In this document: positions 1 to 64,000 of the stretch, in pieces
Numbering within the stretch: the stretch's first letter is position 1
Layout of the letters: each line of letters opens with the position of its first letter
Assembly: GCA_040767085.1 (NCBI GenBank)
Contig: JAXGPF010000007.1
Coordinates: 64,001 to 128,000 of the forward strand
Direction of reading: 5' to 3'
Length of the DNA: 64,000 bases
DNA from: Kiritimatiellia bacterium
Lineage (GTDB): Bacteria; Verrucomicrobiota; Kiritimatiellia; JAAZAB01
The notes under the pieces: generated by a model
Told to the model about the DNA's origin: nothing
The model's input: only the letters and a program-made list of their open reading frames with translations
Database searches by the model: none
Program-made: the position numbers and the translations under genes

Positions 1-552
1 TGCATCCATGGAGAACTGCTGGCGGGCCGCGCCTGGGGCGCGGGCGATTACCAGCCCGATCCCCTGCCGCCGCGCATCACCGACACGCGCATGGACCCGG
101 TGATCCACGATCTGTTCCAGCGGTGCGCCGTGGAATACGAGCGGTTTCACCCCTACCGCGAGCAGTTGTTGGGCGCGGTTTTCAAGGAAATCTGGCTGCG
201 CCTGGCCGGTTACTGGCAGCGGCCGCAAGGCCGGCGGCCAACGCTCCGCACGGCCGGGATGGCCGCCTATGTGCGCGCCAACCTTCACCGCCCGCTTTCA
301 CGCCGGGACCTGGCCGGGCAATTCCACCTCACCCCCGAACACGTCAACGCGCTCTTCCGCCGCGAGCTGGGCACCACGCCCGGGGCCTTCATCCAGTGGG
401 AACGCATCCGCCTGGCCTATCGCCTGCTGAGCGATGACGGCTTAAGCGTCAAGGAGGCGGCCGGGCGCACCGGCTTCAACGACCAGTTCCATTTTTCGCG
501 GGTATTCAAGCGGTTCACCGGCCACCCGCCCAGCCAAATCCGCAGCCGCTGA
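1..552 (+). CDS. AraC-family transcriptional regulator (5'-truncated by the window edge)
   Basis: Frame is open from base 1. C-terminal double HTH: LSRRDLAGQFHLTPEHVNALFRRELG...LSVKEAAGRTGFNDQFHFSRVFKRFTGHPPSQIR. Confidence 0.92.
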   Translation, partial: CIHGELLAGRAWGAGDYQPDPLPPRITDTRMDPVIHDLFQRCAVEYERFHPYREQLLGAVFKEIWLRLAGYWQRPQGRRPTLRTAGMAAYVRANLHRPLSRRDLAGQFHLTPEHVNALFRRELGTTPGAFIQWERIRLAYRLLSDDGLSVKEAAGRTGFNDQFHFSRVFKRFTGHPPSQIRSR

Positions 553-555
553 AAC

Positions 556-1677
556 TTACGCCAGGCCGAACATCTTTTCCTTCAGGTCCAGGTAGTAAAG
601 GTAATCCTCCGGCTTGACATCCGGCGGGCAGCGGTGGTCGCAGAAAGGAATGTAGCCGCCGCGTTCCACCAGCGGGGCTACGCTTTCCAGGTAGGTCTTG
701 ATCGCCCTGGGCCCCTTGCGCAGTTCCAGCTTGTCCACCCCGCCCATGATGCGCAGATCCCTGCCGTATTCCCGCAAAAGTGCGGCCGGATGCACGCAAC
801 TGTTGACTTCATACGGGAACAGGCAATTGATGCCCGCCTTGAGAAAGCCCGGCAGCAACGGCCGCACATCGCCGTCGCAATCCGTGTACCAGAGGTCAAT
901 GCCCGCCGCATGCAGCTTGCGGCCGATGCGTTCGTAGCGCGGCACAACCACCTTTTGGAAAAAATCCAGGGAGATGATGGGTCCGTTCTTAAAACAAATA
1001 TCCTCCCAGCCGGAGGCGTAATCAAATTTGAAATGCGGCAGCAGCCAATCCAGCGACTGCTCCACCAGTTCGCAGCAGCGCTCGACCATGTCCTCCACCA
1101 TGTCGGGATAATCGTAACAGGCGTAAGCCAATCCCTCGAACGTCAGCATGCAGCGGATGCGCCCGATCATGGACCCGCAATGGATCCCCAGGGGATAATC
1201 TCGGGTCGGGGGATGCCGGCGCTGCAAATCCGCGATATCCGGCCGGCGTTGCGGCGAATCCAGGCGCATGCGCTCTTCCTTCACCCGCCGCCAGTCGTCC
1301 GGCGTCACTACGGAGGATTTCAAGTAATGCGGGATGGTGTCATGGCCGTCCTTCGGCACTTCCGCCAGCAAGCCATCGCCATTCATCATGATCTTCACAT
1401 CGTCATGCTCTTCGACCACGCGCGACTCAAATGCCGGCAACAACCAAAGCGGAGGCGCAATGACGGTAATCCGGTCAAAACTGAAGAAGCGATCGGCCTC
1501 CGTGTTGTTCTTGATGCCGTTTTTGACAAACAGCGGCCATTCCTGGAAATTTTCCTGCCAATAGCCGAATTCCATGTTAAAACAGCGGTCCACCGGTTGA
1601 TAGTGCATCTGTCGGTTAAACCGCTCGCGATCGGTCATGGCGCCTTTCCACTTTTGCCGGCATGGTACAATAGCCAT
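556..1677 (-). CDS. Uroporphyrinogen decarboxylase / MtaA-CmuA methyltransferase-like family protein
   Basis: MTDRERF N-terminus, WEDICFKNGPIIS, DCDGDV, GGVDK, GGYIPFCDH motifs. Start uncertain (1677 or 1638). Confidence 0.85.
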   Translation of the reverse strand: MAIVPCRQKWKGAMTDRERFNRQMHYQPVDRCFNMEFGYWQENFQEWPLFVKNGIKNNTEADRFFSFDRITVIAPPLWLLPAFESRVVEEHDDVKIMMNGDGLLAEVPKDGHDTIPHYLKSSVVTPDDWRRVKEERMRLDSPQRRPDIADLQRRHPPTRDYPLGIHCGSMIGRIRCMLTFEGLAYACYDYPDMVEDMVERCCELVEQSLDWLLPHFKFDYASGWEDICFKNGPIISLDFFQKVVVPRYERIGRKLHAAGIDLWYTDCDGDVRPLLPGFLKAGINCLFPYEVNSCVHPAALLREYGRDLRIMGGVDKLELRKGPRAIKTYLESVAPLVERGGYIPFCDHRCPPDVKPEDYLYYLDLKEKMFGLA

Positions 1678-1989
1678 AACTACGCCTTTCGATATGCACG
1701 ATTGTGAAACAGACATCGGCGCGCCAGCACTGGCGCACTATGGAAAACGCTATACTCTTGCAGATTTTTCAGCAATCCGCCATGGACGGGCAGCGGAATT
1801 ACATGCACAGGAATAAGATTGCCATTAGATTCAATTTCAAAAGTCGTCCCCTGCCGCTTTGCGTGGCAGGATCGGAAGGTTAATCCTTTTATAACAACGC
1901 TGCATTATGACAGAAAATCACGCCGGACGCAATCGCACACACGCCGAATTTTGCTTTCAATCAGCTTTGAATCGACTATATTGCATGGC

Positions 1990-3321
1990 ATGCATGATTT
2001 TACCCGTAATGCGTCCTATGCCCGGTTATTCGCCTATTTTTTTCCGCTGGCGTTGTACGTTGTCATGCAGTCCCTGACCTACCCGCTGGTGGCCATCGTG
2101 GCCGCGCGCGGCGCCGGCGGAGCCCTGAACACGGCCGGCCTGGCGCAATGTTCGGCAATTATCGGCCTGTTATGGGCCCTGGGCAACGGGCTCATCACCG
2201 GCGGCATGGTTTACGCCCGGACCCGCTCCGGTTATCGCCGTTTCCGTGAGGTCAACCGCTGGATTTTCGCCTGCATGGCGCTGTTTTACCTGATCATGGT
2301 CACCCCGCCAGTCAGCCGTTTCCTTTTCAATGTCCTGCTGGGATTGCCGCCTTCGGTAGCCGCGCCGGCCAAGCGGGCCCTGCTTTTCTCGTTTCCCATG
2401 ACCGCGATGTTTTTTCTGCGCACGCCCTACGCGGTGATGATGTTCATCCGCGGCGCCAGCAACCAGGTTTTTCTGACCGGCGTCGTGAGGATTTTGCTGA
2501 CGCTTCTCTTGACGGCGTTTTTCTGCTGGGTCGGCGCGGCGGGTATATTCTGGGCGGTTTTCTGCATGACCGTGGCCGTCGGCGTGGAAACGCTTTTCCT
2601 ACGCCATTTCGCCGCCCGCCATGCGTGGTGTCTGCCCGCGGGCGATGCCCCGCCCCGCCGGCGCGAGATTCTTTCCTTTTCCATGACCTTGTCCGTGGGC
2701 AGCGCCATGCTTTCCCTCTCGGGGTTCATGATCGGCGCCTTCATCGCCCGCGCGCCCAGCCCGGAACAGATGCTGCCGGTATATTACCTGGTTTTTGCAG
2801 CGGTCTCCACCCTGGCCAGCGGCGCGGTCCGCATTCAAACCATGACCCTGGCCTTCTATGGACAATCCAAGGAAGCCAACCGGCGGATATTGATTTTCAC
2901 CCTGGCCGCGGGCATCGCCATGGGGCTTTCCCACTTGATCCTGCTGTATCCGTATCTGTTGAACTGGTATTATGTCGGCATGCAAAACCTGCAGCCGTCG
3001 GATTTGCCGCTGGTGAAAATCACTTCCCTGGCCATGATTCTCTTTGCGCCAGCCGTGGCCCTGCGCTCTTACGCGGAAGGGCTGGCGGCCTATCACAAGA
3101 AGCCGATGATCGTGCTGACGGGCCAGGCGGTTTACCTGGCCATGGTCGGCGTCGTCGCCTTTTTCGCCTTGAATATCCGCGTGCCCGGCAACCTGATCGG
3201 CCCCCTGGCATTGTTCGTCGCCAACACGCTGGGCGCCCTGGCCATCCTGCACGCCATGCGCTGGGAACGCCGGCCGGACCTGCCGGTGCCGGAAACCAAT
3301 CTCGCTCAAAACCTGCGCTGA
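1990..3321 (+). CDS. Multi-pass membrane transporter (MATE/MOP-like, ANKH-like)
   Basis: About 12 hydrophobic segments in two halves, FFPLAL start. ATG at 1990 chosen over the ORF-track start at 1819. Confidence 0.7.
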   Translation: MHDFTRNASYARLFAYFFPLALYVVMQSLTYPLVAIVAARGAGGALNTAGLAQCSAIIGLLWALGNGLITGGMVYARTRSGYRRFREVNRWIFACMALFYLIMVTPPVSRFLFNVLLGLPPSVAAPAKRALLFSFPMTAMFFLRTPYAVMMFIRGASNQVFLTGVVRILLTLLLTAFFCWVGAAGIFWAVFCMTVAVGVETLFLRHFAARHAWCLPAGDAPPRRREILSFSMTLSVGSAMLSLSGFMIGAFIARAPSPEQMLPVYYLVFAAVSTLASGAVRIQTMTLAFYGQSKEANRRILIFTLAAGIAMGLSHLILLYPYLLNWYYVGMQNLQPSDLPLVKITSLAMILFAPAVALRSYAEGLAAYHKKPMIVLTGQAVYLAMVGVVAFFALNIRVPGNLIGPLALFVANTLGALAILHAMRWERRPDLPVPETNLAQNLR

Positions 3322-3347
3322 AGCCGCCGGGAGGCGCCCGCGAAATT

Positions 3348-4064
3348 ATGATGACCGCGACACATTTTCAAATCCGCCGCAGCGCAACAGGCATGTTGCT
3401 CGCGCTGCTTGGCCTCGCCGCGCGGCTGGCGCCCGGCGCGGGCGCGGCACCCTTCGCCGCGCTGGACCCGCCCGCCTCTCCGGCCGGCTACCTGGCCCGC
3501 CTGCTGATCAACGAGATCCCTTTCCCCGGTGAAAAAGGATATGTCAGCGAGGCGAACACCAAGGCCGCCATGGAAGCCGTGCTATGGGTGGTGCATGGCC
3601 GGTTGCATTTAATCCCGCCAGGCTACACCCAGGTGGAAATCGCCGCCGTACGGGCGCGCGACGTGATTGACGTTATCACCGCCGGCGGTCCAAAAGGCCA
3701 GTGTGACGGGTTTCACCGCGACAAGCATGGGAACCCCGCCACGGTCCCGCGGGTGGAAGAGCGCGTGCAATATCTTTTAAAAATCGCCAACCGCGGCCAG
3801 GCGCCCGGGCGTTTCAGCGTCTTGCTGAATTACGCGCAAAACCTGGCGCGCGATTACCTGGCCGATGGCATTGCCGTCCTGGACCGCTACGCGAACCTCC
3901 GCCGCATCGGATCCTATCCTGTGACCGGGCGCGCGTACAGTTGGATGACTGACCGCAGTTTTTACAATCCCGGCGGCAATTTCATCGCCATTCCGAACGA
4001 AAAACAGGGCGTGCTGGGCGGCAACCGGTTTTACACGCTGCGGGACAAGGAAATGAAACGCTGA
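3348..4064 (+). CDS. Secreted hypothetical protein, possibly a divergent SleB/Hydrolase_2 cell-wall hydrolase
   Basis: Signal peptide. LARLLINE..PGE...AMEAVLWVVHGR and terminal GGNRFY resemble the SleB LAR..aE..GE..AV..V..NR / GxHxFY pattern. Confidence 0.55.
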   Translation: MMTATHFQIRRSATGMLLALLGLAARLAPGAGAAPFAALDPPASPAGYLARLLINEIPFPGEKGYVSEANTKAAMEAVLWVVHGRLHLIPPGYTQVEIAAVRARDVIDVITAGGPKGQCDGFHRDKHGNPATVPRVEERVQYLLKIANRGQAPGRFSVLLNYAQNLARDYLADGIAVLDRYANLRRIGSYPVTGRAYSWMTDRSFYNPGGNFIAIPNEKQGVLGGNRFYTLRDKEMKR

Positions 4065-4133
4065 TTCATATTGACTGCGGCGATCTGCCGACGGTGTCGA
4101 AGGCGCAGGGGCGCCGGCACATCCCAAAAGCCC

Positions 4134-5489
4134 TCATCGCAGGCTGAATATTACCCCGTCGGGAATATGCTCATAGCACCCCATATCCACTCTGCCCGAA
4201 AACCTGTCCACGCGCCGAAGACCGCTAACATCCACATCCTGCGCCATCCAGGGATAATTTGAGCCGGTATTGACACAGGGGGAGCCTTTCTGCAGGCGGT
4301 AATCCGGATTGGCCGGGTCCGGATTGACAAACAGCGGGTAATTGGTGGTATTGCCTGAGCCCTGAATCGGGCCGTAACCGTCCAAATCCGTGGCGCAACA
4401 ATTTGTTAACCAGGTAAAGCTTTGTGATAGATATAGAAACATTCGCAAATTGGCGCCTTGGCTGGCCGCATTGGAAGAGATAATCGTGTTGCGGACAAAC
4501 ATGCCGTCAGCTACACTCTGGGCAACAAAAGCAATCCCGCCGCCGCGCTCTGCGCGGTTACTGACAATTGTGCACGACTCGATCAAACCGAACCTGTTGA
4601 CATAGATGCCGCCGCCATACTCGGGAGATGTCATATTATTCATAATCAGGCAATTGCGGACTTCGCCGCCGCGATACTGGTATATCCCTCCGCCGCCCTG
4701 CGCGCCGGAAGACACATTCCCGTCAAGGATCGAGTTGCAGAGAACGGCATTCGTCCGCAAATTCACCCCGCCGCCGTTGTTGGTCGCAATGTTATGCGCT
4801 ATATAGCAGCCGCTGATCATGCCGCCATTGCCCTCAATTGTTATTCCGCCGCCGCTGTCCGAAACAGTATTGCTGACGATTTCGCTGTCCAGAATCACCG
4901 CATTGCCGCCGACGGAAACTCCGCCGCCGTGGCCATTGGTAACGACATTCCACCTGACCATGCAATTTGATGCCAGGGCGTCGTAGGCGAGGTAAAGGCC
5001 CCCGCCGTAATTGCTGGCGGAACAGTGCTCTATGATGCAATTCGCGATCAAGCCGTTTGTCACACGCACGCCGCCGCCTTGATAATGATCATACACGCAA
5101 TTGGAAATGGTGAATCCGGACACAACTGCGCCGGCGCGGCCGATAACCAGTCCCCGCTGGCGGTAAACGGGATAATTGCCGTCCAGAACGGTCATCTCCG
5201 CTCCGGCCGCGCTTTCCAATGCCAAAACTTTACAATTCGTAATCGTGGCATCCAACACATAGCGGCCCGGGCCGACCAGTATCCGGTCGCCATTATCATC
5301 CGCCGCATTCTCCACGGCGTTGCTGATTGTCAAATATGCGTCCGCCCATCCGTTAGTTCCTGAGTGCTCCGTATCACTGCCGTTAGTGGCCACGAACCAG
5401 GTAGTTTGCGCCGGCGCGGTTGCGCACCCGATCGAAACCACGCTCAGTAAACACAGCGCCAGCCGTTGGCAGTAATGATAACGATACAT
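4134..5489 (-). CDS. Secreted right-handed parallel beta-helix protein with choice-of-anchor-Q-like end
   Basis: Signal peptide, repeated GGG(V/I)/NC.I..N motifs, DYRLQKGSPCVNTG...VDMGCYE, terminal IPDGVIFSLR. Confidence 0.85.
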   Translation of the reverse strand: MYRYHYCQRLALCLLSVVSIGCATAPAQTTWFVATNGSDTEHSGTNGWADAYLTISNAVENAADDNGDRILVGPGRYVLDATITNCKVLALESAAGAEMTVLDGNYPVYRQRGLVIGRAGAVVSGFTISNCVYDHYQGGGVRVTNGLIANCIIEHCSASNYGGGLYLAYDALASNCMVRWNVVTNGHGGGVSVGGNAVILDSEIVSNTVSDSGGGITIEGNGGMISGCYIAHNIATNNGGGVNLRTNAVLCNSILDGNVSSGAQGGGGIYQYRGGEVRNCLIMNNMTSPEYGGGIYVNRFGLIESCTIVSNRAERGGGIAFVAQSVADGMFVRNTIISSNAASQGANLRMFLYLSQSFTWLTNCCATDLDGYGPIQGSGNTTNYPLFVNPDPANPDYRLQKGSPCVNTGSNYPWMAQDVDVSGLRRVDRFSGRVDMGCYEHIPDGVIFSLR

Positions 5490-5692
5490 ATTGCACGCTC
5501 CTTGCCGATGCACTGAAGTAACGCGGCGCACTGGCCGCAACCTAATTTAACCGTTTTTAATACAACATATCTGCATTGTTGTCAAAATCATTCCGGCCAC
5601 CAGGGGACGGTGGGCGCCGTGAATATAATGTTGCCGATTTCACCGCGTGTCAGCCCGGTGGTATTCAGCATGTCAAACAAACCGCACCCGTA

Positions 5693-8600
5693 TCAATGAC
5701 ATTGATCGCGCAAAGCTTCATATTGCGGAAGAATCGTCACCGCTTTGCGGGCATATATTGCTTTATACGGATGCGCCAGGACTTCGAACGCGGCAAACAG
5801 TCCGCCTTGGAATTTTCGCAAATCTTCCGGCAAGTGAAACACGCCAGCCTTGGCAAATACATCCAGAATGCGTGCCACCCCGGCATCCGCGCCCGCTCCG
5901 TCAACAATCCGGGCCTGGCCGATTATGCACCAGCCCCAGTTGTAATCCTGCGCCAGAGCATCGTCGGCCGGGCCGGCCGCGCCGGCCGGCATGTGCTGAT
6001 TATCCCCGGTCGTATTTTGAATAACCAGCAAATTTTCCCCGGCTTTTAAAAAAGCCTGCGGCGCTTCAAATGTCAGCCAACCCCACTTGTTCTTCGCAAA
6101 TTCCACCGGTCCGTTGAAGATGCTGTTGCCATTGATCGTGATTTTAATTTCGGCTTTTTCTTTTTTATCGTTGTCCAACCCCTGCAAGCGCAGTTGGCTG
6201 CCGCCCAACGCCTGGTCCAGGCGGAAATACGCGCGCACGCGCGATTCCGGGGAACTTTGACGCCGCAAGACCACACCGGGATAGCCGGCATAGTTGGCAT
6301 AATACCGCCCTCCCACCCAAGCGCTTGCCGGTAACTCCCATCCGCCCTCCACGGGCTGCTGCAAGTATTTTTTCCGCGCCAAAGTTTCCGCCGGCGCCGC
6401 CAGGAACTCATCCACCCGGGGATCGACCGGCCATTTGCGCGGATCGCGTTCGATATCCAGGGCGCCGGCGCTGGCCTCAAACAGCCAATCCGGAAATGAC
6501 AATGTGCGAAAAGCCTTTTCCGCGCGCAACGCGCGCGCCAGGGCCACCAGTTCCGCCATCCGGCCGGCATGCGCTTCGAATTGATCCCGATCCAGGCTAT
6601 CGGCATGCGCCGCCTCAAGGTTCATCCAGGCCAGCAGCAATTTCAATCTTTCCGCCCGGATCATGGGCAGCATGTGATTGTTATCCTCCCGCGCCGCCTC
6701 TTCCGCCCGGCGTAAGAGCGCCAGCGCGGGTTCGGCATACTCCGCCGGCGCGCGCATCAGCCAGGGCATGGCAAGGCTGGAGTCATAATACCGGTTCCAG
6801 AGCGCCGGCGCCGCAATCGCCTGCTTCAGGAAGGCGTGCGCGCGTGTGAAGTAATCGCGCATGGGCGGCGCGGCTCCGCCGTACATTACCGGCATGATTT
6901 CATCAATCAGCGCCTCCACATCGGCGGCGGGGTCCCAGATCAGCCGGCCGGTGGTATAGATTGTGGTTTCAGGGAAATCGCCGCGCCAGCCGCAATGATA
7001 AAATCCGCGCAGGCCCTTATCCGCCGCCAATTTGATTTTTTCGGCATTCTCGTAAGTATTGACCGGGTACAGGAACAATGTCAGGTTTGTGCCGGTAAAT
7101 GCATTCCAGGCGTCCAGAAGCGCCAGGCCGCGCCGGTTCTGACGGCAAAACGTATCGCCCCATATTGGCCAGGACGACTTCCAAAGCGCATACTGCACGG
7201 CCACATTGGGATGCGGTTTTTCCCGGAGCGGAATGTCCTCCCGCTGCGCGGCATAGGCCATCACCAGCAGGCGCCGGTCGGGATATTTCGCCGGCATCTC
7301 CAAATTTTCCGCCACGGCATTGGCGTAGGCCACCAGCCGGTCGGTTAAGACCGCCGGATCAGCATCCAGCGCCCGGCATTTTTCACACTCGCACCAGCTC
7401 ATGCCGTCGCCCTGCCCAATGCTGAAATATTTCGCTTGCGGATAGGCCTCCATCAGCATGGCGATGCGCCCGGCAATGACCTGGTGCAATTCCGGGTTTG
7501 CCAGGCACAAGTTGATATATCCCGCCTTGTCGGCAAAACCATCGATACGCCGCCCTTTGACCATGGCGTAAAATTCCGGGTGGCGGCGGGCATACAGAAA
7601 CGGCGGCGCCAGAAATACGGGCGGATGCACCCACCCGCCGCTCCCGGGCGGCGAAGCCTTGGCGCTGTCCGCCACGCTGGATTCAGAGTACAGGTATCCA
7701 TATTTCCAGGGGTTGCGGGTCTGCACTCCGCTGCCGTCGGCCCATTCGAAGGCCGGATGCCGGGTAATATCCAAGGCCGAAATCGTCAAATCAGGATTGC
7801 GCACCACCGTGAACACACGCGGCGCGTAGAATTTTACGCCCAACTGCTCCGAAAGCTGCATGGCGCCGGCCAATACTCCGGCGTCATTGCCGCCGATCAC
7901 ATCCACACCGCCGGCGCCGGTAACAAGCCGGTATCCGTTGGCGCACGGCATTTTGTCCGGCGCCCGGAATTCACCCGGCCGGGATGCCGGGGCGGCTGGC
8001 AGCGGTTGCCGCAGGTTGACGATGTTGATATAACCGGCGCCGTCCGTATGCCCTTCCGCGCCCGCGAATACCGGCAACACCGCTCCGGACGCCAGATAGA
8101 TATTCACCCGCACTTCATGCGCCGCCAATTGTTCCGCCCAGTTCGGATCGGCCGGCAGCCGGATGCCGCGGATACGGCTCACACTGCCGCCCGCGTCCCA
8201 GCAGACTGTGCCGGACATATCCGCGGCGGGCGGCAAAACCGGAGTCACCCGCAAATTCTTGAGCGTGAGCCGGACGCCTGGCGGAATCGCGATTTTGATG
8301 TTGAAACCAAAATGATTCGTCCCGGCAACCAGCAGCTCGATATCCTCCCATGCGCCCGGCCGGCTGGTTGCAACCATATGGCTGTGTGCGCCGCCCATGC
8401 GCATGGTGAACGTGCATTGCCCGTTTTCCGCCTTAACCCGGCCGGCAAGTCGGTACCCGGGCGAAATATCGTTGCACATCTCCAGTTGCACCAGGGCCGC
8501 CGCCCCTGTAATGGTCATGCCTTCCGATGAAAAACGCGCAAACCCGCGGCCGGCATCGAGGAGGTTGGTGGTTGCATAATAAATCCAATCCCGCGGCCCT

Positions 8601-8722
8601 TGGCGGTCCAGTCCGGGCAGGAACTCCGGATTGCGCACCAGGTTGATTTCATATTCCGCCATGCCCGCCGCCAGATGCCCCGCCGCCAGGCACAGGCAAA
8701 CGATGCCGCTTAAAAAGCGCAT
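5693..8722 (-). CDS. Secreted DUF4838-domain protein (putative glycoside hydrolase)
   Basis: Signal peptide MRFLSGIVCL; HPEFYAMVKGRR, NLCLANPE, GDGMSWCECEKC, LVMAY, RLIWDP motifs. Confidence 0.75.
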   Translation of the reverse strand: MRFLSGIVCLCLAAGHLAAGMAEYEINLVRNPEFLPGLDRQGPRDWIYYATTNLLDAGRGFARFSSEGMTITGAAALVQLEMCNDISPGYRLAGRVKAENGQCTFTMRMGGAHSHMVATSRPGAWEDIELLVAGTNHFGFNIKIAIPPGVRLTLKNLRVTPVLPPAADMSGTVCWDAGGSVSRIRGIRLPADPNWAEQLAAHEVRVNIYLASGAVLPVFAGAEGHTDGAGYINIVNLRQPLPAAPASRPGEFRAPDKMPCANGYRLVTGAGGVDVIGGNDAGVLAGAMQLSEQLGVKFYAPRVFTVVRNPDLTISALDITRHPAFEWADGSGVQTRNPWKYGYLYSESSVADSAKASPPGSGGWVHPPVFLAPPFLYARRHPEFYAMVKGRRIDGFADKAGYINLCLANPELHQVIAGRIAMLMEAYPQAKYFSIGQGDGMSWCECEKCRALDADPAVLTDRLVAYANAVAENLEMPAKYPDRRLLVMAYAAQREDIPLREKPHPNVAVQYALWKSSWPIWGDTFCRQNRRGLALLDAWNAFTGTNLTLFLYPVNTYENAEKIKLAADKGLRGFYHCGWRGDFPETTIYTTGRLIWDPAADVEALIDEIMPVMYGGAAPPMRDYFTRAHAFLKQAIAAPALWNRYYDSSLAMPWLMRAPAEYAEPALALLRRAEEAAREDNNHMLPMIRAERLKLLLAWMNLEAAHADSLDRDQFEAHAGRMAELVALARALRAEKAFRTLSFPDWLFEASAGALDIERDPRKWPVDPRVDEFLAAPAETLARKKYLQQPVEGGWELPASAWVGGRYYANYAGYPGVVLRRQSSPESRVRAYFRLDQALGGSQLRLQGLDNDKKEKAEIKITINGNSIFNGPVEFAKNKWGWLTFEAPQAFLKAGENLLVIQNTTGDNQHMPAGAAGPADDALAQDYNWGWCIIGQARIVDGAGADAGVARILDVFAKAGVFHLPEDLRKFQGGLFAAFEVLAHPYKAIYARKAVTILPQYEALRDQCH

Positions 8723-8751
8723 GATATAACATCCTGCTTTGCCGTCCGTGA

Positions 8752-9900
8752 TCATGCTGGCGCATTCCACGGGTATTTGATCCGCGTAAGTTTTCCGCCC
8801 TGGCGCGCCGATTCGGCCGCGTATATTCCCGGCAAGGTCATCCGCAAGCCTTCCTTCAAACCGATCGGCGACGGCCCGCCTGCGCGGACGGCTTTGATGA
8901 AAGCATCCAGCATGGCGTAATCCGCACCGCCATGTCCGGCGGCGCGGGGATTGCCGGCATGCGCCAGGGGCATTTCCGCGATCGGCAATTCAATCCAGTT
9001 GTTGAACAATTTTAAATCCCTGGAATAAAACAAAGTCCGCTGGCTTTCCGCCGGTTCCTTGCGGAAGGTCCGGTAGGGCGGCGTGCGCTCGAAACAGCCC
9101 TTGGTGGTGAAAAAGCGATAGGCATGCCCGCATCCCATATAGTTGTTGATGAACGACACCAGCAGCCGCACCACGACGTTGCGCCTGGTTCGGAACAACG
9201 CGGCCATGACATCGTGCTGTCCCGGGACCTGGTTGATATGGCTGCCGGTGTCGAAACACGACACCCACGCCAATTCTTCTTCCAACACGCGCAAGACCGG
9301 CCCCAGGGAATGCGTGCAATAGCGGATCGGCTCGTAATCGGCGCGCCAGGGTGTTCGATCGAAATAATGGCGCAGGTCATGAATATAGGACGCTTCCACG
9401 TAAATCGGATCGCCGAACAGCCCCTTTTCCTTCAAATCCACGGCCGCATCCACAAATCCCCAGAAATTCGGATTGGCCCCCGCCATGTAAAACGCCTTGC
9501 TCCGCTTTTGGGCCGCCCATAATTTCTCAGCCTCCGCGGCGCTCAGCACAGCAGGAATTTCCGAAAGCACATGGACGTTGTTTTTCAACGCCATTGCGGC
9601 AAACTCCGCATGCAGCGTCGCCGGCGTGCCGATCAGCAGGGCGTCCAGGGATGCGCCGGCAAGCATCTTGCCGCAATCGGTGAAAGTTTTGATTTTGGGA
9701 AACACCTTGCGGGCGCTCGATAAAGACACGTTCGAGATGTCGCATACCGCCGCGGGCATGACCCCGTCGAAACTGCTGACCGCCTGCTGGAACAAGCCGC
9801 CGCCGCGGCCGCTGTTAAACCGCCCATGCGGCGACCCGAACCCTACCAACCCCAACCTGATAGATTTTGTTTTGCGCATTGTTTCCTGAGTCCTTATCAC
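8752..9900 (-). CDS. Gfo/Idh/MocA-family oxidoreductase
   Basis: Rossmann LGLVGFG, HVLSEIP, EASYIH, YCTHSLGP, GHGGADY. Confidence 0.9.
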   Translation of the reverse strand: MIRTQETMRKTKSIRLGLVGFGSPHGRFNSGRGGGLFQQAVSSFDGVMPAAVCDISNVSLSSARKVFPKIKTFTDCGKMLAGASLDALLIGTPATLHAEFAAMALKNNVHVLSEIPAVLSAAEAEKLWAAQKRSKAFYMAGANPNFWGFVDAAVDLKEKGLFGDPIYVEASYIHDLRHYFDRTPWRADYEPIRYCTHSLGPVLRVLEEELAWVSCFDTGSHINQVPGQHDVMAALFRTRRNVVVRLLVSFINNYMGCGHAYRFFTTKGCFERTPPYRTFRKEPAESQRTLFYSRDLKLFNNWIELPIAEMPLAHAGNPRAAGHGGADYAMLDAFIKAVRAGGPSPIGLKEGLRMTLPGIYAAESARQGGKLTRIKYPWNAPA

Positions 9901-9924
9901 ATGGCATGCCCAGCAGGCCTGGCC

Positions 9925-10998
9925 TTAATCCAACGCCCGACATGACTCTCGCACCACCAATTCGGCTGGCACAAACTCAGCCTGCCGCTCTTTCAACCCC
10001 TCCCGGCCGATCCGGACAAGCAATTGCACGGCGTGCCGGCCCAACTCTTCCAGCGGCTGGCGCACCGCCGTCAAATCCGGAATCCAGGGATGAAACGGAT
10101 GAACCACGTCATCGAATGCGAGGACGGAAACATCGTCCGGCGCCCGCAGGCCAACCTCGCGGATCAACGCCAGCACGGGCGCCACCATATTCCCCATCAG
10201 CACAAACAACGCGGTGATTTTTCGTTCCGCCAATAAATTCCGCAAACGATTCAGGTCTTCCGGACGCTCATCCGGAAATATTTCGAACAATTCCATCCCA
10301 ACCTGCCCCTGAACCTGCGCCGACCGCACGCCTGCCAGGCGTTGGCGGACAAAACCGGGCCGGCTGCCCGTGGCCACCAAGGCCAGCCGGCGATGGCCCA
10401 GTTGCATGAGATACTCCATCGCCCGGCGCGCCCATTCGGCATGATTGACTGTCACGCAATGAAAAGGGTGCTCATCCGGATGGCGGTTGATCAACACCAC
10501 CGGCACGCCGGGCTCAAGTTTGTTCAGCCGCTCAATGCGGGAAACATCGAAAGAAACTCCAATATATCCGAGCAAATCACGGGCGCGTTCCGTCAAAGCG
10601 CTCTCATTGATGAATTCCAAACGCAGTTTCATCGTCTCCGCCGCCTGCTGGATCCCGGAACAAACCGGCGCGAAAAACATACCCGATGCCTGCCCCACGG
10701 CAAAATTACAGCTGAAGCCGACAATCCTGTTGTGAAGGGCGTCAAGGCCGGCATGAATGTCCGCGACAAAGGTTCCCTTGCCTGCCCGGCGGTAAATCAA
10801 GCCGCGGCCCGCCAGTTCCCGCAAGCCGGCGCGCACCGAAACGCGGCTGATGCCATATTGGCGGCCCATAGCGTGCTCCGACGGCAGACTCTGATCGCGC
10901 ATCAAGCGTCCCTGGCTGATCGCCTCCGCCAAATCCTCCACCAGGGGCGCGTAAATTTTGTTTTTCAACTTCCCCATATCGGTCAATCCATGCATCAC
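9925..10998 (-). CDS. GntR-HTH / LacI-type sensor transcriptional regulator (AraR-like)
   Basis: LPSE..MGRQYGISRVSVRAGLREL...IYRRAGKGTFV, followed by a periplasmic-binding-fold domain (PDDVSVLAFDD, LTAVRQP, ELVVRES). Confidence 0.9.
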   Translation of the reverse strand: MMHGLTDMGKLKNKIYAPLVEDLAEAISQGRLMRDQSLPSEHAMGRQYGISRVSVRAGLRELAGRGLIYRRAGKGTFVADIHAGLDALHNRIVGFSCNFAVGQASGMFFAPVCSGIQQAAETMKLRLEFINESALTERARDLLGYIGVSFDVSRIERLNKLEPGVPVVLINRHPDEHPFHCVTVNHAEWARRAMEYLMQLGHRRLALVATGSRPGFVRQRLAGVRSAQVQGQVGMELFEIFPDERPEDLNRLRNLLAERKITALFVLMGNMVAPVLALIREVGLRAPDDVSVLAFDDVVHPFHPWIPDLTAVRQPLEELGRHAVQLLVRIGREGLKERQAEFVPAELVVRESCRALD

Positions 10999-11004
10999 AA
11001 AACT

Positions 11005-11487
11005 TCAGCCGCCATCAGCGCCGAACTTCAGCGCCAGGCGCAGCATGTCGCGGAGCTGGGTGCCGTTTTCAAATATCGGCTCTTTGTAGTTTCTGGTGAA
11101 AAAATCACGATCAATGCAGTCCACCCGAAAACCATGGCGCTGATAGAATGCAAGTTGATAGCCAAACGATCCAGTGCCCACCTCCAGCCGGCGCGCGCCG
11201 GCTTTCCGGAAGAAACCGATCACCCACTCCAGGAGCGCGCCGCCATGGCCGCATTTTTGATGGTCCGGATGCACGGCAATGCTCATAAGTTCATATACCC
11301 CCGCCTCAAGCGGAAGCACTGCGCACGCGCCGACAACCACCCCTTTGCTTTGCGCGACAAAACATCTTGAGCGGGGCAGATAGGAACGAACTTTATCCTC
11401 CGAGGGATCGGCGATCAGCAACAATTCCATGGGCGCATCCGCCGCCGGAACCTCCCGGATCAACAGCGACGCAGCATTACGCGGCAT
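11005..11487 (-). CDS. GNAT N-acetyltransferase
   Basis: IAVHPDHQKCGHGGALL acetyl-CoA motif; LAFYQRHGF. Confidence 0.9.
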   Translation of the reverse strand: MPRNAASLLIREVPAADAPMELLLIADPSEDKVRSYLPRSRCFVAQSKGVVVGACAVLPLEAGVYELMSIAVHPDHQKCGHGGALLEWVIGFFRKAGARRLEVGTGSFGYQLAFYQRHGFRVDCIDRDFFTRNYKEPIFENGTQLRDMLRLALKFGADGG

Positions 11488-11720
11488 GACATATATCTTT
11501 TAATTTACAGGAATATTTTGGACCGCCCAAACGCGAAATGGCGCCAATTTATGCTGGACGAACAATACATATATCTACTACATGTATTGTTTAATCAAAT
11601 TAATCAAAATTGTCAACATTTTTAAATTAATTGTGTCGTAAACAAATGACTTGGCCGCATAATTAACAAATGATTTGTCCGCTTAAAGCTGTCAGGATGG
11701 TGCATTCAAAGGGGGGTTAT

Positions 11721-12905
11721 ATGGATGAATATCCGAAGGCAGCACTGGAGCGGGCAATGAAGGTACAGGAAGTGATCTTGCGTGCGATTGAAGGGCGGTT
11801 AATGTGGTGGGAGGCGGCGGAGATACTAGGTGTGAGCTACCGGACCATGCGGCGCTGGAAAGGGCGCTACGAGCGGTATGGTTACGACGGGCTGCTGGAT
11901 CGTCGGCGGAAGATACCGGGGCCGCGGCGCGTGCCCCTTGCGACGGTGAAGCAGGTGCTGAGGTTGTACCGAGAAGAATACATGGATTTCAATGTGAGGC
12001 ATTTTCACGAGAAGCTGCAGGCGGAGCATGGGATCGAGCTCAGTTATCAGTGGGTCAAGAGCGCCTTGCAGACGGCCGGGTTGGTGGCGAAGGCCCGGAA
12101 ACGAGGGCCGCATCGGCAGCAGCGGGAACGGCGACCAATGGCGGGGATGATGTTGATGGTGGATGGCAGCACCCATGCCTGGTTGCCCCTGCTGGCGGGC
12201 CAGAAGCAGGATCTGATCCTGGTGATGGACGATGCCACCAGCGAAGTCTACACGGCCTATCTTGTGCCCCAGGAAGGGACATTAACGGTGATGAAGGGGT
12301 TGAAAGAAGTCATTATTAAACATGGGGTTTTCTGCAGTCTGTACACGGATCGTGGCAGTCATTTCTTTTATACGCCCAAAGAAGGCGGGGCGGTGGACCG
12401 GCGTCAATTGACGCAAATTGGACGGGCGTTGCAACAGTTGGGGATCGAACATATTCCGAGCTATAGCCCCCAGGGACGTGGGCGAATAGAGCGGATGTTT
12501 AAGACCTGGCAAGGGCGCCTGCCGCAGGAATTAAGGCAGGCGGGAATCCGGACGATGGCCGAGGCCAACGTCTATATTCAACAACAGTTTCTGCCTTCCT
12601 TCAATCGCAACATGAAGGTGAAGGCGCGGGAAACAGGAACGTGTTTCGTGCCTTGCGGTGAGCAGGATTTGGACAGCATTTTCTGTGTGCAGCATGCGCG
12701 AGAGGTTCAAAATGACAATACCGTGGCTGTCGGGAGTCGCCGCTTGCAGATTGGACCATCAAAATGGCGTTTCAGCTTCGCCAAGTGCCGGGTTAAAGTC
12801 TGCGAGCACCTCGATGGCACGGTGTCCATCCGTTATGGCCCGCATGTGGTTGGCCGCTACCAAGGACCGTTGAACATTTCGGCGTCGCTGGAGGACGTCG
12901 CATAA
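11721..12905 (+). CDS. DDE transposase (ISNCY/IS1202, IS481-like)
   Basis: N-terminal HTH; DGSTHAW, DDAT, YTDRGS, SPQGRGRIERMFKTWQGRL. Confidence 0.93.
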   Translation: MDEYPKAALERAMKVQEVILRAIEGRLMWWEAAEILGVSYRTMRRWKGRYERYGYDGLLDRRRKIPGPRRVPLATVKQVLRLYREEYMDFNVRHFHEKLQAEHGIELSYQWVKSALQTAGLVAKARKRGPHRQQRERRPMAGMMLMVDGSTHAWLPLLAGQKQDLILVMDDATSEVYTAYLVPQEGTLTVMKGLKEVIIKHGVFCSLYTDRGSHFFYTPKEGGAVDRRQLTQIGRALQQLGIEHIPSYSPQGRGRIERMFKTWQGRLPQELRQAGIRTMAEANVYIQQQFLPSFNRNMKVKARETGTCFVPCGEQDLDSIFCVQHAREVQNDNTVAVGSRRLQIGPSKWRFSFAKCRVKVCEHLDGTVSIRYGPHVVGRYQGPLNISASLEDVA

Positions 12906-12908
12906 ACT

Positions 12909-12934
12909 TTTTCCTCCCCCGCGGGGGAGGAAAA
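12909..12934. terminator. Perfect 26-bp palindrome just after the transposase stop (terminator-like)
   Basis: TTTTCCTCCCCCGCGGGGGAGGAAAA is its own reverse complement; an imperfect version is present in the second IS copy. Confidence 0.6.
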
Positions 12935-13110
12935 TCCTCACCCCAGGAGCAACAACACACAATAACAAATCGGACAGATCACTTGTTACAAAAAGCGGAC
13001 ACTTGACTTGTTACGAACACATTTTTAAATTAATTTGTCATGACAGTTTAATCCGTTGACTTACAACGCGCATGGGATACATTACATAAATCAAGGGAGG
13101 TTATTCATCC

Positions 13111-14040
13111 ATGGGAATTTTGTTCACCCGGAAGTTTTGCATGCTGGCGGTCTTGACGGCCCTGTCTGCCGCTCCCGCACGAGCTGACCATGCAACCGCG
13201 ATTCCAGAGGAAACGCAAGCGCCCGATTTTTTGTGCGAAGTCATCCGCCACCTTTACCGATGGTACCTGGACGAACATGACATTGAAAAAATCGCCCCGG
13301 ACGCGGGGATCGCCATCCGGCTGCGCAATATCACCCCGCCCGACCTCGATCCTGGCGATCGCAGCCGCATCATTGAAATGGAGTTGCCCGCGCTGGCACT
13401 GCATGTCACCTTGAAAAAAACGGACTACCGGATTCCCGAACTGAACTTGGAAGTCAAAAGTAAAACTTTTAAAATCATTGACGTCGCGCGCGACAAACAT
13501 GGCGCGCCGGCGCCCGGCGATGCGCTGGAAATTAAACTGCCGGTGCAACAAATCAAGAACTTCGTGTTCCGCACCCGGTCGCAACGGGACCCGCTCACCC
13601 CCGCATTGGGCCGGCATGTCCACGACGCCATCCGCCGGGAGATTGCGGACGAAGACGCCTCCCTGACCAACGACATGCATGAAGCGCACATCGCGCCGTT
13701 AAGCCCGGTGGCCAACGAACTGTGGATTTTCTGGGAGACGGGCCGGCGCCTGATCCGGGTGACCTCCGACCTGGAGATCGCCGACCCGGCCATGTGGCAA
13801 CATGAACATCTTGCCGTGCGTCTTTACGATATTGACCGCCAGACCGTAGTCTCGCTGGAGGAGACGCCCGGCAGCAATGCCTATCTGACGCGCGACCAGG
13901 TCGGCCGCGCCTTGTTCAACTGCATGGTGCTCGGCGAATACCGTGAAATCAATATCGGCCTCAGCGCGGCCCCCGCCCCGCCCGGAGGCGGCGGGCCGGG
14001 GAATGGCAGCGCCGCGGAAACAATCCGGCAAACAAATTAA
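13111..14040 (+). CDS. Secreted hypothetical protein
   Basis: GGAGG RBS, signal peptide ending APARA, host-like codon usage; no motif recognised. Confidence 0.8.
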   Translation: MGILFTRKFCMLAVLTALSAAPARADHATAIPEETQAPDFLCEVIRHLYRWYLDEHDIEKIAPDAGIAIRLRNITPPDLDPGDRSRIIEMELPALALHVTLKKTDYRIPELNLEVKSKTFKIIDVARDKHGAPAPGDALEIKLPVQQIKNFVFRTRSQRDPLTPALGRHVHDAIRREIADEDASLTNDMHEAHIAPLSPVANELWIFWETGRRLIRVTSDLEIADPAMWQHEHLAVRLYDIDRQTVVSLEETPGSNAYLTRDQVGRALFNCMVLGEYREINIGLSAAPAPPGGGGPGNGSAAETIRQTN

Positions 14041-14074
14041 TCCGGGGCGTGATGTCCGGCGCCCGTTTGCCAGG

Positions 14075-14440
14075 TGTACGACAAATTTGTTGGTGATTTG
14101 TATAAACTTTAATATCACGGCGGATTTCAGTGTGATTTATGAGTCCGCTATAGATACAACCATGTAAATTCCGATAATTTCGGCCAAGTTATACCATCCT
14201 GGCCGGAATTGGGCGACCGCGTTGCGAATTCCGCTCCCCGAGCTTGCCGAGGGGTTCGAAAAGACAAGGCAAGTTTGGGGTGGATGCGTGGGCGCAGGTG
14301 GTGACGCTAATCTCAAGATTGCGTCAGCGCCTGCAACCACGCCCGCAGGGTCCGCGCAGCGGACAGACGCCCCAAAATCGCCGCCGTACTTTTCGAACGG
14401 AATTCGCAATGCATCCCTACACCAACAAATTTGTCTTACA
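14075..14440. mobile_element. MITE-like element: 21-bp terminal inverted repeats enclosing a ~190-nt hairpin
   Basis: TGTACGACAAATTTGTTGGTG (14075-14095) vs CACCAACAAATTTGTCTTACA (14420-14440), one mismatch; internal nested stems at 14222-14409. Confidence 0.55.
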
Positions 14441-14562
14441 TCCGTTTACTGCAGCAGTGGATTTCCCGCTCGACCCGCGCCGACGGCTTTGCTAGCATGG
14501 CCAGCGTCTGAATTGACACAGGCCGCCATCCGCGGCCTGCCCGCTTGCACAAGGGGAAGCAT

Positions 14563-15267
14563 ATGAACACACTGATCGCGCTGATCGCCGGATTCTTCAT
14601 CGCTGTGTTGCTGTTCAGCGGCCTGCGCCTGTTGCGCGGGCGCCGCGGCGGCGCCGGCGGCCGCCAGACCGCGGTGGATTCCAGCATTGAAAAGCTCAAA
14701 GCCATCGGCGAACTCTCGGTTTTCAAGGCGTTAACCAAGGAAATCGTCACCGAGGTGGACCACAGTTGGGGCGAATTCGGCCGCAAATACTTGAGCTGGA
14801 TTCTCTCCAACAAGAAAATGGCGATGATCTTCGCCTTTGAAATCGATTTCCGCTACGACTTGCGCAGCCCGGATTTCCAGGTTGAAATTAAGGGCGGGGA
14901 GTGCGTTTTCAAGATGCCGCCGTGCCGGCATGAGATCAACATCCGCGACATCCAGTTTTACGATGAGCAGAAAAGCCGGCTGGTTCCCTGGCTCCTGCCC
15001 GACCTGCTGAACACCCTGTTCACCGACGGCTTCACCGAGCAGGACCGCAACCGCCTCAAGGATGCCGCGCGGAACAACGCCCGGCGTCAAGCCGCCTTGC
15101 TGATCGGCCAACTCGGCTCGGAAGTGGAGCATTCCGCCCAGCAAACCCTGGGGTCTCTGGCCAGGGCTTTCGGCCTGGCCCAGACCTCCTTCGTGTTTCC
15201 CCGGCAGGATGCCGCGGCAGACCTGCCGGTTACGTACGATCCGCCTGCCGCGCGCACACCCGCCTGA
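14563..15267 (+). CDS. DUF4230-like membrane-anchored protein
   Basis: N-terminal TM helix, then IEKLKAIGELS and IDFRYDL pattern. Confidence 0.65.
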   Translation: MNTLIALIAGFFIAVLLFSGLRLLRGRRGGAGGRQTAVDSSIEKLKAIGELSVFKALTKEIVTEVDHSWGEFGRKYLSWILSNKKMAMIFAFEIDFRYDLRSPDFQVEIKGGECVFKMPPCRHEINIRDIQFYDEQKSRLVPWLLPDLLNTLFTDGFTEQDRNRLKDAARNNARRQAALLIGQLGSEVEHSAQQTLGSLARAFGLAQTSFVFPRQDAAADLPVTYDPPAARTPA

Positions 15268-15330
15268 TCCTGGATTCCTCAGGGCGGGCTTTTGGCCGTC
15301 ATCTTCCGCAAATATTTCAGTATCCGAAGC

Positions 15331-16290
15331 ATGCCCTCGAGACCAAAACCTTTAAAATCCGACGCGCCACTCCAACTGATCCTGGCGGCGCCGCGGGGAC
15401 TATGCGCCGGCGTGAAACGGGCTATCGAAACCGCCGAGGCCGCCTTGCGCAAATTCGGCCGCCCGATTTACTGCCTGAACGAAATTGTCCACAACCGGCA
15501 GGTGGTTGACCAATTGGCAAGCCAAGGGGTGATCTTTGTCCGCCGCCTGGAAGACGTCCCCGATGGCAGCGTGCTGCTTTTCAGCGCCCATGGCGTCCCA
15601 CCGGCCGCCCGCACGGCAGCGCAGCGCAAGAATTTGAATGTGATTGACGCCACCTGCCCGTTTGTCGCCAAGGCCCACCAGGCCATCCGCGCCTACGCCG
15701 CCCAGGGCTTCACCATTTTCCTGATCGGCAAGCATGGTCATGAGGAAGTGGTTGGCATCGCGGGGGAAGCGCCCGATCATGTGCAAGTGATTGAAACAGA
15801 AGATGAAGCCCGTGCGGCCGCCGCGCCGGACCCGCGCCGCACGGCCGTGCTGACCCAGACCACTTTAAGCTGGTCCGAAACACAAGCCATCAGCGAAATC
15901 CTCCAGCGGCGTTTCCCGGGCCTCCAAACTCCCGGCGGCGGCATCTGCTACGCTACGCGCCACCGCCAGCAGGCCGTGCAAGCCGTCGCCCGCCAGGCCC
16001 AGGCGGTGTTCGTCCTGGGATCGCCCAACAGTTCTAATTCGCGCCGCCTGGTCGAAGTCGCGCGCGCGGAAGGCGTGCGCGCCGAACTCATTCCCGACCT
16101 GTCCACCCTTGAAAAACTGATCCACCCCGGCATAACACGCTTGGGCCTGACGGCTGGCGCCTCGGTGCCGGAACATTTTATCAAGCAAGCCGTGTCCCTG
16201 CTGCAAAAACATGGATATGCCGTGACTCAGGAAATCGGCGCCGGCCGGGAAAACGTCTGTTTCCCGTTGCCTGATGAAATCCGGCATTGA
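15331..16290 (+). CDS. ispH: 4-hydroxy-3-methylbut-2-enyl diphosphate reductase
   Basis: PRGLCAGV, EIVHN, SAHG, DATCP, ICYAT, SSNS, TAGAS motifs. Confidence 0.96.
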   Translation: MPSRPKPLKSDAPLQLILAAPRGLCAGVKRAIETAEAALRKFGRPIYCLNEIVHNRQVVDQLASQGVIFVRRLEDVPDGSVLLFSAHGVPPAARTAAQRKNLNVIDATCPFVAKAHQAIRAYAAQGFTIFLIGKHGHEEVVGIAGEAPDHVQVIETEDEARAAAAPDPRRTAVLTQTTLSWSETQAISEILQRRFPGLQTPGGGICYATRHRQQAVQAVARQAQAVFVLGSPNSSNSRRLVEVARAEGVRAELIPDLSTLEKLIHPGITRLGLTAGASVPEHFIKQAVSLLQKHGYAVTQEIGAGRENVCFPLPDEIRH

Positions 16291-16360
16291 TTTCCGCGTT
16301 GGATTTGCGACAATAGGATATGCCCACCGCTGTGCGGATAACTGGAAAGGTGTAGGCCGT

Positions 16361-17158
16361 ATGTATCTCGAATACTGGGGTTTTCAATGCATGCCGTTTG
16401 ATAATGCCCCCGACCACCGCTTCTTCTTCGAATCCGAGGGGCACAAGGAAGCCGTCACGCGCCTGCTGTTTGCCATCCAGTCCAAAAAAGCCATCGCCCT
16501 GCTGACGGGGGATTACGGCAGCGGCAAGACCGTCGTCTGCGAGACCGTCATCAACCAGCTGACCCCTGAAAAATATAAAATCGCCTTGATCACCAATCCC
16601 CGGCTGGACGCCCTGGACTTGGCGCGGGAAATCACCTTTAAGCTGGGCGAAGAAGTTTCCACCCGCTCCATGTACGACACCCTGCACGTTTTGAATAATC
16701 TGCTGGACCGCCACGCCGCCACCGGCAAGCATTGTGTCGTTATGATTGACGAAGCGCAACTGATTCTGAATACCAGCGTGCTGGAAGACATCCGCCTCTT
16801 ATTGAACCATCACCGCGCCGGCGGCTTCCTGCTGACGCTGGTCCTGGTCGGGCAGACGGAATTCGGCGACATGCTGAAATCCATCCCGCAAATGGTGCAA
16901 CGGATTGCCTTGAAATATCACATCAAGCACCTTCAGCCGGCCGAGTTGCAGCCCTACATCCTGTCGCGCATCAAATTAGCCGGCGGTAGCGATGACCTTT
17001 TTGACCAGACTGCTTTCGATGAAATTGCGCGTTACAGCAAGTGCAATCCGCGCGAAATCAACGCCATCTGCGATCTGGCGCTTCTGATCGGCTGTCTGAC
17101 GGAAGCCCGCCGGATTACGGCCAAGGAAATTTTAGAAGCCATCAGCGAGCGCCAATGA
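16361..17158 (+). CDS. ExeA/GspA-like AAA ATPase
   Basis: MYLEYWGF...PF...PD N-terminus, Walker A GDYGSGKT, IDEAQ, LVGQTE, PREINAICD. Confidence 0.9.
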   Translation: MYLEYWGFQCMPFDNAPDHRFFFESEGHKEAVTRLLFAIQSKKAIALLTGDYGSGKTVVCETVINQLTPEKYKIALITNPRLDALDLAREITFKLGEEVSTRSMYDTLHVLNNLLDRHAATGKHCVVMIDEAQLILNTSVLEDIRLLLNHHRAGGFLLTLVLVGQTEFGDMLKSIPQMVQRIALKYHIKHLQPAELQPYILSRIKLAGGSDDLFDQTAFDEIARYSKCNPREINAICDLALLIGCLTEARRITAKEILEAISERQ

Positions 17159-17240
17159 GCCGGACTGATCAGCAGCACGGCAGATTTGGGGATGATGCCG
17201 GACCGCGCAAGTTCAGACCGGCGAAAGGCACAGGAGCAGC

Positions 17241-17618
17241 ATGCACCAGGACAAGCGTATTTTACTGATCGAAGACGACGAGATCGTCCAGAAACTGATT
17301 GCCAAACTGTGCGCGCGCCATGGCATTCAAGTCGTCGTGGCCGACACCCAGGCCGCGATCAGCCAGGCCTTGAGCGCAGTGGCGCAATTCGACTTGTTTT
17401 TCGTGGACCTGATTTTACCCGAAATCACCGGGTGGGAGGCCATGGACCTGATTAAAAAAAACCCTGGCAGCCGGAACAAACCGCTGATCGTGCTGACCGG
17501 GGCGGTTTTATCCAAGCGCGAAAAAGAAAAGATATTGCAGCAAGCCGCGGCGATTGTTGAAAAAAAGTTTTTTACCTTGAAATTATTCGACGATATCCTG
17601 CATAAATATCTCGCTTGA
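17241..17618 (+). CDS. Single-domain response regulator (CheY-like)
   Basis: ILLIEDD, FVDLILPEITG, VLTG. Confidence 0.9.
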   Translation: MHQDKRILLIEDDEIVQKLIAKLCARHGIQVVVADTQAAISQALSAVAQFDLFFVDLILPEITGWEAMDLIKKNPGSRNKPLIVLTGAVLSKREKEKILQQAAAIVEKKFFTLKLFDDILHKYLA

Positions 17619-18877
17619 TTTCCAGCCGGGCGGCGGCCGGGAGATTCCCTGCCGCCGGCCGGCCCGCACAGGATGGGCAGGCCGTGAAACTTTCGGAACT
17701 AATGAGCAAAAAGACGCCCGGCCCCGGGCAACCGCCGCCGGCAACGACCCCCCGCGAAAACCGGGCGTCTCCGCCTGCGCGGAAAGCGCCGGTAAGCCCG
17801 CGCGCCAAAGATGCCTGCCCGGCGCCCACGCCATCGGACGATGCCGATATCTCCACCGCGCCTGTTTTGGAGACGCCTGCCGACATCGCCGCCGTCATGC
17901 GTGACGAAACCCTCTATGACTGCCGGCCGCAGGAAATGTACAAACTGGCCGAACGCATGGGGATTGACATCACCTTGAACAAGCACACCTCCCTGAAAAA
18001 AGCCGCAGCCTGCCTTGGCACGGTGTTTCGCGTCATCGGCAATGATTTGACGGATAAATGCATGTTATGGTCCATGACCAAAAGCATTGCCGGCGACCTG
18101 GAAGACTTGATCGGCGCGGCCGACAACGTGGTCACCGAATTGCCGCGGCCCAAGTTCGCCCCAGACCGCCTGATCTGGCACAGCATTTACACCTCGATTC
18201 TGACCATGGCCCTGGCGCGGGACACGCCGGACTTGCCGTGTTCCATCCAGGAAATCGGCGCGGCGGCGCTGCTGCACGACACCGGTAAACTGGTGCTGCC
18301 GGAGTTCTTCAACAGCGTCAACCAGGAAAACAGCCCGGTTTACCAGGAACATGTCATCCGGAGCGTGGAACTGGCCCGGGAAATCGAGGCGCCGGATATC
18401 GTGATTACCGCCATCGCCCAGCATCACGAGCAACTGGACGGCAAGGGATTCCCCAACCACATAACCGGCGCCGAAATGCTTTTGACCAGCCAGATGGTCG
18501 CCATCGCCAATATTTTCGAGCAGGCTCAAATCAGCCATCTGGTTCCCACGGGCGAAGTGGCTTCGCCCATCCCGGTCGACATTCCGATGCTGTTTAAAAA
18601 ATGCCACGGCGCCTTCGACGACGCGCTTTTGGAAAAGATGATCGGCATGATCGGATTTTATCCTGCCGGCTCGATTGTGGAGCTAAGCGACCGGTCGGTC
18701 TGCAAGGTTATCCGGCAGAACACCGATTATCCGCTCCACCCGGTGGTCCAGGTAATCATGGATGGCGAAGGCAATCACCCGGCCCAGGCACAGGTCATTG
18801 ATTTGCGCCAGGCTGCCATGTTATCCATCACCAAGTCCATCAGCCGCGCCGCCGGGCAACCGCCCGCGACACAGTAA
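17615..18877 (+). CDS. HD-GYP-type domain protein
   Basis: LLHDTGK, HHEQLDGKGFP, C-terminal FYPAGSIVELSD. Start uncertain (17615 or 17702). Confidence 0.85.
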   Translation: MISSRAAAGRFPAAGRPAQDGQAVKLSELMSKKTPGPGQPPPATTPRENRASPPARKAPVSPRAKDACPAPTPSDDADISTAPVLETPADIAAVMRDETLYDCRPQEMYKLAERMGIDITLNKHTSLKKAAACLGTVFRVIGNDLTDKCMLWSMTKSIAGDLEDLIGAADNVVTELPRPKFAPDRLIWHSIYTSILTMALARDTPDLPCSIQEIGAAALLHDTGKLVLPEFFNSVNQENSPVYQEHVIRSVELAREIEAPDIVITAIAQHHEQLDGKGFPNHITGAEMLLTSQMVAIANIFEQAQISHLVPTGEVASPIPVDIPMLFKKCHGAFDDALLEKMIGMIGFYPAGSIVELSDRSVCKVIRQNTDYPLHPVVQVIMDGEGNHPAQAQVIDLRQAAMLSITKSISRAAGQPPATQ

Positions 18878-18996
18878 TTGTGCGGAAGTCAATCATTGCA
18901 TGGTTTCCCCGGCCTGGCGTCACCATTTACAGCCGCGCCCATGCCCGTTGAAATTCTTTGTGTTCTTTGCGCTCTTTTGCGGTTAATTTGCTGAAT

Positions 18997-19800
18997 CTAA
19001 TCCGTAATAAGACCGCCCAGAAAACGGCGGATATTTCCTCGCAACGCCTCCGCTAATGTTCCGTCCGGCACACCGCGCAACTCCGCTGCCGCATGGAACA
19101 CTATGCCCAGATTGGCGGGCTCGTTCCATTCGCCCGCCGCGCCGGCCGGCAGGAGGTCGGGCGAGTCGGTTTCCAGCAGCAGCCGGTCCGCGGGCATCGC
19201 CAGCAAGGCCCGGCGGGCGCGTTGATGATGCGGGAAGGTGATGTTGCCGGCGAAGGAAACATACGCCCCCAGTTCCAACAGTTCCTCCAGCACTTCCAGG
19301 GAACCCGACCAGGCATGCACCATCAGACCGGCCGGCGGCAGGCCATCCCGGCGCAAAATTTCCAGGAGCCGTCCCCAGGCCCGGCGGCAATGGATCGTCA
19401 CCGGGCGCCGCATCCGGCGCGCCAGTTCCAACTGGCCGACAAATATCTTTCCCTGCTCCAGGTCATCCCGGCCGGCAACCAGGCGGTCAAGCCCGATTTC
19501 GCCGATGCCGGCCGGCTGGCGGCTTAACTGATCTTCCAAAACACGCAGCCAATCCTGCGAATGTCCGGCAATATGGCAGGGATGCAGGCCGAATGAAGGG
19601 AAGATCCTGAGGGCCGGGCGCTGGGCCGCGTCGGCTTCCTGGCCGCGCGCCAGCTCCGCCACAAGCGGCCAGTCCTGTTCGGTGCAACCGCAGCACTGTA
19701 CGCCCGCCACCCCGGCGGCGGCGGCCCGCCGCAAGACCGCCGGCCAATCAGCCAGCAGCCGCGCATCCTGCAAATGGCAATGGGCATCGAATAGTTGCAT
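18997..19800 (-). CDS. tatD: TatD-family deoxyribonuclease
   Basis: FDAHCHL, GLHP, IGEIGLD, IHCR, LLLETDSP, NEPAN. Confidence 0.92.
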   Translation of the reverse strand: MQLFDAHCHLQDARLLADWPAVLRRAAAAGVAGVQCCGCTEQDWPLVAELARGQEADAAQRPALRIFPSFGLHPCHIAGHSQDWLRVLEDQLSRQPAGIGEIGLDRLVAGRDDLEQGKIFVGQLELARRMRRPVTIHCRRAWGRLLEILRRDGLPPAGLMVHAWSGSLEVLEELLELGAYVSFAGNITFPHHQRARRALLAMPADRLLLETDSPDLLPAGAAGEWNEPANLGIVFHAAAELRGVPDGTLAEALRGNIRRFLGGLITD

Positions 19801-19819
19801 GGCACTAAGAATGGTGGTC

Positions 19820-19966
19820 GGTGTTCAGTGTTCAGGATTCAGTGTTCAGTGTTCGGTGTTCGGTGTTCGGTGTTCAGTGTTCGGTGTTCGGTGTTCAGTG
19901 TTCGGTGTTCGGTGTTCGGTGTTCGGTGTTCAGTGTTCGGTGTTCAGGATTCAGTGTTCGGTGTTC
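19820..19966 (+). repeat. Tandem heptamer array (A/G)GTGTTC x21
   Basis: 21 consecutive 7-mers, two of them the variant AGGATTC; inverted copies at 20073-20096 and ~20129. Confidence 0.95.
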
Positions 19967-20119
19967 GGTGTCGCATACTGTTATGCATCAACATATTAAA
20001 ATCCTGGCTGATTTCAACCGAATACTGCGTTGAAAGCGGCTCGGTTTTTAGGCATGACAACGGAACCTATTCCACTGAACACCGAACACTGAACACAAAC
20101 TCTACACCCCGCATCCCGC

Positions 20120-21115
20120 TCACTGCCCACCGAACACTGATTTCAATTCCTCAACCTGCCGCACTGCCAGGGGAGACAGCTTCTCCGTTTCGCCCGGCGG
20201 CAGCCGCCGCCCCTGATTAAACAACACCACCACCGCATTCCGCTGCAATCTTTCCAGGCCCAGTCGCATGACCGGCGTATCCCGGAAAATAGCTGAAAAT
20301 CCCGGCTCCAGCAATGCCAGGCAATCCTCCGGCCCGGGCAAGTTTTCCCGCTGCGCCACAAACTCCGGCAGCATGCCGGCACGATCAGCCTGGGATGGAT
20401 TCCGCGGGCAGACGGCGGTGCAACAATCACAGCCGAATAGACGCTTTCCTACAAACCCAGCCGCCGCGCGGGGAATGACGCCCTTATGTTCCACGGTCCA
20501 ATATGCCGCGCACCGGCGCGCGTCCACCAGGCCATCCGGGCCGATGGCGGAATTGGGACAAGCCGCGGCGCACTGCCGGCAATCGCCGCAAAGATCGGGG
20601 GCCGGCGAACCGGATGTTTGCAGCGAAACATCCATCAACACCGCCCCCAGGCACAGGCAACAACCCCAGCGCGGATGCACCAGCGCCCCCTGCCGGCCGC
20701 GCCAGCCCAGCCCGGCACGCAAAGCCCATTCCCTTTCCGGCAGCGGCGCCGAATCAACGCAGATGCGGTACCGGGCGGAGCCGCCGGTTTGAACGCGGAG
20801 AAACTCCGCCAATTGGCGCAACCGCGCGCGCATAACCTCATGGTAATCCGGCAGACGGGCGTAGCCGGCATAGTCATTCCCGGGCCTGCCCGGCAGGTAC
20901 CGCGCCGCAACCATTACAAGCGTTCGGGCACCAGGCAGCAGCCGCTCCGGATGCCGCCGCAACGCGGCATGGCGCACCAGGTAACCCATCCCCGCCGCCC
21001 GGCCGGATGCCAGCCATTGTTCGATAACGGATTGCGATTGGCTGGGTCCGGCCGGCGCGCAGCCGGCCGCCGCAAATCCCAATTCCAACGCCTTGTTGAT
21101 GATGGCGGATTCCAT
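20120..21115 (-). CDS. queG: tRNA epoxyqueuosine(34) reductase
   Basis: DYHEVM, CVDSAPLPERE.A.RAGLGW.G, CGDCRQCAAACP, FGCDCCTAVCP. Confidence 0.92.
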   Translation of the reverse strand: MESAIINKALELGFAAAGCAPAGPSQSQSVIEQWLASGRAAGMGYLVRHAALRRHPERLLPGARTLVMVAARYLPGRPGNDYAGYARLPDYHEVMRARLRQLAEFLRVQTGGSARYRICVDSAPLPEREWALRAGLGWRGRQGALVHPRWGCCLCLGAVLMDVSLQTSGSPAPDLCGDCRQCAAACPNSAIGPDGLVDARRCAAYWTVEHKGVIPRAAAGFVGKRLFGCDCCTAVCPRNPSQADRAGMLPEFVAQRENLPGPEDCLALLEPGFSAIFRDTPVMRLGLERLQRNAVVVLFNQGRRLPPGETEKLSPLAVRQVEELKSVFGGQ

Positions 21116-21184
21116 GTCAATTCGTTAACTACCTGAAGTTTGCGCCATGCAAGTTTGGCGCGGGGCAAGGCGGCGAGAGTGGTA

Positions 21185-21322
21185 GCTATTAGAGCTATTA
21201 GGGGCACGTCTCATGCTATTAGGGTCACGTCTAAATATGTCATGCTATTAGGGTCACGTCTTAATTTGTAATATTTTCAGCACTTTACGGCAGGCTGCAT
21301 GCTATTAGGGTCACGTCTAAAT
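21185..21322. repeat. Ladder of partial duplications of the transposase-element 3' end
   Basis: Units starting (CAT)GCTATTA-G at 21185, 21194, 21212, 21241 and 21298, about 9, 18, 29 and 57 bp long, then the full element. Confidence 0.9.
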
Positions 21323-22356
21323 TTGTAATATTTTCAGCACTTTACGGCAGGCTGTATTGACATCTTTGTCAATCTCGCGTTGGGCTTCCAAGCGTCGCAC
21401 CGCTTCACCAACTGCAGCATAATCCAGGCCGCCCACCGCCGCGCCAAGTTCATGATAGGTCAGCCCGGTGCAAGCCCGCGCCGCCCATAATGCCACATCC
21501 GCCCCCAATCGCCATGCCGGTTGACAAAGACCGCCCACTTTTCCTGCTTCACCGTTTCAACCGTTTTAACCACCTCCGCAAAACTACGTAAGCCGCGTAA
21601 AGCACGCTTCGCCGGCCACTCCCGGCATAACGGTTTAGCTCCTTGCTTTATAGCCTGAAAATATCCTTCGGCGCCAACCGCCAAATTGCTTCGCAAGCGC
21701 TCGGCCCAGTTCTCGGCATAGCCACCCTGACCATATCGCTCAAGTTCCGCACGATACCGCCGCCACCGCTCCGCCCCACGACCGCCTGCTCTTTTCAAAA
21801 TCGCTTCCTGATGCAACCAGTCCGGGCCGCGGTTATAACCGGCAAAGGCACAATATGAACTCCACGCATGCTCCCGTAACACCTTCAGCCGTGAAGCCAC
21901 CTCGGTGGCACTAGCCGCCTGCTTCAACCCTAACCCTTCAAGACGCCGCCCGTGTTTATCCAGCCCCAGCCATTTCACACGCACCGGATTCAAATGCACA
22001 TACTGGCTCAGCCGATAGAGCCACCCACCGCCCTCCACCGGCACACTCTTAAAGCGCCCCTGGAACAACGGCCCAACCCGGTCATGCCGCCGGTTAAACC
22101 AAATACTGTAGCTCACATTTAACCATTGCATCCCACGGCTTAGATTGCCCTCCGGCACGCGCAAAATTAAATGATAGTGATTGTCCATCAGCACATAACC
22201 ATGCACTTCAAACGCATAGCGCTGGCTAACCTTTGCAAGCAACCCCATAAGATGCTCGTAATCGCCCTGGTCGCAAAAGATCCCCGCGCGATTAATCCCG
22301 CGGTTCACCACGTGATACCACCCGCCTGCGTGTTGCAATCGAAGTGCTCTAGCCAT
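21317..22356 (-). CDS. HUH/Y1 REP-associated-type tyrosine transposase with C-terminal DnaA-domain-IV-like HTH (one-base frameshift near 21500)
   Basis: YHVVNRG, NHYHL (HUH), GPLFQGRFKS, YVHLNP (catalytic Tyr), WSSY. Tail RDVALWAAR..TGLTYHELGAAVGGLDYAAV. The second copy reads CATCCCG where this copy reads CATCCG; restoring that base gives about 346 aa. Confidence 0.88.
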
Positions 22357-22362
22357 GTTTAG

Positions 22363-22391
22363 ATGCCAACATAATCCGTAATTCTTGTCAA
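22363..22391 (-). promoter_or_regulatory. Putative sigma70 promoter of the transposase (leaderless mRNA)
   Basis: TTGACA-17 nt-TGGCAT with TG extension; ATG lies 6 nt after the -10 box. Confidence 0.5.
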
Positions 22392-22443
22392 GTATTTATT
22401 ACTTATTTAGACATGACCCCAATTCTTTTACCAAATATATTCC

Positions 22444-23816
22444 TGTTCGTAACAAGTCAAGTGTCCGCTTTTGTAACAAGTGATCTGGGTCTGATTTGTT
22501 ATTGTGTTGTTGCTCCTGGGGTGAGGATTTTCCTCCCCCGCGGGGAAGAAAAAGTGGCTTATGCGACGTCCTCAGCGACGCCAAGATGTTCAACGGTCCT
22601 GGTAGCGCCAACCACATGCGGGCCATAACGGATGGACACCGTGCCATCGAGGTGCTCGCAGACTTTAACCCGGCACTTGGCGAAGCTGAAACGCCATTTG
22701 ATGGTCCAATCTGCAAGCGGCGACTCCCGACAGCCACGGTATTGTCATTTTGAACCTCGCGCATGCTGCACACAGAAAATGCTGTCCAAATCCCTGCTCA
22801 CCGCAAGGCACGAAACACGTTCCTGTTTCCCGCGCCTTCACCTTCATGTTGCGATTGGAAGGAAAGCAGAAACTGTTGTTGAATATAGACGTTGGCCTCG
22901 GCCATCGTCCGGATTCCCGCCTGCCTTAATTCGCGGTATGCCCTTGCCAGGTCTTAAACATCCGCTCTATTCGCCCACGTCCCTGGGGGCTATAGCTCGG
23001 AATATGTTCGATCCCCAACTGTTGCAACGCCCGTCCAATTTGCGTCAATTGACGCCGGTCCAACCGCCCCGCCTTCTTTGGGCGTATAAAGAAATGACTG
23101 CCACGATCCGTGTACAGACTGCAGAAACCCCATGTTTAATAATGACTTCTTTCAACCCCTTCATCACCGTTAATGTCCCTTCCTGGGTACAAGATAGGCC
23201 GTGTAGACTTCGCTGGTGGCATCGTCCATCACCAGGATCGGATCCTGCTTCTGGTCTGGCCAGCAGGGGCAACCAGGCATGGGTGCTGCCACCATCAACA
23301 TCATCCCCGCCATTTGTCGCCGTTCGGCTGCTGCTGCCGATGCGGCCCTCGTTTCCGGGCCTTCGCTACCAACCCGGCCGTCTGCAAGGCGCTCTGACCC
23401 ACTGATAACTGAGCTCGATCCCATGCTCCGCCTGCAGCTTCTCGTGAAAATGCCTCACATTGAAATCCATGTATTCTTCTCGTACAACCTCAGCACCTGC
23501 TTCACCGTCGCAAGGAGCACGCGCCGCAGCACCGGTATCTTCCGCCGACGATCCAGCAGCCCGTCGGAACCATACCGCTCGTAGCGCCCTTCCAGCGCCT
23601 CGCATGGTCCGGTAGCTCACACCTAGTATCTCCGCCGCCTCCCACCACATTAACCGCCCTTCAATCGCACGCAAGATCACTTCCTGTACACCATTGCCCG
23701 CTCCAGCGGCTGCCTTCGGATATTCATCCATATATTACCCCTTTGAATGCACCATCTGACAGCTTTAAGCGGACAACCATTTGTTAATTATGCGGCCAAG
23801 TCATTTGTTTACGACA
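22444..23816 (-). mobile_element. Second IS1202-family copy with many indels (pseudogene or assembly error)
   Basis: Reverse-complement copy of 11634-13019 with the same ends. Imperfect target duplication TTACCAAATATATTCC (22428-22443) / TTACCCAAATACGTGTTCC (23817-23835). Transposase is fragmented. Confidence 0.9.
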
Positions 23817-23837
23817 TTACCCAAATACGTGTTCCGC

Positions 23838-23865
23838 TTGACATTTGTTCCAATCATGCTAAATG
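23838..23865 (+). promoter_or_regulatory. Putative cassette promoter (Pc-like)
   Basis: Perfect TTGACA followed by a TG-C-TAAAT -10-like element, upstream of the attI-like site. Confidence 0.45.
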
Positions 23866-23870
23866 AATTT

Positions 23871-23911
23871 CAGTAGTAATTTCGCAGGTTAGTCTAATAC
23901 TACTGTTGGAG
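23871..23911 (+). other. attI-like recombination site / cassette core site
   Basis: GGTTAGTCTAATACTACT-GTTGGAG. Core GTTGGAGTC (23905-23913) is the exact reverse complement of GACTCCAAC in the downstream attC. 8-bp IR CAGTAGTA/TACTACTG. Confidence 0.55.
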
Positions 23912-23913
23912 TC

Positions 23914-24324
23914 ATGAAGAAACGCAGGACACTCCTGACGATCGCAATCACCGCAGTGCTCTGCTTTGCTGCCGTTCCTATCGCAAGATACCTTCATGCA
24001 TTCCACCACTGGAGCCGAAAGTACAATCAGGCAGAGCGCCTCGTGCCAATCGTGTGGCCAATGTCTTCCGACATTCAGGAGTTCAGCCAAGATCGTGCGG
24101 CGTTCCCAGCATCTTTGGAGGAGCTTGTGGCGTTTTCGGGGGCAACGCAGTGCCTGTCCCTCGCTCGGTTCCCGCACGAGTTCTCCACAGGAACGGGCGT
24201 AGTGTTTCGCATCATGGTAAATGACATGTTCGGGTTCACAGTCAGTGCAGACGGGCGACCAGACTGGATCTGGCCACCTGATGGAATATGGACTCCAACA
24301 ACCGGCGGAACCGTACGCCGCTAA
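23914..24324 (+). CDS. Integron-type cassette ORF, small membrane-anchored hypothetical protein
   Basis: ATG 9 nt after the core G; N-terminal TM helix; stop codon inside the attC; codon usage visibly less GC-biased than the neighbours. Confidence 0.75.
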   Translation: MKKRRTLLTIAITAVLCFAAVPIARYLHAFHHWSRKYNQAERLVPIVWPMSSDIQEFSQDRAAFPASLEELVAFSGATQCLSLARFPHEFSTGTGVVFRIMVNDMFGFTVSADGRPDWIWPPDGIWTPTTGGTVRR

Positions 24325-24353
24325 CGCGCCGCCGGTTCGCCGGGGCGTTGGGA
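24293..24353 (+). other. attC site
   Basis: R'' CTCCAAC ... CCGGCGGAACCG / CGGTTCGCCGG arms with one extrahelical base ... R' GTTGGGA; about 61 bp. Confidence 0.8.
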
Positions 24354-24359
24354 GTCACG

Positions 24360-24428
24360 AGTAATTAGGGGAGTAATTAGTAATTAGGGTCACGTCTAAA
24401 TTTGTAGTAATTAGGGTCACGTCTAAAT
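24360..24428. repeat. Second ladder of element-end duplications
   Basis: Units starting AGTAATT at 24360, 24372, 24379 and 24406; the last two continue AGGGTCACGTCTAAATTTGT. Confidence 0.88.
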
Positions 24429-24866
24429 TTGTAATATTTTAGCACTTTACGGCAGGCCGCATTGATATCTCGATCAATCTCGCGTTGGGCTTCCAAGCGT
24501 CGCACTGCTTCACCAACTGCAGCATAATCCAAGCCGCCCACCGCCGCGCCAAGTTCGTGATAGGTCAGCTCGGTGCAAGCCCGCGCCGCCCATAATGCCA
24601 CATCCCGCCCCCAATCGCCATGCCGGTTGACAAAGACCGCCCACTTTTCCTGCTTCACCGCTTCAACCGCTTTAACCACCACTGTAAAACTACGTAAGCC
24701 GCGTAAAGTACGTTTCGCCGGCCACTCCCGGCATAACGGTTTAGATCCTTGCTTTATAGCCTGAAAAAATTCTTCGGCGCCAACCGCCATATTGCTTCAC
24801 AAGCGCGCGGCCCAGTTCTCGGCATAGCCACTCCTGACATATCGCTCAAGTTCCGCACGATACCGC
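24409..24866 (-). pseudogene. 5'-truncated second copy of the RAYT-like transposase (HTH half only)
   Basis: Closely similar to 21303-21760; homology stops after ACGATACCGC (~24866), 17 bp from the stop codon of the next gene. Confidence 0.88.
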
Positions 24867-24883
24867 TGGCATCCGGCCAGGCT

Positions 24884-26944
24884 TCACTGCCGCTGGATCA
24901 GGTAGTAAATGGACGGGAATGGCCCGCCCAGCGTAAACGAGATGGCGCCGTCTTGTACGGCGGCCGGCACCTTCCCGATCAGCGCGCCGGCGGTGTTAAC
25001 GGCGAATATTTTCAAGCCGCTGACCCGGGTGCCGATTTCCAGTTCCGCCTCGATCACCTCGACCTGGATCGGCCCATGACCGCGATTAAACTGAAGGGTA
25101 TGGTCGGCATTGTACTCGGCGCCGGTGTTGTCCGCCCGGCCCACGGCGGTCAGGAGCAGATTATCGGACTCCGCCACCGGGGCATCGGTGAGCGAACTCA
25201 GGGCAATCACGCCAAAATCCGTATGCACCTTGATTTTCATTCCGCGCAGGGCGATCGCGCCGGCCGCACCCAGGAAGCCGTATGCCGCCTTGGTGCGCGG
25301 CGTGTCAATCGTGGCATAGCGGCGGTCGAGATTGCGATACAGTTCGCCGGTATCGGAAACCAATTTCCGCAGGTTTTCCGGAACCAGCGGGCGGTCCAGC
25401 GGCGTTTGCAGCGGCGCGGAGGCAGAGTCGCCGGCAAAACGGATGCCGACCTTGCGGACTTCCGCGGCGCCGGCCAACGCCGGGACATCGCCGGCGCCCA
25501 GATGAACCTTGCCGGCCGGCGCGGGCGCGGCGGGATCGGGCAAATCCGGCAGCACGACTTCCGCCGGGTTGTCGGATTCGCGGACATCGCCGCGCCGCAG
25601 CAACAGCGCGGCGTGGTAAAACAAGCCGAATTTAGCAGGATCGTTAAACGTGTCGAACACCCCTCCGCGGTACGGGACGCCGGCCAGCGCATCGGAAGTG
25701 ATGGGCGCGGCAATCTGGTCCACATGTTCCCGGCAATCATAGCGGTAGGTGTGGATCGCGGCGCCCGCCCAGCCCTGCAACGCGGCAACCGCGGCCAGAT
25801 AGAGCGGGCTTTCGGCGCGCCATTCGTTGGGCCAGGGATCGTCCCACTCGGAAACGAAGAAAGGGCGGTCCAGGAACCGGCAGAAAGTCAGCCCGCGGAA
25901 CCACGGGGCACGCTCCCCCAGCATGCTGCGGTTCCGAAAACGTTTTTCCGCCGGACGCCACACCCCCCATTCATACCAGTAGGTATGGCCATCGGTGAAA
26001 TCCGCCGTGCGCTGGGCGGCCATCAAAGGCGCCCCGCCGGCGGCCCAGTTGGTGCCGGCGATGGGAATCCGCACGCCCAATTCCCGCAGATGCCGGATCA
26101 TGCCGGCGTAATATTCCCGCTGGATTTCCACCAGGAAGGCCAGCATGGCCGGCGCGCCGGAGGTAAAATCCAGCGGATCCGCCGCCGGCGGCAAGCCCCG
26201 GCCTTCCTCCCAGGCGCGGTAACGCTGCGCCAACTGCGAGCGGTATGGTTCCACCAGGTTCTGCATGCAGGCCCGGTTTAAAATCTCGTTTTCATTGGCG
26301 ATTTCCGTCATAACGATGGCCGGATCGTCCTTGAAGGCCAGGCTGGTATAGGGATTGACATGCGTCCAGATTTGCGCGTTAAATTCGCGCTGGAGTTCGA
26401 TCAGGCGCGGATCGAAATTGGAATACGGCCGGGCGGCCGCCGGCAACTGGTCGGCCGCCGGCACGCCATCGCCGCTGCGGAAAGTCCGGTAGGTCAGCAG
26501 GTCCAGATAAATGTAGATTCCCTCGTTTTTCAAACAATGGACAAGGTAATCCAGGCGGTCGAGACTTTCCGGATCAAGCCGCCGGGTATTTTCCAGGCGG
26601 GCGCCCTTGGTGAATTGAAAAATATTCGGCGTGGACCATTCGCCGTCCAACTGGTGAAAACGCACCAGGTTGACACCGAACCGCGCCAGGCGCCGGGCCA
26701 CGATTTCGCTGTGAGCATGGGTGGGGAAATTGGCGGCGCTGTTGAAATTGACGCCCCAAAAACGGCCGGGAGCGCCATCCTCGAAAACGAACCGGCCGCC
26801 GCGCGCTTGCAGAAAGCCATGGCGGCCTGCGGGCTTTTCGCCGGCGAACACGAACGACAAGTCAACCGGCGCATTGTCCCACGGCAGGGTAAAGTCGATC
26901 ACACGGCGGGATTCGGTTTGCATGTTATTCCTCATTGGGGGCAT
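24884..26944 (-). CDS. Glycoside hydrolase clan-A (GH5-like) protein
   Basis: RFWGVN, GVNLVRFH, HVNPYT...DDPAI..EIANE (acid/base), DGHTYW, PFFVSEW (nucleophile). Confidence 0.75.
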   Translation of the reverse strand: MPPMRNNMQTESRRVIDFTLPWDNAPVDLSFVFAGEKPAGRHGFLQARGGRFVFEDGAPGRFWGVNFNSAANFPTHAHSEIVARRLARFGVNLVRFHQLDGEWSTPNIFQFTKGARLENTRRLDPESLDRLDYLVHCLKNEGIYIYLDLLTYRTFRSGDGVPAADQLPAAARPYSNFDPRLIELQREFNAQIWTHVNPYTSLAFKDDPAIVMTEIANENEILNRACMQNLVEPYRSQLAQRYRAWEEGRGLPPAADPLDFTSGAPAMLAFLVEIQREYYAGMIRHLRELGVRIPIAGTNWAAGGAPLMAAQRTADFTDGHTYWYEWGVWRPAEKRFRNRSMLGERAPWFRGLTFCRFLDRPFFVSEWDDPWPNEWRAESPLYLAAVAALQGWAGAAIHTYRYDCREHVDQIAAPITSDALAGVPYRGGVFDTFNDPAKFGLFYHAALLLRRGDVRESDNPAEVVLPDLPDPAAPAPAGKVHLGAGDVPALAGAAEVRKVGIRFAGDSASAPLQTPLDRPLVPENLRKLVSDTGELYRNLDRRYATIDTPRTKAAYGFLGAAGAIALRGMKIKVHTDFGVIALSSLTDAPVAESDNLLLTAVGRADNTGAEYNADHTLQFNRGHGPIQVEVIEAELEIGTRVSGLKIFAVNTAGALIGKVPAAVQDGAISFTLGGPFPSIYYLIQRQ

Positions 26945-27120
26945 AGGGATCAGACATTGTTACGCACTGAGTGCCGGGCATGATTTTGCCGGAAGAGGGC
27001 AAGGCGGACAAAGCCTACAACCCCGGGAAACCGCAGATTGCCGAATGATGATGTCCAAATTACAGGGCATATCCTTTGTTTCCTTCGATATTCTGCGGTT
27101 TATTATCCGTCAATTTGCAG

Positions 27121-28251
27121 TTAACTTTTCTTGCTTTTAACGGCAGTACTTCCCTGATAAGGCAATTCCCCGGCATCCGCACCCGCCGGGAAGACGGCCG
27201 GCGGCGGCTCCGCCGGCAAGTTAAACTGCTCGGCCAACCACTGGTAAGCCATCTGCATGGCGTCCGGCGGCGGACGATGCCCGGCGGCATGGTAGAGGAA
27301 TCCCAAGGACTCAGGCTGTCCGTAAAGCGCATACACGGGCCGGGCGGCGGACAGATACTGGCGGCTTTCCGGCTTGTCATATTCGCCGCCAACCAGCAAA
27401 AAGGCCCGCGGCGCCATCAATGCCAGCAGGTGGTGGTTGCCCCAGCGGAATCCCGGAGTCCGCACCTGGGGACCGTAATACCACGGCGCATCCCAGTTGC
27501 TGAAATCCCATCCCATGCCGAAATCCGAGCCGATGACCGCCTTGACCCGGTCATCCAGGACGCCGGCGGTAAAGGCCATTTTTCCGCCCAGTGAATGCCC
27601 CACTGCGGCAATGCGGTTAAGGTCCATGCACGGCTGCGCCAGTAAAAGATCCACCGCCCGCATGACATCGGCGGTCAGTTTGCCGATGCCGGTCCAGTGC
27701 GGATGATCCGCCAACAATTTATCCGCCGCCGCCTGCCACCAGGCAAATCCCTGGTTGGGTTGCGGCTCCGGCACGGTATTAAAAGGGAAGGCTTCGCAGC
27801 ACACCACCACATACCCCTGCTCCGCCAGGCAGCGGCCGAATTGCATGTGTGGCAGTTCGGTAATGGGCGCTTTGAGCTTCAAATTATAGCCCATCATGGC
27901 ATCCGGATGGTAAAATGGCACGATGGCGCCCGGGCGGTAAGCATACCGCGCCTCCCGCGGTTCCAGCACTACGGCCAGTTGTGTGGCATTGGGTCCGGTC
28001 TGCTGACGGTATACTTTGCCCGTATAAGCCGGCGCCTCGAAGGTTTCCAGGAGCACATCGCGACGATCGAACCAGGTGTATTCCGGCCGGCCCATGATGG
28101 CGCCCCAAGCCTCGCGGATGGAGGCGCGCGCGTAGTTCCAATCGCGGATATCGGCGGGCATGCCGCCGGGGTAAATCGGCGCCAGGTTTTGGGGCGACCC
28201 CATGTCCGCCGCCGCCCAATCCGCCAGCCTTGCCGCAGTGGTATCGCTCAT
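27121..28251 (-). CDS. Alpha/beta hydrolase (dienelactone hydrolase-like)
   Basis: RIAAVGHSLGG nucleophile elbow, LMAPRAFL, GGEYD, GH. Confidence 0.85.
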   Translation of the reverse strand: MSDTTAARLADWAAADMGSPQNLAPIYPGGMPADIRDWNYARASIREAWGAIMGRPEYTWFDRRDVLLETFEAPAYTGKVYRQQTGPNATQLAVVLEPREARYAYRPGAIVPFYHPDAMMGYNLKLKAPITELPHMQFGRCLAEQGYVVVCCEAFPFNTVPEPQPNQGFAWWQAAADKLLADHPHWTGIGKLTADVMRAVDLLLAQPCMDLNRIAAVGHSLGGKMAFTAGVLDDRVKAVIGSDFGMGWDFSNWDAPWYYGPQVRTPGFRWGNHHLLALMAPRAFLLVGGEYDKPESRQYLSAARPVYALYGQPESLGFLYHAAGHRPPPDAMQMAYQWLAEQFNLPAEPPPAVFPAGADAGELPYQGSTAVKSKKS

Positions 28252-28509
28252 TTTCCTCCGCAATCCACGCGCCCCCGCCACCGCGGCGAGCCCGCTCATA
28301 TTTTAACGTAATTCGACGCCAGTAATGCGTAAATACTACGCCTTCCCCGCACAAAGTCAAGATGCCGGGCGTTTCCTACTCTTGCCTGGCGCAAGTCAAT
28401 GTCCCCAGGGATTGCCGCCACTCTTTCGCGGCGAAGCCTTTTCGGACTGCGGCGGCCGGCACGCAGTTCCGGCGTGACATATCGCGGCCTTCGTGTTATG
28501 AATCCTGCC

Positions 28510-29607
28510 ATGAATACACGCGAAAGGTTCGTTAAAACGCTGCTGGGCGAGAAAGTTGACCGCGTCCCTTTCATGAAAGTCTTCGGCGGGGCCAACGCCA
28601 TCCTGCCCGGCTGGGAAAAGGAATATCCCGGCATCGGGAAGTGCATTGATCAGTTGCTCGAATTTGAAGGCGCCCACCGCGGCTGGGGTGTCACCAAGGT
28701 GAACATGGACCCCGCCAACCTCGGCAAGCCGGTAGTGCTCCAGGAGTCCGGCAACATCAAGGTGCAGCGCCGGGGCGACGGCACCATTGAGCAGGTGCAC
28801 AAGGGCGGCGACTACCGCCGCCATACGCTGGAGTGGCCCGTCAAGGCCATGGCCGACTGGGAGGCCTATAAATCCCGGCATCTCGACCCGGACGATCCGT
28901 CCCGCTTCCCGGCGGACTGGCCCCAGCGCGTCCAGGAATACCAGCGCCGGGATTATCCCCTGCAACTCACCCACCGCGGGGTATATGGTTTCGCGCGCGA
29001 GCGCATGGGAGACGAGAACCTGGCCCTGGCGTTTTACGATGCGCCGGAGCTGGTGCACGCGATCATGGAAGACTACACCGATATAGCCATCCGGATTTGG
29101 GAGAAACAGGTTGCCGATGTTGAATTCGACCTGATCGAGTGCTGGGAGGACATGGCCTCGAAGAATGGCGCGCTGATCTCGCCCCGGATGTTCCGCGAAT
29201 TCATGGCGCCGTGTTACCGGCGCATCGCGGATTTTGCCCGGCAGCACGGCATCAAGGTCATCCTGGTTGATTCGGATGGCCTGGTCGAAGAACTCACCGG
29301 CCTGATGCTCGAAGCCGGTGTGACGGCGCTTTACCCTTACGAGGTCATGGCTGGCAACGATGTCGGACGGGTGCTCAAGCGTTATCCCCAAGTCGGCGTT
29401 ATCGGCGGCTTGCGGAAGGAAGCGATGTACGAGGGGCGGGCGGCGATTGACCGGGAAATGGAGAAGGCGCGGGCATGGATCAAGCAAGGCCGCTACATTC
29501 CCGGCCCGGACCATTTTGTCCTGGAACTGGCCAGTTTCGCCAACTACCGCTATTTCATGGAAAGCCTGCGGGAAGTCATCATGACCACGGAACCAGGCGG
29601 CGCATAA
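28510..29607 (+). CDS. Uroporphyrinogen decarboxylase / MtaA-like family protein
   Basis: MNTRERF, WEDMASKNGALISP, VDSDG, GRYIPGPDH. Confidence 0.85.
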   Translation: MNTRERFVKTLLGEKVDRVPFMKVFGGANAILPGWEKEYPGIGKCIDQLLEFEGAHRGWGVTKVNMDPANLGKPVVLQESGNIKVQRRGDGTIEQVHKGGDYRRHTLEWPVKAMADWEAYKSRHLDPDDPSRFPADWPQRVQEYQRRDYPLQLTHRGVYGFARERMGDENLALAFYDAPELVHAIMEDYTDIAIRIWEKQVADVEFDLIECWEDMASKNGALISPRMFREFMAPCYRRIADFARQHGIKVILVDSDGLVEELTGLMLEAGVTALYPYEVMAGNDVGRVLKRYPQVGVIGGLRKEAMYEGRAAIDREMEKARAWIKQGRYIPGPDHFVLELASFANYRYFMESLREVIMTTEPGGA

Positions 29608-29636
29608 CGACGGCGCGGCCGGGCAAGGAAATTGAC

Positions 29637-30521
29637 ATGTTCATTGACGCGCACCTGCATACCGTCCGGCGCAAGGGATTGCCGCGCAACGCGGCCGGAT
29701 CGAATTTTGCGACGCCGGCGGAACTGATTGTCATGATGGACCGCACCGGCGTGGACAAGGGCATCCTCCTGCCTCAGGCCAGCCCGGAATGCAATTACCA
29801 AGCCTCCACAACTGAAGATATCCTGGAAATCTGCGAGCAATATCCTGGCCGGTTTTACCCGTTCTGCAACGTGGATCCCCGGGCGGGCAAGAATTCCCCG
29901 GACACCGATCTCTCCTTCCACCTGAATTACTACAAAGGCCGCGGCTGCCGGGGCGTGGGCGAAATCACCGCCAACCTTGAATTCGGCGATCCGCTGGTGC
30001 AGAACCTGTTCCGGCACTGCGAACGCTGCGACATGCCGGTGCTGTTTCACATTGCCCCAAAACGCTACGGCTGTTACGGACTGATTGATACCCCCGGCCT
30101 GCCCGGACTCGCGGCATCCCTGGCGGCGTTCCCGAACCTGGCATTCATCGGGCATTCCCAGCCTTTCTGGGCCGAAATCAGCGGCGATGTGGCCGCGGAA
30201 AGCCGCAACACTTATCCCAATGGCCCGGTGGCGCCGGGCGGCGTCCTGCCCGAGCTGATGGAACTATACCCGAACTTGTACTGCGGCTGGGATGCCGGCA
30301 GCGGCTATAACGGCCTCACCCGCGACCCGGAATTCGGCTGGGCCTTCATGGAGCGCTTCAGCGCGCGCATCCTGTTCGGCACGGACATCTGCGACCCGTC
30401 CAACAATCACCGGCATGCGGAATACCTGCGCCAATCGCGCGCCGCCGGCCGCATTTCCGCGGACGCCTTCGAAAACATCAGTTGGCGCACCGTGAATCGC
30501 CTTTTAAAACTCGGATTGTAA
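29637..30521 (+). CDS. Amidohydrolase_2-family protein
   Basis: IDAHLH, PFCNVDPR, GVGE, PVLFH, FIGHS, LFGTD. Confidence 0.88.
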   Translation: MFIDAHLHTVRRKGLPRNAAGSNFATPAELIVMMDRTGVDKGILLPQASPECNYQASTTEDILEICEQYPGRFYPFCNVDPRAGKNSPDTDLSFHLNYYKGRGCRGVGEITANLEFGDPLVQNLFRHCERCDMPVLFHIAPKRYGCYGLIDTPGLPGLAASLAAFPNLAFIGHSQPFWAEISGDVAAESRNTYPNGPVAPGGVLPELMELYPNLYCGWDAGSGYNGLTRDPEFGWAFMERFSARILFGTDICDPSNNHRHAEYLRQSRAAGRISADAFENISWRTVNRLLKLGL

Positions 30522-30542
30522 ATCCGCCCGGGGGAACATGCT

Positions 30543-31541
30543 GTGGACCAGATTAACCTTGACCGCCAACCCGAATTGATCCAGGGCGCCGCCTGCATCG
30601 TCCGCCGCGGCCGGGCCTGGCATCCCGCCCGCATGACTGCGGCGCTGGAAAAGCATTACGGCGATAACCCCGCCCACCTTGCCCGCGCGGTTTGCACGGC
30701 CGGCATCCGCCTGGCCCTGCGGACCGACGCCCCGGAAATCCAGGTCGGCCTCCAATACGCCCGCTCCTGCCGGCCGCTCTCACAGTGTGACGTGTTTATT
30801 GACGGGCAGCCGGCCGCGCCAATCGCGCCCGCGCCGGATGCCGCGGATGTTGCCGCCACCGTACCGCTGCCCGGCGGCGCGCCGCACACCTTGGAAATTT
30901 ACCTGCCGCATTGCCGGGAAGTCTTTATTTCCAGCCTGACCGTCGCCAAGGGCTCTTCCATTGCGCCGCTGCCCCGCCCCCGCACGCGCTGGCTGGCCCT
31001 GGGCGACTCGATCACCCAGGGCATGGCGGCCACCTCCCCCGCCCTGACCTGGACTGCGCGCATCGCCCGGCAGTTGGCATGGGACCTGCATAACCTGGGC
31101 GTGGGCGGCGCCATTCTACAGGCTGAACTGGGTCAATTGGCGCTGGATCTGCCATGGAACATCGTCACCGTGGCTTTTGGTGTCAACGATTTCAACCAGG
31201 ACCGGCCATTGGATGAACTGCAGGCCGAAACGCGCGCGCTCCTGGAAACGCTCCAGCAGCGGCCGCGGGCTGCGATTTACCTTTTGACACCGGTGCCCTG
31301 GGCCGGCCGCACTACGCCCAATAAGCTCAACCTCTACCTGGAAGATTACCGCCAGGCATTGCGGCAGGCCGCCGCCGGCCTGCCCCAGGTGTCAGTCATT
31401 GAAGGCGCGGCGCTGCTGGATGACCGGGAAGACCTGTTCGCCGACAAAGTCCATCCCAACAACGCCGGCATGGCGCAATTCGCCGAACGCCTGGCGGCCG
31501 CAGTGCGGCCGGCCGCAGCGTGCAGCCGCGGCCATTCTTGA
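30543..31541 (+). CDS. SGNH/GDSL hydrolase
   Basis: LGDSITQG, NLGVGG, GVND, DKVHPN. Confidence 0.9.
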   Translation: MDQINLDRQPELIQGAACIVRRGRAWHPARMTAALEKHYGDNPAHLARAVCTAGIRLALRTDAPEIQVGLQYARSCRPLSQCDVFIDGQPAAPIAPAPDAADVAATVPLPGGAPHTLEIYLPHCREVFISSLTVAKGSSIAPLPRPRTRWLALGDSITQGMAATSPALTWTARIARQLAWDLHNLGVGGAILQAELGQLALDLPWNIVTVAFGVNDFNQDRPLDELQAETRALLETLQQRPRAAIYLLTPVPWAGRTTPNKLNLYLEDYRQALRQAAAGLPQVSVIEGAALLDDREDLFADKVHPNNAGMAQFAERLAAAVRPAAACSRGHS

Positions 31542-31634
31542 TTTTACCCGTCGGGCGTTCTACCATGCCGGCCGGCCCCGCGGCCCTGCCGGCCGACGGA
31601 ACGCTGAACATCAAAACTTGAAAGATTGAACAAC

Positions 31635-33200
31635 ATGCTCGACTGTAAAATCATCCACGGCACGATCATTGACGGCGACGGCAATCCGCCCCGTCTGGCG
31701 GATGTTGGCGTTCAAAATGATCGCATCGCCGCCATCGGCCGGCTGGCGGATGCACCCGCTGTCCGGACGTTCGACGCCGCCGGACAATACCTCTGCCCGG
31801 GCTTCATTGACGCCCACTCGCATTCCGACGCCTTCCTGCTGATCGAGCCGGCCGCCCCCAGCAAGCTTTATCAAGGGGTCACCACTGAAGTCACCGGCAA
31901 TTGCGGCGCTTCAGCCGCGCCCATCAAAGAATGGACATACCTGTCTCCCGACTGGAGCAGCATGGACTACCCGCTGGGGCACTGGCAAACATTCGCGGAA
32001 TACATCCGCCTGCTGGAAAAGACCCGTCCGGCGGTGAATGCAGGGTTGTTGGTCGGCCACGGCAAACTACGCCAGTGGGTCATGGGCAACGCCCCCCGCC
32101 CCGCCGTCCCGGCGGAGATTCAAGACATGTGCGCTTTGCTGCGGGAATGCCTGCAGGCCGGCGCCATCGGCATGAGCACCGGCTTGATTTACGCCCCGGG
32201 CCGTTTCGCCGAAGACGCCGAAGTGGAGGCGCTGGCGCGGACACTCGCCGCCCATGGCGCCATTTACACCACGCACATGCGCAGCGAAGGCGCCGGACTC
32301 CTGGATTGTATTGACGAAAACATTGCGCTCGCCCGGCGCACCGGCGTGCGCCTGCAGATTTCCCACTTGAAAACTTCCGGCAAGAAACACTGGCATCTGC
32401 TGGACGCGGCCCTGGACAAACTGCGCGCCGCGCGCGCCGAAGGGCTGGAGATCGCCGCCGATCGGTATCCCTACACCGCCGGCCACACGGACCTGGACGT
32501 AATCCTGCCCGCCTGGGCGGCGGGCGGCGGACGCGACGCGATCATGCAGCGCCTGCAGACGCCCGCCGACCGGCAAAGGATTCTAGACGAGTTGCGCGCC
32601 GAACGACCGCCGGCCGATTGGGGACATGTCATCATCGCCGCCACCGCCAATCCCGGCTTCCGCGGACGGCCGCTGCCGGAGATCGCCGCGGCGATGCAAA
32701 CCGATCCGGTGGAGGCCGCAATGCAATTGATCGAAAGCGACCGCCTGCAAACGGGCGCCTTTTTTGCCGGCATGAGCGAGGACAACATGTGGCGCATCCT
32801 GGCCGAGCCCTGGGTGATGCTCGGCACCGATGCTTCCCTCCGCTCGCCCACCGGCCCGCTGGGGGCCAACCATTATCACCCGCGCGCTTACGGCACTTTC
32901 CCGAAATTTCTGAAGGCGGCGCTGGCCGGCCGCACCGTGCCCCTGCCGGAAGCCGTGCGCAAGATCACCTCGCTGCCGGCGCAACATTTCCGCCTGGCAG
33001 GGCGCGGGCGGCTGGCGCCGGGCTGCCTGGCCGACATCACGGCCTTCGATCCGGCGGCGCTGGACGACCCGGCCGACTACCTGCGTCCGCATCAATTCGC
33101 CTGCGGCATCCGGCTGGTGATGGTGAACGGAGCCGTCACGCTCGAGGCCGGCGTGATAACGGCGGAACGCCGCGGGCGGATTCTGGCCCGGCCGTCATAA
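31635..33200 (+). CDS. N-acyl-D-amino-acid deacylase (D-aminoacylase)
   Basis: PGFIDAHSHSD, GVTTEVTGNCG, STGLIYAPG, HMRSE, ISHLK, HPRAYGTFP. Confidence 0.92.
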   Translation: MLDCKIIHGTIIDGDGNPPRLADVGVQNDRIAAIGRLADAPAVRTFDAAGQYLCPGFIDAHSHSDAFLLIEPAAPSKLYQGVTTEVTGNCGASAAPIKEWTYLSPDWSSMDYPLGHWQTFAEYIRLLEKTRPAVNAGLLVGHGKLRQWVMGNAPRPAVPAEIQDMCALLRECLQAGAIGMSTGLIYAPGRFAEDAEVEALARTLAAHGAIYTTHMRSEGAGLLDCIDENIALARRTGVRLQISHLKTSGKKHWHLLDAALDKLRAARAEGLEIAADRYPYTAGHTDLDVILPAWAAGGGRDAIMQRLQTPADRQRILDELRAERPPADWGHVIIAATANPGFRGRPLPEIAAAMQTDPVEAAMQLIESDRLQTGAFFAGMSEDNMWRILAEPWVMLGTDASLRSPTGPLGANHYHPRAYGTFPKFLKAALAGRTVPLPEAVRKITSLPAQHFRLAGRGRLAPGCLADITAFDPAALDDPADYLRPHQFACGIRLVMVNGAVTLEAGVITAERRGRILARPS

Positions 33201-33201
33201 A

Positions 33202-34878
33202 TCAGCCGACCAGCGGCAGCCGGTGGTAACGGGCGCGGCGGCGCATAAACCGTTCCTGGCCTTCACGCTCCAGCATCAGGGCTTCATACTCGTCAAAATT
33301 TACCTCGAACCAGCGCACCTGGCCGTCGCCTTCAAACACCAGCAGGTGCGTGCAGACGCGGTTCAGAAAAAAGCGGTCGTGCGAGATCACCATCGCGCAG
33401 GCGGGAAATGCCAGCAGCGCTTCCTCCAGCACCCGCAAGGTCGCCACATCCAGGTCGTTGGTCGGCTCGTCCAGCAAAAGCAGGTTGCCGCCGGTTTTCA
33501 GGAGTTTGGCCAGATGCACGCGGTTGCGCTCGCCGCCGGACAGCGCCCCGACTTTTTTCTGCTGCTGCGCGCCCCGGAAGTTGAACCGCGCCACGTAAGC
33601 GCGGGCGTTGATCTGCTGGCCGCCCAACTGCAGGATGTCGCTGCCCCCGGTGATTTCCTCAAAAATGGTGTTGCTGCCGTCCAGGGTGTCCCGGTGCTGG
33701 TCCACGTACGAAAGCCTGACCGACGCGCCCAGGTCAATCCGCCCCGCATCCGGTTGTTCCTGCCCGATAATCATGCGGAAGAGCGTGGTCTTGCCGGCGC
33801 CATTCGGCCCCACCACCCCGACGACGGCGCCGCGCGGCAGGGAAAACGTGCAGTTTTGGAGCAACGCCACCTCGCGATAAGCTTTGCAGACTCCGTCAAA
33901 TTCCAGCACGCGCTCGCCCAGTTTGGGCCCGGGCGGAATCTGGATCAGCAAGTCGTCCTGGCGCGCCTGGAACTGCTGTCCGGCTAATTCCTCGTAACGG
34001 TCAATCCGCGCGCGGTTATACTGCCGGCCTCCGGCGGCCTTCCGGATCCAATCCAACTCCCGGGTCAGGATTTTCTGGCGCAGGCTTTCCTGTTTCTCCA
34101 GCAGCCGGAGCCGTTCCGCCTTCTGCTGCAGCCAGGCCGAATAATTCCCCTCGAACGGCAAGCCGCGGCCGTTTTCCAGTTCCAGGATCCACTTGGTAAT
34201 CCGGTCGAGGAAGTAGCGGTCGTGGGTGACGATAATGACCGTGCCGGGATAATCGCGCAGCGCCTGCTCCAGCCATTCCACCGTCTCGGCGTCCAGGTGG
34301 TTGGTCGGTTCGTCGAGCAGCAGGATGTCCGGTTGCTCCAGCAGCGCCTGGCAGAGCGCCACGCGCCGGCGTTCGCCGCCGGATAAGGCGGCGACATCGG
34401 CATCGGGCGGCGGCAGCAGCAAGGCGGCGGAAGCGGTGTCAAGATGGCGGTCCAGGTCCCAGGCATCCAGCGCCTCGATCCGCTCCTGCAAGTCCGCCAG
34501 TTCGTTCATCAATTTTTCCTGCTCGGCGTCCGGCAGGGATGCGCCCAGTTTTTCGGTCACCGCATCGTAGCGCGCCAGCAGTTGCTTGACCGGCTGCACC
34601 GCCTCTTCCAGATTCTCGCGCACATCCTTGGCCGGGTCGAGGCGCGGCTCCTGCGGCACCAGCCGCACGCGCATGCCCTTGGTCAGCCGCGCCTCGCCGA
34701 TGAAACCGTCGTCCAGCCCCGCCATGATGCGCAGCAGGGTGCTCTTGCCGGCGCCATTTTCGCCGACCACGCCGATTTTGGCGCCGTAATAAAACGCCAG
34801 GTTGATATCCTGCAAAACCGTCTTGCCGTTAAACACGCGGCTGACGCCGGACAAGGTCATCGCAAACTGCGGCGGCAT
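33202..34878 (-). CDS. ettA: ABC-F energy-dependent translational throttle protein
   Basis: FYYGAKIGVVGENGAGKSTL, two ABC domains, LSGGERNRVHLAK, ISHDRFFL. Confidence 0.85.
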   Translation of the reverse strand: MPPQFAMTLSGVSRVFNGKTVLQDINLAFYYGAKIGVVGENGAGKSTLLRIMAGLDDGFIGEARLTKGMRVRLVPQEPRLDPAKDVRENLEEAVQPVKQLLARYDAVTEKLGASLPDAEQEKLMNELADLQERIEALDAWDLDRHLDTASAALLLPPPDADVAALSGGERRRVALCQALLEQPDILLLDEPTNHLDAETVEWLEQALRDYPGTVIIVTHDRYFLDRITKWILELENGRGLPFEGNYSAWLQQKAERLRLLEKQESLRQKILTRELDWIRKAAGGRQYNRARIDRYEELAGQQFQARQDDLLIQIPPGPKLGERVLEFDGVCKAYREVALLQNCTFSLPRGAVVGVVGPNGAGKTTLFRMIIGQEQPDAGRIDLGASVRLSYVDQHRDTLDGSNTIFEEITGGSDILQLGGQQINARAYVARFNFRGAQQQKKVGALSGGERNRVHLAKLLKTGGNLLLLDEPTNDLDVATLRVLEEALLAFPACAMVISHDRFFLNRVCTHLLVFEGDGQVRWFEVNFDEYEALMLEREGQERFMRRRARYHRLPLVG

Positions 34879-34893
34879 ATATTGCTCCTCGTA

Positions 34894-35901
34894 TCAAGCC
34901 GGCTCAGCCGGCAATCTCAGGCAGACAGCCCGGGGGACAACCTGCACGTCAAACTCAGCGGCGACGGGCAATTCCTCCCCGTCGTATTGCGCCGATTCCG
35001 GCCGCGAAAGCTGAATCTGAAACCGGCGGCCCTGGATGGTGGCGGCGCAGTGGCTGAGGCGGTCGGCCATTTTCTGAATCTGGCGGGGATGGGTGCGGAA
35101 CGACAACAGGTATTTCGCCAGGTAATCCGTATGGCCCGTGAACAGCACCATTTCCAGCAAACCGTCATTGGCGTAAGCATCCGGACACAGCACGAATTCG
35201 CCGCCGTACACGCGGGTGTTGTTGACCACCAGGTTCAGCAGCGGCCCGCCATACCACAGCCGTCCATCCACATGAATTTCCGCCCGCAGCGGATGATGGC
35301 GCGCCAGGCGGACCAGCGCGCACCAGGTGTACAGCAGGTTGCCCCGGAGCACCCGCCGCACCAATGGGATTTTTTCCAACTCTCGCTTGTGGCGGTTGTG
35401 TTCCCGCAACACCGTTGAATCCAGCCCGATAGTCAGCGCGTCCACCAGGTAAACATCGCCCACCCGGCCCAAATCCAGGGCGTAGTCCGCGCCGTAGCGG
35501 ATGGCCGCCACCGCGCGGCGGATATCGCCGGCCAAAAACGTCTCGCGCACCTTGATATTAAAAGACTTGGCAATGTCATTGCCGGTGCCCAACGGCACGA
35601 GGGCATATGGCGGCAGCGGCGCCCGGCAACCGGATTCTTTCAACCGCATCATGGCATTCAAAACCGACGAGTGGGTGCCGTCGCCGCCTATGCCGACCAC
35701 CGCGGCAAACTGGCCGGCATCATCCCGCTGCAAGCGTTCCGCCACCTGCTGCCCCGCCGGCGGATCGCGGTCGGCCAGCAACTGCCAGGTAATGCCGCAC
35801 CCCTGCATGGCATCGGCGATGCGCGGCCACCGCCGCAAGGCCAGGCCGCCGCCGGCCGCCGGATTCAAGACGCAGAGCACATGTATTTTGCTTCTATCCA
35901 T
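34894..35901 (-). CDS. Diacylglycerol/lipid kinase family protein (YegS-like)
   Basis: NPAAGGG, GGDGT, PLGTGNDIA, YGG, QYDGE. Confidence 0.9.
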   Translation of the reverse strand: MDRSKIHVLCVLNPAAGGGLALRRWPRIADAMQGCGITWQLLADRDPPAGQQVAERLQRDDAGQFAAVVGIGGDGTHSSVLNAMMRLKESGCRAPLPPYALVPLGTGNDIAKSFNIKVRETFLAGDIRRAVAAIRYGADYALDLGRVGDVYLVDALTIGLDSTVLREHNRHKRELEKIPLVRRVLRGNLLYTWCALVRLARHHPLRAEIHVDGRLWYGGPLLNLVVNNTRVYGGEFVLCPDAYANDGLLEMVLFTGHTDYLAKYLLSFRTHPRQIQKMADRLSHCAATIQGRRFQIQLSRPESAQYDGEELPVAAEFDVQVVPRAVCLRLPAEPA

Positions 35902-35970
35902 ACTCGGAGTATGTTAACATGCCGCTTGGATAAAGCCAAGCCTGCCCTGACCGGAACCTGAAATCACGCC

Positions 35971-37491
35971 ATGAATATTGAGAACTTCTGGGAATCATTC
36001 GCACATCCTCCATGGTTGACATGGCTGTTCTTGGAATTCCTGCTGCACCTGGGCATCTTCCTCATGGTGACCTTCCACTGCCTGAAAAGCCGCCGTGAAC
36101 CAACTTCGGCCCTGCTCTGGATGTTCCTGGCCTGGTCCTTCCCCGTCATCGGCCCCCTGCTTTTCATTGTCTTCGGCGTCAACCGCACCGAGCGCAAAGG
36201 CTGGCACAAACACCTGGCGGATTCCAGTCTGCGCGCCGCGCGCCAGGCGCGCGAAGACGCCGCCTTGCCGATGGCCTACTGGCAGGCCGTCCACCAGTCA
36301 TTGGCGGCGGAGCCGGCGGAACCGGTGGCCCGGAAACTGAACAACGTCGCCAACGCCATCCTGCCCGACTACCCCCTGCTGGGCGGCAATGCCATCGAAC
36401 CGCTGGTGGATGGAGATCAAACCTACCCGCGCCTGCGCGCGGCAATCGCGCGCGCCCGGCAGCATATCCATTTCCAAACTTTCATTATCGGCAACGATGC
36501 CATCGGCCGGGAATTCCTGGAATTGCTGGCCGGCCGGGCCGCTGCCGGCGTGACCGTGCGGGTATTGTTCGACCGTTTCGGTTCGACCCATGCCGTGCTG
36601 CACCGCCTCTTCCGCAAATACCGGGGCGTGCCCAACATGCAGATTGTCCCCTGGACCCAGGTTAATGCCCTGAAGCGCCAGTTCCAGTTCAACCTGCGCA
36701 ATCACCGCAAAATCATGATCGTGGACGGCCGGGAAGCGTTCATGGGCGGCATCAACCTGCACGCGGAAAACGTCGCGCGCAAAGGCCGCGCGCCGATCCG
36801 CGACTATCACTTCCAACTGGCCGGGCCGATCATCCAGGAACTGCAATACTCCTTTGTGCGCGATTGGTACTTCATGACCGATGAAGATCCCGAGCGGCTG
36901 CTGCACAGGGACCATTTCCCCCAACTCGCCCCCGCCGGCAAGAGCCTGATCCGGCTGGTCAGCAGCGGGCCGACCCCGGAAGAACACGAAACCGTCGCGA
37001 ACGTTTTTTTCGAATGCCTCTCCGCCGCCCGCCGCCAGGTCTTCGCCGTCACGCCCTACTTCGTGCCCAACGCCGCCATCCTGCACGCTTTCCGCTCGGC
37101 CGCCATGCGCGGCGTGGATGTCCGGCTGCTAGTGCCGATGTTCAACAATCATTTTTATGCCGGCCTGGCCAGCAAGGCTTTTTTCGAGGAATTGCTGGCG
37201 GCGGGCGTCAGAATTTTCCGGCGGCGCCCGCCCTTCATGCATGCAAAGGCGCTGATCGTGGACGATCAGGCCGCCATGGTCGGCAGCGCCAACCTGGACG
37301 TGCGCAGCCTGCGGCTGAATTATGAAACCAACCTGCTGGTGTTCGACGCCGGCTTCGCCAACCGGCTGAAACGCGTGATCCTGGAAGACTTGGCGGCTGC
37401 CGACGAAATTAACCTGACCCAATGGCGCGCCCGGACGACGTCGCAGCGGCTGCTGGAAAATTTCTGCCACCTGCTGGCGCCGATCCTATGA
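35971..37491 (+). CDS. cls: Cardiolipin synthase
   Basis: N-terminal TM helices and two HKD motifs (RNHRKIMIVDG, MHAKALIVDD...GSANLD). Confidence 0.93.
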   Translation: MNIENFWESFAHPPWLTWLFLEFLLHLGIFLMVTFHCLKSRREPTSALLWMFLAWSFPVIGPLLFIVFGVNRTERKGWHKHLADSSLRAARQAREDAALPMAYWQAVHQSLAAEPAEPVARKLNNVANAILPDYPLLGGNAIEPLVDGDQTYPRLRAAIARARQHIHFQTFIIGNDAIGREFLELLAGRAAAGVTVRVLFDRFGSTHAVLHRLFRKYRGVPNMQIVPWTQVNALKRQFQFNLRNHRKIMIVDGREAFMGGINLHAENVARKGRAPIRDYHFQLAGPIIQELQYSFVRDWYFMTDEDPERLLHRDHFPQLAPAGKSLIRLVSSGPTPEEHETVANVFFECLSAARRQVFAVTPYFVPNAAILHAFRSAAMRGVDVRLLVPMFNNHFYAGLASKAFFEELLAAGVRIFRRRPPFMHAKALIVDDQAAMVGSANLDVRSLRLNYETNLLVFDAGFANRLKRVILEDLAAADEINLTQWRARTTSQRLLENFCHLLAPIL

Positions 37492-37501
37492 ACCGGGACG
37501 A

Positions 37502-37819
37502 TCAAACGTCGCATTCCAGGTCCAGCAGGGGCGCATGCTGCTGCGCGCCGTAAACATCCGTCTCCCCCAGCCCGCCGGAAGGCAGCGGCCGGACAATGGT
37601 GGCCTTGATGGCCTTGGCCGGCTGGAACTCCACAATGTTGATGACGCGGTCCTCCGGCACCCGGTACAGCCCGGCAATCAGCCGGGCATTGATCGCCCCG
37701 GCGCGGCAAAACCGCTCGAACATCTCCCAGTCCCGGAAGATGATGTCCAGGGTCAATTCGTAAGGCCCGGAATTCTTACTCCGGATCACCTGGGCGACAT
37801 CATTCAACTTGACTTTCAC
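37502..37819 (-). CDS. DUF4387-domain protein
   Basis: IRSKNSGPYELTLDIIF...DVYGAQQHAPL. Confidence 0.85.
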   Translation of the reverse strand: MKVKLNDVAQVIRSKNSGPYELTLDIIFRDWEMFERFCRAGAINARLIAGLYRVPEDRVINIVEFQPAKAIKATIVRPLPSGGLGETDVYGAQQHAPLLDLECDV

Positions 37820-39183
37820 GCTGCACCTCCCATGGACATGTGCCGGATCGGGAATAATTCCAGCGGGTCACCGACTTCCAGCAGGTGGTAAACGCTGAAG
37901 GCATACACGGGGCCGGCCTTGAAATCCGAGGGGGAATAAGGGAATGCCAGGTTGCCCGCGGTCGCCTTCCGGCCCGGGTAGCCGTAATGCAGCATGGTCG
38001 AGCGGGCCAGGCTGCAGACGGCGTTGGCGCGGTCCTGGTCGGCGGCCACGGCTTCGATGACTATGCCCAATTCATGCCCCGCGGCCGCCGGGTGCGGTTC
38101 CAGCGCCCCCATCACTCCGTTGCGTCCGTATATTTTGAAATCCAGGTAGTAGTCTTCGATGACGCCGCGAAGGTTGTCCGCCACGCGTTCGCGCACCCCG
38201 GCGATGATGCCGTCAATCTCGCGGATCATCACCGGATCGCGGGCGCCGGCGATGGAAACCGTGCGGTAGCCCACCAGCTTGGCGCCCTCCAGCTTGACCC
38301 GGTAAGGCTGCGCGGCCTGGAAACGGCTGCCGCTCACCCGCACCACCCGGTCGGTGACCTGCTCGAAGCTGGCGGCGCGCAAGTCCAGGATGCCGCCCGG
38401 CCCGGGCAGTTCATAGGGGTTGGTTTTTTCGTAAAGCGTATGCGCGGCCACGGACAGCGTGGTGCAGGCCCGCTGGGGGTTGAGCGGCTCCACCTCGAAG
38501 CAATCCCGGCGCAGGATGCCCAGCATGCAGTCATTGCCGCTGCCCGGCGTGGCGGCGATGCAGGCGCACTCCAGGATTTTCCCCAGATGCACCGCCAATC
38601 CCCGGTCAAATCCTTCCCGCACGGGCAGCGCCGCGAACACCGCCGGATCGTAAGCGCGGCCGGCGACGATCACCTGCGCCCCTTCATCCAGCGCGCGGAT
38701 AAACGGCTCGAGCCCCATCTGACCGACAATCCGCACCGTCTGCTCCAATTCCCCGCGGGCCAGATCCGGCGCCGGATGCAGGGGGGTGATCCGGCCCTGG
38801 TCCAAAGCCTGCAGCGCCGCTTCCTTCCCGATTTCGGCTTCAATGGCCGCCATCTTGAACGACCAACGACGCTCGCGCGCCAGTTCGGCCACGATCTCCA
38901 GCGTCCAGGCCAGATGCGGCGCGCCGCCGCTGCCGCCCGCGGACCCGACGATCAACGGGATTCCGGCCTGCAAGGCGCCGTCCAGCATCAAGGCCAGATC
39001 GCGCTTGACCGCGGCGCGGTTGGTAAATGAAACTCCAGCGCCCAGGTAATAGGGCCCCGGGTCGGTGGACCCGGCATCCACGGCGATCAGGTGCGGCCGG
39101 CGGCGCAACCCTGCGCGGAATGATTCCTCCGGGAAACCGTAACCCAGAATGCCGGTGGTGGAAATAATGCGCATCTCATCCAT
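37816..39183 (-). CDS. Acyclic terpene utilisation AtuA-family (DUF1446) protein
   Basis: GILGYGF, DAGSTDPGPYYLG, GRAYDP, GKILEC, HTLYEK, AGNLAFPYSP; 4-bp overlap with DUF4387. Confidence 0.85.
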   Translation of the reverse strand: MDEMRIISTTGILGYGFPEESFRAGLRRRPHLIAVDAGSTDPGPYYLGAGVSFTNRAAVKRDLALMLDGALQAGIPLIVGSAGGSGGAPHLAWTLEIVAELARERRWSFKMAAIEAEIGKEAALQALDQGRITPLHPAPDLARGELEQTVRIVGQMGLEPFIRALDEGAQVIVAGRAYDPAVFAALPVREGFDRGLAVHLGKILECACIAATPGSGNDCMLGILRRDCFEVEPLNPQRACTTLSVAAHTLYEKTNPYELPGPGGILDLRAASFEQVTDRVVRVSGSRFQAAQPYRVKLEGAKLVGYRTVSIAGARDPVMIREIDGIIAGVRERVADNLRGVIEDYYLDFKIYGRNGVMGALEPHPAAAGHELGIVIEAVAADQDRANAVCSLARSTMLHYGYPGRKATAGNLAFPYSPSDFKAGPVYAFSVYHLLEVGDPLELFPIRHMSMGGAA

Positions 39184-39355
39184 ATGTTCTTCCTCTCGCC
39201 GCCATACTCGTCTGCATAAGGCAAAAAACGGCACCATTCTATTAAAGATTGACAAAACCGCAAGGATTTGTTCGGATGCAAATTCTGAATCCGTGCATTC
39301 CGACAAATGCAGTGCAAGTTATGCGCAGTCCCGCTAATTCACAAGAAAGGGAAAA

Positions 39356-40627
39356 ATGGCTCAGATACGCATCGGTATTATCGGCGCCGGCGGCCGCGGC
39401 ATCAACGCCTTCGGCAGTATTTTTGTTAACCAGTTCGCGGACCAGGCGCGGATCATGGCGCTGGCCGATCCGAACCTGGAGCGCGCCGCCGCCGGCCTGG
39501 AAACCATCGGCGCCCGGGCCGACATCTACGCCGACTACCGGGAAATGCTGGCGCGCCGGGACATTGACGCGGTCGTGGTGACCACCCCGGACTACCTGCA
39601 CGAGGAACATTGTATCGCCGCCTTCCGGAGCGGCAAGCATGTGCTGGTGGACAAGCCCCTGGCCATTTCCGCCGCCGGGTGCCTGCGGGTGATCGCCGCG
39701 GCGCGCCAGGCCCGGCGCATCCTGTACATGGGTTTCAACCTGCGGCATAACATCGTGCTGCGCCGGATCAAGTCCATCGTGGCCGAAGGCCAGTTGGGGC
39801 GCCTGTTCGCGGTGCAAGCGACAGAATATTACAATGGCGGCCGCACATACATGGCGCGCTGGAACCGCCTGAAAAAATACTCCGGCAGCCTGTTCATTCA
39901 CAAGGGGTCGCACGATTTCGACATCATCAACTGGTTCATGCTGCCGGCCCGGCCGGTGCGGGTCAGCTGTTTCGCCAGCGTTTTCACGCTGAATCCCCAG
40001 GGACTGCCGTTCAAATCCCGCCGGGGCGTCAAGCCGGGGCCGACTTGTTCCGCCTGCCCGTATCAAAAAGAATGTCCCGACGTCAACCACCAGGCCATCC
40101 GATCCCTGCCCAATGTGAGCGCGGAACGGCTGGCCGCCCGCAACCGGATGTTCGGCGCCGAAGCGGTCCGGCGCGACGGCTATCACAAGGACCTGTGCCT
40201 TTACCTGTCGGACAAGGACACCCACGACCAGGGCGTCGCCATCGTGGAATACGACACCGGCGCCGCTGCCACGCACTCGGAATGTTTCGTCACGCCGCTC
40301 TCCGACCGGCTCTACCGGATCGACGGCACGCTGGGCCATCTGGATGCCAGCCTGCATGACACCCGCATCCAAATCCGGCCGCGCTGGACGCAGGATCTGA
40401 CCGAACACAAACTGGTTCCGGGCGCCGGCGGCCACGGCGGCGCCGACCCTCTCATGTGCGCCGAATTCGTCAAATGCATCCGCCGGGGCTTGCGGCCCAG
40501 CGCCTCGGGCATTGACGGCGCCTGGAGCGTGGCGATCGGCGAGGCCTGCGAACTCTCCCGCACCAGAAAACGCATGGTGGAAATCGCGGAAGTCCTCGAC
40601 GTGAAAAGTCCGCTGCTGAAAAAATGA
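39356..40627 (+). CDS. Gfo/Idh/MocA-family oxidoreductase
   Basis: IGIIGAGGRG, HVLVDKP, GFNLR, HKGSHDFD, GHGGAD. Confidence 0.92.
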   Translation: MAQIRIGIIGAGGRGINAFGSIFVNQFADQARIMALADPNLERAAAGLETIGARADIYADYREMLARRDIDAVVVTTPDYLHEEHCIAAFRSGKHVLVDKPLAISAAGCLRVIAAARQARRILYMGFNLRHNIVLRRIKSIVAEGQLGRLFAVQATEYYNGGRTYMARWNRLKKYSGSLFIHKGSHDFDIINWFMLPARPVRVSCFASVFTLNPQGLPFKSRRGVKPGPTCSACPYQKECPDVNHQAIRSLPNVSAERLAARNRMFGAEAVRRDGYHKDLCLYLSDKDTHDQGVAIVEYDTGAAATHSECFVTPLSDRLYRIDGTLGHLDASLHDTRIQIRPRWTQDLTEHKLVPGAGGHGGADPLMCAEFVKCIRRGLRPSASGIDGAWSVAIGEACELSRTRKRMVEIAEVLDVKSPLLKK

Positions 40628-41518
40628 TCAAGCCCCGACGGCGCGCGCCGCGGCGGCGATGGCGGCGATATGCGCCGGCGTGGTGCCGCAGCAACCGCCG
40701 ATGATGTTGGCGCCGGCGGCCAGCAGGGCCGGCACATGGCCGGCGGCCTCCGCCGGCGTGGCATCAAACACCGTGCGTCCGCCCACCGTCCGCGGCATGC
40801 CGGCATTGGCATGCACCAGGATGGGCGCGCGCGGCGCGGCGGCGCGCAGCAGGCGGACGATATCCACCATCTGGGCGAAGCCATTGCCGCAATTGGCGCC
40901 GATCACATCGGCGCCCGCCGCCAGGCAGGCAGCCGCGGCCTGTTCCGGCGCCACGCCCATCATCGTGCGGTATTGTCCCTGGGGATTCCGTTCGAACGTC
41001 ATGGTGGCCGCCACATCCAATCCGGTGTTCTCCCGGACCGCCCGAATGGCCAGCTCGATTTCATCAAGCGCCGACATGGTTTCAATGCAGGCGGCATCCG
41101 CACCGCCCGCTTCCAAAGCCTCGGCCTGCTCGCGGAAGGCATCGTAAAGCTCCTGCTCCGTCACATCGCCCATCAGCAGCAGCTTGCCCGTCGGGCCCAT
41201 GGAGCCCAGCACCGCCCGGCGCGGGCCGGCCGCCGCGCGGGAAATTTCCGCGGCCGCCCGGTTGAGTTCGCGGGCGCGCTCCGCCAGCCCGAAATGTTCC
41301 AGCTTGAAGCGCGTGCCGCCGAAACTGTTGGTTTCGATCATATCGGCCCCAGCCCGGGCGTACGCGGCGGCGATCTGCAAAACCTGCTCGCGATGCGTCA
41401 GGCACCAGAGTTCCGGGCATTCCCCGGGCGGCAGTCCCGCCTCCTGCAGCAGCGTCCCCCAGGCCCCGTCCGAAACCAATGGCCGGCCGGCTTGTAATTT
41501 TTCCAGCAAAACGCTCAT
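40628..41518 (-). CDS. Stand-alone homocysteine S-methyltransferase domain protein (MetH N-terminal-like)
   Basis: DGAWGT, ETNSFG, GSMGPTG, ETM, GANC, NAGMP, GGCCGTTP. Confidence 0.92.
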   Translation of the reverse strand: MSVLLEKLQAGRPLVSDGAWGTLLQEAGLPPGECPELWCLTHREQVLQIAAAYARAGADMIETNSFGGTRFKLEHFGLAERARELNRAAAEISRAAAGPRRAVLGSMGPTGKLLLMGDVTEQELYDAFREQAEALEAGGADAACIETMSALDEIELAIRAVRENTGLDVAATMTFERNPQGQYRTMMGVAPEQAAAACLAAGADVIGANCGNGFAQMVDIVRLLRAAAPRAPILVHANAGMPRTVGGRTVFDATPAEAAGHVPALLAAGANIIGGCCGTTPAHIAAIAAAARAVGA

Positions 41519-41697
41519 AATCCATCCTCCAGCGGGCTTGCGCCATTCCACCCCGAATTCTGCCGCCAACTCCTGCTTGCGAACACTCCCAGTAATCCCG
41601 TATTCTGTAATCCTGACATTGCGCGGTTACTTTTTCAAGCCTGGAATTGCGGAAATACTTGCGCCCCTGTCCGCCATGGTTATATAATGGAGCCGAC

Positions 41698-42114
41698 ATG
41701 AAAACATACCGCAAGGAATTATGGTTCGAAACGCCCGCGCGCCGGGCGTTTATCAACATCACGCCGCAAGTCGCCGCCTGCGTCCGGGAAAGCGGCGTCC
41801 GCGAAGGCCTGACGCTGGTGAACGCCATGCACATCACCGCCAGCGTTTTCATCAACGACGATGAAAGCGGCCTGCATGCCGATATGGAAAAATGGCTGGA
41901 GCGGCTGGCCCCGGAAAAACCTTACCGGCAATACGCCCATAACAGCGCCGAAGACAATGCCGACGCCCATCTCAAGCGGTCGGTCATGGGCCGCGAAACC
42001 ATCGTCGCCATCACCGAAGGGCTGCTGGACTTCGGCCCCTGGGAACAGATCTTCTACGGCGAGTTTGACGGCCGGCGCCGCAAGCGGATCTTGGTCAAAA
42101 TCATCGGAGAATAA
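41698..42114 (+). CDS. yjbQ: YjbQ / UPF0047 family protein
   Basis: [31 protein letters not shown]. Confidence 0.92.
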
Positions 42115-42127
42115 ATCCCAGCCAGCC

Positions 42128-44350
42128 ATGCCGCGCATCGCCAAAATCGTGGTGGAAATTTCGCTGGGACGCGAATTCGATTACCTGATACCAGAACGCC
42201 TGGCCGGGCAAATCCAGCTCGGCACGCGGGTGCTGGCGCCTTTCCGCCACTCCGTCGCCCGCGGCTACGTGGTGGGATTTGCGGAACATTCCGCCTGCGC
42301 GTCCCTCAAGGAAATTCAGGACCTGATCGGCGAGCGGCCGCTGCTGACGCCGATCGTGCTGCAATTGGCGCGCTGGATGAGCGAATACTACTGCTGCACC
42401 CTGGAACAGGCCATCCGCACCGTCCTCCCCTGCGCCATCCGCCGCGCCGGCGCCCGGCACCGCGCCCTGCTGTATGTCGAGCCGGCCGACCCGCCCGCGG
42501 ACAACGCCCGGCTGGACGCGCTGCGCCGCGCGGCGCCGCGGCGGGCGCAACTGCTGGAACAATTGCATGCCGAGGGATCGCAGCCCATGGCGGACTTCAC
42601 GCGCCGCGCCCGCGCCAGCGCAAACATCCTGCGGCAGATGGAAAAAGACGGTCTGTTGCATCTGCGCCGGCGGACGGCCGAGCGCAATCCGTCGGAACAC
42701 CTCGCCCTGTTGAACATCCTGCCCACGCAGCCGCTGGAACTCTTCCCGGAACAGGTCCGCGCGCTGGAACTGGCGCGGCAGGCGATTGACAAGCATACCC
42801 CGCCGGTGATCCTGCTGCACGGGGTGACCGGCAGCGGCAAAACCGAGGTTTACCTGCAAGCCATCAGCCATGCGCTGCGCCAGGGACGCGGCGCCATCAT
42901 GTTGGTGCCGGAAATTGCGCTGACCCCGCAGACCGTGGAACGGTTCCACAGCCGGTTCGGCAAGGAAATCGCCGTGCTGCACAGCCACCTGTCCGACGGC
43001 GAGCGCCACGACGAGTGGCACCGGATTCACAACGGCCGGGCGCGCATTGTCGTCGGCGCGCGTTCAGCCCTGTTCGCCCCGGTGGAAAACCTGGGCCTGA
43101 TCGTCGTGGACGAGGAACACGAACCCAGTTACAAGCAAGCCGAGGCGCCCCGTTACAACGCGCGCGATGTCGCCGTAATGCGCGGCCACATGGAAAAATG
43201 CGCGGTAATGCTCGGTTCCGCCACGCCGGCCCTGGAATCGTTTTACAACGCGCGCCGCGGCAAGTACTTTCTCAGCGCCATGCCGCATCGCGTGGACCAT
43301 CGCGCTATGCCCGCCATGCGCATCGTGGACATGCGCGCGGAGACGGAACGCGAAGGACGCCTGAACGTATTTTCGCGCGCGTTGCTGGACGCCATGCGCC
43401 GGCGCCTGGAAAACGGCGAACAAACCATCCTGTTCCTCAACCGGCGCGGATTCGCCACCACCGTGATGTGTCCGCAATGCGGCTTTACCGCTGCCTGCTC
43501 CCAGTGCAGCGTCAGCATGACTTACCACCGCGCCGCGGCGGAAATCCGCTGCCATATCTGCGGCAGCAGCGCGCCGGCGCCTGACAAATGCCCGGCCTGC
43601 GGCCTGCCGACGCTGAAATTCAGCGGCATCGGCACGCAGCGCATCGAGAGCGCCGTCCGCGCCATCCTCCCGCAAGCGCGCGTCCAGCGTATGGACGCCG
43701 ATACCGCCGCCGCCAAGCACGCCTACACCAACATCCTCGGCGACTTCAAGGCCGGCAAAACCGACATCCTGATCGGCACCCAGATGATCGCCAAAGGACT
43801 GCATTTCCCGGGCGTGACGCTTGTCGGCGTGGTCTGCGCCGACAGCAGTCTGCACCTGCCGGACTTCCGCGCCGCCGAACGCACCTTCCAACTCCTGCTG
43901 CAGGTGGCCGGGCGCGCCGGGCGCGGCGAGATTCCGGGGGAAGTGATCATCCAGACTTTTTCACCCGCCCATCCGGCCATCCAGTCCGCGCGCCGGCAGG
44001 ATTACGCGGGATTCTGCGACCAGGAACTCGAAGCCCGCCGCGAACTGATGTATCCTCCGTTTACCCACCTGATTTGCCTGACCTTCGAAGGATCGCGCGA
44101 GGCGGCGGTAATCGCCGCCGCCGACCGCCTGGCCGGGCGGCTGCGGACGCTGCTCCATCCGGCCATCATTCAGGCCGGCCCGATGCCGGCGCCGCTGAGC
44201 AAAATCAAGGGGCGCAGCCGGCAGCAGATCATCCTGCGCTCCGTATCGGTCAAGGCCATGACCGGGCCGCTGCAAACCGCGCTGGCGGAACTGCCCGCCC
44301 GGTCGGATGTGCGCATCGCCGTCGATGTGGATGCGCTCTCGCTGATGTAA
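42128..44350 (+). CDS. priA: Primosomal protein N'
   Basis: GVTGSGKTEVY, VPEIALTPQ, DEEH, two CxxC pairs, GTQMIAKG, QVAGRAGR. Confidence 0.97.
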   Translation: MPRIAKIVVEISLGREFDYLIPERLAGQIQLGTRVLAPFRHSVARGYVVGFAEHSACASLKEIQDLIGERPLLTPIVLQLARWMSEYYCCTLEQAIRTVLPCAIRRAGARHRALLYVEPADPPADNARLDALRRAAPRRAQLLEQLHAEGSQPMADFTRRARASANILRQMEKDGLLHLRRRTAERNPSEHLALLNILPTQPLELFPEQVRALELARQAIDKHTPPVILLHGVTGSGKTEVYLQAISHALRQGRGAIMLVPEIALTPQTVERFHSRFGKEIAVLHSHLSDGERHDEWHRIHNGRARIVVGARSALFAPVENLGLIVVDEEHEPSYKQAEAPRYNARDVAVMRGHMEKCAVMLGSATPALESFYNARRGKYFLSAMPHRVDHRAMPAMRIVDMRAETEREGRLNVFSRALLDAMRRRLENGEQTILFLNRRGFATTVMCPQCGFTAACSQCSVSMTYHRAAAEIRCHICGSSAPAPDKCPACGLPTLKFSGIGTQRIESAVRAILPQARVQRMDADTAAAKHAYTNILGDFKAGKTDILIGTQMIAKGLHFPGVTLVGVVCADSSLHLPDFRAAERTFQLLLQVAGRAGRGEIPGEVIIQTFSPAHPAIQSARRQDYAGFCDQELEARRELMYPPFTHLICLTFEGSREAAVIAAADRLAGRLRTLLHPAIIQAGPMPAPLSKIKGRSRQQIILRSVSVKAMTGPLQTALAELPARSDVRIAVDVDALSLM

Positions 44351-44425
44351 TCTCCGGCTGCCGGCGCTGTTGGGCCATCCAAGCCCAAAACTTACGTTTT
44401 GGAAGTTTTATGGTTTACCTGTTTA

Positions 44426-44495
44426 GTGCCTTAAACCACAGCACCTGCTAAAAAATACAAGAAAATCAGATGGCAGGTGCTGAGGTTTAAGGCAC
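44426..44495. repeat. 23-bp inverted repeat with a 24-nt loop
   Basis: GTGCCTTAAACCACAGCACCTGC / GCAGGTGCTGAGGTTTAAGGCAC, one mismatch. Confidence 0.9.
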
Positions 44496-44726
44496 GGTGC
44501 AAGTGCAGGTAACAAGTACAGGCTTGTCCAGAAGCAACTGGATGCAGTCAGTCCGGCATAACCGGACGGGGCGGATGATTCCGGATTGGTTCCGGATCAA
44601 ACCAAGCCTTCACTTGTGGCTTGCACTTGTCACGGCAGTCCGGCTGCTGCCGGACTGTGGCCGCAGGCCGCCTTGTGGTTTTACGGCAGAATCCCTAACA
44701 CTGAACACCGAACACGGCTGAATTCT

Positions 44727-46016
44727 TCACCCCGTCCCGGCCAGGTACGGCGCCTGCCCCCAACGCGATATATCCGCCGCAAAAAAACAGCCGCCCGTGA
44801 GATACCAGCGGCCGCCGGCGATCATGTGATCGGCCACAATGCGCTGCAGCGAGGTGGCACGCGGCATATCCGCAGGGCGTTCATATACCCGGCCGCAGAC
44901 CCGTTCCATAATTTGGCGATCATTGGCGCCCGGCACGGGATAACGGTAAAACTGGCGCTGGAACTGGACCAGGTTCGACTCCGGTGGCAGATAATCGGCG
45001 AGTTGCGGATCAAACAGCCACGTGGCGCAGGTAAAAGCCCGGGCGGCATATTCCGGGAAATATTCCGGGAAAAATACCGCGGCGGCGCGCAGGGCATCGC
45101 CGCAGGACGCCGGCGTCAAAGGCGCGCCGGCGGGAATGTGAATCCCCAGGACGGGATCGCCGCCGGCCAGGACGGCAGTCCACTCCCCGGGCGGCAGCTT
45201 GACCGGAGTCCGCCGGATGAATCCGCGCGGATCCGACGGATAACCGGTAATCCCTTCAGCCGTGTCATGCAGTTCCGCGACCCAGGCATCCGCGCCGGCG
45301 GTGATCCCATTGGCCCCTTCATACCGACCGTCCGGACGGAAGGTCTGACCGCTTTCCACCAGCAGCACGGTCCGCCCGTCAGCGCGGCAGCGGTAGGCCC
45401 GCCGGTAATTTTGAAAAACTTCGAATCGGAACTGCAACCGGCCCAACCGGAACAACCGGCCGCGGAGATGCCCGTACAGCCAACCCGTGCCCTGCAACTC
45501 GCTCAAGCCCCAGCGCCCGTGTTTGCGGCGGAAATCTTCCAGCCATAAAGGCAGATCGGAGAACGTCGCGCGGGTGACATCCATGGGCACGCCGCGGCTC
45601 CGATGCAGTTCCAGCGCTGACGGCATGCCGGCCAGAAAAACATACGCATAAAACAAATCCGACGCCGGGTGCAATCCTGGCGGCAGGACCGGCCACTTTT
45701 GCAATGCCGCCGCCATGTTGTCCCCGGGCGCCACAAACAGCAGATGCCGGCAATGCCAGGCCAGCCGCCGGAGCGCCGGGCAAGCCCGGAACAGGTCCAG
45801 TCCATCCACCAGGGCCGCGCGCACATCGGCCGGCCATGCCAGCACATCGGCGGTCTTTGCAATCCAAGCGGGATTCAAATATTCCTGCCGGGTATAATCG
45901 CAGGAGGGGCCTGACTGATCCCATTGACTTTGCCAGACGGCGCCGGATTCAGTGGGAATACCGGCGGCCCGCAGGGTTTCCGCCAGGGTTGCGGTTGGGA
46001 TGGACTTTGCGCTCAT
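44727..46016 (-). CDS. Acyltransferase-domain protein (DUF5596/GNAT-like)
   Basis: LFRLGRLQF, LGIHIPAGAPL, CATWLFDPQL..YLP.ESN, TSLQR. Confidence 0.75.
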   Translation of the reverse strand: MSAKSIPTATLAETLRAAGIPTESGAVWQSQWDQSGPSCDYTRQEYLNPAWIAKTADVLAWPADVRAALVDGLDLFRACPALRRLAWHCRHLLFVAPGDNMAAALQKWPVLPPGLHPASDLFYAYVFLAGMPSALELHRSRGVPMDVTRATFSDLPLWLEDFRRKHGRWGLSELQGTGWLYGHLRGRLFRLGRLQFRFEVFQNYRRAYRCRADGRTVLLVESGQTFRPDGRYEGANGITAGADAWVAELHDTAEGITGYPSDPRGFIRRTPVKLPPGEWTAVLAGGDPVLGIHIPAGAPLTPASCGDALRAAAVFFPEYFPEYAARAFTCATWLFDPQLADYLPPESNLVQFQRQFYRYPVPGANDRQIMERVCGRVYERPADMPRATSLQRIVADHMIAGGRWYLTGGCFFAADISRWGQAPYLAGTG

Positions 46017-46461
46017 TCTGCTCCCAAATGTTTTGCAAGGCGGCCAGGAACCGGGCGCCCTACCGATGTAAAATTGCCCTCAGCATTCAGACATGCTGCC
46101 GCCAGGACCCATTGAAACCATTCCGCACACTGAATCACCGCATCATTCTGCCTGATTGTCGGGAAAAATTCAAGCAGGCGTTGGCCGCACCGCGCCGCCC
46201 TGCCGTCCCTGCCAGGCCGGTCTTCACCGGCCCATCCAGACGCGTTTTCCCGGCGGCTGTGTGTGGCGGAGCATTCAGAGTGTTCAGTGTTCGCTGGCCC
46301 CTCCTGATAAAACTCGCATTTATCTGGATTCTGCCGGCCAAGCGCGAAAATTCAGGTAAAAAATCTATGGACAAAACCAAGCCTTAATTGTATCCTTCAA
46401 CCCAGCGTGGCGTAGTCTTTTGCCGCGTTTTTATTGAAATTCCACCCCATGAGGCTGTTGC

Positions 46462-49400
46462 ATGAAACGATCCGCAAACGGAGCTGAAATCGCCCTGCAA
46501 AAATCATCCCGGCTGATATGGTTTACGGCCTTGCTCTGGTGCCTGGCCGCCGCGCAGGCCAGCCCGGCCCCCGCCCTGCCGGCCAGTCCGCGCCCTGACC
46601 TGCCTTTCATCCTGAACCAGGGCCAGGTGGCCGACGACTCCGTCCTGTTCCATACCCGCACCTTCAGCGGCGCTGCTTTTGTGAAGAAAAACGGCGCCAT
46701 TGTTTATACCATCGCCGGCGCGGCCCGTCCGGACGCCTCCGGACAGGCGGTCCGCGCCCTGGCGGTGATCGAAGAAATGCTGCTGGGCGCCAGAAACATC
46801 CAGCCGGCGGGAGTGGAACCGGCCTCCGCCAGGATCAACTTCCTCCTGGGCAGCCCCGAACAATGGCGTCTGGATACGCCCTCATTTCACGCGGTCAACC
46901 TGCCGGAAGTTTACGAGGGCGTGGAACTCGAACTCCGCGCGCACGCTAATAATATCGAAAAAATCTTCACCATCGCGCCGGGCGCCGACCCGGCGCAAAT
47001 CCGCATGCAATTGTCCGGCATCGAACAACTCAGCGTCAACGACCGGGGCGAACTGGTCGCGCGCAGCGCGCTGGGCGACATCCGCTTCACCAAGCCCGTT
47101 GCCTGGCAGGAGACGGGCGCCACCCGCCGGCAAAGCGTGGAAGTGGCCTACGCGGTTGACGGCGTGTCCTTCGGGTTTCAACTGGGCGCCTATGATCCCG
47201 CCCGGCCACTGATGATCGACCCGCTGCTGGCCGGCACCTTCATCGGCGGCAGCGGCGCTGACGTCATGTCCGCGATGGCCCAAGACGAGGCCGGCAACAT
47301 ATACGCCGCCGGTTACACCGACTCGGCGCTGGATTTCCCCATGGCGCCCGGGGCAACCACCAATTACCAGGGCGGCTTATACGACGCCGTTGTCGTCAAA
47401 TTTGACCCGCAACTGACCGAATTGCTGGCGGCCACATTTCTGGGCGGCAGCGGCCAGGACCAAGCCTGGGGCATGGCCTACAACTCCGCCAACAACGCGA
47501 TTTACGTGGGCGGCTCCACCGACTCCTCCAATTTCATGGGATATGCCAGCCTGGGCAGCCTGGATGGATTTGTCGTGAAACTGAATACCAGCCTCCAGAC
47601 CCCATCCGTCATGCGGATGGGCGGTTCATCCAACGAAACCATCCGCGCCTTGGGCGCCAGGAACAACAAAATCTACGCGGCGGGCGAAACCGCTTCCACT
47701 AATTTCAATCTCGTTGTTAACGGCGGGCTGCAGCCTCCCATCCAAGGAGACCTGCGCGGGGCAACCAACGCCTTTGCCGCGGTGCTGGATCAGAACTTTA
47801 ATGTGAGCGCCAGCGGCGCCACCTACCTGGGCGGCAACGCCGCCGATGCCGCACTGGCCCTGGCGGTGGACGGCAATGGCGCCCTGATCCTGGCCGGCCG
47901 CACTTCGTCAACCAATTTCCCCACCTTTGGCGCCAGTCCGCAAAAAACCATAGGCGGCGGCGGGAACGACGCCTTCATCGCCAAGATCAGTTCCAATTTC
48001 CTTACGCTGCAAGCCGGAACCTACCTGGGCGGCAACGGCATTGATTACGCCAACGCCGTGGCGGTGGACATCAGCAACAATATTTACGTCGCCGGATTCA
48101 CGTTTTCCAGCGGCGGTTTTCCCACGAATAATATGTTTGGCACCACATATCGCGCCAACGTTATAGATGGCGGTGATATTTTCCTTACACGGCTGAATTC
48201 AGCCATTTCCACCTTCCAGGCTTCCACCTATTTCGGCGGCTCTGGCCGCGACGAAGCCCTGTCACTGACCGTAATCAGCGACACCAACCGCACGGACGTT
48301 CTGTTCGCAGGCTCAACTTATTCCCTTCCTTCGAGCTTTACGATCACACCGAATGTTGATCAGACTAATAACAACGGGTTAGGTGACGTCTGCCTGGTTA
48401 AATTCCGCAACACCCTGACCAATAACAGCCTGTTGGCCAGCACCTTCTTGGGCGGCGCGGCCAATGACACTCCCAGCGCGATCATGGTTGACGCCGCCAC
48501 CAACAGCATCTACCTGGCCGGAGCAACGACTTCATCCAACTTCCCCCTGCCGGGCTTCGGCTGCCAGAACGCCAACGCCGGCGGCGCTTCGGATGGGTTC
48601 ATCGTCCGCATGAACATCGCCATGAAATTCGGATCCCTGAAATGGAAATATGACATTGAAGATCCCTTCAACGACATTTTCGGCCTGCCAACTATGGGCT
48701 GGGACGGCACACTTTATGTCGCCGGCGGCCCGTATTTATACGCGGTGAATCCGGACGGCACATTCAAATGGAAGTTTACATCATCGCATGGCTCTTTCAC
48801 ACCGCCCATTGGGGAAGCATCTTACGGCATGGGTTCCACGCCCGCGGTTGACACCAACGGCAATATTTACATCTGCGCTTCCTATGACACTGACAATCGC
48901 ATGTATCTGTATTGCATTTCACCCACCGGATCCATGAATTGGGTGTGTCCGCCCGCGGGCTACGGCATGGAGGGATTTCCGATGTACTCCTCGCCGGCGA
49001 TTGCCGCGGACGGCACCGTTTATGTCAACGGCATCAACGGGGCTCTGTACGGGGTGGATGCCAATGGCACAATTACATACACTAACTCAACCATGCACGG
49101 TTCGGCGCAGGGTTCGCCGGCCATCGCCACCAACGGCATCGTTTATTCGCTGGCGCTTCACCCCATTGATGGATCCACGCTGTACGCCATCCAGAACAAC
49201 ACCGTCCTCTGGACCAACCTTTTCCCCGCCAGCGCCTCTGGAGGGAGGTCTTCACCGGCCATCGGCACCAACGGCACAATCTATGTTTGCGCTGGAAATA
49301 ATCTTTATGCGGTGGGCACAAACGGCAGCACCCTGCGGACCTGGAAAACGCCCAATGTCATTTATTCCTCGCCGGCGATTGACAGTAATGGCATGATTTA

Positions 49401-52400
49401 TGTCGGCAGCAGCAATCGCCTCTACTCCTTTAATAGCGCCAGCGGGATCACCAACTGGGCCTGCCCGGTGGACGGCATGGTTACTTCCTCCCCCGCCATA
49501 GACAACAACGGCAATATTTACGTGGCCGATAGCATCTATCTTTACTCGTTCGCAGCGGCCGGCCAGACCAACTGGAAATTTGAGTTGGACGATTATATCA
49601 GCCACCATTCGCCGCTCATCGGCACGGACGGCACAATTTACATGACGGATTTGTCCGGCTTGTATGCCGTTTACGGGCCGGCGCCCTTGAACCAGTCGTC
49701 GCCCTGGGCTACTTTCAGCCATGATGTGCTGCGCACCGGCAATGCCGGGTTTGATCCGCGCCGGTATGCCGCGCCCACCGGCGTGACCGCCTCCGATGGC
49801 ACATACCCCGAAAGTGTCGCCGTCAGTTGGAACGCCATTCCCAACGTCATCTATTACGAAGTCTGGCGCTCCACCACCAATGACACAGCCACCGCCGAAC
49901 CCCACCTCCGTTTGACCAGAACCAATTTCATGGATACGGCCATCATCCCGGGCGAAGTCTATTATTACTGGCTTAAGGCCAAAACCCATGTGGTGCTGGA
50001 GAGCGACTTCAGCGCCGGCGATTCCGGCGGCTCCCCGCCCATCAGGCCGCAGGCCGTTACTGCCTCCAAGGGCGTGCCGACCAACTATGTGCATGTAACA
50101 TGGCAACCGTCGGAACGCGCCGTGAGTTACGACATCTACCGGTCCTTCTACAACGACACCGGCACGGCGGAAATCGTCACGACGGTCGCCGGTACGAATT
50201 TCGACGATCATGCCGTCCTGGCCTTCCCCGGGCGCGCGCATTATTACTGGGTCACCGCCGCCAATGCCATTGACTGGCACAGCCCGTTCAGCGCGGGTGA
50301 TGGCGCCGCCAATGCCGGCGGGATTCCGCCCAACATGCCGATGAACCTGACGGCCGGCAAAGGTTTGACTTCCACTAATGTGCCGCTGGCCTGGGATGCC
50401 GCTCATTACGATGTGACCTCTTATGTCATCTACCGGCATACTGACCCCGACCATTCGAATGCCGTGCCCATCGCCACCAACGGCGCGGTTACCTTCTACA
50501 ACGACCGCGGTACCGTGCCGTTCAAGACCAACTATTACTGGGTCAGGGCCACCAACCAATACGGCTTCAGCGGCTACAGCGCCATGGATTCCGGGTACAC
50601 AAAGCTGCTGCCGCCCTTGTCCGTCACCGCCTCGGTGGAACTCACCAACCGGGTGTATGTCACCTGGGCGATTGAATCGACCAACGCCACCAGTTACAGC
50701 ATTTACCGCGGCGTCACCACCAACCCGGCGGAAGCGGTCGAACTGGCCTCGGTCCCCTATCTTGGCCCGGCTGACACCAACTTCACCGATTTCAGCATCA
50801 CCCTGGGCAGCGAGTATTATTACTTCGCCCGCGCAGGCAATGATTACGGGCACAGCGGTTTCAGCCCGCCCTCGCAACCGGGCGGCACTTTCCCGCTGCC
50901 GCCGACCACCCTCGAAGCCTCAGACGGCACCTACCCCGACATTATTCGGGTCACTTGGAATCCTTCACCCTCGCCGGGAACGCTTGGGTACAATGTTTAT
51001 CGCGCCACGACATTCGACCCGAAATACGCCACACTGATCGGCGCCGCCAGCATCTGCGCCTTCAATGACGTAAATAGCGATTCCGGCCGGCGCTACTATT
51101 ACTGGGCAGCCGCCACCAACCGACTGGGCCAGAGCAAGTTCAGCGGCTTGACTTCCGGTTGGCGGCCAATGCCCGCCCCGGCATCCATCTCCGCTACCGT
51201 CGGCACTTCCACCAGCGGCATCACGGTGGCCTGGAGTTCCGTACCGAATGCCGACCGCTATGAAATCTGGCGCAACACCAGCAACGCGTCCAACACGGCC
51301 GAAAAAGTTCAGAATTCCTGGCCGACGATTTCGTACCATGACACCGAAGTGCCCTCCGGCATCCGGCACTATTACTGGGTCAAGGCCAAAAACAGCGAAT
51401 TTGCCAGCATTTTCAGCCGCTCGGCCAACGGATACCGCTCGGAAGGCCCCGCGGACCTGGCCGCGCGTTCTCTGACCTGTCATCCCAGCGTGCTGGCTCC
51501 CGGAGCGCATCCGGAAGCGCTGGGCTTTGAATTCGCCAACCTCGGCCCCAACAGTATGCCTGCATCCAATGCGCGCATCACCGCTGAATTTTACCTGTCC
51601 CCCACGGCTTCCTTCAATCCCGCCACGGCCAAAACGATGGGCACACTGCAATTGAACCTGCCGGTGAACGCGGGCCGCACCCGCGCTTATACGCTGAACG
51701 CCGGCGACCTGGCTCAACTGACCGTCCCGCAGGTGACTTTCGGGAATTACTATCTCTTTCTTTTCATTAACCACGTTCCGCCCTCCACCTGGAGCGACCC
51801 TTACCTGGGCAACAATCGCATCCGCCGCGCCGGCAACCCGCTGGTCATCAATGCCACTGGCGGCGGCAAGCAAGCATGGAACGACTACGATGGCGACGGC
51901 AAGTCCGACCCGGCCGTTTACCGCGCCGCGGACGGGCGCTGGCGGGTCTGGATGTCGGGATTGGGCTACGCGGAAATTACCGCGGACGGCATGGGCGGCC
52001 CGGATTACCTGCCCGTGCCGGCAGATTATGACAAGGACGGCAAAACCGACCCGGCCGTTTACCGCGCCGCGGACGGGCGTTGGCGCGCCTGGCTCTCCCG
52101 TTCCAATTACGCCGAGGCATCCGGCGCGGGTATGGGCGCTCCGGATTACATGGCAGTTCCAGGCGATTATGACGGCGACGGCAAGGCGGATCCGGCAGTC
52201 TATCGCGCCGCGGATGGACGCTGGCGCATCTGGCGTTCGGGGTTCGATTACGCCGAAACGTCCTACCAGCGCGGCGGACTGGGCACTACTCCTACTCCCG
52301 GCGCCTATGATTATGACGCCAAAACCGATCCCGCGGTGTATAATATGAATGCCGCCAGCTGGCGTATCTGGCTTTCCGCTTATGATTACGCCGAGCATAA

Positions 52401-52734
52401 CGTCAATCAATGGGGCGGCGCGAGCTTGATGCCCGCGCCCGGTGATTACAACGGCGACGGTCTGACGGACCTGGCCATTTACCATGCCGCCATGGGATAC
52501 TGGTTCGTCAATGACATCAATGGACAGCAGATCATCTGGGGCGTATACTGGGGCGGCGCCGACTTCCATCCCGTACCCGGCGATTATGACGGCGACGGCA
52601 CCATGGACCTGGCAGTTTATCATATCGCTTCAGGACAATGGTTTGTTCAGACCGTCGCGGGCGGGATTCTCGCCTACGGCGTGACCCTGGGCGGACCGGA
52701 TTACATTCCCGCCGGCAAATGCAACGGATTTTAA
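46462..52734 (+). CDS. Giant secreted surface protein: SBBP beta-propeller, PQQ-like propeller, FN3 repeats, C-terminal FG-GAP/VCBS repeats
   Basis: Signal peptide; FILNQGQ...IDP N-domain; repeated T(F/Y)LGG..D/IY.AG.T.S; SSPAI..NGTIY repeats; YYYWV.A.N repeats; DYDGDGK.DPAVY repeats. Confidence 0.9.
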   Translation: MKRSANGAEIALQKSSRLIWFTALLWCLAAAQASPAPALPASPRPDLPFILNQGQVADDSVLFHTRTFSGAAFVKKNGAIVYTIAGAARPDASGQAVRALAVIEEMLLGARNIQPAGVEPASARINFLLGSPEQWRLDTPSFHAVNLPEVYEGVELELRAHANNIEKIFTIAPGADPAQIRMQLSGIEQLSVNDRGELVARSALGDIRFTKPVAWQETGATRRQSVEVAYAVDGVSFGFQLGAYDPARPLMIDPLLAGTFIGGSGADVMSAMAQDEAGNIYAAGYTDSALDFPMAPGATTNYQGGLYDAVVVKFDPQLTELLAATFLGGSGQDQAWGMAYNSANNAIYVGGSTDSSNFMGYASLGSLDGFVVKLNTSLQTPSVMRMGGSSNETIRALGARNNKIYAAGETASTNFNLVVNGGLQPPIQGDLRGATNAFAAVLDQNFNVSASGATYLGGNAADAALALAVDGNGALILAGRTSSTNFPTFGASPQKTIGGGGNDAFIAKISSNFLTLQAGTYLGGNGIDYANAVAVDISNNIYVAGFTFSSGGFPTNNMFGTTYRANVIDGGDIFLTRLNSAISTFQASTYFGGSGRDEALSLTVISDTNRTDVLFAGSTYSLPSSFTITPNVDQTNNNGLGDVCLVKFRNTLTNNSLLASTFLGGAANDTPSAIMVDAATNSIYLAGATTSSNFPLPGFGCQNANAGGASDGFIVRMNIAMKFGSLKWKYDIEDPFNDIFGLPTMGWDGTLYVAGGPYLYAVNPDGTFKWKFTSSHGSFTPPIGEASYGMGSTPAVDTNGNIYICASYDTDNRMYLYCISPTGSMNWVCPPAGYGMEGFPMYSSPAIAADGTVYVNGINGALYGVDANGTITYTNSTMHGSAQGSPAIATNGIVYSLALHPIDGSTLYAIQNNTVLWTNLFPASASGGRSSPAIGTNGTIYVCAGNNLYAVGTNGSTLRTWKTPNVIYSSPAIDSNGMIYVGSSNRLYSFNSASGITNWACPVDGMVTSSPAIDNNGNIYVADSIYLYSFAAAGQTNWKFELDDYISHHSPLIGTDGTIYMTDLSGLYAVYGPAPLNQSSPWATFSHDVLRTGNAGFDPRRYAAPTGVTASDGTYPESVAVSWNAIPNVIYYEVWRSTTNDTATAEPHLRLTRTNFMDTAIIPGEVYYYWLKAKTHVVLESDFSAGDSGGSPPIRPQAVTASKGVPTNYVHVTWQPSERAVSYDIYRSFYNDTGTAEIVTTVAGTNFDDHAVLAFPGRAHYYWVTAANAIDWHSPFSAGDGAANAGGIPPNMPMNLTAGKGLTSTNVPLAWDAAHYDVTSYVIYRHTDPDHSNAVPIATNGAVTFYNDRGTVPFKTNYYWVRATNQYGFSGYSAMDSGYTKLLPPLSVTASVELTNRVYVTWAIESTNATSYSIYRGVTTNPAEAVELASVPYLGPADTNFTDFSITLGSEYYYFARAGNDYGHSGFSPPSQPGGTFPLPPTTLEASDGTYPDIIRVTWNPSPSPGTLGYNVYRATTFDPKYATLIGAASICAFNDVNSDSGRRYYYWAAATNRLGQSKFSGLTSGWRPMPAPASISATVGTSTSGITVAWSSVPNADRYEIWRNTSNASNTAEKVQNSWPTISYHDTEVPSGIRHYYWVKAKNSEFASIFSRSANGYRSEGPADLAARSLTCHPSVLAPGAHPEALGFEFANLGPNSMPASNARITAEFYLSPTASFNPATAKTMGTLQLNLPVNAGRTRAYTLNAGDLAQLTVPQVTFGNYYLFLFINHVPPSTWSDPYLGNNRIRRAGNPLVINATGGGKQAWNDYDGDGKSDPAVYRAADGRWRVWMSGLGYAEITADGMGGPDYLPVPADYDKDGKTDPAVYRAADGRWRAWLSRSNYAEASGAGMGAPDYMAVPGDYDGDGKADPAVYRAADGRWRIWRSGFDYAETSYQRGGLGTTPTPGAYDYDAKTDPAVYNMNAASWRIWLSAYDYAEHNVNQWGGASLMPAPGDYNGDGLTDLAIYHAAMGYWFVNDINGQQIIWGVYWGGADFHPVPGDYDGDGTMDLAVYHIASGQWFVQTVAGGILAYGVTLGGPDYIPAGKCNGF

Positions 52735-52953
52735 AATTTATTACCGCCAAGAACGCGAAGACCGCAAAGTGGGAGGCCAGGCTCACTCATAAACAGCAAA
52801 GCAATGGGTCCAATTTCAAAAGTCTTGACCGTCGTGTTAGCCGGCCCTCCAGGAACACAAAAGCCACAGGTTTTTGGAGGGTTGGTTTACGCCCCAACCG
52901 TTCTGTGCGGACTTTTGAAATTAATTCAGTAATTATTACGCAATCTTACATCG

Positions 52954-53007
52954 GTAGGGCGCGCAGTCCCTTGCGCGCCGCGGCGGCCAAGGGACTGGCC
53001 GCCCTAC
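52954..53007. repeat. GTAG-type REP doublet (REPIN-like)
   Basis: GTAGGGCGCGCAGTCCCTTGCGCGCCG followed by inverted CGGCGGCCAAGGGACTGGCCGCCCTAC; relatives at 46039-46063, 54105-54131, 62132-62158 and 62184-62209. Confidence 0.85.
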
Positions 53008-53062
53008 ACATTCATCAATCATCGTCCAGTCTATTATGAGAAGATTAATAAACGCATTGTCC

Positions 53063-54046
53063 ATGAACTCCATGAATAAATTATTGCCGGCTTCGCGCCC
53101 TTCGCGCCCTTTGCGGTTCATTTCCGCCTTCACTCTCGTGGAACTGATGGTCGTGCTGGCCATTATTGCCGCGCTGATGCTCCTGATGGTGCCCAATGTC
53201 CGCCGGCACCAGGCTCGGGCCCGCTCCACTCAATGCCAGAATAATCTCCGCCAATACGGCATCGCCATGGCGCAGTACCTGACTGACTGGAACGGGTATT
53301 TCATTTTTCCAGGCGGCGCCGGCGCGGGCGGCATCGGTCGTGTCAAAACCAGCGCCGATTTTGACGCCAGTGGCTATCATGACAAATCATCATACGGCGC
53401 ACGCGCCGGCAGCGGCGAAGGGCATAGTTGGGGCGATTTTGTAGCCTTATATGTGCCGGCCCCTGAAATCACCGGCGAATTCCTGCGGTCCGGACAGAAT
53501 TGCGTCCGTATCTGTCCGGAGGTCACCCGCGAAGTCTTTTTGCCGGGGGATCCCAAGCACAAGGGCTATAGCACCGTAACCAATGCATTATTAGGAGAAC
53601 TCACTTTAACTGATTTTGAAATTGATGTTTCTTCTTCCACTAATCTCTACCAGAGTTCCAGCGAAGTGTATTTTGAGGATTACTTCACTACTTACGGGAT
53701 CAACAAGATGCGTTCCGGCGAGAAAGGCCAAGCCGGAACTTTCGTGGCTTATCAACGGTTGAGCTCCAATATTCCCAGCCGCGTGGTGGCCTTTATTGAT
53801 TGGAATGCCGAAGAAGGCTGGGGGGCAAACATTGTGCCGACTGAAAATGTCTGGCAATTCGACGGCTCAAACCGCCTTGGCATCGCGGTAAAACAAGGCG
53901 ATCCCAAGGATGGCGATTGGTGGCACACCGAAATCGGTTTCTATCATCCCGGCAAGTCCAACGACCTGGTGGCGAATTACGTGGCCATGGATGGCAGCGT
54001 CCACAGCGTCAGTTCCAACGAAATCTCAACTAATTTTTTCCGCTAA
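53063..54046 (+). CDS. Prepilin-type N-terminal cleavage/methylation protein with H-X9-DG-like C-terminus
   Basis: AFTLVELMVVLAIIAAL; ARSTQCQNNLRQYGIA; HPGKSNDLVANYVAMDGSV. Confidence 0.9.
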   Translation: MNSMNKLLPASRPSRPLRFISAFTLVELMVVLAIIAALMLLMVPNVRRHQARARSTQCQNNLRQYGIAMAQYLTDWNGYFIFPGGAGAGGIGRVKTSADFDASGYHDKSSYGARAGSGEGHSWGDFVALYVPAPEITGEFLRSGQNCVRICPEVTREVFLPGDPKHKGYSTVTNALLGELTLTDFEIDVSSSTNLYQSSSEVYFEDYFTTYGINKMRSGEKGQAGTFVAYQRLSSNIPSRVVAFIDWNAEEGWGANIVPTENVWQFDGSNRLGIAVKQGDPKDGDWWHTEIGFYHPGKSNDLVANYVAMDGSVHSVSSNEISTNFFR

Positions 54047-54218
54047 CCATGTTTTGGCAGGGCGGGCTGCGCTGGCGGCAATGCGCCCTACCTTTTATCC
54101 GGAACGGCGCGCAAGGGACTGCGCGCCCTACCTTCTAATTGCCCGACACCTACCCGCCACAAAATACTGTTGCCTTTCAGCCGGGAACTACTACAATTTG
54201 ATTTGCGGGAGGGAACTT

Positions 54219-54965
54219 ATGAAACATACATTCTACAAATTCAGATCCAACGCATTCACCCTGATCGAACTGCTGGTGGTGCTGGTGGTGATATCCATCC
54301 TGGTGGCCATTACCGTGCCGGTCTCCAAGTATGCTTCTCAAAGGGCGAAAAACGCGCAGTTCGAGGTGCAGATGGCGAAAATCAAAAACGCCCTCGAGGA
54401 TTATCGCGCAAAATACGGCGAATATCCCATCACCACTAATTTTGAAACATATACGCCATCCGGCAACACAATTATAACCAATTCGGACCCACAGAACATG
54501 GATGATGTCTGGCGGCATTATCCCCAAGTATATACTACTTTATGCCATGAAGTTTACGAAAGAACCAAGTCCGATGAATTATACAAGTCGCCTGACACCT
54601 ATATAATCATTGATCAGAATATTCAAACAAACTGGCCGACTGTTGAGATCATCGAAGGCGTCCGCGTGGATTACGCCTTAACCTATCCGTTGATCTTGAA
54701 GCCCCTGGCTAACGGCGAACAGCCCTACCTGGGCGATGGCGAAGAAACGCTGTTGACCGTTGTCTCGCTGATAAGCAAGTCCATGCCCAGAAAAGACGCC
54801 GACTTAGTATTTTACTCCCGCAAAAAAGACGGCTCTCTGCGCAAGTCTATAGGCAAGCGCCGCTACGGCTGGCCCATCAACCGGCATTTTATTTTCGACC
54901 CGCGCAATGGCAAACAGATCAAGTACACCTCCGACGGGTTGAATTATTCCATCACGAATTGGTAA
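54219..54965 (+). CDS. Prepilin / pseudopilin-type protein
   Basis: AFTLIELLVVLVVISIL; ALEDYRAKYGEYP. Confidence 0.9.
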   Translation: MKHTFYKFRSNAFTLIELLVVLVVISILVAITVPVSKYASQRAKNAQFEVQMAKIKNALEDYRAKYGEYPITTNFETYTPSGNTIITNSDPQNMDDVWRHYPQVYTTLCHEVYERTKSDELYKSPDTYIIIDQNIQTNWPTVEIIEGVRVDYALTYPLILKPLANGEQPYLGDGEETLLTVVSLISKSMPRKDADLVFYSRKKDGSLRKSIGKRRYGWPINRHFIFDPRNGKQIKYTSDGLNYSITNW

Positions 54966-54986
54966 CAGAAAGGATCCCGGCTCGCT

Positions 54987-55508
54987 ATGAATCGTGCCCA
55001 TGCCAATCCCCTCCGCGCCGGTTTTACGCTTTTGGAACTGCTGGTCACGGTGTCCATCCTGGCGATCCTGATGGGATTGATTGTCCCGGTATTTTCGCAC
55101 ATGAAGCAGAACGCCCGCATCGCCGCCGATAAAGTCACCGCCAAAAACCTGGAAACCGCTTTCCGCGCTTACCTGGATCATTACAGCACTTGGCCGAGTT
55201 CCATCGGCGCGAATGAAAAAAATATTGAAGGCGATTTATATGAAATGCTCCGCGGCGATAAAGGCCCCTATAACCAGGATGGCATCAATTTCTACGAGTT
55301 TTCCAATACCAATACCGGCGACAAAGCCGTGGATTCTTTCTGGGATCCGAACGAACCCGATAATGAACGCGTTTTCCGTGCCCAGTTCGATCATGATTAC
55401 GACAATACCATCAGCCACGCCGGCGGCGATATTCAACGCCCGGTGATCGTTTGGGGCGTGGGGCCGGATGGCAAAAACGGCACGGCGGACGATATCACCA
55501 GTTGGTGA
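54987..55508 (+). CDS. GspG-like pseudopilin
   Basis: GFTLLELLVTVSILAIL; C-terminal GPDGKNGTADDITSW. Confidence 0.88.
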   Translation: MNRAHANPLRAGFTLLELLVTVSILAILMGLIVPVFSHMKQNARIAADKVTAKNLETAFRAYLDHYSTWPSSIGANEKNIEGDLYEMLRGDKGPYNQDGINFYEFSNTNTGDKAVDSFWDPNEPDNERVFRAQFDHDYDNTISHAGGDIQRPVIVWGVGPDGKNGTADDITSW

Positions 55509-55536
55509 TTGGCTCGCGGCTCATATTCCTGTTGCT

Positions 55537-58500
55537 TTAAATTGAGCCGCTGACTGCATTCTCTCCGGCATCCGGCAGCGGCTGGTAATCCCAGGGCAAG
55601 TCCGGTTCGAAATAAAACTCCGGCCGGCCCAGCGCAAAAAATGGCGGCAAATTGACGGCTCGCACGCGCCGGTTGTGTTCCGGCTCTAACCGCCAGAGGC
55701 CGGGCCGGTCGCCCGGCAAATCCACCCAGCCGCTCAGCACCGCGCCGCCGCGCCAGGGCAGCCCGGCGGGATCGAAAAAGCGCGCGCCGCCTTCCACCAG
55801 CAGGCGCGGCTGGCGCGCCGGATCGGATTCCGGCAACAGCCGGAAATACACCGGCAGGGCCGGTCGTAAATCCGGCAACCGCCAACCTTGCGGCGCATAA
55901 ATCACCAGCGGCAACGGCTGGTCGGCCAATACCAGGTGAAAACCCGGCAAGGCGGAGGCAATCGCATAATCCACTCCGGGCGCTGCCAGCGGTAAATGCA
56001 CCCGGGCCATCCCGCGCTGCGGCTCGGAGACGGTTACCTGGTCGCTGCCCGGGCGGCCGCCTGTCAGCGGCCAGACGGTTAAACGGCCCCCTATCGTTGG
56101 CCCGTTGGTTGCGGATTGAATGCCCACATCCACCGGGCGCCCGTGCGGCTTGCGGAGCGCAATCCGGCAGGGCTGGTCGCAAGCGTCAAAAGCGAGCCAG
56201 GCAGGAGTCGGCGTTTGCGCCGCCAAGTGCCGTTCGAGCACATCCATCATCATGGGCATGCCCGCCATGGCCGAAAACATATCCGGCGGGTGGATTTCGC
56301 CAGCCGCGGCATCGACTTGCGCACAAGCCCGGCGCATCTGGAAATCCAGCGCCGCGGCAATGTCGGAGCGCCGGGTTTCGTCATAAAAAAACACGCCCAA
56401 CCGCCCCAGTGACGCCGACATCGAATCGTTGGGCAAGACGCCAAGTCCCGTGTTCCACACATAATCGCCCAGCCGGCGGGCCATGGCCCGGTAACGCGGC
56501 GCGCCGGTAATTTCCCAGGCATCCAGCAAGGCGCCGGCATCTTCGTTGAGCATGTGATAGCTGCCGCTGCATTCCAGGCGCGGCCGGCGCTTGGCGAGGC
56601 CGGTATCCGCCGCGGGATTATGGACCAGGCGCCCGACCTCATGCGCCAGGAAACGCAATTCAGGATCCCAATCGCAGGCATAGGCCTGCGCCAGAACTTT
56701 CAGCGTCATCAGGACACGGCCGCCGGAAACCTGCCGCCGGTCATTGAGCAATTCCTCAGTGGATATCGCCGGGCGCCAGCAGGCTTTCAACCCCTCGCCA
56801 AAGGCGCGCCAGGCATCCGCGCCGCGGCGGCAACCGCCGATCTGATACAGCCATTGAAACTGCAGCAGGTCGGTTGCCCCGCCCGCAATACAAGCGGTGC
56901 GATCGCCCCAGTAAAACGGCAGACCGCCGGCGCCCATGTCCAAAGTTGCGGCCTGACCGGCGTTATAGAGGCCGGGCGTTTTGCGCGGGGCCTGCCAATG
57001 GCACAGGCCATGATCAAGATAAGCGCGGGTAGCGGCTTCGACAAAATCACGCAAATCCCGGTGCCAGTCGCGGACGCAAGCCAGCCACAGGTCCCGGCGC
57101 AGGATGTAGTCACGGTCAGGCGCCGCGACACTGGAACCCGGGCTGTGGAAATAATTCACGAATCCATACCAGCCGTCGGCGGCCGATCCGCCTGGCAGGC
57201 GGCTGCGCCAGAGCGACTCGATCATTGCTTCCGCCGCGGTATATTTGTCCGGGTGCCGCGGATATACGGCGCCCATCGTCCGCGACTGGTAAATCCAATC
57301 CGGGGCCGCCTGGGCATAAACGGGGAAGGCCAGCAAATGGGACAATCGCGCCGCGGCCGCGGGCAGCGCTTCCGGCAATTGCGCCGGCGCCAGCGGCGCG
57401 ATCAGGATTTCATGGGTTTTGGCCCAACCGGCCGCCTGGATGTCCATTGCGGCAATCGCCTCCAGCGGATCGCGCGCATAAAGCTTGCGGTAACGCTCGC
57501 GCTGATCCGGCGGGTACCACGCCTCCAGGTTCCATTGGCGGACGAGCGTGTCCGCCCGGAAGTCCAGTTCTTCGCCTGCGCGGTTGCTGAAAAGGCGCAA
57601 CACCACGCGGTCAGGCCGGATTTCAAATTCCTTGGGATGCTGCCGCGCGCTTTCGCGGCAGGCCAGCATGAGACCGCCGGCGGGACCATCCAGCATGGCC
57701 CAGTCGCCCATTTCGGCGCCGGTATGAACCGCGGCCGGCGCCGCTTCGGCACTTTCATGCATTACCAGGCAATGATTGGTGCCACCGTAAATCCGGTAAT
57801 GACTGGCTTGCAGCATGTAGGCCGCGGCGCCGGGCGACGCCAATGGCAATACAACCACCCGGTCGGGATTGGCTCGTTCCACGCCGAAACTGGCCCGCGG
57901 CACGGCGGCGCCTCTGTCAGAGCCCGCGATGGAGGCGTCCAATTCCCACCCGATTTCCTTGAACCATGTGGTCCTGGTATCGGCGGAAAGCACCAGGGTA
58001 TGCGTAATCCTGGCCGCCGCCTGCCCGGCAAAAAATTCCAGGCGGGTGATATGACGCGCCAGCGGCGCCCCGCCGTGGGCTTCGTCGCGGTAATACCCCT
58101 CAAAACGCACACATGCCGCCACCGGCCCGCGCGCTTCGATTTGCATGGCGTTGTCCCGCGCCGCCTGGCCCAGGCGGCCATCCTGCGTCACGACATACAA
58201 TCCCCGGGATTGCGGCCCGCAAAAGGCCAGCCGCCGCCCATTCAAGAGGAACACTTCCTGCACCGGCGATTTTCCCGGTCCCAGCACGTAACGCGCCATA
58301 CCAGTATCCACCGTCACAGTCCCTTTTTTATCGAGCAGCCGCACCGGCATGGACGGGACCGCGCGGCTGGGCGAAAATTCCACGCGGCAGCCTTCCGGCG
58401 GGGACGCCAAAGCATCGAAGCGCACCCACTGGATGGCGCCATCTTCCGCCCACCGGCCCGTGATTTCCTTCTGGCATGACAGTTCCACACCCGCATCGTT

Positions 58501-59919
58501 CACCAGGCGCAAGGCATCCAAATCCCAGAGAGCGCCGGGCGCAAACGGCACGCCAAACGACACCGGCCAGTCGCGCAACGCCGTAATGCCCGGCGGCGCA
58601 TCCAGGATCACGGGAATCCGGCCGCTGAGCGGCGCCGGCGGCGCGGAGGCGGTTGCGGTAGTTTCCACCGCGCCCAACAGCCGCCGGCCGGCACGCAATT
58701 CCACGCGCAACCGGATTGGCGCCGGCCCATGCCGCCGCATATCCGCCCGCAGCCACCCCCATTCGGAATCCGCCCCGACGGCAATTTCCGCCTGCCGGCG
58801 CCCGGAATGCGTGTCATAAAGCCAGGCGTAAACCGTCAAGGCCTCGGACGGCTGGCCCGCCGGACGCAAATCCAGGAAAAAATCCAACCAACGCTCGCCG
58901 GGACGCGCCGCGGACCGATCGGCAAAAAGCACAAACGCCCCGCACTCCGCCACGCAAATCCGATCGGTCTGCCTGGCATAAGCCTCCGCCCAGACGGAAA
59001 AGTCGCATGCCAGACCGTCAGCTTCCCGGGCCGGGCGCGGTGTTTCCGCCGCCGCATCCAGCCGGCGCTGCGCCGCCAAACGCAGATGCATCGGCGCGGC
59101 GGGCATTGCCGCCAGGGTGCGCCAATCGCTTTCTGCTTCGCGCTTCCGCCCATCGGCCTGCCAGGCCTCGGCCCGGCCGAACAGGGCGGCGGCATGCGCC
59201 GCCGCCGTGGATTCAGGATTATTCAAGTTGATGTCCAGCACCAGGGTATAAAAATCTCGCGCCGCGGCGCCTCTCTGCCGGCGCAAGGCCAGGCGCCCCA
59301 GCAGCAGCCGGGTTGCCGCGCCATCCTCCGGTTTCAGGCCCCAGACCGCCAGCGCGCCCTGCAAATACTGCTCGGCGGCGGCATCGTCGTCTTCTTCCAG
59401 GGCCATCCGCCCCAGGCAATGCAATGCTTTGCCGAGATATTCCGGGGTAGCGTCCGGCATTTCCAGAACCTTGACCAGCGCCGGCGCAGCCAGCGCGTCG
59501 CCTGCTAGCATATAAAGCCGGCCGACATGAAATTGCGCTTCCGCGCGGTACATTGGCGGCGTTTCTGGCGCTTCCGCGACGGCGGCACACCAGGTGCGGG
59601 CGCCGGGCCAATCGCCCTCCATCTCCGCGATGCGGCCCAGGTGCAGACGGGCTTCCGCCGCCGCAGCCGCCGGCAATTCGGCATCAGCCAATACTTCGTA
59701 AAAAGCATCCGCCGCCTGGGGATATTCGCCGCGCTGGAACAAGGCCTGCCCTTCCGCCAACAGCGTGACCGATTGCTGCATTTCAGTCATACCAACGGCC
59801 GCCGCGGAAGTTGGCCGCCCGCGCGACACGGGGATGGTCGGTATAGCCGCATGTTCATCCGCCACCGCCGTCAACGCCAGCACCGTCGGCAACATTCCGC
59901 GCAAAAGCAAATGCCGCAT
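55537..59919 (-). CDS. Large secreted TPR protein with a putative exo-rhamnogalacturonan lyase-like (PcRGLX/YetA-like) module
   Basis: Signal peptide, about 5-6 TPR-like repeats, then PVSFGVPFAPGAL...Q..ITGRW.EDGAIQWV. Confidence 0.65.
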   Translation of the reverse strand: MRHLLLRGMLPTVLALTAVADEHAAIPTIPVSRGRPTSAAAVGMTEMQQSVTLLAEGQALFQRGEYPQAADAFYEVLADAELPAAAAAEARLHLGRIAEMEGDWPGARTWCAAVAEAPETPPMYRAEAQFHVGRLYMLAGDALAAPALVKVLEMPDATPEYLGKALHCLGRMALEEDDDAAAEQYLQGALAVWGLKPEDGAATRLLLGRLALRRQRGAAARDFYTLVLDINLNNPESTAAAHAAALFGRAEAWQADGRKREAESDWRTLAAMPAAPMHLRLAAQRRLDAAAETPRPAREADGLACDFSVWAEAYARQTDRICVAECGAFVLFADRSAARPGERWLDFFLDLRPAGQPSEALTVYAWLYDTHSGRRQAEIAVGADSEWGWLRADMRRHGPAPIRLRVELRAGRRLLGAVETTATASAPPAPLSGRIPVILDAPPGITALRDWPVSFGVPFAPGALWDLDALRLVNDAGVELSCQKEITGRWAEDGAIQWVRFDALASPPEGCRVEFSPSRAVPSMPVRLLDKKGTVTVDTGMARYVLGPGKSPVQEVFLLNGRRLAFCGPQSRGLYVVTQDGRLGQAARDNAMQIEARGPVAACVRFEGYYRDEAHGGAPLARHITRLEFFAGQAAARITHTLVLSADTRTTWFKEIGWELDASIAGSDRGAAVPRASFGVERANPDRVVVLPLASPGAAAYMLQASHYRIYGGTNHCLVMHESAEAAPAAVHTGAEMGDWAMLDGPAGGLMLACRESARQHPKEFEIRPDRVVLRLFSNRAGEELDFRADTLVRQWNLEAWYPPDQRERYRKLYARDPLEAIAAMDIQAAGWAKTHEILIAPLAPAQLPEALPAAAARLSHLLAFPVYAQAAPDWIYQSRTMGAVYPRHPDKYTAAEAMIESLWRSRLPGGSAADGWYGFVNYFHSPGSSVAAPDRDYILRRDLWLACVRDWHRDLRDFVEAATRAYLDHGLCHWQAPRKTPGLYNAGQAATLDMGAGGLPFYWGDRTACIAGGATDLLQFQWLYQIGGCRRGADAWRAFGEGLKACWRPAISTEELLNDRRQVSGGRVLMTLKVLAQAYACDWDPELRFLAHEVGRLVHNPAADTGLAKRRPRLECSGSYHMLNEDAGALLDAWEITGAPRYRAMARRLGDYVWNTGLGVLPNDSMSASLGRLGVFFYDETRRSDIAAALDFQMRRACAQVDAAAGEIHPPDMFSAMAGMPMMMDVLERHLAAQTPTPAWLAFDACDQPCRIALRKPHGRPVDVGIQSATNGPTIGGRLTVWPLTGGRPGSDQVTVSEPQRGMARVHLPLAAPGVDYAIASALPGFHLVLADQPLPLVIYAPQGWRLPDLRPALPVYFRLLPESDPARQPRLLVEGGARFFDPAGLPWRGGAVLSGWVDLPGDRPGLWRLEPEHNRRVRAVNLPPFFALGRPEFYFEPDLPWDYQPLPDAGENAVSGSI

Positions 59920-60019
59920 AAAATCCACGCCTTTCTGTCTCAACACATTGCCGCCATGGTTTTACGCCGTCAATCTAGTGTGTGTTATGCAACATTGCAA
60001 GCCGGAAGCGCACGGCGGG

Positions 60020-60157
60020 CGCTGCCGGGACGCCACTACAGCTCCGGATGCGCCACGCAGTGGCGCCACTACAATTTAATCCTGTAGCGGCCCGGCTTTG
60101 CCGGGCGTCCCATCCGGATGCGCCACATCCTGCTTCGTCGGACTACGCAGGGCAAGA
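60020..60157. repeat. Composite REP-like cluster, partly duplicated at 62311-62382
   Basis: ATGCGCCACGCAGTGGCGCCACTACAATT and CCGGATGCGCCAC.TCCTGCTTCGTC.GACTACGCAGG occur at both sites. Confidence 0.8.
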
Positions 60158-60252
60158 CCCGGCGCACGACAGTCGGAATGCTGTCCCCCTTCCCCGCCTG
60201 GCGTTAAAATTGCGCTTGCCTTAGGCAATGCCGGCCGATATTGTTTAACGGC

Positions 60253-61425
60253 ATGAAACCTTTAGAAGCGAGGCCCCATATCCGCGCCATCATCAGGGAA
60301 AACCAGGATGCGATCCTGGCCCTGCTGGCGGAGATGGTTAACACCAACAGTTTTTCGCACAACTCCGCCGGCATTAACCGCGTCGGTGAAATGGTGCGGG
60401 AAGCGATGCCGCCCGGATTTAACCATTCCTGCACCGCCAACGCCGCCGGCGTCAACCACCATGTTTACACGCAACCCATCAGCCGCCGGCCGGCGATCGT
60501 GCTGGCCGGCCACCTGGACACGCTGTGCCCGCCCGATCCGTCGTTCGACCGGCTGCGGGAAGACGGGGACCTGCTCCGCGGCCCCGGCGTGAATGACATG
60601 AAAGGCGGGGATGTTGTGCTGATCTGGGCCCTGAAGGTCCTGCACCTGTGCGGCGCCCTGTCCCAGATGCCCATTACCTGCATCTTCAACGGCGACGAAG
60701 AATTGGGTTCGCCGACATCGCATGCGCTTTTCACGGGAATGCGCGGGGCCGCCTGGGCGCTGGTTTTCGAATGCGGCGGCCCGGCCGACACGGTTGTGAC
60801 AACCCGCAAGGGGGTGGCGCGTTACCGGCTGCGCATCAGCGGCAAACCGAATCATTTCGGCAATCTCCAGGAAGCCAAGGTCAGCGCAATCGAGGAACTG
60901 GCGCATAAAATCCTGGCCGTGGAAGCCATGAACCTGGCCGACCGGAGCGTGGCGGCCAACGTGGGCCGGATCGAGGGCGGCCTGGCGGCGAACGCCGTGG
61001 CGGAGGAGGCGGCCATGGACTGCGAGGTCCGCTATTGGAATCCCGCGCTGGAACCGAAAGTCATCCGCGCAATTGAACAACTGTCCGCCCATAACCGGGT
61101 GCCCGGCTGCCGCTCCTCCCTGGAACAACTTTCATACCGGCCTCCCATGCGGCCCGGCGCCGATGCCATGCGCCTTTTCGAATTGATTGCCGCGCGGGGA
61201 CGCGTCCTGGGGATGCAGATCATCGAAGAAAAACGCGGCGGAGTATCCGATGCCTGCTGGCTGGCGCATGCCGGCATCCCAGTAATTGACGGGCTCGGTC
61301 CCCTGGGCGACCATGATTTTACGCCCCGGGAATACATCCGCAAAGACACGCTTTTCAGCCGCATAGAACTGGCGGCCAACCTGCTGCTGGACTTGCAGGA
61401 GGCAAACGGCGGCCGCGGCACTTGA
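60253..61425 (+). CDS. M20 metallopeptidase (carboxypeptidase G2-like)
   Basis: GHLDT, GPGVNDMKGG, GDEELGS, FE, GGVSDA, DGLGP.G..D. Confidence 0.9.
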   Translation: MKPLEARPHIRAIIRENQDAILALLAEMVNTNSFSHNSAGINRVGEMVREAMPPGFNHSCTANAAGVNHHVYTQPISRRPAIVLAGHLDTLCPPDPSFDRLREDGDLLRGPGVNDMKGGDVVLIWALKVLHLCGALSQMPITCIFNGDEELGSPTSHALFTGMRGAAWALVFECGGPADTVVTTRKGVARYRLRISGKPNHFGNLQEAKVSAIEELAHKILAVEAMNLADRSVAANVGRIEGGLAANAVAEEAAMDCEVRYWNPALEPKVIRAIEQLSAHNRVPGCRSSLEQLSYRPPMRPGADAMRLFELIAARGRVLGMQIIEEKRGGVSDACWLAHAGIPVIDGLGPLGDHDFTPREYIRKDTLFSRIELAANLLLDLQEANGGRGT

Positions 61426-61434
61426 ACTGCCGGG

Positions 61435-62040
61435 TTACTGCTTGGCCTTGGCGTTGTCAGTTTGTTTTTCTTCCGGCAAGGAAAAGCCGACCGGCCAAAT
61501 AGTCCGATCGAGTTTCACGCCGGTCAGGACGGCATCTTTCAGAACCGCCCCCGTGAGGTCCGCCCCGGTAAGATCGGCCTCCGTCAAATCCGCCTTGGTT
61601 AAATCCGCCCCAATCAAAAAAGCATTGGCCAACACCGCTCCCGCCAGGCAGGCATTTTTCAAGTTGGCATTATAAAGCGCGGCGCCGGTAAGGTCCGCGC
61701 CGCGCATAATCGCCCCGTCCAGATTGGCATTGCTCAAATCCGCCCGGATCATGATGGCGCCGTTGAAAATTGTCTTTTTCAGGCTGGCCTGGTTGAGATT
61801 GGCGGAAAGCAGGTTGACATTGCTCAAATCGGCGCCATCGAGCTTGGCCAAACGCAAATCCTTGTTAAAACTGTTGCTGCGGGCCAGGGCTATGCATTCC
61901 TCGCGCGTCATTTTATCCGCGCCGGGGCGCAGGGTGCTGATACCCATTTTGCTACCCTTGCGGACCTGGGCCGCCGCATCCCAAGCCGGCATCATCAAGG
62001 CCATGGCCATGCCCAACGTGAATATCAATTTATAGTTCAT
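61435..62040 (-). CDS. Secreted pentapeptide-repeat protein
   Basis: Signal peptide; A(D/N)LxxA pentapeptide tandem. Confidence 0.92.
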   Translation of the reverse strand: MNYKLIFTLGMAMALMMPAWDAAAQVRKGSKMGISTLRPGADKMTREECIALARSNSFNKDLRLAKLDGADLSNVNLLSANLNQASLKKTIFNGAIMIRADLSNANLDGAIMRGADLTGAALYNANLKNACLAGAVLANAFLIGADLTKADLTEADLTGADLTGAVLKDAVLTGVKLDRTIWPVGFSLPEEKQTDNAKAKQ

Positions 62041-62424
62041 ATGTTCCAGTATAAAACTTCCACCAGCAAAAGCAATGGGAAAATCCCGGATATGTGGAAA
62101 AACCGCAGGGTTGCCTCATTCTCGGGAAAGACGGCGCGGTGCGGAGACCGCGCCCTACCTCCGGAATTCGTATTCATTCTTCGGTAGGGCGGCCAGTCCC
62201 TTGGCCGCCTCATTCTTAGGCCGGGCGGCCAGTTTGCTCGGCATAGCCTTGGCAAAGCATGGGGCCATTGGCCGCCGCATTCCGCACTTTGCTGCCTGTA
62301 TTCCTCAAGAATGCGCCACGCAGTGGCGCCACTACAATTCCGGATGCGCCACGTCCTGCTTCGTCAGACTACGCAGGACACGCAGTGGCGCACTGCAGAC
62401 CGGGGAATCCGGAGAAACCCAGAT

Positions 62425-64000
62425 TCAATCCCGGCTTTCCAGGAACCCTTCCAGCTTTTGCAAGCGGCTGGGATGGCGCAATTTGCGCAGTGATTTGGCT
62501 TCGATTTGCCGAATACGCTCGCGGGTTACGGAAAACATGCTGCCCACTTCTTCCAGTGTGCGCGGGCATCCGTCATCGAGGCCGAAGCGCAACCGCAGAA
62601 CTTTCTGCTCGCGCTCGGAAAGAGTTTTCAAGACATCCTGCAAACGTTCCCGCAGCAGACTGTACGCCGTCATCTCGGATGGATTTTCCGCCGATTTATC
62701 CTCGATAAAATCGCCGAAATAAGCATCGTCGCTGTCGCCGACGGTGGCCTGAAGGGAAATTGGCTGCTGAGCCATTTTAAAGACTTCGCGCACACGCTCC
62801 ACCGGCATGCTGACTTCATCCGCCACCTCTTCCGGCGTGGGTTCGCGCCCGAAATCCTGCAGCAATTGTTTCTGCACCCGCGTCAGCTTGTTGATCGTTT
62901 CGATCATGTGGACGGGGATACGGATGGTGCGGGCCTGGTCGGCAATGGCGCGGGTGGCGGCCTGGCGAATCCACCAGGTGGCATAAGTGCTGAACTTGTA
63001 GCCGCGCTTGTATTCGAATTTTTCCACGGCCCGCATCAGGCCGGTATTGCCTTCCTGGATCAGGTCCAGAAACATCAAACCGCGGTTCATGTATTTTTTT
63101 ACGATACTGATCACCAGGCGCAGATTGGCCTCCGCCATTTCCGTGCGGGCTTTATGTCCTTTTTTCAGCCAGGATTTCAATTCACGGTATTTGGCTTCAA
63201 ATTCCTCGCAGGACATCCAATACTTGATTTCAAATTCTTTCTGGAGGGCGTTGGCTTTGGACAGGGCGGTCTTGATTTCAGACTTGTTTTTCCTGCGGCT
63301 GGATTCCAACCGCGCAATCTGGCTGCGCCACGTCTGGTATTCCCGGAAACACTCATCCGCCTGGACGACAAAGTCTTCCACCGCCTTCTGTTTGAAAAAC
63401 AGTTTGTCGAGCAATTGTCCGTATTTACGCACCAGCCGATCGAAATTTTTAGCTTCGTTGGACGTCGCGGCGCTGCCCGCCGGCCGCTGCCGCAGGGCGG
63501 CGAAGGACTTGGCGACATCCTTGTGCGCAGCGACGATTTTCTTTTTGATTTTGGGCAGAACGCGCAAATACTTATCGCGGCTGTCAACATGCTTATCCAC
63601 GATAATCCGGTCGAAACGCTCTTTGCTCCGCTCCAGCCGGACGGCCAGCGCAAAATACGAATCGATCGAAAATCCAAAGCGCTTGAAAATTTCCCGGGCG
63701 TTGATTTCTGCTTCCTCGATCCGCTTGCAGATTTCCACCTCCTGCGTGCGCGTCAGCAGGGGCACCTGCCCCATCTGGTGCAGGTAGGTGCGGATGGGAT
63801 CATCCATGACGTCGAAAGCGCGGTCCTGCTCGGCGCGTTCGTCCTTTTCCAGTTGCTTTTTGAACTGTTCGACGTTGGATGAATCGATGATCTCAATATC
63901 CATGCCGCGCAGCAGCAGCACCAACCCGTCAATCTCATCCGCATCAATCAGGTCGGTCGGCAAGGCCTCGTGGATATCGGTATAAGTCAAATAGCCTTGC
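62425..64000 (-). CDS. rpoD: Primary RNA polymerase sigma factor (5'-truncated by the window edge)
   Basis: [72 protein letters not shown]. Confidence 0.97.

Follow-up and report, generated by a model that had tools for sequence, protein, structure and literature searches.

Between two conserved genes of the window, by which we mean the whole 64,000-nucleotide stretch of DNA analysed here, lies a variable spacer that holds integron parts and mobile elements but no integrase gene. The features, in order, are as follows.

20120..21115, minus strand: queG-like gene (epoxyqueuosine reductase; Pfam QueG_DUF1730 and Fer4_16), the conserved left flank of the spacer
21185..21304, no strand assigned: stutter, that is, tandem partial copies of the TIRYT 3' end; the units start GCTATTAGGG and grow (21, 29, 57 nt)
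21305..22419, minus strand: full-length TIRYT/TIRtron with a Y1+HTH gene (21317-22356), inverted repeats (TIRs) at both ends and an internal TTGACA (22378-22383, minus strand)
22444..23816, minus strand: degenerate ISNCY-family insertion sequence (IS), with about 35 small indels relative to an intact copy and ORF fragments only
23838..23865, plus strand: putative cassette promoter Pc (TTGACA 23838-23843, spacing of 16 nt, TGC-TAAATG extended -10 at 23857-23865)
23866..23911, plus strand: attI, core GTTGGAG at 23905-23911, expected crossover between G23905 and T23906
23906..24347, plus strand: gene cassette (442 bp) carrying orf136 (23914-24324)
24291..24355, plus strand: attC (65 nt), R'' CTCCAAC at 24293-24299, R' GTTGGGA at 24347-24353
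24356..24866, minus strand: older TIRYT copy, 5'-truncated so that the 3'-terminal 40% of the gene is left, with a stutter (24356-24386) and TIR copies (24387, 24414)
24884..26944, minus strand: conserved right-flank gene (686 aa) without a Pfam match

Orthologues of the queG-like gene (70-79% identity) occur in all four same-genus genomes, and those of the right-flank gene (87-93%), for which a glycoside-hydrolase-like (GH) role would be our guess, in three of the four. The spacer between the two genes is variable among relatives, being occupied by an unrelated gene in genome G001 and by other genes in G002. On the queG side nucleotide homology to relatives stops at about 21117-21131, and this flank differs between the genome studied (G000) and G003, which carries beside queG a 70-nt remnant of a TIRYT end that is nearest to the older truncated copy of our locus (85.9%, vs 81.4% for the full copy). 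Homology to the relatives' GH flank starts at 24863.

Integron parts of the locus

An attI-like site at 23892-23911 (GTCTAATACTACTGTTGGAG) had been placed correctly in a preliminary description of this DNA, and it is homologous to an attI beside an intact integrase gene. Positions 23838-23909 align at 81% over 72 nt (E 1.2e-12) with the Pc-attI region between the intact intI and the first cassette of G003, a genome of the same genus whose IntI scores 383.8 bits (cut-off 265) and in whose array every R'' is complementary to the preceding core. This lineage-specific, GTT-core site lies next to intI in G003 but not at the locus. In a three-way alignment of the attI regions of the locus, G003 and G001, CTAAT..ACTGTT is invariant, and the hexamer, spacing and TGC of Pc are all kept in both relatives; judged from these sequence features, Pc probably functions as a promoter. 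The back-to-back TTGACA promoters of the preliminary description do exist as hexamers, but a simple sigma-70 consensus scan calls neither Pc nor the minus-strand candidate, and the latter (22378-22383) lies within the Y1 element.

The protein encoded by orf136 is small, with a hydrophobic segment at its N-terminus, and the stop codon of the ORF sits within the attC hairpin loop. Pfam and NCBIfam searches with orf136 gave no match; a single homologue (84% identity) lies on a 791-bp contig, and the genome_contigs and metagenome_contigs collections yielded none. The cassette is single-copy within its own genome.

The attC was scored with R1, a clade-specific covariance model made in this study with shortened calibration, and distinct from the model of IntegronFinder. 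R1 derives from 33 sites that belong to arrays next to IntI in 13 relatives, the window's own site having been left out; in its alignment 87.6% of cells are paired, and the covariation score of 0.609 (0.152 in shuffles) is reached by none of 500 shuffles. The model scores 24291-24355 at 39 bits (E 5.4e-8), the sole match on both strands of the 64 kb, over its full length (1-78) and with all of its 17 pairs matched save two outer ones. The hairpin is imperfect, with paired L boxes, an extra base on the 5' arm, a conserved TAC and a variable loop, and the 2x1 internal loop on the 5' arm is the same as in the 33 training sites. R'' pairs with R' in the R1 alignment as well as in both folds. Folding energies are -26.8 kcal/mol for the bottom strand (z = -4.9; 0 of 200 shuffles as good) and -22.5 kcal/mol for the top strand (z = -2.9). 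As cassette logic predicts, R'' is complementary to the upstream core: GACTCCAAC (24292-24300) is the exact reverse complement, over 9 nt, of GTTGGAGTC (23905-23913), and the downstream core has one additional G. Paired cores, an L-stem, loop and length (about 55-140 nt) of the attC type and the covariance match are found together in one site. The preliminary description, which read here one cassette ORF with a well-formed attC at 24293-24353 and an R'' perfectly complementary to the upstream core, and which proposed that an attC covariance model be run, holds on all of these points, with the score being that of the clade-specific R1.

It might be argued that the hairpin, which is G+C-rich and lies at the 3' end of an ORF, is a mere transcription terminator or a chance palindrome, and that the 'attI' is a chance likeness. 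There is, however, no T-tract and a terminator scan makes no call, and neither idea would account for a full-length attC-model match at E 5e-8, for an R'' that matches the upstream core across 9 nt, or for the 72-nt alignment with a bona fide attI, at 81% identity and E 1.2e-12. We give this reading hardly any credence, as the terminator or chance palindrome is refuted by the R1 match and by the attI homology to G003; Pc, attI, the orphan cassette orf136 and attC are confirmed as genuine integron parts.

The Y1 element and the insertion sequence

A Y1 transposase gene is indeed present at 21317-22356 on the minus strand, as had been noted. Its protein matches Pfam Y1_Tnp at 48.6-49.4 bits (cut-off 23), NHYHL and YVHLNP can be read in the translation, and the C-terminus matches Bac_DnaA_C weakly, its 16.6-19.3 bits falling short of the 31.5-bit cut-off, and the NCBIfam DnaA C-terminus at E 6e-4. 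The gene is frameshifted by a 1-nt deletion at 21499 and is enclosed by TIRs of 15 nt with one mismatch, GGGTCACGTCTAAAT (21308-21322) and ATTTAGACATGACCC (22405-22419); TIRs of this element type begin GGGGTCAC. By eye, the TIR tip TTGGGGTCATG is similar to what immediately follows each of the two integron cores (TTGGAGTCATG, TTGGGAGTCACG).

Alignment of the locus copy with an intact one at C25:227666-228781 gives 99.2% identity and a gap of 1 nt at 21499. The two have their TIRs and the internal TTGACA in common; homology between them ends exactly at both TIRs, and R1 finds no attC within about 4 kb of the C25 copy. The older, truncated copy is 94-95% identical to both full copies. Its repeat stutter begins 6 bp past attC R', in keeping with the earlier report of a truncated second transposase copy within ~10 bp of the attC, and the copy meets the GH-gene flank at 24863-24866 via CCGC microhomology. 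Copies of the TIR motif occur at 21222 and 21251 in the stutter of the full copy, and the elements of relatives have a similar stutter at their ends. Genome-wide, the motif is found at 15 sites at two mismatches or fewer, nearly all of them at Y1 elements, and the element ends fold no better than shuffles (z 0.0 to 0.3). Of the 301 genomes of the class, 139 contain TIRYT relatives. Among the 50 loci scanned, 33 elements of relatives have exact inverted repeats (14-33 bp) that in most cases begin GGGGTC, and the flanks of these 33 have no common target and share neither a GTT/AAC core nor a hairpin.

With its Y1 HUH fold and motif, and with GGGGWSAS-type TIRs instead of REPs, the gene belongs to the described self-contained element type TIRtron/TIRYT. 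Such a TIRtron is IS-like, measures about 1.1 kb and has terminal inverted repeats of the form GGGGTCAY. Assignment to the RAYT/REPtron type was rejected, there being no abundant REP family and a REP_Tyr_transpos match of 57.7 bits below the cut-off of 80, as was IS200/IS605, given the presence of inverted repeats and no significant terminal hairpin. In the passages that deal with them, TIRYTs/TIRtrons are described with GGGGWSAS inverted repeats (Di Nocera et al. 2013, PMC3733652; PMC6006769) and form subclass 2.1 of TnpA-REP, in which a C-terminal HTH (Bac_DnaA_C, HTH_23 or HTH_28) is typical (Quentin et al. 2018, PMC6006769). As far as those passages portray the type, our element resembles it in a Y1 HUH protein that is RAYT-related but longer and has a putative C-terminal Bac_DnaA_C-like HTH (a sub-cut-off match here), in inverted repeats that tightly flank the gene and conform to GGGGWSAS (here GGGGTCAT, the 5' TIR tip plus flank, and AGGGTCAC), and in residing in a genome without a REP family. 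It differs in that the whole unit is multi-copy, with two full copies (99.2%) and an older fragment, and in the tandem end stutter. The multi-copy state and the stutter point to recent mobility of the entire TIRYT unit. By analogy with its family, the Y1 protein would act on its own inverted repeats, not on attI/attC.

The ISNCY element at the locus is one of 31 full-length copies in the genome, itself included, and the ends and 16-bp target duplications of these elements were defined from nine copies. The locus copy has a diverged duplication (TTACCAAATATATTCC at 22428-22443, TTACCCAAATACGTGTTCC at 23817-23835). The transposase of an intact copy matches NF033594 at 352.7 bits (cut-off 250), which, together with the inverted ends and the target duplication, identifies the family.

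It had been proposed that the Y1 gene, starting about 160 bp from the core site after removal of the IS, reproduces the usual intI-Pc-attI geometry. The spacing is real, but it arises from where the TIRYT element ends and reflects no intI-like arrangement; the divergent arrangement, promoter to promoter, is fortuitous and due to the element's end point.

The missing integrase and the probable history of the locus

At the locus, then, lie an attI, an attC, a TIRtron and an ISNCY element, and intI is absent. A tblastn search with the G003 IntI (E<=1) found no trace of intI in 20000-26000, and the contig as a whole has no tyrosine recombinase match (PF00589), all six such matches of the genome being on other contigs, which upholds the earlier statement that the window encodes none. 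None of the five TIGR02249 matches of the genome reaches the cut-off, and elsewhere in it no more than a gutted pseudogene of intI is left. In the lineage, integrons are endemic, with IntI above the cut-off in 28 of 61 genomes, and the genome studied has at least 14 R1 matches at E<0.01, in small clusters, among the 150 of about 8945 first-look candidates that were scored. The preliminary description had asked whether related genomes show an intI here that was simply deleted: an intact intI does stand beside a homologous attI in G003, but at a non-syntenic locus. Because the G003 integron is not syntenic with ours, we infer, and have not observed, the deletion of intI at this very locus.

We put at roughly 0.85 the probability that the locus is what is left of a chromosomal integron after loss of the integrase gene and decay through the activity of mobile elements. 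The integrase gene, divergent and upstream of Pc, would have been lost via such activity. With the later IS subtracted, a TIRtron ends about 40 bp upstream of the Pc -35. The ISNCY element probably inserted later, between the TIRtron and Pc, and the older TIRtron copy, abutting attC, may have lost its 5' part to a deletion that extended as far as the neighbouring gene.

In having Pc-attI followed by a promoterless orphan cassette that ends in attC, the locus is like sedentary chromosomal integrons, In0 and CALINs, and its lineage has, as with integron decay products, many complete integrons alongside attC clusters without integrase. No TIGR02249 integrase gene adjoins the attI, so the locus is neither a complete integron nor an In0. 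A CALIN comprises at least two attC sites close together and no integrase; with a single attC (one R1 match in the window), the locus is not a CALIN by this definition. Survival of an attI without intI is seen also in G001, which retains attI and a cassette without any IntI. In class 1 integrons intI1 is truncated or deleted by IS elements such as IS26, and the likeness lies in a mobile element removing or cutting the integrase, as probably happened here, with Pc, attI and cassettes staying expressed. Unlike the class 1 cases, our integron is chromosomal and environmental and lacks a resistance gene, its mobile elements are a TIRtron and an ISNCY element, and no stub of intI remains.

The preliminary description had further suggested that the Y1 enzyme handles cassettes in the integrase's stead or that it targets integron platforms, and had proposed counting how often its homologues lie next to attI/attC. 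Neither idea is supported. IntI and HUH Y1 enzymes both act on single-stranded DNA, and this, with the divergent gene upstream of attI, is all that would speak for a Y1-HUH protein having replaced IntI as the cassette recombinase of the platform. The gene, however, lies within its own TIR-bounded element, which is found elsewhere without integron sites; the locus copy is frameshifted at 21499; an IS stands between it and attI; attI and attC are of the type served by a normal IntI in G003; and there is no class-wide TIRYT-attC association. The probability of such a replacement is close to nil. As to enrichment, only one of 49 TIRYT loci from other genomes (1/29 and 0/20) has an attC within 1.5-2.5 kb (R1, E<0.01), about the rate that attC density predicts, and TIRYT matches occur in 12 of 15 IntI-positive vs 11 of 17 IntI-negative genomes (our own tally within the family); a general TIRYT-attC association is lacking. 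Within the genome studied, Y1 elements lie near attC oftener than chance predicts: two TIRYT copies flank the attI/attC pair of the locus, and a cluster of three attC sites is closed by another, different Y1 element (C27:100657-101860). At G252:C233, the sole positive locus elsewhere, two TIRYTs bracket cassettes (two attC sites). Preferential insertion of TIRYTs at integron recombination sites, into folded attC/attI single strands, might be read from these arrangements, from the stutter 6 bp after the attC R' core and from the likeness, by eye, of the TIR tip to the sequence at the cores. Other mobile elements that adjoin attC, namely IS1111-attC elements and group IIC-attC introns, insert at a fixed position within it; TIRYTs, in contrast, have no fixed target in their flanks, and 48 of the 49 loci are without attC. 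Moreover, the 33 elements' flanks have no shared GTT/AAC core or hairpin, the two G252 elements interrupt a cassette ORF and an unrelated gene, respectively, and not an attC core, and the C25 copy has no attC nearby. Targeting of this kind is very improbable.

A further possibility is that the TIRtron captured the Pc-attI-cassette-attC module and moved it, without intI, to a new site. Processing from the 3' end of an element beside an integron platform would have run through its own 5' repeat into integron DNA, and resolution or insertion of the unit at the older copy's 3' repeat, next to queG, would have followed, making the 3.2-kb segment (~21185-24386) between same-orientation 3' ends one transposed unit. 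Such TIRYT 3' ends do lie on both sides of the segment; the older-end remnant directly beside queG in G003 suggests that the intervening G000 DNA came later; tandem duplicated ends, frequent in the TIRYT family, and clustered copies (three within 8 kb in G244, two within 2 kb in G252) suggest an enzyme that acts repeatedly at existing ends; and two attC sites are bracketed by TIRYTs at G252:C233. ISCR enzymes, Y2-type rolling-circle transposases without inverted repeats, move neighbouring DNA by read-through, and the ISCR1/IS91 'complex integrons' are alike in that an HUH-type element adjoins integron DNA, whereas here the enzyme is of Y1 type with inverted repeats and mobilisation is hypothetical. 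Capture is weakened, however, by the lack of a second instance of the module, the cassette being unique in the genome and orf136 having one homologue and being absent from both contig collections, and the same picture would result if element copies had undergone homologous recombination or if a dispensable region had received independent insertions. G000 and G003 have different flanks on the queG side, which puts the insertion point beyond reconstruction, and in their passages on TIRYTs PMC3733652 and PMC6006769 only hypothesise activity, with no established transposition mechanism. We regard capture as unlikely; if it is true, TIRtrons would be vehicles that spread ready-to-express integron platforms, usable by any incoming IntI.

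Under the favoured reading, a chromosomal integron remnant that has lost its integrase, what remains would be an orphan cassette with constitutive expression. As the genome encodes no working IntI, the cassette is frozen in place, and attI and attC would become active only with an integrase supplied in trans.

Integron sites at the locus

The window corresponds to C26:64001-128000 of the genome studied here, G000. Reading 20500-25800 directly, together with an ORF listing, gave the order of features.

Features of the locus (window positions; strand where assigned)
20120-21115, minus strand: queG-like gene
21185-21304: stutter of partial repeat units
21305-22419: 1.1-kb element, with its Y1 gene at 21317-22356, minus strand
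22444-23816: insertion sequence (ISNCY family)
23838-23911: A+T-rich tract containing TTGACA and the candidate attI
23914-24324: orf136, the single cassette ORF
24291-24355: G+C-rich imperfect hairpin (attC)
about 24356-24866: second copy of the Y1 element, 5'-truncated
24884-26944, minus strand: conserved gene of 686 aa

The locus is an integron remnant that lacks intI and consists of a cassette promoter (Pc), attI and one frozen orphan cassette, lying amid a known type of transposable element (a TIRtron), a fragment of an older TIRtron and a dead ISNCY copy. At its margins, the gap from queG to the stutter holds a 32-nt G+C-rich motif (21150-21181) with three further genomic copies at 94-97% (C25:68016-68047, C25:45900-45931 and C2:196742-196773), and downstream of queG (~19680-20030) is a short tandem DNA repeat whose ORFs read as CSVFGVR units; a similar repeat occurs at the queG-distal end of the orthologous contig (L037) of the same-genus genome G001.

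The hairpin at 24291-24355 folds on the bottom strand with -26.8 kcal/mol (z = -4.9), which 0 of 200 shuffles equalled. Rfam, a library without an attC family, returned only two chance-level matches in 20000-26000 at a permissive threshold, and since the hairpin had no match there we built our own attC test. Cassette-side DNA of 18 intI genes above the cut-off of TIGR02249 (the IntI model) was screened for AAC...GTT hairpins, and 33 sites of common architecture from 13 genomes, the window site not among them, were aligned (A1) to train a clade-specific covariance model, R1. A 17-pair structure on A1 has 87.6% of cells paired against 59.2% in shuffles, a figure biased towards pairing by the pre-selection of candidates on a fold criterion; the covariation score is 0.609 compared with 0.152, no shuffle of 500 reaching 0.609, and slid registers of the structure all fall to 30-38%. 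In the 64-kb window R1 has a single match, full length, at 24291-24355 (39 bits, E 5.4e-8). Thus, the attC site proposed in the preliminary description is upheld, and the identification of the locus as an integron is correct. Across the whole genome R1 finds 20 matches at E<=1, 14 of them at E<0.01 (150 of ~8945 first-look candidates scored), which form small clusters on contigs C2, C3, C11, C22, C23 and C27. This arrangement is typical of attC clusters that lack an integrase, and R1 thus reveals small clusters dispersed through a genome devoid of a functional integrase. One integrase-less cluster, C27:96677-101860, comprises three attC matches after an HNH gene, a 569-aa kinase-like gene and other cassettes, and is closed by a different Y1 element (246-aa ORF, GGGGTCGGACC inverted repeats, 5' 240 bp tandemly duplicated).

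The attI call is likewise borne out. The same-genus genome G003 encodes an intact IntI (383.8 bits) followed by a true array, in which each R'' box matches the preceding core, and 23838-23909 is 81% identical over 72 nt to the stretch that separates this intI from its first cassette. Behind a third, weaker homologue, on contig C159 of G001, come a cassette and an attC-like site; G001 has no IntI above the cut-off and, judged from this arrangement, looks like a second, independent loss of intI with attI kept. The G001 Pc-attI, cassette and attC-like site adjoin a truA-like gene (L100, G001:C159:1-2345). In the three-way alignment TTGACA is invariant, as are the 16-nt length of the spacer, the TGC preceding the TAAATG/TAGATA hexamer and the block CTAAT..ACTGTT at the core. 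On the basis of these conserved blocks Pc and attI were accepted; a simple consensus promoter scan did not call Pc, whose activity is predicted from conservation. The cassette orf136 has no Pfam match and no homologue in the genome and JGI metagenome contig collections, while a search of 5.8 billion clusters yielded one homologue (84%), on a 791-bp contig. It is an orphan, frozen cassette.

The Y1 element as a TIRtron

The Y1 ORF matches Y1_Tnp (Pfam, 48.6 bits), and C-terminal pieces of the gene match Bac_DnaA_C only below threshold. The full copy in the window is frameshifted ahead of the helix-turn-helix (HTH) by a 1-nt deletion at 21499, and an intact second copy, 99.2% identical, lies at C25:227666-228781. 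The two are homologous precisely as far as GGGTCACGTCTAAAT at one end and ATTTAGACATGACCC at the opposite end, which defines an element of ~1.1 kb whose inverted repeats are 15 nt long. The TTGACA facing Pc (22378-22383) is internal to this element and is also present in the C25 copy. With <=2 mismatches allowed, the repeat motif has 15 genomic sites, nearly all of which lie at Y1 elements, and a fold test of the element ends found no folding; a REP system was rejected because the motif is rare and the ends do not fold. Of 301 genomes in the class, 139 contain relatives at E<1e-30, in many cases several, and many of them at contig ends. In a scan of 50 loci, 33 elements showed exact inverted repeats, which are 14-33 bp long and in most cases begin (A)GGGGTC(A/G). 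The TIRYT/TIRtron type is described with a GGGGWSAS repeat motif (PMC3733652), and TIRYTs, Y1 (HUH) transposases with a C-terminal HTH, are placed in subclass 2.1 of TnpA-REP, with Bac_DnaA_C/HTH tails (PMC6006769). The Y1 element in the window is thus a TIRtron, an element of known type.

The tips of related elements are frequently tandem-duplicated on either side. This stutter, which includes a few flanking bases and is at times mirrored at both ends, is very common, being seen at L067, L081, L082, L083, L085, L087, L092, L094, L103 and L108 and, in the window, at 21185-21304 and 24356-24386. Copies also occur in close groups, no more than a few kb apart (G244, G022, G101 and G252, other genomes of the class). 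Stutter and clustering may be the footprint of the enzyme acting at its own ends; copies at 99% identity and old fragments, together with the clustering and the end duplications, are fairly direct evidence, from sequence comparison, that whole TIRtrons are mobile. The bases past the integron cores (TTGGAGTCATG and TTGGGAGTCACG; 23905-23915 and 24347-24358) look like a TIRYT tip with its flank (TTGGGGTCATG, gene strand; 22409-22423), a likeness that may be due to chance.

The missing integrase and the history of the spacer

IntI scores above the TIGR02249 cut-off in 28 of 61 related genomes, two of them of the same genus. The genome studied here has no match at the cut-off, its best being partial (101 bits, C23). 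The G003 IntI found nothing in 20000-26000 by tblastn, and no Phage_integrase domain occurs anywhere on contig C26, in agreement with the earlier statement that the window encodes no tyrosine recombinase. The C23 match (~307040-307420; L001 1440-1806) is an intI pseudogene in which a short N-terminal stub (..HYSYRTEQIYLGW..) is joined to the final ~70 residues; these share 60% identity with G003 IntI. R1 finds no attC within about 4 kb of the pseudogene. As the pseudogene possesses both its own N-terminal stub and a C-terminal part, and no link was found, it was rejected as the lost half of the window integron. Comparison of 10000-36000 with the G003 integron matched only the 72-nt attI, so this synteny test did not reveal an intI at the orthologous position. 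A suspected remnant of the intI N-terminus in the corresponding spacer of G002, another relative, was dropped when tblastn with G003 IntI found nothing in that spacer.

The spacer between queG and the 686-aa gene is variable, holding an unrelated 340-aa gene in G001 and ~3 kb of other genes in G002. In G003 a 70-nt remnant of a TIRYT 3' end lies directly beside queG and is closest to the truncated copy in the window (85.9%; full copy 81.4%), and homology to the relatives resumes at 24863, the breakpoint of the truncated copy, with CCGC microhomology. Because of this remnant, and of homology resuming where the truncated copy breaks off, an older TIRYT was probably present at this position before these genomes diverged; it would then have lost its 5' part by deletion. 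The younger TIRYT copy, the attI-cassette-attC module and the ISNCY element all lie between queG and the end of the older copy. They may have arrived by recombination between element copies or by separate insertions; arrival as one TIRYT-borne unit is improbable.

The ISNCY element (intact copy 352.7 bits with NF033594) has 31 full-length copies in the genome. The one between the Y1 element and Pc is 98.3% identical to intact copies over aligned bases but has about 35 indels of one to four bases and a diverged 16-bp target duplication (22428-22443 and 23817-23835), and these indels and the divergence mark it as old and dead. Such indel-dominated decay is unusual, and local assembly error could also explain it. 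Target duplications are of 14-16 bp in nine copies inspected (for example G000:C26:281153-282545 and C22:133971-135356), and in eight of the nine the element lies directly upstream of a TTGACA-like hexamer (TTGACA, TTGCAA, TTGACT, TTGCCA, TTGAAT...), as if it targeted A+T-rich DNA just upstream of -35 boxes.

TIRYTs and integron sites

The preliminary description placed the Y1 transposase in the position of the integrase, with a possible role in cassette handling, and named a lack of enrichment of its homologues next to attI/attC as evidence against this. It could be argued that TIRYTs are linked to integron sites by insertion or capture. R1 was run on TIRYT loci of other genomes: among 29 with 1.5-kb flanks one was positive at E<0.01 (G252:C233, two attCs), and none was among 20 further loci with 2.5-kb flanks (24 gene matches), a total of 1/49 that does not bear out enrichment. 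A hairpin beside the C25 copy, considered as an attC, has no R1 match. In favour of a link, at both positive loci, the window and G252:C233, a pair of TIRYTs encloses cassettes, and in the genome studied here a different Y1 element with a tandem-duplicated 5' end closes the three-attC cluster on C27. TIRYT copies, however, cluster generally, so that such pairs are explicable without integrons, and dispensable cassette arrays are plausible sinks for any insertion sequence. In G252 a cassette ORF is split by one TIRYT and an unrelated gene by the second, with no insertion at an attC core, and the flanks of the 33 elements reveal no evident common insertion target or duplication. Within the family TIRYTs occur in 12/15 IntI-positive and 11/17 IntI-negative genomes, a tally that, the genomes being related, is no statistical test. 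With no general TIRYT-attC association across the class, and with an element bounded by its own terminal inverted repeats and present on C25 as a copy with no R1 match nearby, the evidence does not support the role proposed for the Y1 enzyme; there is a small residual chance that TIRtrons can carry integron modules.

The locus thus adds to known kinds, as an unremarkable decayed integron next to an element of a described type, and for this reason it does not merit pursuit as a new recombination system; the apparent integron with an HUH enzyme in the integrase slot is resolved and makes no case for one. What it does contribute is a recognizable, conserved Pc-attI in the genus that outlives intI in at least two genomes, G000 (the genome studied here) and G001. 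The persistence of Pc-attI after the loss of intI shows a route by which orphan cassettes can become fixed and, given the predicted promoter activity, expressed genes.
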